A stretch of 64,000 nt of DNA from contig OZ024749.1 of the NCBI GenBank assembly GCA_964016885.1, positions 45,818,001-45,882,000 on the forward strand, written 5' to 3'. Below, piece by piece: positions 1-64,000 of the stretch. The position numbers and the translations under genes were made by a program. The notes beneath the pieces were generated by a model. It was not told where the DNA came from, ran no database searches, and worked only from the letters and a program-made list of their open reading frames with translations. Origin of the DNA: Eledone cirrhosa (taxonomy: Eukaryota). Positions within the stretch are counted from its first letter, which is position 1. Each line of letters opens with the position of its first letter.

Positions 1-293
1 CATTAATGCTTACAACAATGTAGCTCCATATCCAGATATCACAATGCATGCATAAACTTATTGTTAGTTAAGTATATATGCGATTGTTGATTTTGGCAAA
101 ACAACTTAATTAAACTCTGTTCTAAAATTCTCTTACGCTACATGTATGTCTGTCTGTCCCATAGCATAAAACAGACAAACAAACACCTACACACACATAT
201 ATATATATGTGTGTGTGCGTGTGTGTGTGTGTGTATAACATCATATATTTTTGCATATATATGTTTATATGTATGCATATACACACACACACA

Positions 294-347
<54 letters not shown>

Positions 348-371
348 TATACATACATATATATCTATATC

Positions 372-461
<90 letters not shown>

Positions 462-471
462 TATATATATA

Positions 472-822
472 AATATGGTGGCTGCCAACTCGTTTTCGAG
501 TACGGCCACTACTTTATATTCATGTAGGAGAACCCCTACGGATGGGCTGAACAAGTGTGACTTTTTAGTTCAGCCAGTGACTTGAAAACTCTGGTACAAA
601 CACTACACTTGCGACAATCATTGACACATAGTGCTGGGCCCAATGTCCCATGTGATGACAAGTGCAGAGAGATCTCCAGATATAACGCAATGCCTGTGCC
701 GTCTGGCTGATATAACACCTGCAACCCTGATGGTATCGAATGATGTTGACTTGTTCTTCTTTTTGGTAAATATCATATTGGTTAAGAGAGTGGGACTGGC
801 TTTGTGCAGTGCCTTTGCTCAC
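472..822 (-). mobile_element. GC-richer insert between (TA)n tracts; possible decayed GIY-YIG endonuclease fragment of a Penelope-like element
   Basis: Unique ~350 bp bounded by (TA)n on both sides. A minus frame reads VNIIRYHQGCRCYISQTAQALRY, loosely like PLE 'NvIY.I.C..C...YIGQT...L..R'; another frame gives [17 protein letters not shown]. The resemblance is weak and frameshifted. Confidence 0.3.
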
Positions 823-823
823 T

Positions 824-890
<67 letters not shown>

Positions 891-892
<2 letters not shown>

Positions 893-1090
893 TTTTGAGT
901 TTATGTTGGTTGTATACCAACACCTCAGTATGCAGGCTGGAGCACTCGACGAAGTGCGCAGGTTGGTTTGGTTACTCCGGAGTAGTGTAAAATAAAGTTA
1001 AATAAAAGTCAAATGATTAAAATTTAGCTTCGTTTATCACTGCAGTGATAAACGAAGCTAAATTTTAATCATTTGACTTTTATTTAACTT

Positions 1091-1097
<7 letters not shown>
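891..1097. mobile_element. TA-embedded head-to-head element, family A: perfect 110-bp palindrome (988-1097) plus 97-nt tail on the left arm
   Basis: 988-1042 is the exact reverse complement of 1043-1097 (axis in cactg|cagtg). Flanked by (TA)n on both sides. The arm is homologous to 21541-21595. Confidence 0.9.
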
Positions 1098-1188
<91 letters not shown>

Positions 1189-1316
1189 AGGAGGTGAGTT
1201 TTATTGTAGTACAATAAAGCAATGCAGATATCGGATAAGAAGCACTCTACAGTTTGTAGGACTGGAGTATACATAATATATATGAGAACAAAAGATGGTT
1301 AAAGGAGTTCCATGTA

Positions 1317-1383
1317 TTTTATTATGCGCATTTCAAAAACAAATATCATCATGCAATAATATTTGTGTTTTCATCAGATAAAA
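1317..1383 (-). ncRNA. Type I hammerhead ribozyme, intact core, long stem II
   Basis: Minus strand: ttttat CTGATGA [aaacacaaatattatt gcat gatgatatttgttttt] GAAA tgcgca TA | ataaaa. Stem I is 6 bp, stem II about 15 bp, stem III self-complementary (atgcgcat), AUA cleavage triplet. Confidence 0.8.
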
Positions 1384-1491
1384 CAGGAGGACATGATATG
1401 AAGGCTAAAAAACACTTGTGGATAGTTCAGTTTTAAATTTAAAACTGAACTATCCACAAGTGTTTTTTAGCCTTCATATCATGTCCTCCTG

Positions 1492-1559
1492 TTTTATCTG
1501 ATGAAAACACAAATATTATTGCATGATGATATTTGTTTTTGAAAATGCGCATAATATAA
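1492..1559 (+). ncRNA. Type I hammerhead ribozyme, mirror copy, slightly degenerate
   Basis: ttttat CTGATGA ... GAAAA tgcgca TA atataa. One extra A after GAAA and one stem I mismatch relative to 1317-1383. Confidence 0.7.
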
Positions 1560-1591
1560 TACATGGAACTCCTTTAACCATCTTTTGTTCT

Positions 1592-1753
<162 letters not shown>

Positions 1754-1851
1754 TATATAAATATGAATATATATATATATTATATATTATATAAGACGGC
1801 TTATATATATAAATATATATATAAATAAATATGTATATATATATATGTATG

Positions 1852-1883
<32 letters not shown>

Positions 1884-1899
1884 TGTATATATATATATG

Positions 1900-2029
<130 letters not shown>

Positions 2030-2048
2030 AATACATATATACGTATAT

Positions 2049-2551
2049 GTTCGTCTTCATGCATTGGCACCAAGACCAAGCTCCGCCTGTACAATAGCAT
2101 TGCGCTGCCGACAGAGCTTTATGCGAACGAGATTTGAAAGAGTACGGCAAATATAGAAAGACGGCTGAACGTTCTCCACCAGCGGTGCCTGCGAAAGATC
2201 CTTCGTATGTCCTGGCGCGAACGAGTGCGAATCGAGGAGATCCTGCGGAGAGCCGAGTCGTGGACGGTGCAGAGAGTGGTCACGGAGCATCGGTGCACTC
2301 TGGCTGGGCATATTCTACGTCTTCCAAATGGACGGCATTCGAAAATAGCGATCAATTGGACTCCGGCTGGCGGTAAACGGAGGCGGGTATGCCCAAGGAT
2401 CACCTGGCGACGAACGTTCCCGAAGGACCTGATGGCAGCCATCATCACCTAGCACGGGCTCGAAAAAGTGGCAGCTGATCGTGACCGTTGGCGAGAACTA
2501 AACTGCTCGATGCGCCGAGCGGCGCCGAAGAATCTAAGACCAAGACTAAGA
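2049..2551 (+). mobile_element. 5'-truncated RTE-clade LINE, C-terminal end of RT ORF plus short-repeat tail
   Basis: Reads through stops as [20 protein letters not shown]...[31 protein letters not shown]...LAGHILRLPNGRHSKIAINWTPAGGKRRRVCPRITWRRT...ADRDRWR, the typical RTE C-terminus. Ends in ctaagaccaagactaaga and sits in (TA)n. Confidence 0.9.
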
Positions 2552-2824
2552 TATATATATACATACTTATATATATATATACATATTTTCAGAGAGGGGT
2601 AGAGAGATAGAGAGAAAGGGCCTGAGGGTTAGAGAGTCTGTGTGTGGTGCTGGGACGAGGAACCACATATCATAGGAGTACTCAATGCGTGAGGAAATGC
2701 AGTGGGTATAGAGAGAGATATAAACATGAAATGACAAACGTAGTGAACGCACGGCGAAACCACTTGGCGTGGCGAATGGGTTTCCACAATATTCTCTATC
2801 TCTTTCACTCACTATCTCTCTCTC

Positions 2825-2905
<81 letters not shown>

Positions 2906-3193
2906 ATTGTAAATATATTAAATATATTGTGTGCACACGCAAATACCGAGGCACGTAGGAATATATATATACATATATATTTTTATAAATATCTTTATAT
3001 AGCCCTAGATATATATATAAATATGTATATAATATATATATATATGAAATAATAAAACATTATATATATATATATGAAACATAATATATATATATGAAAT
3101 AATAAAAAAATAATAATATATATATATACATATATTTTTTTTTTCATATATATGTATATATGTATAAATATAGAGCCCTTACTTCCTTCGTTA

Positions 3194-3317
<124 letters not shown>

Positions 3318-3590
3318 TTGTTTAAATGATGAACATTCTTTTTCACGTGTGTACTCACGCATTTACATGTGTGTGTGTACTTGTGTGTGTGTGTGTAATC
3401 AGCACACGATGTTGCTACACACATTGTAGCATAACACTTTTTTAAAGATATTTTATCACGAGCCCAAGAAAAATCTAGTTACCCAACTTCGATAAATATA
3501 CATTAACAATGTACGTATGTTATATTTTGCATATGTATATATAATCACTAAAACTTATATATATATAGAAGTGTAAATATATACACACAC

Positions 3591-3708
<118 letters not shown>

Positions 3709-3913
3709 ACTTTTATATATATATAAAGCACCAGTGTTATAGTATTACACACACACATATATATATATTTTTATATATTTATATATACACATATGTATAT
3801 ATATATATAAAAGAGTATATATACACTTAAATATATATATACAACTATATTTGTATATGTATATGTATCTCTCTCTATATATATATGTATATATATATAT
3901 ATGTATATGTATA

Positions 3914-3980
<67 letters not shown>

Positions 3981-4130
3981 CATTTATATATAAATAAATA
4001 TGTATATATATATATATATATGAATATAGATATATATATAAAATCCTTTAAAATATCTATCTAGCCATCAAACTATATATCAATCTAAATAACTATATAT
4101 ATACATATTAATATATGAATATATAAATAT

Positions 4131-4169
<39 letters not shown>

Positions 4170-4335
4170 GAGAGAGAGAGAGAGTGAGAGAGAGATATAG
4201 AGAGATGGGGAGATAAACAGTCAAGAGGGAGAGAGAGATAGAGAGAGAGATAGATAGTTAGATAGGTAGATATGTTAACAAGGTGTATGTAAACATATGT
4301 AAACATATATGTATATATCTCTATGTATATATGTA

Positions 4336-4449
<114 letters not shown>

Positions 4450-4464
4450 GTATATATATAGATA

Positions 4465-4508
<44 letters not shown>

Positions 4509-4766
4509 TTACTATGTACGCAGAGGATAATATATGATGCGTAACTGTTTACCGTTTACTGGATTACATCTTACAACTAAAACTTTATTTAGTATCTTTA
4601 AAAATGTATTTGATAATTATCAAAATTATAAGCATGATGTAATGCATGTCCACACTTAGTCAATATACGTATATATATAAATATATGTAAATAAACATAT
4701 GTATATATATAAATATATATATATATATCCACACATACACACAGAGAGACACACACACAATGCGTA

Positions 4767-4867
<101 letters not shown>

Positions 4868-4870
4868 ATT

Positions 4871-4919
<49 letters not shown>

Positions 4920-4922
4920 ATT

Positions 4923-4978
<56 letters not shown>

Positions 4979-5196
4979 AATATATATATGTATGTGTATG
5001 TATGTATAGAGAAGAGAGAGAGAGAAGAGGTATTTTAACATGATAATCAAAATAATGAAAATACGAATTATATTCATTTATGTTGTTTATATGCAGGCAT
5101 GAATATATATATATATATACATATATATAAACTTGATAGGTTTCGGCGAGTATTGGCCCAGGCCATGTCTAACTTTATAGCATCACCTGGAATATA

Positions 5197-5272
<76 letters not shown>

Positions 5273-5355
5273 TATATATATAAATATACATATATACATA
5301 TATATATATATACATATATAAATATATATTTATATATATATATAAATATATATAT

Positions 5356-5393
<38 letters not shown>

Positions 5394-5516
5394 ATAATAA
5401 TTATTACATAATAATAATTAAGCTCTGTTACCTACATAGAGCACTCTTTTTCCTGGACTTTTCCGACGGAATTACTTCACATATATTTATACATATATAA
5501 ATATATATTTGTATAT

Positions 5517-5611
<95 letters not shown>

Positions 5612-5960
5612 TATATACATATTTAATACAATAACAGAGATAGTTTAAAGCTAAACTCTGACTGGTAACCCTCTCACTCAACAAACATTAGGTTATATTT
5701 TAATATCAACCCAATTTAAGTGTTTAGGGTGCTAACAGGAACTCCTCAAATAGGACCAAGGAAACATGGAATCTGGACGTGGTGGTAGCAGTTGGTGAAT
5801 TAAAGTTCAACCAAGTCGAGCTTTATATGTGTTTTTATTTAAGTATCTAGCCAAGTAAATCTGTTGATACGGTTTCGAATCTGGCGAAAGCAGCTGGTTA
5901 AGACGCTGTCTTTTTTTTTAACGTAAGTTTAAATATGTTATTTGAAAGGAGTAGTATTGC

Positions 5961-6033
5961 GGCTCTCGGTGGTCTAGTGGTAGAGCAGAGGGCTACCAGT
6001 GTAGGTGGTGTAGTGGTTCGAGTAGAGGCGAGT
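5961..6033 (+). mobile_element. tRNA-like head (SINE 5' fragment or tRNA pseudogene)
   Basis: A-box-like tggtctagtgg near 5970 and B-box-like ggttcgagt at 6015-6023. No complete cloverleaf; runs into TA-rich repeat. Confidence 0.5.
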
Positions 6034-6862
6034 ATACATATTTATATATGTATTTATATACATATATACATATATATGTGTATTTATATATATATACTTA
6101 TATATATATGTATATATCTATATACATATATATGTGTATATATATATTTACATATATATGTGTATATATATATATACATATATATATATATTTAAATATG
6201 TAGATATATACACACACACACACACACACATATGTATATATATATATATGATTTTTTGGTGTATATATATATATATATATAAATATATGTATATAATATA
6301 TATATATATAGAGAGAGAGAGATTGAGTAAGAGATATAGATATAGATATATACATCTCGCACATTATTATGTAATTATAAACACACTTTTGTTTCACTGA
6401 TCATTTCAATATATGAAATATGTTATTTATCGTTCAAAGCATAAATGTAGGGAATGTATAAATAGTGTAAAATAAAAACATAGAACTCTATCAACATTGA
6501 TAGTAACTGCGTATTTATTCTTGTTATATTAGAATTAGAATATTTATTATATTTAATTAAATAGTTACGTATTATCACGTTTCATCTCTCATATTATCCC
6601 CCGTATAACATTCAATGGTTTACTGCTCTCCTATTAATGTTTATGTTGATGAACATCGATCATATAAGTTAAACTTTCAATGATCAGAGATATACATACA
6701 CGTAGGTATATATATATACGTATGTAAGTGTGATGTGTTTCTGTATGGTTAGGATTATGCATACACAAACACAAGCAGACACATTTATCACTATATATAT
6801 ATATATATATATGATATAAAATTATATATATATAAAGATCTTCCACTCTCTTTCTCCCATTC

Positions 6863-6943
<81 letters not shown>

Positions 6944-7045
6944 GTGTGACACACGAGTTGTGATATATTAGTAAAAAGGAAAAGAAAATGCTGACAAATT
7001 TTTCCCAGTGAATAATAGTTTAATTAGGAATAAGTATAAATTAGT

Positions 7046-7223
7046 AATTGTTTCTACTTTAGGCACAAGGACAGCAAATAACCAGTGCATTACTGGTACT
7101 TTATTTTATCGATCCCGTAAGGATGAAAGGCAAAGTCAACCTCGGCGGGATTTGAATTCAGATCGTAAGGGGACGTAACTATGCTGGAAAGCATGGCGTC
7201 CGACCCTCTACCGATACTGCCAA
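7046..7223 (-). mobile_element. tRNA-derived SINE (main family), full length
   Basis: Minus strand: A box tggcagtatcgg, B box gaattcaaatcc, central gcctttcatccttacggg.tcgataaaataaagtaccag, 3' end ccttgtgcctaaagtagaaacaatt. Imperfect ~17-bp flanking direct repeat (aataagta...ttagt). Confidence 0.9.
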
Positions 7224-8579
7224 GTAATAAGTATTAGTTAGTATTCAGTTTTAGTTTTTACCGGTTGCGCATTTCTTATGCTTTTCAAAAATAATTTTGA
7301 GATAGAGTGCTCGTGAATTTTGCTCTAATCTGATCATATTTGGAAATTCTTCCTGTTTTATGTTGAAAAAGTGGGTTGTGAGAGCTGACAAATATGTTTC
7401 TACATGTTAAAATAAAACACACACACACACACACCTACTCACACATTCCTACTGACCGATTCAGTTCCATTATCTTACCTCGAAACAGCCTACTTAGATA
7501 TGTGAGGAGAGTTGATGATTGAATTAAACTTACAATGTTTTGATTCTCTTTACCAGAGCTTACATTTACTGAAATACCACAAATCTTGGGGTGAGCCTAT
7601 TGTTGTTGTCAATACATAGATTCCAACCTGTGGGATTGAATCCGTGTACCTGTGATGCTGAAACGATATTTTGCCTGCATGTTCATACACACACTGACTT
7701 ATTTATACACATTGTTCACCCTCATACTCAATAAATATGCATATACATTAATGTATCCATACTTACAGATATGTATAGATCATGCTGTATATATATATAT
7801 ACACACACATATATACACATTCATATACACACACACGTATGTGAGTGTGTGTATATATTATATACGATTCACATGTATTGTGGTCTAACCTGTTAGCTCA
7901 ACACTCAATTTCATGTATTTCTATAGATGGCGCTTTTATCGCTCTATTTTACAATGACATTACTATTGCGCGTCCACACATCCTGTATATTAAATCTAGC
8001 TAGGTGTCAAAATCTTTCTTCATCACTATTTACATTAACCCCCTCCTATTTTCTACCTCATCCTACCGCCACCGCCATTATATAGTACACATAGAGCCAC
8101 CTACCCTCTCTCAACTCGTTAACAAATTAGACCACTAAGCTCTCGTGTAGTTGGGGAAAAATTAACGTTATTTTTTTATATATTTTTCGTTTTCTTTATA
8201 TGAGGTTTATATTCTGACTGTCAATGTGTTGGTTTATACGCTATAATTGACGAGCACTCCACCAGATTTACTGCTTGCATACAATTACTCCTTAACCATT
8301 TAACTATTATTCCTCAGAAAATCTTTCGGCCCCTGGCGTACAGGTAAACATGAAACCCCGAAAATTGCCAATTCATAAGTAAGTCTACGATATTATATCA
8401 TTTAGTTTATCGAGAAAATATAAATTTGGTCATCATACCCAAACACAAGGTGTTTCCAGCGAAAACAAACAGGTTTTTAAGAACATGCTTCCAAATCTTT
8501 ATCTTGTACAATCCACAAATCGCGATGAATAAATATATATAAAACCTTACTTCGTTCTATATATATATATATATAATAA

Positions 8580-8635
<56 letters not shown>

Positions 8636-8647
8636 TATATATATATT

Positions 8648-8726
<79 letters not shown>

Positions 8727-8882
8727 GGAAAGAATAAAACGAAATTTCATTTCTCACTCTTGGTACGGCTGTTACTTAAATATAAGTATGTATACGTACA
8801 TACATATATGTATACAGACGTATATATATATATATACATACTACCGTACGTCTGTGTACATATATGTATGTACGTATACATA

Positions 8883-9020
<138 letters not shown>

Positions 9021-9034
9021 AAGAGAGAGAGAGA

Positions 9035-9374
9035 GATCACAGAAAAAAGCGAATCAGTGTGGCGACGAAAGGAATTTATTGGACATATTACAATTGTTTC
9101 TCGTGCGATCAGCTCGAGGCACGATCGATGTGGTGATCAAACCTGAATCTGAAATCGCGCGGTCCTTGGATACGTCTGGATTCCACGAAGCAGATTTTCC
9201 ACATCGATCGTCCCTCGAGTTGGTCGCCCGAGAAACAGTTGTAATATGTCCAATAAATTTCTTTCGACGCAACACGGATTCTCTTTTTTCTGTGATATCA
9301 TAGTCTGCTCTATGGAGGTATAGATTGCTTATACGGCCTACCGTATACGGACGCTTTAAGTATACAACACCAAT
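9035..9374. mobile_element. Head-to-head element, family C: arms 9035-9133 and 9199-9296, right-arm tail to 9374
   Basis: ~98-bp imperfect inverted repeat between (TA)n(GA)n and (TA)n. Both arms contain GAAA-cartTG-TA-atatgtcc-AATAAA. Confidence 0.85.
9082..9176 (-). ncRNA. Hammerhead ribozyme with ~60-nt stem II, mutated core
   Basis: gacgtat CCAAGGA [ccgcgcgat...atcgcacga] GAAA caattg TA | atatgtc. Stem I is 7 bp and stem III palindromic (acaattgt). Core differs from the CTGAGGA seen in the sister copy at 9553-9642. Confidence 0.6.
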
Positions 9375-9393
9375 TATATATATATATATATAT

Positions 9394-9650
9394 AGTTGTG
9401 CATGTTAATTGTGCATATATAGGTGTGCATGTTAATTGCGTCCATAAGCGATATGCCGAATGAACACTCGTTGCTCTTGGGGAGCAGAGTATCAACTGTA
9501 TTAATATATAAGAGAACGAAGAATCAGTGTTGCATTATATACATATTTAATTACATATTACATGTTTCACTGACGATCAGCTCGAGGAACGATCGATTAA
9601 TGATCGAACCTGACTCTGGAATCGGAAGCTCCTCAGATGTATTTTAACAT
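9394..9650 (-). mobile_element. Diverged family C arm with long tail
   Basis: Aligns by eye to 9035-9176 (cgatcagctcgagg.acgatcgat) and, in reverse complement, to the tail 9300-9374 (tctgctc...cggc.ta.cg...ggacgc). Confidence 0.7.
9553..9642 (-). ncRNA. Hammerhead ribozyme with extended stem II, canonical core
   Basis: atacat CTGAGGA [gc...cgat..cag..agg..cgatc / gatcg..cct..ctg atcg..gt] GAAA catg TA | atatgt. Stem III palindromic (acatgt), GUA triplet. Confidence 0.65.
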
Positions 9651-9995
9651 GTAGACTCACGTCTGAGCTGTTCAGGGTGATAGAATGTGTTCATAATTTT
9701 AGAAAGTTTTCATCCTATAGTAATAATTTTTGACATTGGCAAAATATATCATTTGCCTATCTTTAAATTAAATTTAAATATAGGCAAATGTTTTTCAGGT
9801 TTAGGCCACAATCATCAGTGCCGTGAGCTAAATTTCATATCGCACTCGCCAAAGTTACTACAAATCACCTTTCACATTACCACCGACTGTATCTATTGCA
9901 ATTATGCACTGAATATATAGATCAACAATCATGAATATATTCATTTTCTCCCCAACAACTTGCTCAAAGGAGAGACAAAGACATACATGATTTGG

Positions 9996-10164
9996 CTCCA
10001 GTGACGTCGCAAACCATTTCTCCAGTTATGTCAACTAGAGCTACGTGGAATACACTGTATTGGGGAAGAAAACCATGCAAGCCTTGGTTCGGGGATCAAA
10101 ATATTTAAATCACAACATTACTATTGTGAACCAGATGTTTAACCACTAAGCCATGCGTCCTCAC
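9996..10164 (-). mobile_element. Old tRNA-derived SINE (second family)
   Basis: Minus-strand head gtgaggacgcatggcttagtggtta (A box) followed by a decayed B box and body. Confidence 0.55.
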
Positions 10165-10206
10165 ATAACCACACACAGGGAAACACACACACACACACAC
10201 ACATAC

Positions 10207-10239
<33 letters not shown>

Positions 10240-10639
10240 TATACCTGTGTGTGTGTGTAAGTTGCTATGTATGCCTGTGTGAGTGTGGAGGTGTGATTGT
10301 GTACCTACACTTTTATTAATACAAATATTCGTACGCTTACTCTAGCACATATATCTATATAAACACATATTCCCATAAATATACGTGTATGTGTTGTGTG
10401 TGTGCCGGTTACTGGGTGTGTATGTGTGTATGTGTGTGTGTATGTGTGTGTGTGGGGGGGGGATGTATGTGTGTGTATGTGTGTGTGTATGTGTGTGTGT
10501 GTGTGTATATATTTACTTTTTGTACATCTATTATGCATGCAGGCAAAGCGAATATAGCTGTCCAAATATTTACATAAGTATGTTTTGCTGTGTTAGACGG
10601 GTAGATGGTTAAGTTAGTTTGTCTTTAGGGATGAAGAGT

Positions 10640-10685
10640 CTACTACTACTACTACTTCTATTACTACTACTACTACTACTACTAC

Positions 10686-10750
<65 letters not shown>

Positions 10751-11025
10751 CCACCACCATCACTTCCACCACTGTAACTACCAATACAAACACTAATGTT
10801 ACTGCTGCTGCTACTAAAGCAACTACAGAAACAACTACTGCTACCACCACCTTCATCACCACCAACAACACCACCACCACCAGCAACACCACCACCACCA
10901 TCACTTCTACTCGTAATACTAATACTAATGCTACTGCTATTACAACAAGAACAACTATTACTACTACTAATACTACTACCTCTACTAGTGATGATGATGA
11001 TCATGATGATACTAATGATAATAAA
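10640..11025. repeat. Compound trinucleotide microsatellite (ACT)n(AGT)n(ACC)n(ATG)n
   Basis: Directly visible in the sequence. Confidence 0.95.
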
Positions 11026-12261
11026 TGCACCAACAGGAACCTTACAAAAACAAGCTGACACGCAAGTCTGTGCGCAAGGCAAAGACAACGACTCATTTGA
11101 CTTAGTTTCTAAGCTTTACCTCAGTAGATAGTAAGGTCGGTCAAGTAAGCTGGCAAGTTTGTAAAGCAGGCAGGAAGATAGGTAAAATCGGCAGGTAGGT
11201 AGACATCCAGTTAGGTAAGTAGGTGGTTAGGTATGTAGGTAGGCAGGTTGACAGGTATGCAGTGGAAGTGAAGTAGGTAGAGGGGGAATGCAAGCTGAAA
11301 GAAAACAACACCAGCTGCTTGTTATAGACTTATGTGACTAGAAGAAGCAGGTGATAACTAAATGCTCTTCAGCAGACGGCAACAAAAATAAATGAATAAA
11401 AATAAGTAAATAAAGTCCCTATGTAAATTAATGTTCAAGGGGGAAGTACGGGGGTTTGCGACTTGTAATATACAGATAGAGAATTTAAAATGAATGTGGA
11501 AAAAAATGTAGAATAATAATATGAAATACATTTTAAAGAGTTCTTTATCCTTATTTATTTATTTTCGGTGGCAACAAAATTAAGAGAAATCCTTGCCTCA
11601 TGCTACAAATTTGACCACACGTCACTAACACAAACGTATTTAATTTTGCTAATTTTATTAACATTAAACTAAACGTTTCATTCATGAGAAGCCATTAATA
11701 CAGTGGATTAAATATGGTGCAGGTATACATTTTCTACTTTTTTCATTTTACGTCCCGAGTTCGAATCATAGTGAGATTTTCTTTAACATTTTATTTATTC
11801 GTCTTAAGAGGATGACAGCATATGTAGCAGTCAAGAGAATAGAGCCTCTTAGTATTGTTCGTTTTTGTGGAACAGATTTTGATTTCTATTTTCATTCTGA
11901 CGAGTTGTTGGTTAAACGAAAAACATTCATAGGAAATTCTTTGCCTAGAAAGATCCTGTATTTTGTCCAAGACGGCACAAAATTGGACAATATACTCCAG
12001 GAGGCAAACAGTTGACTAGAATGTATGTTTAAATTATCCATGATAGCGATGTTGTCCAAGATCTACTTAAGGGCATTATACAGGCTGGAATGCATGTAAT
12101 TATAGATGTTGCCAGAAAAGAAGATGAAATATATTCGGATGGCTTCAGCAACGAATTTCAGATAATGTAATTAAATAAACCTGCCATCGGTTTGAATGTG
12201 TATTGTTCTAGACAACGTCACCTCCACCAACATCACGACCAGCAACAACAAACACAATATT

Positions 12262-12515
12262 GATTTCCATATTAAGGCACAAGGTCAAATATATATATAA
12301 ATATATATATAAATATATATATATAAATATATATATAAATATATTTCTTTTTGGTTTGGGAGACATTAAGTCGACGACATTGCATTACCGGTACTTTATT
12401 TTATCGATATCGTAAGGATGAAAAACAGAGAAAGCCTCGACGGAATATAGCATCAGAACGTAAACAGTCGCAACTCTATACCAAAAGGTATGTGGCCTGA
12501 GATTCTACCGATACT
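12262..12515 (-). mobile_element. Degenerate main-family SINE interrupted by TA-rich repeat
   Basis: Contains ggcacaagg, ggtactttattttatcgatatcgtaaggatgaaa and ttctaccgatact. Confidence 0.7.
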
Positions 12516-14956
12516 TCTTGTGATCTGAGATATGAATATAAAGAAATAGACAAAAACTTAGTCGAATAATTGTACACAATTTTTCTCTCACACACATAAC
12601 CATACACATGTTCAAATAGATACACCACGGTACTTTAACACACACAAGCCATCATTGATTCCCTCCCCTGAACAAACACGCGGAATTGATGCGTGCTGAT
12701 CACCTTCCCTTATATGTCCATTTGATCAGTGATGTTATGGAGCTAAACAACAAGCAAAAACAATACATTTACGTGCGCCTGTGGCTTACTGATGTAGTTT
12801 TACACTCTGGTGTGTTTGTCTCCTCAACTTTTGATTCACATGGATATACAGAATTGTTTTCCCAATTTCTATATGATTGTATGTGAATATATGCATGCAT
12901 ATTAATTCATATAAACATGCTTGTGAAATGAATACATGAATTGAAATTCCTTATAGATGTTTCATTGTATCTATGCAGTAATCGTTATTCCAGTATGATA
13001 TCATATTTTTTCATTGTTTTGTGTAATAACTTATACAAATTTCTCCGAAGTGTACCCCATCATTGATAGTGTTGGGAGCAACAAATTATTTGAGCTGGCT
13101 ATTAAAAGATTTCTACGCTTGCAAAAGCATTTACATTATACTATATTACATATTGCATTGGTATATTCAAAAAGAATGATACACTACAATTCAAATAATT
13201 TGAACTTTGTACAATGCCTGAGTCGAATTGAATGGTTAGCAGATAAGTGGATATACTTCACCTAGTATTTATAGCTTTTTTAATTCGAAAGAACTCACAT
13301 CACATACGATATATATCTCAGTGGTATATGAATTTAGATTGTGAACAGACACAATTAAGAATTGCTAGCTATTCCTCCTATTACAACACAATTACTGCCA
13401 GGTGACCTGCCATTTTGAAAATAAAAATATATATAAAGAGATAGGCAATAAAGCCACATTGCACAACATTTGAAATTCTATTAATTATTACAATATACCA
13501 TTAACGTCGCAAATAGGTTTGCATCGAAGTTATAAACGTTTATAACTGTTGATACGAGAGAATAAAAAAATATGTATTTCTAAATAGCAATTAAAATTTA
13601 GAAAATTTCACATCCTTAACTGACAAGAAAGAAAATTATGAGATTCAGTAAGAAAGATATCCAAACTTCGGAATATGTAGTAAAATAAATTATACTCTGG
13701 CATTCCTACCCATAAAATCTATGAATATATTCATAACCCATGTGTGTATATGACTGGTATATTTAATGTATTTACGTTATATTACATTTATAAACAAAAC
13801 AATTGAAAAGATGTTTCCGTGTTACTGACAATTAGAAGCAGTGACCTAATTTAAAATCAATTATCTTGCGTATTTTCATTTATTGTTCACAATAGTATAC
13901 ATTTTCTATAAATATTGTTTTACGACCATATTCATGGTTTTCACATGTCTATTCAATTTCATATGGATAATTAATATGAAATATAAAGTATAGCAATTGT
14001 TTCATTAATATTTTTAATTATTGTACGAGACAATGGGGTTCAGCTTGCAGGGTTTAAGTTTATATGAGGATTCTCTAACCACTTTTGTTATTCTTTCCCA
14101 GATAAATGTTGACCACGAGAAACTTATTATGTGCCTCAAGCAGAAATAACACACAAGTGTGTATGAAACAATGATTTGATTTTATGAGATAATAATCATT
14201 GTGAAGAGTAAACCTTCAATGGGTCAGAACTATGAGCGGGTTTTGTCTAATATTTGTAGACGTTTGTTTCTTAAAGTACACCATGAGAAGGCATAAATGT
14301 CAAAACAATCCACTTTATACAATCTAAGTATTATGCGACCTACAGCACATTACAATAAAAAATCAATAATTCCAATAATTAGTAAAATTCTGTTATGCCT
14401 GATAATCTGGTAACTTTTTCGCCTTTTTGTTTTCCAAAAATCTGTTTTATGACATGCAATTTATTAATGTGTTTTTAAAATAATAATAGACGCCGAACAA
14501 TTGAGCCAATCATGTCCGCTTCATTTTTAAATAACGTAATAGGAAGAGAAATGTAGTGTCACTTACCGTTCTCAGGAACGCTGATATTACTGGAAACCTG
14601 GCCCGAATGTTACTAATAGTTGAATTTATAATTAAAATTAAACTTATGTCATTAAAATTAAAATGATGTGATTACCATTATATAGTATTTGTAAGTGAGT
14701 TGATTATTAATATTATTAAAACAACAAATATTGCATCAATGTTAATTTATAATTGTTTGAGTCATTAAACAGTCTCAGCGTAACGTTGGATAGAATAATT
14801 CTGCAGAATTTGTTCCGGCTCTCTGCATTCAGATTTCAAATCACACCGCGCTCACCTTTATCTTCCATTCTTCCCAGCTCCATTTGAAAACACCGAGAAA
14901 ATAATTTCGTCCTCGTATTCTTTAGTTTCTTACTATAATTTTCTGTCCTTCATTTT

Positions 14957-14995
14957 ACCTTCTGACGAAGGACTAATATCCGAAAAGTTAAGACA
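14957..14995 (+). ncRNA. Degenerate minimal hammerhead-like motif
   Basis: CTGACGA a gga ctaata tcc GAAA ag TTA. Stem II is present; stems I and III are poor. Confidence 0.4.
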
Positions 14996-15017
14996 CTTGT
15001 CCTATTGCATTATTTTT

Positions 15018-15193
15018 GATTGGAAGTATCGGTACAGGGTCTGACGCCATGCTTTGCAGCAAACAGTTACGGCCCATTATGGTATGAGTTCAAATCCCGC
15101 CGAGGTTAACTTTGCCTTAAGGTGTCGATAAAATAAAGTACCAGTAATACACTTGGATAATTGCTGGCCTTGTGCAAAAAGTAAAAACAATTA
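15018..15193 (+). mobile_element. tRNA-derived SINE (main family), small internal deletion
   Basis: gattggaagtatcggta...gagttcaaatcccgccgagg...tcgataaaataaagtaccag...ccttgtgcaaaaagtaaaaacaatt. Confidence 0.9.
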
Positions 15194-15296
15194 TTTTATA
15201 GTATTGCGTTCTCGTGTTGATTTCCTTGCTGAAAACTTACTATATACGCACATTCACCACATACACTCATATATACATACATAATACACACACAAG

Positions 15297-15386
<90 letters not shown>

Positions 15387-17785
15387 CTATAACCATACAG
15401 GTAGATACGCACGCTTATATACATATAGATGATGATGATGATAATGATGATGATGATGATGATGATGATCCAGAGATAGATTAGATAGAGAAAACGTAAG
15501 AGAGAGAAAAGACAAATAGTGTTAGGTAACATACAAGGAAAACAAACCCTCAACATATATTATCGACACTTACACAGTTTTCATTATTGCTTGTCATTGT
15601 TAATTACTTTACAAGTTCATGGAACTTTTTTTTTTCTGAAATAACATATTGTTTTTCTTGATGTCAACATTTCATCAGGTTTTTAGTTGTTTTTGTCATT
15701 GTTTCAACAACATCACAGCCGATCCTCCCCACGCGCCACATTGTCTGCTAGGTCACAGTTTGATAAAACGACGATTAAACGTTTAAAGTTAACATGGAGT
15801 ATTAATTAAGCTATATTGATTACCTATGGACATCTTACATATTTGCTTTGTTGAAGTACATCTTAAGTAGTATTTGCTTTAGTTCTGTCTGTGTATGAGT
15901 GTGTGTGTGTGTGTGGGGGGGGGGGGGGGTATTTGCGTATGTATGTATGTGTGTTTATTTGTGAGTTTTTCCTCTCTCTGAATCTAACTCACTTGTTCGC
16001 CCTCTCTTTCTCTCTCTTTCCCACTCTTTCTCACTCTTTCTCTCTGTCTTTCTCTCACTCTTTCTATATCCATGTCTGACTGCCAGACACAGTGACTGAT
16101 GTTTTGTTTTATTTATATGTTTGAGACTTCATTAATCAATGGGTATTAATGTTTCAACAGGACCGAATGACGGAATGAGTGAGGATTATTCTTAATTCCT
16201 GATAACATGGTCTTCTGTGTATTAAGTATTAAAGCTTCAGTTTTTTTTTTCTCTTTTACTTTGTCAAGATATTGCTTTATTTAATGTGCAGTGGAGCTGG
16301 GATGTATTTGAAAAACAAGGTTTTATCACATGTTAAACGCTATTAAACACGGTGTAATTTATTGGAGTCCACGTTTAAGACAGTGCTCACTTTGCAGAAT
16401 TGACTGGAATAGAATACGATTCGATTTCACATTATCAGCCCATTAGAAGTATTTACTTCATTTCCTCTAGTAGAACTTAATGGTTATTTAATGAATATAC
16501 AAACATATTTAAACACTATGTTTACATATATAATTCATTTGTAAAAAAAGTATATCTATTGTTTATATGTCTCCAAGTATCCTATCACTTGCTCAGCGCA
16601 TCTTTGGAGAGTATGGTCAATGAATACTAATTACTCAGCATTTAAATGACTATATCTCTCTGACATGATGGTCTTATACTATATTTCATGTTTTTCTGAG
16701 TTAGAGACTTGAATGCATCAGCTCTTATAAAAGGGTATCTTTCATATTACGGTGGAAGTATTGGTATCTATTTTGATGGCATGCTTCTTTTATGTTTCAT
16801 ATAGGACACTATTGTTGTTAAACGTTGAGAGTGAAAGTTTGCGCAACCCCCACCACTTCTAAAAAGGGTTATTTCTAAACATTCTACCGAGGTGAATAGA
16901 TATGCCACGTGAGGCACTTTTCCAGCCTAAATAAAACAAACATACCAACTATTCGTATTTGTGATTTCTGTAGTTTCTCCTCTTCTTTCTCAAATTTCCT
17001 CCGATTTTGTGGAGCACAATAAATCATGTTATGACTCTGTACGTTATATTATGCTCATACTATCTTACCAGACCCGCTGAAGGTCTTGCATTGGAAGGTG
17101 AATTAGGAGAGATTTGATATGGATGGGATGATTCAATAGGATCTCGGTTTAAGTGGATTGAAAATCACGTAAGCATACTTAAAACTAAATTGAACAAAAC
17201 ACTAATTTGCGTTAACAGAAAAAAACTTTTAAAAATACCAAGAAAAGCCCTCAAATTCCAATTGACAAAATATAAAGATATAGGCAAGTGCAGCGTAATT
17301 CGGAAAGGTTTCTGTCTGATTAGAAGACGTCAGGAAACAACAGATACTAAGCTACAAGCGTTTAGTTATGGGCAGTTAATTAGTTAACTAATTAGATAAT
17401 TTCAGATAATACGATTAGAAAATTTGGAAAAAAATATGAATAATACTTGGTGAGAGAAATAAAGAAAGAACTAATATTTATAGTAAACGAGTATAAATAT
17501 ATATGTTCATTGTTGTTGAAAGAGAGACTCCACTAAACATAGTTAAATGGGATTCCTCAGTCTACGCTGAGACCACAAATTCCACAGTACTTGCCAAAGT
17601 ATTGTCGAAAGGGTCACTATATAAATACAAAAAAGCATCTTTAAGATTTCGTCTAAAGTGGTCTCAATTTTACTCTTGTAGCCCCACCCCCTACTTGTTC
17701 TTCATTTGTATATATTCTTCATCTATTTCCTTCGTTTATTCAATCTCCATGACTACTACTACTACTATTACTTCTTCTTCTTCTT

Positions 17786-17817
<32 letters not shown>

Positions 17818-18032
17818 GTTTCTGTTTTTGTTATTTTAATTTCGTCCATCCTTTCATTATTATATTCGTACTGTTTTGCTTCATGTACTCATACATGTCG
17901 ATATTTTATAATACATACAGTCAAACTTACACATATACACATTCACAAACACACACATATATATATATATATGTATATATATACATATACATTTATACAT
18001 ATATATGTATGTATATAAATACATGTAATCTT

Positions 18033-18123
<91 letters not shown>

Positions 18124-18374
18124 ACATAGGTACACATACTTACAAACAGCCCGACATACATACAACATACATTGTCACAGACAAACGCCCGTACATAAGG
18201 ACACGTATATAGCCCTCAGTTATAATTTCTTATATTGAGCAAATAATTGTGAAGGGACTTTGACCTTTTGAGGTCACACACAGAGAACGACAATAAACGA
18301 AATTAGAAAGTAAATCTATTATAACTGCCAATAAAATCTGATTGTTTGCTGTGAAACCCTTTGTGTATTTTCAA

Positions 18375-18891
18375 CATACTTATTGTTGCTGTTGTTGTAT
18401 TGTTAGTTGTTGTAGAGCTTATATTAGCTGTCATCTTTGTAATCTTATTAATTGTTGCTTTTGTTGTTGTAATCTTACTGTATATATATGGCTGCCTTTG
18501 TTTGTTGTTGTCGTTGTTGTTGTTGTCGTCTTGGTTTTTGGTTGTCACTGCGGTTATTTTTATTAGTTGTTTTAGTTGTTGTAATCTTACTGTATATATG
18601 GCTGCCTTTGTTTGTTGTTGTTGTTCTTGTTGTTGTTGTCTTGGTTCTGGGTTGTCATTGCGGTTATTTTTGTATTAGTTGTTTTAGTTGTTGTTGTTGT
18701 TGTTATCTCAGGATATGTGGCTGTCTTTGTTCGCTGTTGTGGTTGTTGTTGTCTTGGTTCTTGGTTGTCACCGCGGTTATTTTTTGTTTTAGTTGTTGTT
18801 GCTAGTGTTGTAGTTATCTCAGGGTATGTGACTATCTTTGTTTGTTGTTGTGGTTGTTGTTGTCGTCTTGGATGCCACTGCAGCTATTTTT

Positions 18892-18939
<48 letters not shown>

Positions 18940-18965
18940 TTTGTTGTTGCTGCTGCTGCTGCTGC

Positions 18966-19005
<40 letters not shown>

Positions 19006-19150
19006 GCTGTTGTTGTGCTCTCTGTGGTTCTTGAGGTTTTTACTTATTTTCTTCTTGGCAGAATTGTTGTTCTTGTTTTAAACCTTAATCTTTTTTTCTT
19101 GTTGTTATTGCTGTTGTTGTTGTTGTTGTTATTGCTGTTATTGTTGTTGT
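18375..19150. repeat. (GTT)n-rich low-complexity region with ~4 copies of a ~115-120-bp tandem unit (18466-18890)
   Basis: The unit gttgtaatcttactgtatatatggctgcctttgtttgttg...gtcttgg...ggttgtcactgcggttattttt recurs. Followed by (AGT)n(GCT)n(GTT)n. Confidence 0.85.
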
Positions 19151-19740
19151 CACTTTTTCCTTCATATAACTGATATTTTGGGGTATACTTTATTATTCCC
19201 TTTATTAGTTTTAGGCATTTGGCTGAGACCATGCTGGGGCATCCTATCCTTTTAGTTTTGGCTATACATTTTTATATTAGACTTGTTTTTTTTAGTTGAT
19301 TTTGTAGTTGCTATTGTTGTTTTTGTTGTAAGTTCCCATTTATTACTAATCCTATTGTTGTTGTGGTTGTTGCCACAGGAGCTTAGCATTGCCCTTGCTA
19401 TTGTCACTGTTTTAATTTTAATCATATTTTTGTTATTGTTGTTTTCCTACTACTTATTATTGAGGTTACTGCTGTTAGTCGTCGTTGAAGTAATAAATGT
19501 TGTTGTAGTACTTGTTGTATATTTTTTTCCTGTTGTACCTCTCGTTGTTGTGGTTGTCATTGTGTTACAGGCATTTCTTCAGATATTGCTATTATTGTTA
19601 CTGTTGTTGTTTTCAACATTGGTATTAATTTTGTTGTTGTTGTTGTTGTGAATGCTGTGAATGTCTTTACCTCCTCACTGTGGTTACTATTGTTTACGAC
19701 AAGCAATGCTTTAGTTATCGAGGCTAATTTTGTTATGAAC

Positions 19741-19790
19741 TAGCTGTTGAAACAGCAAGAGCTCAACCGTCGGGTCCCGACCGACTATTT
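19741..19790 (+). mobile_element. Diverged family E terminus abutting (TA)n
   Basis: tagctgttgaaacagcaagagctcaaccgtcgggtcc matches tagccgtcgaaacggcttgagctcagccgtcggggtcc at 31858-31895. Confidence 0.65.
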
Positions 19791-19794
19791 ATAA

Positions 19795-19857
<63 letters not shown>

Positions 19858-20445
19858 GCACATGTGTGTATTTTGGTGTATTCTATGGCCATGAGTGTTG
19901 AAATCTTTATGGATATTCTGATTAGCATATTGTGGCCATTTATTCAAGACCTAACATATTTTATGCTAAACATCATTACCTACTCTTAAAATCATCAACA
20001 CGAATGGCACTTTTTTTTTAATCGTAAACTACGAGGAATATTGGGGTAGAGATGTTTATATTGTCGTCTGAAATTGCAAGTTGACTTCCCGTTCTAATGG
20101 ATTATATCTATGATGCTTTTGGATATGATAAATTAAGACATTCGTCACCCACCAGTAGTTACAATTTTGTCTCAACTGTACAATGCGTCAAGAAGTCATT
20201 TATCACCTCATACATGTAGATGAACATAGGTGGACATACGTGTGGAGATATGTCTTTAGCTATTGTGTATCAGGGTACTAGTTATTCTCACTATCTTCTT
20301 GCCACTTTATGGGAAATATTAATAGTTGTTGGTGTTGGTGTTGAGGTGACTATCTGGTGTGAATATTGTGGTCACAGTTTACGGCAATGTATATGTAAAT
20401 TCGTAGAGTTATAGATGGTGTATGTACGTAAGCGTATATATTTAC

Positions 20446-20490
<45 letters not shown>

Positions 20491-20493
20491 TGT

Positions 20494-20558
<65 letters not shown>

Positions 20559-20685
20559 TGTGTGTGTCTGTGTATGCAAATATCTATGTTAGTGTTCATC
20601 TGTTGAATTATATTTTAGTACCTTCATTGTGTGGACACAATGGTTAATCTGAGGAGTGAATTGTTATGGGGAATAGCGTAGGGTA

Positions 20686-20716
<31 letters not shown>

Positions 20717-21250
20717 AAGAAGAAGAAGAAGAAGAAGAAGAAGAACAAGAAGACACTACCCACTAACAAAACGTAGAATAAGACACAATACACAAAATAA
20801 ATAAGGATAGAATTTAAATTGGCAAGTCCCTATTTTAAAGGGCAACTTGAAATTGTTGGACGTGTTTTTGTTGTTGTTGCTGATCTTGTAGTTACTTTTG
20901 TTATTGTTGTCGTTCTTGTTCTTCTTGTTGTTGTTCTTGTTGTTGTTCATCTTTTTCTTCTTCCTTTTTTTATTTTTGTTTTTAGTCTTCTTCCTCTTCT
21001 TGTTCTTCTAATCACCACCACCACGTCCTTGTTACAATTATTATCATTTTTATTATTAAAATTTATATTATTAGTGTAGTTAGTAGTATTAGTAGTAATA
21101 CTATTAGTAATATTAGTAACATAATCAACATCAGCCACAGCACCACCGCCCTTATTTCTAGTAACTATTTCTAGGTTAGTTTCGACACAAAGGGCTTGGC
21201 AAAAAATATAGGAAGTATGTATAAATATTTCCATGAAGTACAATGAGAAT

Positions 21251-21423
21251 AATTGTTTCTACATTTGGCACAAAGCCAGCAATAATCCCAGTGCATTACT
21301 GGTACTTTATTTTATCAGCTTTATTAGGGATCAAAGGGAAAGTTAACCTCGGTGGGATTTGAAGTGAGACCGTAAAGGGCTGTAGCTCTGTGCTGCAAAG
21401 CATAGCGTCCGACATTCTACCGA
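21251..21423 (-). mobile_element. tRNA-derived SINE (main family)
   Basis: Colinear with 7046-7223. Confidence 0.9.
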
Positions 21424-21540
21424 AACAAACGATAAACTAACAGGCTTTCAGCTGAAAATACTAGAGTGTAGATATTTTGTGTATTCTCTACTAATATATT
21501 CAGTAAATTATGTAACAGTATGTATATATATATATATATA

Positions 21541-21760
21541 AAATAAAGTTAAATAAAACGTCAAATGTTTAAAATTTAGCTTCGTTTATTACTGCTATAT
21601 ATATTTCAATGACAGCCATCTTTGGCTGTGACCTCTTCAGGCAGTCCGAATTAGTGTGGTATAGACAAGTACATATGTTGTTGAGGTGTATAATTTTGTC
21701 AATACTCTGATATGCCCAGTTCTTGGTTGGGTTGTTATTTCACTGAGTAACTGGAATCTT
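21541..21760 (-). mobile_element. Family A element retaining the ribozyme
   Basis: 21541-21595 matches the palindrome arm at 990-1043 with about 3 differences. Bounded by (TA)n on both sides. Confidence 0.8.
21591..21645 (-). ncRNA. Type I hammerhead ribozyme, canonical core
   Basis: actgc CTGAAGA [ggtcacagcc aaagat ggctgtcatt] GAAA tatata TA | gcagt, immediately followed by AATAAA and ~45 nt to (TA)n. Confidence 0.8.
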
Positions 21761-21771
21761 ATATATATATC

Positions 21772-21846
<75 letters not shown>

Positions 21847-22076
21847 GAGAGAAAGAGAGAGATAGAGAGAGTGAGAGAGATTGAGAGAGAGAGAGAGAGA
21901 ACATATTTGGAGAAAACGAGAATTAAACTCGAACTATTTTAATCTCTATCCCATCTTCTGTGGTTCACCCTCGATTTCTCTATCGCTCGTATTCTCAATG
22001 TGTATATTTACATATTTGAATGTACACGCCCACACCTACACTCATACGCAACCACCCACGCACACACACACACACA

Positions 22077-22135
<59 letters not shown>

Positions 22136-22252
22136 GTGTGTATGGGTATGCATATATATATGTAAAGTTGTGTGTGTGCTCGTGCGTGTTCATGCGTGCG
22201 TGTATGCATAAACACACACAGAATTTGTATTTATATATTTATATATATACAA

Positions 22253-22300
<48 letters not shown>

Positions 22301-22405
22301 TATACAAATATATATATATATACAAACACACACAACACACACATACACATATAAAGTATGTATATATATATAACGGTATGTATATATAAATATATGTATA
22401 TACAA

Positions 22406-22464
<59 letters not shown>

Positions 22465-23234
22465 TAAATAAAAAGTATAGAAATTGTTGTAGCGAGAAGC
22501 TATATATATATATATGTATTATGTATGTATACATGTGTGCGTATGTATATTATGCCTTACGAAGCAGCTGCTAACCAACCTATTTGCATTTGAATTAACT
22601 CGGCACGGAGGACAGCCAACAAGCGTAGGTCTTAACAAAGAATTAAAGATGAGCGACGTAAAATAGAGAGAAAATAAAAGATAAATGATTTTATTCGAAT
22701 CTATTTTTTATCTTCTCTTAGTTTAACGGGATTCTATTCGTTGAGCTCATAGCAAGTTTAGGTGGGTCTAGAGATATAAATGATGTATTTCTGGGGGATG
22801 CGTGGAGAAATAACCTGTTTGAAAGTTAAGTTTCGATAAAGGATGTTTATATTAAAGTTTGATACTTAACGACAAACTAGCGACAACTAAAAACGTAGCA
22901 TTTTCATGCATAAGAAAATAAGAATATTAATTATTATAAAAAATGTCATTTATTAGCCACAATGATGGAAAAATTGGGGACAATAGAAGAACAAAACAAA
23001 AGAGAGTGTTGTGTACATCCAGTAAAGGAAAGACAATGTCATTGTAAAAAAAAAATAAAGATAGTGTAAATTTTAAATGTTAATGAACATTTCAATGAAC
23101 ATTTCAACCTAGGTTGAAATGAATATTTCAACCTAGTATTAAATTGATACAGAAAACATGAAAAATAACTAAATGAAGTTTAATAAACAATATTCGTATA
23201 TATATTATTGATATATAATTAATATTATTATTAG

Positions 23235-23945
23235 AACGGGATATTAGCAGAGTTTGTACAAATGTGTGTTGCTTTTGTTGTGTCTCTTTAGGTTTTGACT
23301 GCAAGTTCCACAGATGTTGACATTGCTTTCCATCCTTTAGGGGTCATTAAAATAAAGTACCAATAACATACTGGGGTCGATTTAATCGACTTTACCCTTC
23401 TTTGAACTTGCTGTCCTTGTACCAAACATAATCAATTAGTATTATTTTTTGGATTGGCGAGTTAACTTTGCCTTTCATCCTTATGGGGTCGATAAAATAA
23501 AGTACAAGGTAATTACACTGGGTAATTGTTGGCCTTGTGTCAAAAGTAGAAACAATTATTATTTGGATTGGCAGTATCGGTAGAGTGTCGGACGCCATGC
23601 TTTGCAGCAAAGAGTTACTGCCCTTTACGAAGAGAGTTCAAATCCTGCCAAGGTTAACTTCGCCTTTCATGCTTATGGGGTCGATACGATATAGTACCCT
23701 GGAATAATTGCTGGCCTTGTGCCAACAGTAGAAACAATTATTATTTGCTGATTCGGTAGAGCATTGGACACCATGCTTTGTGGCATTGGGTTACGGCTCT
23801 TTACGGACTGATTTCAAATCCATCCGATGTTGGTTTTGCCTTTCCTCCTTACGAGGTCGATAAAATAAAGCACCAGTAATGTAATGGTGTCGATATTGTA
23901 GGCTTCTCCTCCCCCAGATTGCATGCCTTGTGCCTAGAATAATGA
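23235..23945 (+). mobile_element. Tandem cluster of four SINE copies (approx. 23235-23440, 23451-23560, 23565-23741, 23746-23945)
   Basis: The ttcatcctt..ggggtc.at.aaataaagtac motif occurs four times in the same orientation. Copy 2 has its head fused directly to the body. Confidence 0.85.
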
Positions 23946-24231
23946 TATAGGGGCCACCGAATATTCAACGACTCGTAATCTAGTTATCAGTCATCCATTT
24001 TGTTTCTTTTGTTACAGACCTTCTCGGGAGGATTTGTTCTTTAAGAAAAAAAGAAGGCCTGGAAATGAATAAGATGAATATCAAATAAAAATAAAAATAA
24101 AAGAAAGGGAAATAATGACGAAAGCAGTGATGCAGATATATTGTGAATTGAAGAATTATCCAGAACGAGAAAATGATATACTAAGACAGTTTCTGACTTG
24201 ATTTCTATATACAAACAAAAAGGCAACGTTC

Positions 24232-24318
<87 letters not shown>

Positions 24319-25822
24319 GTGAATGTCTCAAATAGAAACACTAATAAAAATGAGAAATAAAAAAAAGTTAACGCCATGAAATAAAGGCAAACATTGATGG
24401 AACGAACACTCAGAAGCTGAACAGGAAGGCATGAAAATATAAGAAAAAATATAAAGGAAAAGTGAATGGTTGGTGAAGATTCTTTGAATAACAATACTGC
24501 GGAATCTTATAAACTAACATTACATGAAGAAGCGAAGAAGAACAATTGATCACTGTTCAATAGTCCGAAGTAATAACTTTCAAAGTCCAGAAGTGTCATA
24601 AAAAACGTCTAAGAAGGGACAATAGGCAAACTAAGACACAAATATACTGGCAAATAAAATATAATACACACACACGTACATACATACACACATACACACA
24701 AACACACACACACCAACAAACACACACACACATACACCGATATACACACATACGCATACACACACACACACACAATATCAATAAGAAACTGGAAGCAAAA
24801 GAATACAAGTAAATACTTAAATGTGTGAATATATAAATAAATGAATAAATAAATATATAAACCTAAAAATCTTTATTATTGAATCAGTATGGCCAATATT
24901 ACTGCTCAGTGTAAATTGAAGTTTATCAACGTTAATACAAACAGAGAAATAGTTGTTACAATTCATAGTGACGTGGGGGTAAATGTTATTATCTCCTGAA
25001 CAAAAACAAATTGTTTTTATTCTTGTTTGCTTACATCTTGGTCCTGATTGAAAGAGACCAATGTTTAATGATGTTTCATGCGTGGTCGTCATGTAAGCAT
25101 TTATGGACATGGTGTAACTAGGATTACAGTACCCAATGCATCACTAAAGATAGATCCTAATATAAAGTTACCCTCGTGTGATGTTTTTTTCTCGGATTAT
25201 ATGCTATAATATTTGTGAACCGAAATACGTATGCATGGAAATTTGGTCAGTTTAAGTGCAAATCTATATGAAAACGACATGAACATGAATAATAACATGC
25301 TTATATACACACAATTAAACATATAATTATAAAGAAATAGAAATATAATTAGAAAACAATGATTTATAGATATATTTGTTGTTATGTATGAATTTACATG
25401 TATATAAGTACATGTTTGTGAGTTTGAAAGCGGAGCCCCTGAATGCGAGAACCTTTGTACCTGTAGTCGTTATCTCTCTGTTTATCTATGAATCATTATA
25501 GCTGACTGGGTCTCTGTCATTTTATCTATCTAACTATCTATCAATCTATATGTCTATATTTGTAACTGGGTATACGGGATCAGTTTGAAAATAAAGCGTT
25601 TTTTTTCTATGGCAAAACGCACCTCCTGACACAAATCCAACTCACGAACATATGATCATTTATCTAGTATTGAAAACGCCAAGGTACGCATCTCCAGTCA
25701 TCCATTCATGAGGGCATTAGACGTAGATATAGGAGATAATCTTCAGAGGTAGGATTAGATTTAACAGATAATCTTGAGAATGTTTGTGTTTATCCATGTT
25801 CACAGGAAAATGTAGATTAAAA

Positions 25823-26227
25823 GAATTGTTTTTACTTTTGGCACAAGGCCAGCATTACTGGTACTTTATTATATCCAGTGCATTACTGGTACTTTATTTT
25901 ATCGACCCCGTAAGCATGAAAGGCAAAGTTAACCTCGACAGGATTAGAACACAGAATGGAAAGGGACGTAACTCTATGCGTGAAAGCATGGCGTCCGACA
26001 TTCTACTGATACTGCCAATGCAATGTAGATAAAATAATTGTTTCTACTTTTGGCACAAGGCCAGCAAATTCACCAGTGTATTACTGGTACTTTATTTTAT
26101 CGACCCCGTAAGGATGAATGGCAAAGTTAACCTCGGCGGGATTTGAACTCAGAATTGTAAGGGCCGGGCCGTAACTCTATGCGTCAAAGCATGGCGTCCG
26201 ACCCTCTACCGATACTGCCAATCCACC
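25823..26227 (-). mobile_element. Two tandem main-family SINEs (25823-26019, 26035-26227)
   Basis: Each is colinear with 7046-7223. They are separated and flanked by aatgtagat.aaa.aa. Confidence 0.9.
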
Positions 26228-26495
26228 GCAATGTAGATCAAATAATGAAACAAAAGTGTTATTTTTCTTACAGACTGTGGGCGGAAAGAGATCAGTTTGC
26301 AATGTACGGGTATAATGTCTTCGCCACATTTCTCAGCAAGATAATCTTCCATATATCGGTATTTATTCGAGAGGGATGTATTAGAATGTATCTTATAACT
26401 ATATTCCGTGTAATGTGATTACGACATATCAATACATGTATAGACACACATCACGTACACATGCACCAAAAAAGTCACATACTCATATATATATA

Positions 26496-26580
<85 letters not shown>

Positions 26581-26698
26581 GTATATCATATAGTAATGTT
26601 AATTTCCATCTATCTTTACCACCTGACAAATGAATACACACAAGCACACACTAACGCAAGCACACGTCTATCAGTACATGTGAGTTTATGTATGCATG

Positions 26699-26732
<34 letters not shown>

Positions 26733-26738
26733 TCTATA

Positions 26739-26786
<48 letters not shown>

Positions 26787-26854
26787 TGTGTGTGTGTGTG
26801 TGTGTGTGTACATGCATATACATATATACATATACACCTATATATATATATTTA

Positions 26855-26912
<58 letters not shown>

Positions 26913-26934
26913 CATATAAATATATTCATATATA

Positions 26935-27340
26935 TGGACATTCACTTATAGGCATTAGTGTATAAATTTATAACCAAGATAGAATAAAGAAAGCGAAGAG
27001 AGAGTCATTAAGTATTTAATATGCAATATCTTTATTCAGAAGCAGCCTGGGAAACTGGTATGATACAGAACGTGAAATGAAGCATGCCACTCATTTTGAG
27101 GCCCTCCAATTGAAACATTAAAGTCATCTAATATGGCAGATTAAATTTTTTGAAAGGTTTATTTTCAAAGTAAGCCAAAAAGAAATTAATAATAACGATA
27201 TATGCATACAGAATTGCCGCATAAAATCTTACGCTTCGTTTGCTGTCGGGGAAAAATTCTTTTTCAAAATAAGTGAAAGTTAACGACCGAACTCTCAGCA
27301 AAAAGAAATCTGTCAAGGGAAGGGGAGGGTTGGTACACCA
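26935..27340 (-). pseudogene. Decayed Penelope-like reverse transcriptase fragment between TA-rich tracts
   Basis: Minus strand: [11 protein letters not shown]...[11 protein letters not shown], then after a frameshift ILDDF...FPRL...LYTNAYK. Order and spacing resemble PLE RT 'yF.F..efy...ANlfm..fE...RYiDD...hp.l.f...l.T.vYrK'. Confidence 0.5.
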
Positions 27341-27390
27341 ATATGTATATATATATATATATATATTTATATGTATATATATATATATAT

Positions 27391-27445
<55 letters not shown>

Positions 27446-27713
27446 TATGTGAATATATAAATATATATTTATATAGATATATATGAGTATATAAATAGAT
27501 ATATAGATATATGTATATGAAGTATATGAATATATATATGCATATATGTGAATATATAAATATATATATATATATGAGTATATAAATAGATATATAGATA
27601 TATGTATATGAAGTATATGAATATATATATATATATATTTATATATACATGTATATATGTATCTAATTATACATGTACATTTCTCTCTCTTTCGCTCTCT
27701 CTGTTTCTCTCTT

Positions 27714-27854
<141 letters not shown>

Positions 27855-28139
27855 ATGTGTGTGTGTGTGTGTTTTATTCGTTGGTTTCGATAATGACGAT
27901 TCAGCAAATCGAATGATTTATGCTTTGTCATATTTATTTTATTATATAAATAGTCGAATATTCTGTAAACACATGCAAGCTTAGACTATTTCCTACATGG
28001 AATTAATTTTACATGGCTTGACGAGAGAATAGCCAATGTAGATTAAGGTATCCCATATAGTTCCTCTCTTTTCAATTTCACATTCATCAGAGAAAACCTG
28101 GAGTTTTGGTAAAGTCATATCTTAGTTGAGACGCACAAT

Positions 28140-28198
28140 AACTGTTTCTAAAGGCCAGCAATTAGCCAGTGCATTACTGGTACTTTATTTTATCGACG
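28140..28198 (-). mobile_element. 3' fragment of main-family SINE
   Basis: tgtttcta..aaggccagcaattagccagtgcattactggtactttattttatcgac. Confidence 0.8.
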
Positions 28199-28641
28199 CA
28201 CAATAATTGAATCTGATTAAGATAGAAATGTTGTAATTAATTAGCCATACATACACACGCACACACCCACACGCACGGATACACATACACACACACATAC
28301 ACAGTCACACACACGCGTGCACACCCACACCCACACACACACACACACCCACATACACACACACACACACAAACCCATATATATTTGTGTGTGTGTGTGT
28401 CTGTATTAAATCAGAGTGGGTAACGAAGACTGCACCTGTGTGTATATAAATATACACATGACTATAATGTAGGCAACATAGTGGAAATTATATCATACTA
28501 TAACTACATTTAAAATTAATATATATCCAATTTCATAGGTGGCTGATGAAGATGATAAGAATACTAGTGTATTACTTGAGCCAAATCTGTGATTTCATAT
28601 TGGAACAATGCTTGAGATAAAATTGAAATGAGATACGTATA

Positions 28642-28691
<50 letters not shown>

Positions 28692-28693
<2 letters not shown>

Positions 28694-28786
28694 AACGAGT
28701 AGGACCCCGACGGCTGAGCTCAAGCCGTATCGACGGCTACTTAGGTGAGTTATGGTCCGCTTGGTTCCTTACCACATTTCCTTCGT
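28692..28786. mobile_element. Family E element (95 bp) in (TA)n: short arm fused to inverted tail end
   Basis: Its reverse complement matches both ends of 31726-31905 with the middle missing. Confidence 0.85.
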
Positions 28787-29031
28787 AATATATATATATA
28801 TATATCTTTATATATATATATATATAAAGTGATAGAGCGAGAGAGAGTGAGGGCGGGGACAGAGATATATACAGTTAGATAGGTAGACAGATATAGAAAC
28901 ATATAGATAAATATACAATACAGAGATGGATAAATATATAGAGGCAGCCAAAAATGAAGAGAAGAGAGACAGATACTAGTAGACAATCGGGCAAACAACA
29001 TGGAAACCTTGGAAGAATAGACAGACACGCA

Positions 29032-29445
<414 letters not shown>

Positions 29446-30204
29446 ACTCTCTCACTCTACCTCTCTCTCTCTATATATATATATATATCTATTTATCTAT
29501 CTATCTATGTATCTCTCTCTGTCTCTCATTCTTTGCTGCTCTCTATCTTTTACACTTCTCTCTTCTTTCTCTTTCACCCCCACTTCAGATGATACTTCAG
29601 GACTTTGCTCGAGTAGTAAACAAAAGACCCCTTTTGCACTTTCGCCTCCAAGATCACGATATGTCTAACGAACTTTATCTGCACGTCTGCATCATGATGG
29701 TGATTGACACGCGTCATAATGTACCACTTGAGTGTAGCTGATTCACGTTAACTCATTGCTGGAACTGTAGTTCGCTAGACACGCTAGAAATAGTATCGAG
29801 TCTTTTTCCCAAATAAAAATAACGACAGCAAAAACGGCATTGACATCAACGATTGGATGTCGCAATATAGCGTTATATGTTCAGTTTATATATTTATCTG
29901 TCTATCTATCCATCAACCCATTCAGACAACACTCTGTTTCACCCACTCTCTCACTATCTTTCTATCTATCACTCCTTCTAAATATATATATAGTGATATA
30001 TATGTATATGTGTGTGCGTATGTCTGTTTAAATATAATGTCAATTGAATGTTATACACACAAATTTAAACAGTTAAGATTGTTGGTTGTTTTTTCATACC
30101 AAAATATACACGGATCTGGCAAAATCTTCTTCTTTCTAGATATATATCTATTTATTTATCTATCTTCTTATCTAACTATTTATTTATCTAAATATCCATA
30201 ATAA

Positions 30205-30296
30205 TCTAGCGAGACAGATTCGAACCATCGACCTAAGGACGACAACCTCGTATAAAAAACTTTAGTCTTCCGCTCTACCAAATGAGCTATCGCGGG
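30205..30296 (-). pseudogene. Intron-containing tRNA-Tyr-derived pseudogene (anticodon reads AAA)
   Basis: CCCGCGATAGCTCATTTGGTAGAGCGGAAGACTAAAG-[19-nt intron 30241-30259]-GTCCTTAGGTCGATGGTTCGAATCTGTCTCGCTAGA follows the eukaryotic tRNA-Tyr(GTA) scaffold. Mismatches in the acceptor stem and a T6 run in the intron. Confidence 0.85.
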
Positions 30297-30645
30297 TCAT
30301 GCTATGTACCACTATTTAACGTTGAGTATATGATTCAGGAAAGTGTGATTGAAATTGGAGTTCATTAGTTCAGTTAAACCTTGATTAAGAATATATTTGT
30401 TAATTGATATTGTAGCCATCATGCCTAACGTATATATTTTTACACAGAGATTATAGCAATTTATTATTCAATATGATTTTCTCATTTAAGGGTATGACAG
30501 TAAAAATAGGGTGATTTATAAGATATTTCTAGGAGTGTATTCTTCATTGACTTATAAAATCATAGTATGATAAGCTTAAATTCGGTTAAAGCATTGGGCA
30601 GAGAGTCGTATGTTAGTATTTCTGCCTGTGTCTTTGTTCTGTGTT

Positions 30646-30699
<54 letters not shown>

Positions 30700-31158
30700 T
30701 TGTTGTTGTTGTTACTTCTGATGATGATAATTATGAAGATCAAATTATAGTAGTTGTAGATGTTCCTAACACATCTATTTATTAAAGAGAACAAAAAAAT
30801 CTACGTTTGACTAGAACCTACAGAATCCAATGAGCAAGCAATATCAAATCCGAAAAATGTTACAAGCCAAAGACGAACACACAGTGAATATTGCCCACAG
30901 CATGCACGATACTGTTACAAATTTAACAAGGGGCTACTCTACTACTTGCCCATATGACATATGATATTCATTGTTAGCAATTGTTGGTTATATTTAGGTA
31001 CGAGCTGAGTTGACATCTGTAGCAACAACAGAATATATTTCGATCCCTGCGCCTCATTTAGCAGTTTATCTTACCAAGGTCCTTGAAATATTTACTAATT
31101 TAAATTAGAATGTGCCTTTTTCTCTTCAGTAATTGTTATTAATATTTGTGAAAAGAAG

Positions 31159-31363
31159 GGCGGTGGATTGCTAGTATCGGTAGAACGGTGAACAACATGC
31201 TTTATGGCATAGGGTTATACGCCTTTATAATCAGAATTACAAATCCTGTCGAGATTAGCTCTGTCTTTCATCCTTACGGGGGGATAAAATAAAGTACCAG
31301 TCAATTTAATCGGCCCTCCCTCCACCAAAATTGGCGTTCTTCTGCCTAAATCTGAAACCAATA
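31159..31363 (+). mobile_element. Diverged main-family SINE
   Basis: ggcggtggattgctagtatcggtaga...ctttcatccttacggggggataaaataaagtaccag. Confidence 0.8.
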
Positions 31364-31690
31364 TTTGTAAAAATATGTAATATCGGTGAGTAGTTGACTT
31401 TTGATCCATAACTTATGATCCATAACTTTTGATCCATAACTTATGACATATTCCGCAAATATCTTTTAACTTAGTTTCGACACGAGACAGGGATTTTGAA
31501 TTGATTTTAATAAATGAACACATATGGCTAGTATTTTCACGTTCTGTCGCAGTAAATCTGTTCAATATATAATACATAACTTAAATGTATACGTCTCCGT
31601 GAAGTATTATACAGACTGAAATGTTAAGCTAATGAAATAGCCATCAGCTTCATCTAAGAAGAGAACCATTCATTGTTGGAACGGACGGAA

Positions 31691-31725
<35 letters not shown>

Positions 31726-31726
<1 letters not shown>

Positions 31727-31905
31727 CGAAGGAAGTGTGGTAAGGAACCAGATGGACCATAACGCACCAAAGTACTCAATACTTAGGGTAGTAGAGTGGG
31801 TAATATGAACGAGTAGGACCCCGACGGCTGAGCTCAATCAGCTTTTTAGTCCAGAATTAGCCGTCGAAACGGCTTGAGCTCAGCCGTCGGGGTCCTACTC
31901 ATTCC
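31726..31905. mobile_element. Head-to-head element, family E: arms 31807-31837 and 31874-31904, left-arm tail 31726-31806
   Basis: 31-bp inverted repeat with one mismatch. (TA)n on both sides. Confidence 0.9.
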
Positions 31906-31926
31906 TATATATATATATATATATAG

Positions 31927-31996
<70 letters not shown>

Positions 31997-33082
31997 GTGT
32001 GTGTGTGTGTGTGATGAGAGTGAGAGTTATAAAACATGTGTATTTATCATTGTGTGCATGACTGTGTGTATGAAAGTTTATGAATAAGACTATAAGTCAG
32101 TGCGTGTAATTGCAAAACTGGCCGTGCTATATATATATATATGTTTATAATCTTACTTTAGCTAACGCAAACATATGAATAGTTAATATATGCACATTTA
32201 TGTACATGGGTATATTTGCACGCTGCCTGGATGTAGGGAATAGGGTATTGTACATATATTCAAGTATATGTATGATATACAGATTTTTCTCCCTATTTCT
32301 GTTTGTGTTTGCTAGTCGCTTTGTATTTCTTTACTATGATGATCATACATGAGCAGATGGCTCTAGATCAATATTGATTTACAGAGAACTAACACCATGT
32401 GGTTTCGACCACAGCGCCTCAGTTACCAGTTACCACCTACCTATAACATTTTTTTTTCTCTTTTTGTAAAAAAAGATATCTGAAAATCAAGAAATGAATA
32501 CAACAATAACACCAACAATAACATCATCAACGACACTAGCAAAAGAAACAACAACAAAAACAATAACAAAATCAATAACAACAGCTACATCAACAATAAT
32601 TACAACAGCAAATACAGCAGCCGTAAATCATCAAACGATAATAACGAATTTTATCATAAGCACAGTATAGCCAAAACATTGTTGGTGAAGAACAGACATT
32701 TGCATGTACCTAGTTAATAGACCCTGGAAGGTATACTGCGAAAATAAGTGCGATCGGATTTGATATCACATGGTTAAATATTGTTAATATACATCAAATT
32801 TAGCGAAAATGCAAGGACAGAAAGTTTAGGTGGGAGAACATTTCTAATATGCCATGTTTAATTATTTAGCTGTATTTATTTTATCGTACTGCCAGAGAAG
32901 GACAGACCATGTCAACCATATCAGTATATGGATTTATACCGACAAGCTATCGTTTACAATGTAAGACACCTAAGATAAAGTAGTATAAGATGTATACAAT
33001 ATATGAACATAAATTTGGTCATATCAGGAACGTCACCAATACAAATTATAAGTGACTTTAATCTTATTTGGATCAATAAAAT

Positions 33083-33235
33083 AATTGTTTCTACCTTTGT
33101 TACAACGGCAGTAAATACCCAGTGCATTACTGGTACTTTATTTTATCGACCCCGAGATTTGTACTCAGAACATAAAGGACGTAACTATGCTGGAAAGCAT
33201 GGTGTTCGGACCTCTACCGATACTGCCAATTCACC
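33083..33235 (-). mobile_element. Main-family SINE with internal deletion
   Basis: Colinear with 7046-7223 but lacks ~35 nt after atcgacccc. Confidence 0.85.
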
Positions 33236-34429
33236 GCACTATAATATAATGTACCGCCCTAGCGTGTTCGCTTCTTCCTCTATTATTGATCTTAATCCAG
33301 CGCCTTGATCGAGGTCGATACCGACAACTAGAAGATATTCAAATCATATACACACAATAAACACAACAATAAATATGCACACCTATAAAGTGGTTATATA
33401 AATGCAAATATCACCTAAATAGCTGGTACTTATTTAACAGATAACATTTGTAGGCCAGTAAGTGTTAAATGTCTGAGCTCCGTCATGAGCGAGACGGAAT
33501 CGTGACACAAATTCTCCTTCTCCTATTTATTTAGTTTCTTGATTCCTAGCTACCATTTCTCTTTGAGAAGGGAAAATCTAACTACATATAACACATTTGG
33601 CTAAAATTACCAACTCATTGATGGGAGATATATTTCAACACATCCACTTAGTACCTTTCTCATTTATTTCTTTGTATGAAAATTGAAGTATATCTCGTTG
33701 CGCATGCGCTTTCTGTATTCTATCATTAGTTCACTTTATTTTGTCGAAATGTCTGAAATATATCGATCGATGTGTGAATAATTCCTTGCGTTCTTAAGTA
33801 TACTATTGAATAATAGTAAAATATATTTTACACGATAGCTGCAAGTACGTTTATAACGACATTCTAGAGTTTGTCTATGGCACTCTACGACACTTTTATT
33901 TTATTCCTTTTCTTCTTGATTTTATCCATCTTCTCCCATCTCACTCTCTTCGTGCTCATTGTATTGTGAACGTCGTAAAATTCGTATCTGCTCTCCGGTC
34001 AGCAGCGGGTGTAATGTTGAGAAATATAGCTAATTTTCCATTTCCGCTTGCGAGCAAGTGACTATCTGGCTGTAACAAGAAACGTGATTGGTCATAATTG
34101 CAAAAATAGATTCGTTCAGCTTCATGGAAGCTGTACGAAGTAAAAAGGTGAAGTAGACTAAATTGAAGATGTCATTATAACTGCATTTCCAGCGGAAATC
34201 ACGTCAGTTTCTCAAGTGAGTTGATTTTCGAAGAAAGCAATTCCAACGCAAAACGGGGTGAAATGTCCTTTTCTTCCGTAATCTGTCCATGTTGTCAGTG
34301 CTGTGTTCAGGTGACACTGTGTGTTCAATTGGTCACAATAGGGAACAATTTTCCCGAACAATTGAATCGCTTGCGAAGCAACATAGAATTAGCATAAACG
34401 TCACTATGCATAAAATAAGAAAAACAGAA

Positions 34430-34493
<64 letters not shown>

Positions 34494-34509
34494 GACAACA
34501 ACAACAACA

Positions 34510-34555
<46 letters not shown>

Positions 34556-34800
34556 AAACACAAAACAATATTATGTGATATCAAGAATAAGTAAATGAGA
34601 GGTAAACTGCAAAGAACGATACATTCTGAAGCAGCATCTAGCTCTTATGTGTATTTCTCTGCAATATGTATCTGTAACTCTAAATATTCTCGAAAGATTT
34701 TCTAAAATATTCGTCTCGACTATATCATATGTACTGTGGAGTAGCTCCTTGCCAGATATAGTTCGCTTCTGTTGAAGCTACTCGGAGATACGCATAAGTG

Positions 34801-34988
34801 CCGTGAACTGGCAGTATTAGTAGAGCGTCAGACACCATGCTTTACAGCATAGAGTTATGGCACTTTTCGTTCTGAATTCATAACTCGCCGAGGTTAACGT
34901 TACCTTTCATCCTTACGGGGTCGATAAAATAAAGTACCAGTAATACGCTGGCTAATTGATGTCCTTGTGCCAAAAGTAGAAACAATTA
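34801..34988 (+). mobile_element. tRNA-derived SINE (main family), full length
   Basis: tggcagtattagtagagcgtcagacaccatgc...ctttcatccttacggggtcgataaaataaagtaccag...agtagaaacaatt. Confidence 0.9.
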
Positions 34989-35952
34989 TATGAAATATGT
35001 TAATATAGCTTAATATATGTCTGTAAATCACTACACCACGAAAACATATAATAACATAAATGAAACCTAATAAATATAATTACACTTTTTTTCCATAATT
35101 TTTCTCAAGTATTTCTGAAATATTTTTATCATTACGTTGTTTCTAGAAAAAAAATTACCTTATCTAAGAGCCTATTGCTATTATAACGTCGAGGAATCAT
35201 TTATAAATATATTCGCAATTTTTCCATTCTGATCATTGAGATTGTTACAAAATGTAATTTGTTTACTATTTTTCATACTTTAAAATACACGAAATTTCGT
35301 ATTTGTATATGGCAATTTGTAATAATATAATTTTGATAAATGGATTGGAATGATGTGTTAGATAGCATTTCCTTTACCAAATATACATACAGCTTTGGTG
35401 AATACGTAGACCAGAAGGGGATTCTTACAAGAGGAACAACATTAATTAAAAAAAATAAAATAACAATAACATTGTTAAATACGTAAAATAGACAATGATA
35501 GGAAGAATTCGAAAGAAAAAATCTTCAAATAGGCGTGCAAAATATTGAGTCGTCAAGTATGAAATTTGTAGAAATTTGTGTTTTTGCGAAACATTTCTAC
35601 AAAATTCATAATTGATGACCTAATAAAACGGAAAAGCATTTTGCAAGAAATGTGTGATGTTTGTTGATTATGGGGATGAAACTGAAGATAAAGGGCAGTA
35701 GAGGGGTTTTCTTTTTTTGAGGGAGGGGGGTGCTAAAGGGATGGTGTTCTTGAAAATAATGATGGTGATGTTAGTGTAGTTGATTATGGAGATTATGATC
35801 TTAATCATAAAATAAGTATATAGTTCTTAACGGATATACAACTCTATTATGTATTGTTAAATAATTCAAGTTTCATAAACACTCACATAAACACCCATAA
35901 CCACCTACTCCCCCCCCCACACAGACACAGACTCAGACGCACACACACACAT

Positions 35953-36041
<89 letters not shown>

Positions 36042-36487
36042 CATTACTCAATATTATATATATATATATTGATTTTAAGTACTATATTATTTACCTTGAT
36101 TTGTTACACAATTTTATTCTAAGGAGGTAAATATTTAATGTTTACTTTTATTTTCAACTTATCTTATCTGAAGTATTTTAGATTTTACAAGAAGACAATT
36201 TTGATACATAAAATGTTTTCAATGCTTTTCGTTGTTATATTGTTACTATCAAATCGTTCAATATTTTTACATACATGAGAGCGCAATTGAAGTTTCTTCA
36301 ACTAAGCGTACATTTACAGAAAGAGATATAGATTTAACCGAGCGTATCATGTTAAACTAAAGATCTAGAAATAATTTTAGAACATTGTTCTTCCTAAGAA
36401 TATTACCATATTATTTATTTATTTACGTGTAGGTGTTTTCGATTTTCAAATATTGATAACCAACTAAAACAAGTGGAAACATTTACA

Positions 36488-36553
<66 letters not shown>

Positions 36554-38546
36554 ATGTAGCTATCTGAGCGTAAACACGTTCGGAATTGTATAGATTGTTG
36601 TGAATTCAGAATAAGAAACCTTAACAAATTTATGAAAAGATGATATAAAAATATCTAATTGGGTGTAGTATGAGATGTAGCATATTGTATTTGTGTTCTT
36701 TCACTTAATATGGCAGAGTTTATATTCGATATCCCATATACAATATGCCAAATGCTGCCATGTATCAAATAAAACTCCGGAATACCTTATACACTATAGT
36801 AATATATGTTATTCTTGTGCTATTTTCCTATTTCAATGAACATATTGCACATATATTAATGTCAACAAAGTTTCAAGCATGTTTTTCTGTGTATACGTCT
36901 TTTGTCTAATGCTGATTGTGTTTCATTTATAAAAGGAGGAAATAATATCAGATTATCAATTGTATGTGTATAGGTGCGTAAATAGGCTCCAGTATATATA
37001 TGCTGCATTCATTCTCGATCGCAGAGGCAAACAAATATATATAAGTTTATGGTAATATATGAACAAATAAACGAGTGACGAGAAATTATATACCAGCTCG
37101 TTTTGTGTCTTGTATTTGTTAGACTAAAATATAATTCCATTAATTATAATAGGAAGAAATAAGAAAACAAATAAGGAAAAAACTTCAAACTACACATATT
37201 TCAAGGTTTTAGGTTATGATCAGTCAATTTATGATCAGTCTGTGCTATTTGAATATAATGAATAGAAGTTATTGCTTCAGTAGTAGTGTTAAGTCCTCGG
37301 AATTTAACCTCAATGTTTCTGATCTCAAGAAAAACAGTTAAAGTTTACTCATTGTTAGGTTTAAGTATCTGCAGGTAGTTATCAGGACGCTAATTTCTAG
37401 AAAAGGCTTTTTTCTTGGAACCGCGTGCAAAAAGTTGCCATTGAGCAAAATAACACACTTCGAACAAGATGCAAATTCATAGAGCTAAGCCTGTCTTCTC
37501 ACCAGTATGAGACGAAAATCGTAGGCTGCAATATGGTTTCCAATTGCCATAGGTTTCTAATGTCCTACTCGAAAATGAGAGAGATCTCCCTGAATTGTAT
37601 GTATATATTTTAAAATATTACCTGGGTATTATATTTAAATCTGGAGATAAACCTATTTTCTCTGAAAGAAGAAATTTAGAAAGCCAGAACATAGACTTTT
37701 ATTACAATTATATTTATATATATATATATGTATATATATTTTTTTACAGTTGTAATTATCTAACAAGTAAGATCAACTGAGACATTTTGTTGAAAAAGAA
37801 GTAGGGAATTTTAAATGTATAAAATGTCTCATTCATGCTGTAATGTAATTTAACCATCTTTTGATAGCGTTTTCTTTTTTTCACCTGAAACTGGAAATAG
37901 GTACGAATATTGAAGGCAGTCGAGCCACAGATCATAATTTAACTGAAATATTACTGAAATGAAAGGTTGCAGAAATATTGTGAATCTATAGATACTGCCC
38001 TAAATTAACTGGTGCCTAAAAGATTATAGATTTGAAGGGCATATATATCAGGAAATGTAAATTTATTGATGACATTACTGTCTTGCGTAAAAGAACAATA
38101 TTAAAAAATTATATATTCCGCAGAATTCTATTTTAATTTAACTTTTTGCATATAACGTTTCTTTTATCATCTTGTAACTTGCAATATATACATTTCTTAA
38201 TTTTCTCACCTGAAAATCTAAAATAGTCATAACCCCTTGTGCGGGCTAGGGCACCGTGTGTAAAAATACGTAGGAATAAGAATGTGGGAATAACAGTTGG
38301 TGATTATTGGTCATAGTGTCAACTGTATGAGAGAATAGAGAAAAGAAACAGTGCAATGACAATGAATGACTTTAACGTACACAAACAAAAGGGTAAGATC
38401 TTAAGTATTGAATTCTTAAATAGAATCCAGCAACAATAAAGAACGCTATTGACAACAGAATAAAAACATTGTATATTCGTTCAGATTATCCCACACAAAT
38501 ACACACACGTGTATGTAAGTATGTATCTATGCATATATGTTTAGAA

Positions 38547-38600
<54 letters not shown>

Positions 38601-38782
38601 GTGAGTGTGTGTGTGTTTGTCTATATACATGCAAACATATATATATTTATGTATGTATATATGCATGTATGTATGCATATACATATTTGTGCGTGTATAC
38701 ATGTATTTATATCTATATAAATATATACATACTTACATATATATATATATATATATATGTCTGTGTGCGTGTGTATGTATAT

Positions 38783-38866
<84 letters not shown>

Positions 38867-40537
38867 AATATATATGTGTTTGTGTGTGTATGTGTGTACG
38901 TGTGTGTACATATGCATCAATATTATTCACATAAAATAGGAAGAACAAACAATTGATTATAATAAGAAGAAGAAGTGTTAAATGTGAAGATGTCTCATAT
39001 ACATTGCAACATTAAATGTTTTCTAAATGAGAATTGTCAAAAGCTTAACTTCTAGACTCTGTTATTCATTTTTTTTCCCCTATGTAATTCCCCAGCACCA
39101 AACACTGCTTCTCTAAACACCTCACTAACACAACTTAAACGCCACTATGACTATTACCACAACATCAAATCAAAGCGTCTATCATTACCACCATCACTAT
39201 CATCCCGCTCTTCACATTCATTATTACGAGAACTGTCATTAACATCATTAGCATATGCATAAATTACATCACCATAACCATCAAAATCAATAAATATATC
39301 CATGATATATTATGCTAATCACAACCACCCACATCCACAGGAATACTACCACTACCACCAATCTCAGCACGACAACTTTCGACATAAATGCCATCACTCC
39401 TACTATCACCATCAACACTATTATATATTCTTTCATCATATTTTGATATCTTTTATTTTCTAATATCGCCTTCTTTTAACACGATGAGTGTTCCAATTAT
39501 TTGACCAATAAACAACCTGTTCATAAAATTGACACGTAGCAGACTGACCATTGCACAGATATTTGTACCTTTAACCTAATGTGTTACACTGTTAAGCATA
39601 ACCTAACGTCTTATGCTGACCTTCTTTCTATTACATTGGGAGAAGGATTTTCATTTGAAATAATAGTACAATCAATGCAATTGACTTCGAAAGGTTTTAA
39701 TTCTATCCACTTTCATTCATAAAAAAAAGAAAATGGTCGACCCTAGTCTCTGGCAAATGAAACATTCCGAAGATACACCCATTGGCTCACACCGGGTACT
39801 TACTGATTGCGAAGTGAACTTCTTACCCATTTTGTCATGCTGCGACAATGTAACACCTTTACCCATTTAAAACGTTAGCACTCCTATCCTAAGGATTGTT
39901 GACGTATTTGTGAAAGTATTCACAAAACGGAGACCTCTGATGAATAGAATATTATATCATCATTATTATGTAATCATCGACTGAATAAAACAGATGGTCA
40001 AGGTTCTTTCTTCTTCTATCTAACAAAATGATTGTGTTTAAACTTGGAAAGAGATATTTATCAATACGACCGTAGTTGATAAAGATGTGGCTGCGGTGTT
40101 CAGAAATATCATAAATGTATTTGTTTTGTTTGAATTGATTGCATCGATATTATAGATTTGGTGGGAGATGATCCATTTCTATTCCTTATTTAATATGTCA
40201 TTGTAGGCAAAAGAGAATGTAGATTAGACTCAAAAGTGTCTGTCTTGTTAGTACATCTCTTTAAAACAGAAAATGGCAGAATCGTTAAAGTGACGGAAAC
40301 ATGGGCATACATTTTTTTTTTATATCTAATACGATATAAGGAAAGGATTTGGTATGGTTGACATTAAATTGTATCGTTCAAGGACGATAATTGTGTACAA
40401 GAGAAGTATGGCCTTTCAAGTCCCAGTGGTATCAAGGTGAGTGGAGTAGTGTGGTCTGTTCAGGATCAGTGTTAAGAGTGGTTATTGTCAAAGAATTTTA
40501 TGAGCATGGGGATGGAAAGTATATACTCTAAAGAATG

Positions 40538-40587
<50 letters not shown>

Positions 40588-40597
40588 TTATTTATTT

Positions 40598-40885
40598 TAA
40601 AAGACGATGAAGATTTGTTTACATGTAGTTATTTTTTTAATTATATATCGAATTATTACACTTGTTTTGCAAAGAGTTGTCTTAATGTCACCCTAAGATT
40701 TTATGGAAGCGACACTATTATCGACCTGTGGCACTGACTTCTGAGTCAAGAGCAGGTCGATAACGGTGATGTGTCCGTAATTTCAGTGTGCGACATTGAG
40801 CCAATCCTCAACGAAACGTGCGTAACAGGTCGATACAAAATATACAAAACAAGTACATGTAAACGAAACATCAGCGTTTCTCTTA
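40598..40885. mobile_element. Old, diverged ~290-bp palindromic element (family F) between TA tracts
   Basis: Inner arms ttatcgacctg/caggtcgataa and outer gtttacatgta/tacatgtaaac are symmetric around ~40740. The right arm has GAAA cgtgcg TA. Confidence 0.7.
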
Positions 40886-41038
40886 TATACATACAAATAA
40901 TATATATATATATATACACATATATATGTAAATATATATAAATATAAATATATATATGTATATCTATATGTATATGTATATAGGTATATATATATATATA
41001 TACCTATATATATATACATATATATATATACATATATA

Positions 41039-41094
<56 letters not shown>

Positions 41095-41096
41095 TG

Positions 41097-41132
<36 letters not shown>

Positions 41133-41155
41133 TATATATATATATACACACACAC

Positions 41156-41256
<101 letters not shown>

Positions 41257-41413
41257 TTTATGCGCGCGTGTGTGTGTGTAATGTTACTGTAATATATCAT
41301 TGTCAACGTGAGGTTAAGTAATCGCAAAGAAAAGACACCTGTTGATTCTTCATGTTTACGTGATTTCACTTTATATTCTTATCCCCTTTCTTCCTTCTCT
41401 CACCCCTTCAACA

Positions 41414-41594
<181 letters not shown>

Positions 41595-41596
41595 CT

Positions 41597-41727
<131 letters not shown>

Positions 41728-41817
41728 ATGCATATGTATATACATACATACATACATATATGTATGTACACAAACACACACGCATATATATATATATTAT
41801 ATTTATATATATTCATA

Positions 41818-41913
<96 letters not shown>

Positions 41914-42342
41914 AATATTTATAAATATATATATATATTTATATATACATATATTTATATGTATATATAAATGTATATATATATATATATATATATATAT
42001 GCGTGTGTGTGTGTCTATACATATATGCTTGTGTCTATGTACATTCTACTTTCTTTCTTTCATTTTTGTACCTTTTGCCTGTTTGTTTTAGTCTTCTTTT
42101 TCAGGGATCAACATTTGATTGTTAATTTCTGGGAATTATGCATGAGCCCGAAGCTGACTTTTCCAGTGAAGTTTCTGTGTTGTTTGATATATATATTTCT
42201 CCCAGCAACTGCTTCTCTCACTTTATCTCATATACTCACTCCCTCCCCCCCCCTCTGTCCTTCCCTCTTTATCTTTCTCTCACTCTATGTCTCTCAACCT
42301 ATATCTCTATATTTCCCACTATCTCACTCTTTCTCACTCTCA

Positions 42343-42407
<65 letters not shown>

Positions 42408-42954
42408 TCTCTCTCTCTCTATTCCTGTTTGTGTATATCTATTACCAAACATATGTTTGGTTGTATTCGAAAAGTCAACATTTGTGACATGCATAGAAGT
42501 ATTTAAAAACGATACTCTACTGATTACCACTTATAAACAGCTGTATGCATACTCACACAGACATAACACTCATATGCATATGCAGAACCGCAAACTCTAA
42601 TATCACATACATTCATTCATACACATGCGCAAATACACTCGCACACGTAAATGTATATATATATATATATGCATGTGTGTGTGTGTAAAGATAGAAACAA
42701 GGAGAGTCAGAGACAGAGAAAGGAAGAGTGTCAGACAGACAGGTACACAACACATAGAGTAGTGAGAAATATATTGCAATTATTTATTGAAACGGTAGAT
42801 GTATATAGGGTATACAAATACATTTACACACGCATATACGCGTAAACTCACATACAAACACGCCAATAAACAGACATATATATATATGTATATACATATA
42901 TATATATATACAATATATTAACAAATGGAAACTATATTTATAAAACCATATTTA

Positions 42955-43015
42955 TTTCATTATACATATTTCAAGGACACCAAAGCAAATTATGGTGCGC
43001 TTTCATGACATGAAA
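42955..43015 (-). ncRNA. Hammerhead ribozyme relic (core GTCATGA)
   Basis: tttcat GTCATGA [aagcgcacca..tggtgtcctt] GAAA tatgta TA | atgaaa. Confidence 0.55.
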
Positions 43016-43214
43016 TATAATATAGATCAGTTTTATAAACAAATATTAACTACCCTTAAAGAATGCGACCATGTCGGTTGGAAGCTCCCGGATAGTGGGG
43101 TTTTATTTTTTATTATTGGTCTATTATGCAAATTAGTGTCGGAGAGGTTTTCTCTCTTTCTCTTTCTTTTGTTTTTCTTTTGTTCTTTATTTGTATTTTT
43201 ATTTTTATTTATTT

Positions 43215-43289
<75 letters not shown>

Positions 43290-43600
43290 TTATTTTTATT
43301 TTTTTTATTTTTATTTTTATTTTTATTTTTATTTTTATTTTTATTTTTATTTTTATTTTTATTTTTATTTTTATTTTTATTTTTATTTTTATTTTTATTT
43401 TTTATTTTTTTTATTTTTTCCCTATTCCAACAGCTTAATTTAAATGTATGGGATTTAAACCTCTCCGACACTAATTTGCATAATAAACCGATAATAAAAA
43501 ATTAAAATTAGTAACCCCACTATCCGGGAGCTTCCAACCGACATGGTCGCATTCTTTAAGGGCTTGTCAATATTTGTTTATAAAACTGATCTATATTATA

Positions 43601-43661
43601 TTTTATCTGATGAAAGCGCACCATAATTTGCTTTGGTGTCCTTGAAATATGTATGATGAAA
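43601..43661 (+). ncRNA. Hammerhead ribozyme relic (core intact, cleavage triplet AUG)
   Basis: ttttat CTGATGA [aagcgcacca taatttgctt tggtgtcctt] GAAA tatgta TG atgaaa, overlapping AATAAA. Confidence 0.65.
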
Positions 43662-43792
43662 TAAATATGGTTTTATAAATATAGTTTCCATTTGTTAATA
43701 TATTGTATTTTTAGTCCAAAAATTTGTTGAGTGCTTTATATCAGTTATACAAATATTTGCTTGTTGTATCCCAACAAATTAAATATAACTTC

Positions 43793-43882
<90 letters not shown>

Positions 43883-43908
43883 AGTGTGTGTGTGTGCGTA
43901 ATCTATGC

Positions 43909-44115
43909 TTTCGAATATTAATAATATTCGATTAGTTTGCAATTATGCAAACAAACCTCATTTTTAAAGCCATATCCCGAGAATGAGACCCTCATTCTTC
44001 ATCTTTAAAAATAAAAATAAAAATGAGCCTTGTTTGCATAATTGCAAACGAATCAAATAATATTTTTAATATTCGAAAAACTCATATATTGTATTCAGCC
44101 ATGTAGATCGAAAAC
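43909..44115. mobile_element. Head-to-head element, family H: arms 43909-43965 and 44017-44078
   Basis: Inverted copies of ttcgaatatt..gtttgcaattatgcaaacaa..ctcattttta. The minus-strand spacer has tttttaaag ATGAAGA atgag ggt ctcat..GGGA..ctttaaaaa, possibly a decayed hammerhead. Confidence 0.7.
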
Positions 44116-44122
44116 ATATATA

Positions 44123-44320
44123 TAAGAAACACACGCACCAGACGCTTTCACTCCATTTTATTATAAATTTAAAAAAAAAAAAAAATTATTTATAATAAAT
44201 TGGAGTGAAAGCGATGGTGCGTATGTTTCTTATTGGCAACATGACCCTCCCAAAGTGTAACAATATCGATTTCAACACACGTTTTCCGATAAATAATCTT
44301 GCTAAACGAATTCAGAAGCG

Positions 44321-44322
<2 letters not shown>
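44123..44322. mobile_element. Head-to-head element, family I: arms 44123-44168 and 44188-44232, right-arm tail to 44322
   Basis: ~45-bp inverted repeat with an A-run spacer and AATAAA near the inner end. TA on both sides. Confidence 0.8.
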
Positions 44323-44408
<86 letters not shown>

Positions 44409-44413
<5 letters not shown>

Positions 44414-44566
44414 AGTTATATTTAATTTGTTGGGATACAACAAGCAAATATTTTTATAACTGATATAAAGCACTCAACAAATGTTTGGACTAAAAATACA
44501 ATATATTAACAAATGGAAACTATATTTATAAAACCATATTTATTTCATCATACATATTTCAAGGAC
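44409..44566 (-). mobile_element. Third family G arm (long tail), truncated inside ribozyme stem II
   Basis: Near-identical reverse complement of 43638-43796. Confidence 0.9.
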
Positions 44567-44865
44567 CAGTCCTCGCGAGATGTCATAATTCGCAGCAGCT
44601 GTAATATGAAATAATTCTTCGTATTCAAGTATTCTATGCAGAAACTTAAAACTCCTTGGCATAGACGCCAAAGCTATTTGTCCTTTGCTCTACAGATTCT
44701 GCCGAATCATTGTCCAAAGCCAAGCACTGCTTCTTTTCATTTTTACTGTGGTAAATTCTCTTTGCAATATTTTCAAAACAATGTTTATATGTGTGCGTAT
44801 ATATATATACATATATATATATACATATATATATATACATACACACACATATAACCCCCCCCCCC

Positions 44866-44905
<40 letters not shown>

Positions 44906-45825
44906 TTATCTTTTGATCTCCCACTTATATTTAATTTCATGAATTCAAGTTTCAAATAAACGATGTGTATACTTAATATTCTTTAAAAGTTATGTCATAT
45001 AACTTATAGATATACACATACTTATACATACTTTTATATATATTTGTTTATTCTCGTTGACAAAAAGGCACCCATATACATACTGCCATATGAATATCAC
45101 AAATAGCGATATACAAATATGTGTGATATTTATTTGTTTATGTGTTTGCGAAATTTTGTGCGTATGCGAAAATGTATATGTTTTTATATACGCGTTGGAA
45201 ATAGAAGAGTTTGAGGTACATGTACATGGTATTAAGTACATATGTATGGATAAATTAATTTCCGACGTATTGAAGAATTTTCCATCAATTCTCCGCTTCC
45301 CTTTACAAAAGCTATGCTAAAATATCCCATAGTGTCGGTGAAAATAGAGTTATTTACAAATAGCTAACATAACTGCGAAGATTATGAATATTTTACAAGC
45401 ATTCCGATGAAGCACAACAGAGAAGATAAAAAAATAACAATAAAACATATACGAATATATTATGATGTAATAATTAAATTACAAAATAAAATGAATTCAT
45501 GAAGAAATTTTAATATAAGATAATAAAATAACAATGTAACAACATTTAAAAGAAATATAAAACAAGACATAAAATATAACAAATAAAAATATATAAAGAA
45601 TTTAGTCTCTCTTGATAACGAGAATTGTTGGATAATTCAGAATATTCTTTGCAATAGACTAAATACGCATACAATTACCAAAAACCAAAAATGTAAAAGA
45701 TAAATAGGAATATTCACCACAGGATTTGCTTAAGCATTTAAGTGATAGTTTAAAAAATAACGAAACGAAGAATGATAACGTATGATGAAATTAATAAAAT
45801 ATATATCTTTCTAAAACTGATACTC

Positions 45826-45874
<49 letters not shown>

Positions 45875-45949
45875 TATTATTATCATTATTATTATCATTA
45901 TTATTATTATTATTACAATTATTATTGTTATTGTTGTTGTTGTTGTTGC

Positions 45950-46003
<54 letters not shown>

Positions 46004-46554
46004 CGTCGTTGCTGTTGTTGTTGATGACGTTATTATGTGTAGTAGGAATGTTGTTGGTCGTGTTTATATTCTTGGTTTTGGTGTTGTAGTTTTATTTTTT
46101 AAGTTAGGTTTATTATTAATAGTATTATTATTATTATAATTATTCAATGAATACAATTGGGGATATGTATATGCTGTTCATACTTTTCATATGAAGGATG
46201 TTTTGGAAAAATATTTCAATGTGAATATCCAATAAACATCCTGTTGAAAATTATGAAAATTTAATTAATTAATGTGTAAGTATGAATACAACGAAAGAAA
46301 AACATAATGAATCGCACTAGATTTACTATGCCATCTATATATTCCATTCCTTCTTTCTATATTACATTCTCTGATTCTCTCTCTCTCTCTCCCTCTGTCT
46401 CTGTCTCTCGCTCTCTCTCTCTCTCTCTGTCTCTCACTCTCTCTCTCTCTCACTCTCTCTCTCTCCCACTCTCTCTCACTCTCCCTCTCTTTCTCTCTCT
46501 CTCTATTTATATACCTATCTCTCATTCTCCCTACATCTTTATATACTAATCTAT

Positions 46555-46850
46555 TGCACTCTCCGCCTCTTTAAATATCAATTGCTCACCCTCTTTGCAT
46601 TTGTGTATATCGATCACTCACACTTTCCTCATAATCATATATCAATCTTTCCCCTTCTCTCTCTGCCTCTATATATCGATCTTTCACTCATTCTGCCTCT
46701 TTATATTTAAATATCTCACACTTTCTGCATCTTTATATTTCACTGTCTCACCCTCTCTGCCTCTGTATATATAAATATCCAACACTTTCAGCATCGTTAT
46801 ATTTCAATATCTCACCCTCTCTCTGCCTCTTCAGATATGAATCTTTTCCT
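46555..46850. repeat. Degenerate ~41-bp tandem repeat, about 7 units
   Basis: Recurrent ctcaccctctctgcctct.tatat.t.aatat. Confidence 0.7.
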
Positions 46851-47574
46851 CTTTCACACACTCACATACATTTTATTTGAATTCAGCAATCAAATTGTTG
46901 GCTGCTTCTATGTGAGAATATCTAAATATTTGATGTTCAGTTTGATATTGTTTAGCAGGATATCAGAAGATATATTATGTATTCAACGTACGTAATAAGA
47001 AAATAGAAGATATTTGACACACTGCATATTTTATATTTACTTTCCTTTTCATTTCCACCCCTACCTCCATATGTGTGTGTGCGTGTGTGTGTGTAATTAC
47101 GTACATGATTGTATGTATATATATATATAAGTACATACACGTATAAATATATATTCTCTAAAGGGAACTTATTTCCTTCATAATACAAGACATATAATTA
47201 CACGAACGCATCATAGACAAAACATATAAAAAATATGGAAAATCACGTAAAGAAAATATTAATATAATTTTAGATTTAATAATGACTTTCAAAACATTGA
47301 CTGTCATTATATGTATATGTTAGTGTACCCGTGTCGTCAATAGTAGTGGCAATAACGTTGAACGTATCTAAGTTTTCTAGCCTAGCATGGGTTTGTCATA
47401 TATATAAGTATTACTGGATGTATGAAAATTCAGACAATCTATGAATATAGCATATTTGATATATTATTTATTTACTTAACTGTAAACCTATGGTTTAAGT
47501 GAATTAGGACTACACTAAATTAATGTTAAGTGTGTTATTTTATTAATATATTCAAAGATATTGTTAAACAAATG

Positions 47575-47638
<64 letters not shown>

Positions 47639-47639
<1 letters not shown>

Positions 47640-47823
47640 ATTGTTTCTACTTTAGGCACAAGGCCAGCAATTATCCAGTTCATTACTGGTACTTTATTTT
47701 ATTTGACCCCGTAAGGATGAAAGGCAAAGTCAACCTCGGTGGGATTTGAACTCAGATCATAAAGGGACGTAACTATGCTGGAAAGCATGGCGTCCGACCC
47801 TCTACCGATACTGCCAATCCACC
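47639..47823 (-). mobile_element. tRNA-derived SINE (main family), full length, close to consensus
   Basis: Highly similar to 7046-7223; 3' end abuts (TA)n. Confidence 0.92.
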
Positions 47824-48059
47824 TCTATGCCCTCTATATCCACCGCCCAATATATATATAATGACATACATGACTAAACATGTGTGTAACCATGGGGAAA
47901 TGACTATTTATTTTCACAAATATAGGGTTTGAACGTAGGATCTTGTGATTGGAAGGAGAGATATTTATTGTAGCAATATTACTAAGATAGCAGATGTATT
48001 GTGTGAATGAGAAATATAGATACAGATACAAACACTGTATAATGTATTATTATGCTTGA

Positions 48060-48139
<80 letters not shown>

Positions 48140-49566
48140 TATATATACACACATATATATACATATATATATATATATACATATAAATATATATATAGAG
48201 AAAGTGGCTTCCTTGTTCAATCATCTTACCAGAAGCCTGACATTATTTATGTATGCGGACGGTACTTGATTTAGGAGCCGCAGAAACCCATATACTGGGT
48301 TTTACCAACCTTCCAGGGTCCGGGTAAATTTTCAATACCTGAATTACTTGATCGTTTTTTGGGGCTATGCGAATGATTGTTTAACCATCGTCTCAGTGTG
48401 TTTGGCCTTTAACGTTTGTTATAGCTCTGGTTCATCTGAATCATTGAGCACTTGCCGCACATCTCGGAGGTTCTTTTTCGTTATTTCGTCGGCCGAAATA
48501 CGGATCTCGCTAATTTATGTTTATATATATATATACATACTATGACCATATGCTGATCATTTTTACTCTAGTGTTTTATCTACCCGTATATATATATATA
48601 TATATATATAGGTATATAGATAGATAAATATTTAGAATATTTGCCAATGTACTTTTGGACAAATTTCAATTAACATCACAAAGTACTGGAACAGATATTG
48701 CAAAATATTTTTTCCGTTGATTTAACTATTGGGAAAATTCACCATATGTGATTTAGCTTTATTTAAACTTAAATAAACATTTAAAAAGCGGGGAATAGGT
48801 CTTGAACTCGAAGCACAGAGAAACAGAACATACACAAACCCACTTATGTGACACTCTAATGTCACGGCCAATTTTCAGTGTATTAAACGTAAACATGTAG
48901 TCTTGTGCGAAGGGTTTCGGCATCAATATTATATTTGGTACTGTGAGAGTTATTGCAGTTCATGTTCTTATTGGTGTTGTAGTTATTTTTGTTGTAATTG
49001 TTGTTGTTTATGTTGATATTCTTGTTACTGTTTTAAAATATAATTGATTACAACATATAATCACTGGTCCGGAAAAATAAACCGAACTACATAAACATCA
49101 CCATGACCACAGCCTACACAGCAGCCTCAATGCCAGCACCGACTACACCAACATGGGCACCTACATTATATGTACCACCGACGTCGCCGTCATCTTTCAT
49201 CCCCCACTCGTCTCATTAGTCCCAACATCACCATCATCATACACAGACATAACAAGCATTACATATTCTCTTTCGTTCGTTCGATTAGAAACTAAACTAA
49301 TGGTCAGAAGAATGTAATGAACAAACGCGGATGTGGTTGAATGTACATCCTGCCTAAATGGTAAAATGTATCCTTTGAGGAAGAAATTTTCATTAGCATA
49401 TAAACCGTCTGACCGGAAGTGGCCGAATTTCCACTAACGTAATTAGAAATGAGTTTATTTTGATGAGGGACATTTTCTTCATCAGTTATTGATTTTCCTT
49501 GGATGGTTGTGAGTAACGAATATGCATACACAAACATACAGATACACACACTCATATGTATGTATG

Positions 49567-49598
<32 letters not shown>

Positions 49599-49599
49599 G

Positions 49600-49679
<80 letters not shown>

Positions 49680-49686
49680 TATACAC

Positions 49687-49755
<69 letters not shown>

Positions 49756-49841
49756 TATGTGTTTGTGTGTGTGTATATATATATATATACATATGTTTAT
49801 ATATTTGTATATATATGTATGTATATTTATATTTATACTTG

Positions 49842-49911
<70 letters not shown>

Positions 49912-52900
49912 TATATATTTGTATATATATATATATTTATATATATACACTTATATGCATATATATTATATATATATGTGGTTGTGTGTGTCTACGTAGG
50001 TTTGAATATTTCGTGTGTTTGTGTGTTGCATTTATATTATATGTATGCATGTTTATTTTTTTTTACATTTACTCTGAGATTTATCATACGACTGGGAATG
50101 GAGTCTGACTAAATGGAATGTAATTGGCTCCAACCAAAAGTCATATCAAGTTGATATTAAGGTGGTAAGGTAGTCTGCAGAACTAAAGTTATATGACTAA
50201 AAGAACATCATCGATACACCATATTTACCTTATATTATGGAACAATCATCACGAGTAACTAGAGTGATTTGTCGGTGCTGTCACTAACCTTTATATCGTC
50301 AAGACTACCTGAGCCTCATAGGACTCAAGAAACACCCAAGAGAACATAGTGAAGCAAAAGTAAATACAGTAAATGTGAAATTTTTAAAAGGAGAATTAAT
50401 GCTAGAATGTCTCAGCAAAGAAACGCTTGGTGGACTTTAAGGGCAACGTCAAACGGTTGGTGACCCAGGAGTAGAACCCAACAGAAAAAAGAAATTAATT
50501 AAATATATACCTGGTATATTCTAGTTTCATTTTTAACTATTATCCACTATCAGTTACACGGATTTGTTTTGTGTTCAAGTTTCGAATCATTTGAATGTAA
50601 GTAGGTAATGCACGTCTTATCTGAAACGCATTTGATTCAATTATTTAGACATGATTACTTGAGAGTTGTGTCTTTCGTTCTGCACGCGGTAGTGAATGGG
50701 TTACAGAGAAAATGTAAGTACATAAGGACGAAATGAGAAGGTAGTAAGTATACAAAGAGACGCATCTTTCGGCTGGTCAGATACTTACTTGGGCGGTCGT
50801 ACAGTTGGATGGCAGAACGATGGTTGGCTGGACAGTTAGTTGTTTGGCTAGTTGGTCGGTTGGTTCGTTGGTACTACACATTCTCTCAATGTAACCTTGT
50901 TAACTTGAATGCATTCTCAATGACAATTCGAAGTGTTTTATCGCGTTAACATAACTACTATTCGCCTTTCAAATCGATCCAACTGACAGTGTACTTTTCA
51001 CTCAATTTCTAATCAAATTTGGCAACTGTTGAAGGTGTTCATGTAAAACTGCATATATCAGGAAAAATTTCTTGGCACATCCTAATCGATTGCCGTGTCC
51101 AAGAAGCATAAACTATTTAAGGGTATCTTAAGATTATGTAGAAAGAGCTGACTAACTCTATTATGTCTTTCGAAGTAGAAATGCCAAAGGCAGTTTTGCT
51201 ATGATAGAAACTTTACAAGAAATTATTCAGTGCAACATAGAAATAGATCTGACTATTCTGTTGGAATTTATTGCTATTTTCCACATACTATTTTTATTTC
51301 TGTATTTTCGACGTTTTTCTTTCTTTTTTCATATACAATGCACTTGTCTGTAATGATTTAACATAACCGCAATTCCAAGGACAAATTAATTTATTTTTAC
51401 ATGTCGCAGTGTAAAGTAAAATATATTTTCCTTTGTCGGGGGAGTAAAAATGGAAGCTTTATAAAATTTTATTTAAATATTTTGAATGAAGTTAATTGTA
51501 TTTGATTTTACGGTTCTGTACAACACAAATGTCGTATTCCACATCTCAATACGATAAATTACTAATGTAATATTTGAGAGAATCTGTATATATTTCTAAA
51601 TACATACACAGATACACATACAGTGAAGCTTATTTCTATTTACCAAGATGGGAATTTAAACAATAAAGTAAATACACATAACTGAATTACGTAAGACTAT
51701 AATTCATCTAGATAGCACTAATAAGGATTACATAAATAGAAGCAACCAGATACATTTTCATAGAAACTGTTCCAGGTTTTATTCAATGGTTTAATTAATC
51801 ATGAAAGATGTAATTTCGAGTCAATATCAATGGGGTATATACACATAAATAAAAAAGTGTGGGACATAGAATTACCAATACATTTTTATCTTTAAAACAA
51901 TAGCATATATTCTGTATTACTGATTTAGAGCACAATTCCTCTAGTTATCTGGCTTGGCTTGTGCAAATATATTATTCCGGGTTTGAAGAATTAGAATGTC
52001 TACTCATTGTAACGTAAATTCACAGTTAAATAACTGAATAAAAGAGCACTATTTTGTTATATTGTTCACATGCGATAGACATAGATTTTGCATGAAGTGA
52101 TTTCAGTATTTTGCGCAGGATCTTTACGTTGTACCAGTCTGTCAAAAATAATATCAATTAGATTTACGTAATATGTAAACATGTGTGTGGAATATTCACC
52201 TACCTGCACTTAAATATCACGGGCTTTTCTGTTGAAAAACTGGAAGTGTCCTAGTCAGAACACCACATAAACTTCATTCTGCTAGTGGTAATTATTTCAT
52301 CGAACTCTAAGAAGGAAATACAAATTCTGCTACCGGGAACGTCTTTACATTGCTGCTCACATTGAATCAATGTTCAAATCATCATTCAACACGTTCAAAA
52401 TCTATAGTACACAGATAACGTACTCCTTGATATATAGTTTCTCATTATAAACGTTATCCTAGATATAATTTGAAACAAATTAACAACAAAACCAGCATGA
52501 ATAATAAAGAGATCAAAGCTTCTGATCATTGCTAATCAGGTTTAGTGTTAATTATTTCATATTCAATAAAACAAGAACTAAACGGAAACCAATATTAGTG
52601 AAATTTAAACTAAATATAACGAATATCATACGATGAAAAAACTTGTTGTTCCTATTCCTAGCGTGGCTATATATAAAGTAAAAACATCTATCATATACTT
52701 TTTCCAGCTTTGATTTTAGTGTTTCATTTAATGTTGTTGACATCACAATAGTTTCATATGTATGTTCTTCTATGTTTTACGAAATAATTCAATGATAAAC
52801 ATTATAAAAATAGAATATGGAATCTTTCACAAACAAGACTTAATACCATATAATTTCAGGTATGGAATTTTCAACCTATATTCATTTCAACAAAACGTTT

Positions 52901-52969
52901 TTCAACTAGGAGCTCAATAAACAATAGTAGTACATAAAATCAATATAAATATATATATATATATATAAA

Positions 52970-53049
<80 letters not shown>

Positions 53050-53096
53050 TACATCTATATGTACATCTATATATAGATGTATATATATCTATCTAT

Positions 53097-53144
<48 letters not shown>

Positions 53145-53151
53145 GCATACC

Positions 53152-53203
<52 letters not shown>

Positions 53204-53223
53204 TATGTATATATATATATATA

Positions 53224-53323
<100 letters not shown>

Positions 53324-53343
53324 TATATATATATATATACATA

Positions 53344-53385
<42 letters not shown>

Positions 53386-54095
53386 TAAATATATATATAT
53401 TTATAAACATATATGTGTGTGAGTGTGTGTTTGTGTGTGTGTGTGGTGTGTGTATTATTGTTTAGAATGCGTATAAGAGTAAACAAAAATAAAACATGTA
53501 TATGTATAGCTGGATGATCGTATTTAACTTATAGATCCGTGTGTGTGAGTGTGCGTATTGTGTATATGTTTCAGTACGCTCTTTGCTATCTCTCTATATA
53601 TGTAAGCATGTATATATTCCATAAAGTCAACCAACTCTCTAAATAAAAGTTCAACGCAGTTCGGAATGTCCGAATAGGTGTGAAGTTATTTCTACCATAA
53701 ATTTCCACCAACGGCGCCACTCATGGCTGCAAGGAAAACTATTGTTTAGTTATTTACGCACGCTATGTTCTTTTTTTCTGTTTTTGGTCCTAATAGGCCT
53801 CTTTGTCTTTGCCTTTTTCCCCACTTAATTTATTTGTCTATTTATTTCCTTGCTGACAAACCCTTCATCACTAAAGCAAAAGATCCTTACAAAAATAGAA
53901 ACCTGTAACTCTCGGGAAGAAGTTGCGTAGCAGATTCAAGAAGTAGTTTCCGGATCAGTTACAGTCTAGAACCATTATTTCGAATTAAAACTTCAACAGT
54001 TGCAGGAATACAATGAACTTAGCCTTACATAAACATAGACGAAATGCGAGAAAATATACAGAAACTAACAAAACCATGCATGTATGTATGTATGT

Positions 54096-54335
<240 letters not shown>

Positions 54336-54356
54336 GCATTTATGTATGTATGTATG

Positions 54357-54405
<49 letters not shown>

Positions 54406-54662
54406 GCATGCTATAATGCTTTTTGTCAAGGGAGACGATTTACGAAACGATTTATAACGTTGTTTAAGTGGAGCAAATTTACGAAGTTGTGTTTAAGTAT
54501 TTTAGAACATAAACACATCTGAAAACCTATGGCGGCTCTAATTTGGCTGTGGTGTATTGAAGAAAACAATTTTATTGCTATTGTTAAAATCGGAAGGATT
54601 CTGTATCTATGACACCATATGCACACACATGCGTATGTAAATATCGTTGTATGTATGTATAT

Positions 54663-54740
54663 AGGAAAATGGACAGGACCCCGATGGTTGAGCTCCGGTC
54701 GTTTCGACAGCTAGATCTGAACTAACCCAGTAGTGTTCGT
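54663..54740 (-). mobile_element. Diverged family E terminus
   Basis: aggaccccgatggttgagctccggtcgtttcgacagcta matches 28701-28739. Confidence 0.7.
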
Positions 54741-54749
54741 ATCTATGTA

Positions 54750-54829
<80 letters not shown>

Positions 54830-55088
54830 TATATGTGTGTGTGTGTGTGTGTTCAACCATGTGTGTTTATCTGATTGTTTGTTTGTTTATCTTGCTTCAA
54901 CTGCTTTCGCCCAGCAGGTAGACCAACCGTCATCAAGTGGTTTCGCCGACCCCAGTAATACCTCCGGAACTTCAGTTTGTATTGTAAGAGCGGAAAGTTC
55001 ACTATGGCATACCTTTGGCATAAATTAATGTTGCTTGGCTATCAATTTTATTTTCAGTATCACCGTCTCTCTTCCCCTCTCTCACTGT

Positions 55089-55169
<81 letters not shown>

Positions 55170-55170
<1 letters not shown>

Positions 55171-55309
55171 TTTCGTTGGGTTTTGGGCACCAATTCGTTT
55201 GCGAGATTTGAGTAACTGTTTATGTCACTGTTGTAATCAGTTATACTAAACTAGTACCATGGACTGAGTGCTCTTACTCTTGGATATTTCCACTTAACTC
55301 CTACTTCAG
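55170..55309. mobile_element. Family L element: inverted stem II fragment plus long-tail arm, in (TA)n
   Basis: ctttcgttgggttttgggcaccaatt matches 60918-60942. 55207-55309 matches the reverse complement of 60815-60916. Confidence 0.8.
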
Positions 55310-55331
55310 TATATATATATATATATATATA

Positions 55332-55463
55332 AGTAGAAGGGGTATTTAACTTGCTGGAAATTATTATATCTGAAGAAAGCGTACCAAAGTGTTTTGGTAC
55401 CCTTGAAATATATATAATAAAATAAATATGCTTTTATAAATATAGTTTCCATTTATTTAATAT
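55332..55463. mobile_element. Family G short element: 30-nt inverted tail end plus ribozyme-bearing short arm
   Basis: 55332-55361 resembles the reverse complement of 43767-43796. 55362-55463 resembles 43598-43700. Confidence 0.8.
55364..55422 (+). ncRNA. Type I hammerhead ribozyme, canonical core
   Basis: ttatat CTGAAGA [aagcgtaccaaa gtgt tttggtaccctt] GAAA tatata TA | ataaaa. Stem II shows compensatory change versus 43601-43661 (gtacca/tggtac vs gcacca/tggtgt). Confidence 0.8.
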
Positions 55464-55468
55464 CATGT

Positions 55469-55641
<173 letters not shown>

Positions 55642-56550
55642 TCACACACATATCTGTATATATATATATGTTTGTGTGTGTTTGTGTAGAGCAAGAAGAA
55701 GAGGATTATATATTTAACTGTATCTCTAATATACATTTATATGTTTTTCTTGTTTGTACCTTACTGGCTGATCTTTTCACTTAAGTACTCATTCACATTC
55801 ATTTTCATTCATTCACCCACACTATTCCATATAATAATATCCTCCTTCCTTTCAACACATTTCTTTCCAGTCTCCAGGAAACATACTCACTAGTATACTC
55901 CTTCATTCACTTATCACTCATTCACTAACGTATTCATGCATCCATGCAAATATACATACACACGCATACACACAATCTACTTGTATGCACATACACACGT
56001 GACACATGTATTAGACATCTGTCTTTATTCCTCCATTGGACTGTCCATCATTTTATCCACATAACTATTAAGCTTGCTGTCTGTCTGTGTTACATTCTCT
56101 ACTTCCTATAAACTTGAATGCCATGTCCACGCTATTGTCTAGTAGAATTTTTATTTGCACGAATCTTTGTTCACATTTTGCCTCCATATTGACGGCTTTA
56201 TGTAGTATCGTAACGACTTGCTAATCATCGTATTTCATTGCCTACTTTTCAAAGTAGCAGACATTTTGTAAATTTATACGTTCATTTGTATATTTATGTT
56301 GAAAGTTTATATATTTATACATATTTTCTTCAATATATTGTGATTTTGTTAATGACTATGTTCATATTTGTTTTTGTTTAGTTTCTTGCTGTTGCAGTTT
56401 AACATTAGCATTATTATAGACACTTTATATATTTTATGTGTTAATGTTTATTTTAATATAATCTAAGCATTTAGTAACTGCACATATCTGTACATATTCA
56501 AATCTACATGCACAACAGTATATACATGCAACACACCGACACAATCACAC

Positions 56551-56702
<152 letters not shown>

Positions 56703-56923
56703 ACACGGGTGTGTGATTGTGTATAGAAGATTATATTAATAAGAGGAATTCCAACTTTGTCTGATTTACTCGTTTCATTTACAATCCTTTAAAATTCATA
56801 ATGGTATTATAATGAAATAGTATGATAGAATATGAAATGTTAAGTGTTAATTGAACAAGTACTTTCATGCTTTCGCAATCTTCAGGTTCATAATGTGTGG
56901 TGACAGTCAAGTTTGCAATTTTC

Positions 56924-56965
<42 letters not shown>

Positions 56966-56982
56966 ATATGTTTATATATATA

Positions 56983-57145
<163 letters not shown>

Positions 57146-57423
57146 CGTATCGAGAGAGAGAAAAAGAAAAGGGAGGGATAGGTGATACATATAGTTATTT
57201 GCCAAATAGCGTATGCAGAAGGAGCTCAATACTAGTGTATCCACATCTTGTAACGGATAAAAAGTTTGTCCGGGAAAGACTGCCCTAACACCGGCCAGAG
57301 TTACCTCCCTTGTCATACTGTAAAATCAAAACAACCTTTTTTTGCGAAGAATGAACTCTGACGTGAACTTACCACAAAAAACACTTTCCGGGCCATGTAA
57401 GGAACACTTTTAGTTATTTATGT

Positions 57424-57633
<210 letters not shown>

Positions 57634-59787
57634 TAACTTGAATCGTCATTGTGAGGAGATTGTTATTATTGTTTATCTAACTTGTTCTGATTATAGTACT
57701 CACACATTAAAGCACTTCCATAATTACACATTCAACGTTTGCCATATTCGTCTTCCCTCAATAGTAGTGGTCGCTGTTATTTATGCCGGCAAATATTGTA
57801 TTTAAAACGAGATTAATTTAAAATTAAAAAAAATACACCAATTATATCTTAACTCTACGAAAGATATAAAAGTTAAAACAATATTAGCACTGAAAGACAT
57901 CTGCGTACACAATTATTGTTTCGTTTTCCGATAATTGTTAATTCCAACTATATCTAGTAGTACGTAAATTCTTGCTAGAGGTGCAAACAATAACAACATA
58001 TAAAATAGATCAGCGAGAACGAATAAATATACTATTTTAATTAATTAGGTGACATGAGAATTATTGACCGCCGTTACCAAAATTGCACGTACTGTAAAGT
58101 TCAATCTCACTAGTTTGACATGAAACACTGACATATATTCAATAGTGTAACAAATTATCCTTCAATCGTGGCTTCACGCAAATGTATGTATTGAATTCTT
58201 GTACAATTGCGAAATTTCATAGATTTCTTAAAAGTCTGTGTAGCTGGTATACTAGGTTCTCTATAAAGTTTCCAACAATACGTAAAGTCCATTGGAGCGC
58301 CCTTTCTTATTACTGGAAATTCTGTTTGTGTGGAATTGTTTTTTCATCAAATATGTTGAATTTCTAATATTTCTAGCATGGTATATTACTGTTCGTTTTC
58401 ATGATACATGGAGTATCATGACTCCACAAATACGTGGCACAAGTAGCAATATTTACAGGTCGATTCTGCCTGAAGGGTCCAGCCAGCGATTCACTAACAC
58501 TAGGTAGAAAACAGGTCCAATCATGATGGTTTTAATCCTGAAATCACCTTTAGCTTGTACGTTTCACTTTCGTCATTCTCTAAGAAAATGAAAAGTGGGT
58601 CCTGACAATGATTTCTTTAAGGTTTCAGCCAGTATTCTTTAGGATATGAAGTGCTTGTCGAAATCAGAGTAAAAGCATCCTACTCAAGTTTGTCTAAGCG
58701 TATGTTCTTACATCTAGTGAGAAATAAGTTGGACTGCATTAATGTAGTAATGGTACATCCAAACTATGTCCGGAAAACGGAAAATAACATGAACAAAAGG
58801 ACAATGTATATGAGGAACCACTATGGGGAAAAACACAGACGAAAATATTCTATGCACAATGGTCATTCTTCCTAAAATGAATGAAATATGTGGGACAAAA
58901 TGTTACATTCAAAGCAGTCAAACCAAAAACAGCATGGTTAATGAAGAACGGAAATGGAAGGGCGGAAGTTTATGGGATGATGTTTTGCAGCCAAAAGCAT
59001 GGGGGCGGAAGGCAATACTTGAAGGGTCTAATGAGTTGGGTAATTGTGAGTGTTCATGCTATATATGTGTGTGTTTTTCTACGCACAAGTTATGATGCAT
59101 ACGTACACGCACGCATATATTCACACATATATACATGAACACAAATATAATGTATACACACAGCTTCTCGGATCCAATGATCTGCTAAAAAACTGATGTA
59201 TCAGAGATGCTTAGTCTACAACAAGCCTAAGTATAGTTGGGCCGTACCAGTTCTACCGTTTAAGGGAAAGATGTAGAACACTCACTAATCGCAGAAGGAC
59301 AATGAAGTTTCTACAATTAATTCATTCCCACAGCCATCTCACGCCATGTACATTGGCTTCGTAAGCACGTGTATGTATAAATGACATTGACCATATATTA
59401 ATGATGCTATATTATGCGTTATATTTTTTATATATCGTCCGATACATTTATCTGATATCTGCTCAGGAAAACTCAATAAACCTCATTCGAATCGTAGTTA
59501 CTTTTTTCGATTTTCCCCGACAATTTAGAATCTCTCCAAGGACTCATTCGTACTTTGTTCAGTCTATCTCTTACACATTGACCCATACGATTCGGAACTC
59601 GCTTATGAGTTTAGACACATTCCTTTCAATAATACTGTGTTTATATATGACGTTTTCCAATTCCATTTTTAGTTTTTTCCGTAATGATGTAATTACTAAA
59701 GTCTAAATATCTCTCTCCCTGTTTATTTCTCTCCCTCTTTCTCTCTTTCTGCCCCCCCCCCCCTCTATATATACATATATATATATA

Positions 59788-59897
<110 letters not shown>

Positions 59898-60063
59898 CAT
59901 ATATATATATACATATATATGTATACATATATATATATACATATATATGTATACATATATATAAATACACAAAGACACACACACACATATATATATGTGT
60001 GTGTGTGTGTTTGTGCATTTATATATATAAATACACAAACACACAAACACACACACACACATA

Positions 60064-60143
<80 letters not shown>

Positions 60144-60234
60144 TATATATATAAATATATACATTTATATGTTAAGTATTTCCGTAGAAAAGGTATGGGA
60201 GAGAAGAGTGTTCAATGTATAGTACAGAGCTCTT

Positions 60235-60286
<52 letters not shown>

Positions 60287-60710
60287 GCACTGATATTTAA
60301 TTATACATAGTTTTTATTCTCTACCACCGGGCTCTCTGCCCCACTCTCAATTGTCATTCTTGGCATCCCCACACTTCCTTACGTCTTCCTGTCACTGGGT
60401 TTTCAATCTGTTTGCAGACTAATTCACCCTCCTTTGTCATTAACCATTCAATTGGAACTGAAAAATACTCGTCCCCCCCCCCCATTTTGTCATGTGTATA
60501 TATCCGATTTTTTTCCGATATTCTGTATTATATTTATATCTGAGTATTTGTATCTAGTTTATATATTGTTTATCTCCAAACCCAACCTTTCAGCCAGTGT
60601 GGCCACCCTCACCATCATTTTTTGTTTCATTCATTTCATTCTTCCTCTCATGATGGACGTATATGCATGTTTATTGGTTTGTTTATTATGCGCATCTACG
60701 TGTATGAATG

Positions 60711-60803
<93 letters not shown>

Positions 60804-60814
60804 TTATATATATA

Positions 60815-61061
60815 CTGAAGTAAAAGATAAGTGGAAATATCAAAGAGTAAGAGTACTCAGTCCAAAGGCCGAGTTTAGTATAAATAATTACAACATTAAC
60901 ATAGACAGTTACTCAAGTTTCGTTGGGTTCTGGGCCCCAATTTCTTCAGCCTGTCATGAGAAAAATGGTTCTTGGTTTTACATTTTTATCATGAGAGGCT
61001 GAAGAAATTGGGGCCCAAAAACCAACAAGACTTGAGTACCTGATTATGTCACTTTTGTAAT
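60815..61061. mobile_element. Head-to-head element, family L: arms approx. 60885-60967 and 60981-61061, left-arm tail to 60815
   Basis: Inverted repeat (gggccccaatttcttcagcct / aggctgaagaaattggggccc). (TA)n on both sides. Confidence 0.9.
60904..60955 (-). ncRNA. Type I hammerhead ribozyme
   Basis: gacagg CTGAAGA [aattggg gcccagaa cccaac] GAAA cttgag TA | actgtc. The mirror arm has CTGAAGA at 60999 and TA|cctg but GAAA mutated. Confidence 0.65.
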
Positions 61062-61915
61062 TATATATATATATATATATGTATATATATGTGTGTGTGT
61101 ATGTGTGTGTGTGTTTGTGTGTGCGTGTGTGTGTGTTTGTTTGTATGCATCACAAAATTCAAGGCATGTGTGTGTAAGTGTAAGTGCCTTTGCGTTCCAT
61201 TTAAAAGTCAATCAACTGAAATCTTTAGGCAGAATCTTCGAAATATTAATAAAAGCGAACTTAGAATTTCAAATATCATATAACATAATCGTCATACAGA
61301 AGCTATAGTGAATACGGTAGCATATTATTCAATTATTCTTGAATTGCGAATGGATATATAGGATCACCTATATATATATATTCGTGAAACTCTTAGAAGT
61401 GAGAGAAGATAATCCCCAGCAATTTAATAAATAATTGCAATCATTTTTTCTATAGATTAATTTTACTCATATTTCTATACCTAAACATACATAAACAAAT
61501 ATGATCTCCCTATCTCTCCTCACTCCCGACCCCGCGCTCTCTCCTGCCGCCCCCTCTTTCTCTCATATACATACACACATATACACTTATTCTCACATCC
61601 ATAAACGCACACATACATCTATATGATATTATGTATATAGGCGTATGTGAAATAACGTTTTCAGATTTTGAAAGTATATTTGCATATATATCTCTTTGTA
61701 TTTTGATCAGTTTCCCTAGCAATATTTCACTAACCTCCTCATATCTAGGCTGATACTTGCACAATGCAGAGACAAACACATACACGCATGCATATACGCA
61801 TACGCACACACATGCTTACTAACTGTCACATACACACACGACGGGGACACACATGTCCACATATATATATATTTAAATATACACAGGCACACACTCACAT
61901 TTTATATATATATAT

Positions 61916-61991
<76 letters not shown>

Positions 61992-62052
61992 ACATATATA
62001 TAATAATATATATGTATACATATAAATATTTATATATATATATTTATATATT

Positions 62053-62084
<32 letters not shown>

Positions 62085-62636
62085 AATATATTTATATTTA
62101 TATATATAAATATATAAATATATAAATATATATAAATATTTATATGTATACATCTATATTATTATATATATTTCTAACACACATATATCATATATAAATA
62201 AATCTATATATACTTGCATATGTGTATGTCCATATATGTGTATATTTATGCTTATTTGTGTCTAAGGACAAATATTGTAATGCATTAGCTTATTCCCTGG
62301 CTCTTCTCCATCAAATCTATGTCGATAACACTTCAAGACGATATCCGTTGTTTCACATTAGGCCGTTTTAATGCATTTGCTTCTAAGAGCTCTTTTGCAT
62401 TCTGTTTTTTGTAATAAATGTCTTCCATTTATATTTTATCTTATTTTATTTCTTGTTGTTGTTGTTGATGATGACCGGGTCCTTTTCAGCGCATCATTGG
62501 ATCCGATTGCATTTTTACAGCATAGCAACACGGATGTATATTTATACACACATTTAACGTAGCAATCACAACATTATATGCAATAATGATTACACATCTA
62601 AACTCACATGCATATGCACTCGTATATATATGTATG

Positions 62637-62672
<36 letters not shown>

Positions 62673-62729
62673 TATACATATGCATATCTATTTATGTATA
62701 TATATATATATATAAGTACATACGTATAC

Positions 62730-62787
<58 letters not shown>

Positions 62788-63007
62788 TACAGAGTGGGAG
62801 AGAGACAGAATGAAACTGACGGTCTGGCAGACAGACATAAATACATACAAACTGAAGTTACATTTGCATTGAACTTCAAATACATTAGGGCAACATATTA
62901 TAAATTTATACCTATATATATATATATATATATTTATTTATATATACACAGGCACACACACAAACACACAAACATACACACACACACACACACGCACACA
63001 CACACAT

Positions 63008-63241
<234 letters not shown>

Positions 63242-63313
63242 GCGATGTGTCTACGAATAAACATTTGAAAAGCCCTTTAGTTTGCGGTTTCAAGCAGAGT
63301 CAGCAGAGGATAA

Positions 63314-63352
63314 CTGTCAGCGCATTTCTGGCTTAGGGCTTCATCAGGACAG
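63314..63352 (-). ncRNA. Degenerate minimal hammerhead ribozyme
   Basis: ctgtc CTGATGA agccctaagcca GAAA tgcg CT gacag. Stem I is a perfect 5 bp; stem II and the cleavage site are damaged. Lies ~70 nt upstream of (TA)n. Confidence 0.55.
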
Positions 63353-63772
63353 AGCTTCCGCTGCCCTGCTCTTGTACAGAAAAACTTAGAACTTTATATA
63401 AAACTATTTGGCGAGCATATATTTTCCTATATAGCTCTCTATATGGCAATAAATAAGACGCGATTACGCAACCACCAACACGATGTCATCAGACAACATC
63501 TTAGGCAATACGATTGTCATGTTGTACAAGCAACATACACAATTGTCAGGGGAACGGATAAATGTTATCTGCATATTATTGAAGAAGAGAAGAAAAATGA
63601 CGCCACGAATGGTTAGTTCCCGAAGCATAAGAATGATTTGACATAATTACAATATGGGGGAGGTAGACAGAAAGCTAGATATATATACTTCGAACTGAAG
63701 AAAGAAATAGCGAAATATATATAGATATGAGCAAATAATTGACCCGCAGAGAGTGAGGTGGTATATATACAG

Positions 63773-63822
<50 letters not shown>

Positions 63823-63835
63823 GTGGTATATATAC

Positions 63836-63950
<115 letters not shown>

Positions 63951-63951
63951 T

Positions 63952-64000
<49 letters not shown>

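What the first reader, a model, noticed from the sequence alone, without database searches (positions are those of the whole stretch)
988..1097. Perfect palindrome whose axis coincides with the predicted ribozyme cleavage site
Seen: the homologous copy at 21591-21645 has a hammerhead predicted to cut at AUA|gcagu. The 110-bp palindrome here contains only sequence 3' of that site, and its axis is the first GC of gcagt (cactGCagtg). Inference: both arms were copied to the exact 5' end of a self-cleaved RNA and joined through a 2-nt GC overlap, or by cDNA snap-back. This would be a genomic fossil of in vivo ribozyme cleavage.
Basis: partly seen in the sequence, partly recalled or inferred. Interest (0 to 1): 0.88.

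Follow-up and report, generated by a model that had tools for sequence, protein, structure and literature searches.

The report
Mirror retrotransposon ends at ribozyme cut
Two ends of a very common Penelope-type jumping gene sit here back to back, a known layout, but they meet exactly where the element's own self-cutting RNA is predicted to cut, and 15 other insertions in this genome meet at or within a few bases of that site, which likely means a small share of copies were made from RNA that had cut itself in the living animal.

Summary
The 110-bp palindrome is real and perfect. That layout is published. Its axis lies at the predicted cut of the element's dimer-type hammerhead. Genome-wide tests: single 5' ends show no outstanding spike there (21 rows, against 14 at -74 and a similar rate at -19; 0 of 93 unselected arms), and about 30% of arms begin near -168. 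Paired ends do cluster: 11 of 28 near-symmetric junctions fall within 1 nt of the cut, 8 without overlap; arms ending at the cut have a partner ending there in 13 of 28 loci, against 1 of 24 at control sites. 66 of 67 pairs have one long and one short arm. Best reading: two-ended reverse transcription, with about 1% of events likely templated by ribozyme-cut RNA. No RNA evidence exists. The scan noted single cases of this before on other DNA of this and other genomes.

The parts
889..1043 (-). Long arm: 3' part of the pseudo-LTR starting at the predicted hammerhead cut (988-1043) plus the roughly 100-nt tail (889-987)
   Evidence: 154 of 155 letters identical to copy L051 from its cut site on; in L051/L140 this tail runs on into the reading frame
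1042..1097 (+). Short arm: same pseudo-LTR part, from the predicted cut to the family's second 3' end (no tail)
   Evidence: the same end occurs in many other copies
1042..1043 (.). GC dinucleotide shared by both arms; axis of the palindrome; first two bases 3' of the predicted cut
   Evidence: only 2 nt of self-complementarity at this position
823..890 (.). (TA)n target, left flank
1096..1172 (.). (TA)n target, right flank
21539..21760 (-). Solo short copy of the same family, beginning near the main 5' boundary (about -165)
   Evidence: L001
21591..21645 (-). Type I hammerhead with palindromic stem III; predicted cut between 21596 (A17) and 21595 (G1.1)
   Evidence: core and stems; core elements each kept in 77-82 of 87 unselected arms; cleavage not tested

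Best explanation
This is a head-to-head insertion of a Hydra-clade Penelope-like retrotransposon, likely made when both ends of a cut in (TA)n primed reverse transcription, and its two cDNAs likely ran off an RNA whose 5' end had been made by the element's own hammerhead. Shown: asymmetric long and short arms, (TA)n flanks, the family's reading frame, the hammerhead motif, and an excess of junctions with both arms ending at the predicted cut. Inferred: one cDNA starts at the tail end and one at the pseudo-LTR end (the two start sites measured in vitro for a related element); both stop at the RNA's 5' end, mostly near -168 (likely the transcript start) and in about 1% of pairs at the ribozyme cut; the two 3' ends are then joined, here through their terminal GC, elsewhere bluntly or with short templated fill. 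A double hammerhead would cut both of its strands at once, which would explain paired ends even if two RNA molecules are used (untested).
For: 66 of 67 short-gap pairs carry one long and one short arm. Among those 67 pairs, 28 are near-symmetric and 11 of the 28 have both ends within -1..+1 of the cut (binomial against uniform about 1e-6); among the 14 symmetric junctions with no overlap, 8 are there. In searches that did not require a partner, arms ending at 0 or -1 had a partner ending at -1..+4 in 13 of 28 loci, against 1 of 24 at control positions -74, -19, -2 and +3 (Fisher p 6e-4; classed by eye). 16 such loci with different flanks. The site offers only 2 nt of self-complementarity; the adjacent 8-nt TA palindrome has 2 clean symmetric junctions and a 6-nt site at +18 has 4. 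No stem-I fold-back that keeps the ribozyme loop among 97 rows, while stem-II fold-backs occur (L149, L152). Both arms share a variant seen in only 19 hits genome-wide. Two start sites and extension of both strands in vitro: PMC11167929.
Against: No RNA data: no RNA holder was available. Single-arm ends are not outstanding at the cut: 21 of 97 rows at 0 and 20 of 93 at -1, against 14 of 42 at -74 and 11-12 family arms at -19 in the first 100 of 210 rows. 0 of 93 unselected arms end there. 8 of the 28 cut-site arms have a partner reaching far upstream, so many are not from a fully cut template. The uniform null is crude, six pairs were corrected by hand, and gaps above 60 nt were sampled only by about 25 pairs. 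In the related anole element the ribozyme was dispensable in vitro and no RNA reads ended at the cut. Such ribozymes are slow in vitro.
Confidence: 0.65

Rival explanations
1. No cleavage: reverse transcriptase pauses at the folded but uncut ribozyme (monomer or double hammerhead), and the stalled cDNAs are joined or one snaps back.
For: Structure-linked ends exist: the 3' strand of stem II (-13 to -21) collects many arm ends. Uncut RNA was the main substrate in vitro. Several cut-site arms match up to -1.
Against: A pause before stem I predicts ends near +5 (1 symmetric case, L115); a pause at the stem III duplex predicts -1/-2, yet 11 loci have an arm ending at 0 with a non-A base next, and in L070, L074 and L106 the -1 match lies in templated fill. 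At -19 the partners do not end at the same place.
Confidence: 0.15
2. Ordinary 5' truncation joined by microhomology; the GC axis coincides with the cut by chance.
For: Junctions occur all along the pseudo-LTR and favour self-complementary words. One other GC site (-21) has 1-2 symmetric junctions. This copy does have the GC overlap.
Against: 8 of 11 cut-site junctions have no overlap, and no other position has more than about one such case; partner test 13 of 28 against 1 of 24. Chance can still explain this one copy.
Confidence: 0.1
3. DNA-level origin: a longer head-to-head pair lost its centre later, for example after endonuclease cuts in the two internal TA tracts next to the cut site.
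For: The family targets (TA)n and an 8-nt TA tract abuts the cut. Instability of long palindromes is general knowledge, recalled.
Against: This predicts joins mostly inside the TA tract, where 8 nt of complementarity are available; 2 clean cases there against 11 at the cut. Arms are not being homogenised in general (9 shared against 52 unshared private variants in 30 pairs).
Confidence: 0.08
4. Fold-back artefact of sequencing or assembly.
For: No long read spanning the locus was seen.
Against: The palindrome stops at the element's two biological 3' ends, the flanks differ, the asymmetry follows the 66 of 67 rule, and a 58-nt contig holds the junction.
Confidence: 0.02

Closest known systems
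Endonuclease-bearing Penelope-like elements with an inverted 5'-truncated pseudo-LTR and one-sided tail (PMC3846280, PMC8557442; passages read)
   Same: Head-to-head arrangement, palindromic junction, tail on one arm only, (TA)n targets, hammerhead in the pseudo-LTR.
   Different: Here the tail is about 100 nt, not 30-40; the passages read do not link junctions to the ribozyme cut; PMC3846280 explains the palindromes by self-priming, whereas 66 of 67 long-plus-short pairs favour two primed cDNAs.
Hydra clade of C-terminal GIY-YIG Penelope-like elements (PMC8557442; passages read)
   Same: RWK and DKT motifs, CxCx5C linker, C-terminal GIY-YIG, (TA)n insertion, hammerhead.
   Different: No tree was built; identity with any named family was not tested (its supplements were not opened).
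Poseidon of Anolis carolinensis in vitro (PMC11167929; parts 1-2 of 4 read)
   Same: Two internal reverse-transcription start sites that define the tail; both target strands cut and extended; predicted dimer.
   Different: There the ribozyme was dispensable and no RNA-seq reads began or ended at the cut; here a minority of genomic junctions sit at it.
Minimal and palindromic-helix-III hammerheads of metazoan Penelope-like elements (PMC4209133; parts 1-2 of 4 read)
   Same: Type I, short stem I, long stem II, extra base after position 9, palindromic stem III needing a dimer.
   Different: That paper had no in vivo evidence of cleavage.
R2 elements with HDV-like ribozymes (PMC3774820; start of abstract in search listing only)
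   Same: Ribozyme cut site corresponds to the 5' junction of inserted copies.
   Different: Different ribozyme and element class; in R2 it is the rule, here about 1% of pairs.

Membership tests
EN+ Penelope-like element | Reading frame with reverse transcriptase and C-terminal GIY-YIG endonuclease after the pseudo-LTR | tested here: met
   L140: broken frames with YRDD and DKT motifs; GIY-YIG Pfam PF01541 E 6e-4, below the curated cut-off; no Pfam RT hit in the 5 pieces
EN+ Penelope-like element | Pseudo-LTR with inverted 5'-truncated copy and one-sided tail | tested here: met
   66 of 67 pairs; 25 pairs among the first 100 hits
EN+ Penelope-like element | Target-site duplication | tested here: inconclusive
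   Flanks are (TA)n on both sides
Hydra clade | RWK, DKT, CxCx5C linker, (TA)n targets, hammerhead | tested here: met
   against the description
Hydra clade | Phylogenetic placement of the RT | not tested
Type I hammerhead (dimer type) | Core CUGANGA, GAAA, UH with stems I and II | tested here: met
   stem I changes on both sides between families in this genome
Type I hammerhead (dimer type) | Palindromic stem III, unstable as monomer | tested here: met
   monomer stem III costs 3.4 kcal/mol, duplex of two copies gains 3.2
Type I hammerhead (dimer type) | Match to an Rfam hammerhead model | tested here: not met
   no hit at gathering score or at E up to 10; published minimal variants were found with pattern descriptors instead
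Type I hammerhead (dimer type) | Self-cleavage at the predicted bond | not testable with these tools
   junction statistics are indirect
Non-LTR retrozyme | Non-coding tandem repeats with a hammerhead in each unit | tested here: not met
   copies are dispersed solos and inverted pairs of a coding element

The most novel reading that the evidence does not exclude
Head-to-head Penelope junctions are a genomic map of RNA 5' ends: a dimeric element protein primes two cDNAs from two fixed start sites, the double hammerhead formed in that complex cuts its RNA in vivo, and both cDNAs run off the cut and are joined. This gives genome-scale evidence that Penelope hammerheads cleave in the germ line and that cut linear RNA, not only circles or uncut RNA, is integrated.
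Probability: 0.5. Interest if true: 0.7.

Novelty: new variant of a known kind. Interest (0 to 1): 0.5.

Why it matters
Whether Penelope hammerheads cleave in vivo, and whether cut RNA is ever reverse-transcribed, is open in the papers read (PMC4209133, PMC8557442, PMC11167929). The paired-end test used here needs only a genome assembly and can be repeated in any family, with dead-core families as controls. The long-plus-short rule gives direct genomic support for two-ended priming as the origin of the inverted Penelope layout. It also suggests cleavage is a minor route, not a required step.

Tried and rejected
Rfam found no hammerhead. Plain folding of longer stretches did not give the ribozyme fold. 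No RNA holder listed, so no test of RNA ends. Raw DNA reads on 21545-21750: two Hi-C runs laid 0 reads (no test); two RAD runs showed strand-changing joints mostly towards the upstream boundary and none with both ends at the cut, but RAD samples few loci, so this is no test either. The -19 control also caught other hammerhead families; only 100 of 210 rows were listed and 16 candidates fetched. A search in relatives was not possible. A possible excess of substitutions beside the cut (about 76 rows at -1, 70 at -2, 43 at -3, 17 at +2, 28 at -75; by eye) could not be separated from TA-tract mutability. Stem-I-primed fold-back followed by loop loss was considered and rejected because the loop-retaining form was absent. 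One search was mis-anchored and cut; one search was only used to find long copies. Paper searches listed no title or abstract start reporting Penelope junctions at the hammerhead cut; subscription papers and all supplements were not seen.

Full report
Positions below count from the predicted hammerhead cut: 0 is the G of GCAGU, negative numbers are upstream in the element's RNA sense.

Observation. 988-1097 is a perfect 110-bp palindrome with its axis between 1042 and 1043. Its arms match the copy at 21539-21595 on the minus strand at 94.7% and begin at position 0. That copy carries CUGAAGA, a long stem II, GAAA, a palindromic stem III and a 5-bp stem I. Stem I changes on both sides between hammerhead families of this genome, which fixes the register of the cut. 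Rfam does not detect the motif. The left arm continues to 889 through about 100 nt of tail and matches copy L051 at 154 of 155 letters; the flanks are (TA)n. Both arms share that one variant, which has only 19 hits genome-wide, two of them these arms.

What it is. A 19-letter word of the arm has 6,120 exact hits in the 3.0-Gb genome, and 25 head-to-head pairs lie among the first 100 listed (about 1,500 pairs by extrapolation). [quoted passage not shown] These fit the Hydra clade as described in PMC8557442 (passages). Inverted truncated copies with a one-sided tail and palindromic junctions are published (PMC3846280 passages; PMC8557442 passages). The palindrome as such is therefore ordinary.

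How the pairs form. Of 67 distinct short-gap pairs (27, 15 and 26; one duplicate dropped), 66 have one arm with tail and one without. Arms of a pair differ by 1.4%, arms of different pairs by 3.9%; 9 private variants are shared and 52 are not (30 pairs). PMC11167929 (parts 1-2 of 4 read) shows a related protein cutting and extending both target strands from two internal start sites that define the tail. I infer that both ends of one cut prime a cDNA, one from each start site, and that the two 3' ends are joined.

Where arms end. In an unselected sample (95 of the first 100 hits fetched; 96 rows, 93 distinct arms) 28 arms begin at -166 to -170 and none at -1 to +1. The -168 boundary likely marks the transcript start (inference; PMC6765202 passages place the start in the upstream pseudo-LTR); it is also an 8-nt self-complementary word. 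Searches for arms broken exactly at one position gave 21 junction rows of 97 at 0, 20 of 93 at -1, 7 of 51 at -2, 2 of 26 at +3, 14 of 42 at -74 and 11-12 family arms among the first 100 of 210 rows at -19; all counted by eye, and each pattern loses rows with C at its first letter.

The paired signal. Of the 67 pairs, 28 are near-symmetric; 11 have both ends at -1 to +1 (binomial against a uniform 43-position null about 1e-6). The next site, a 6-nt self-complementary word at +18, has 5, and the 8-nt TA tract 3. Of 14 symmetric junctions with no overlap, 8 are at the cut (six pairs corrected by hand where the script's walk failed). In the partner-blind searches, arms ending at 0 or -1 with an inverted partner had that partner ending at -1 to +4 in 13 of 28 loci, further downstream in 7 and upstream in 8; at control positions it ended within 5 nt in at most 1 of 24 (Fisher p 6e-4; solos, internal deletions and other-family rows left out). 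Sixteen loci, including this one, have both arms at -1 to +4 and different flanks: GC overlap, blunt joins, short inserts and templated repeats that start from position 0. That is about 1% of pairs. This is what a physical RNA end at 0 predicts.

Rivals. Microhomology cannot explain the joins without overlap, though it could explain this one copy. Fold-back on stem I should leave loop-retaining forms; none is among the 97 rows, while stem-II fold-backs are seen. A pause on uncut RNA predicts +5 or -1/-2 rather than 0, but is not excluded. Later loss of the centre of a longer palindrome predicts TA-tract joins. An artefact is unlikely: the arms end at the two biological ends, and a 58-nt contig holds the junction (possibly the assembly's own sample).

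Against. There is no RNA evidence. Most templates were clearly uncut. In the anole element the ribozyme was dispensable and no reads ended at the cut, and these ribozymes are slow in vitro and need a dimer (PMC4209133, parts 1-2 of 4 read; energies). The statistics rest on one family in one assembly and partly on counts by eye.

Novelty. Element class, layout and ribozyme type are known. The paper searches listed no report of Penelope junctions clustering at the hammerhead cut; R2 gives the precedent for another ribozyme (PMC3774820, listing only). bioRxiv 10.64898/2026.07.22.740005 was read in part 1 of 5 only. No supplements were opened. Earlier notes of this scan describe single cases, one small excess and the two-start idea on other DNA; they are unchecked leads, not support. 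Verdict: real, a known kind of insertion, with fair statistical but indirect evidence that a small class including this copy was templated by ribozyme-cut RNA.

Noticed in passing
window 1286-1595: Second head-to-head palindrome (perfect core 1331-1544) of another family with its own hammerhead (stem I 7 bp, different palindromic stem III); its axis at 1437|1438 lies well upstream of its predicted cut.
   Followed up: partly
family-wide, position -166 to -170: 28 of 93 unselected arms begin here, often with a partner ending elsewhere; candidate transcript start of the pseudo-LTR promoter.
   Followed up: partly
L192 (G000:C2:42437639-42438781): Head-to-head pair whose arms come from two different hammerhead families, short arm from one and long arm from the other, with a short AT run between; either a two-RNA event or two adjacent insertions.
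   Followed up: partly
L138, L139, L223, L224, L236: Five internal deletions end at the predicted cut and remove part of the ribozyme; in L223 and L236 only one arm of the pair has it. Possible template jumps across cut RNA.
   Followed up: partly
family-wide, positions -1 and -2: More substitutions in otherwise intact copies next to the cut (about 76 and 70 rows) than at -3, +2 or -75 (43, 17, 28); two pairs carry different substitutions there in their two arms. TA-tract mutability not excluded.
   Followed up: partly
L149, L152: Fold-back junctions at ribozyme stem II that keep the loop.
   Followed up: partly
rows; L198, L239, L244, L251, L255, L256: Several other hammerhead families share the core and TA stem III but differ in stems I and II.
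   Followed up: partly
window 30205-30296: tRNA-like Rfam match (36 bits) with a 20-nt insertion, minus strand; possibly a SINE head or intron-bearing tRNA.
   Followed up: no
window 2050-2550: GC-richer stretch between microsatellites that looks like the 3' end of another retroelement (seen; resemblance recalled, not tested).
   Followed up: no
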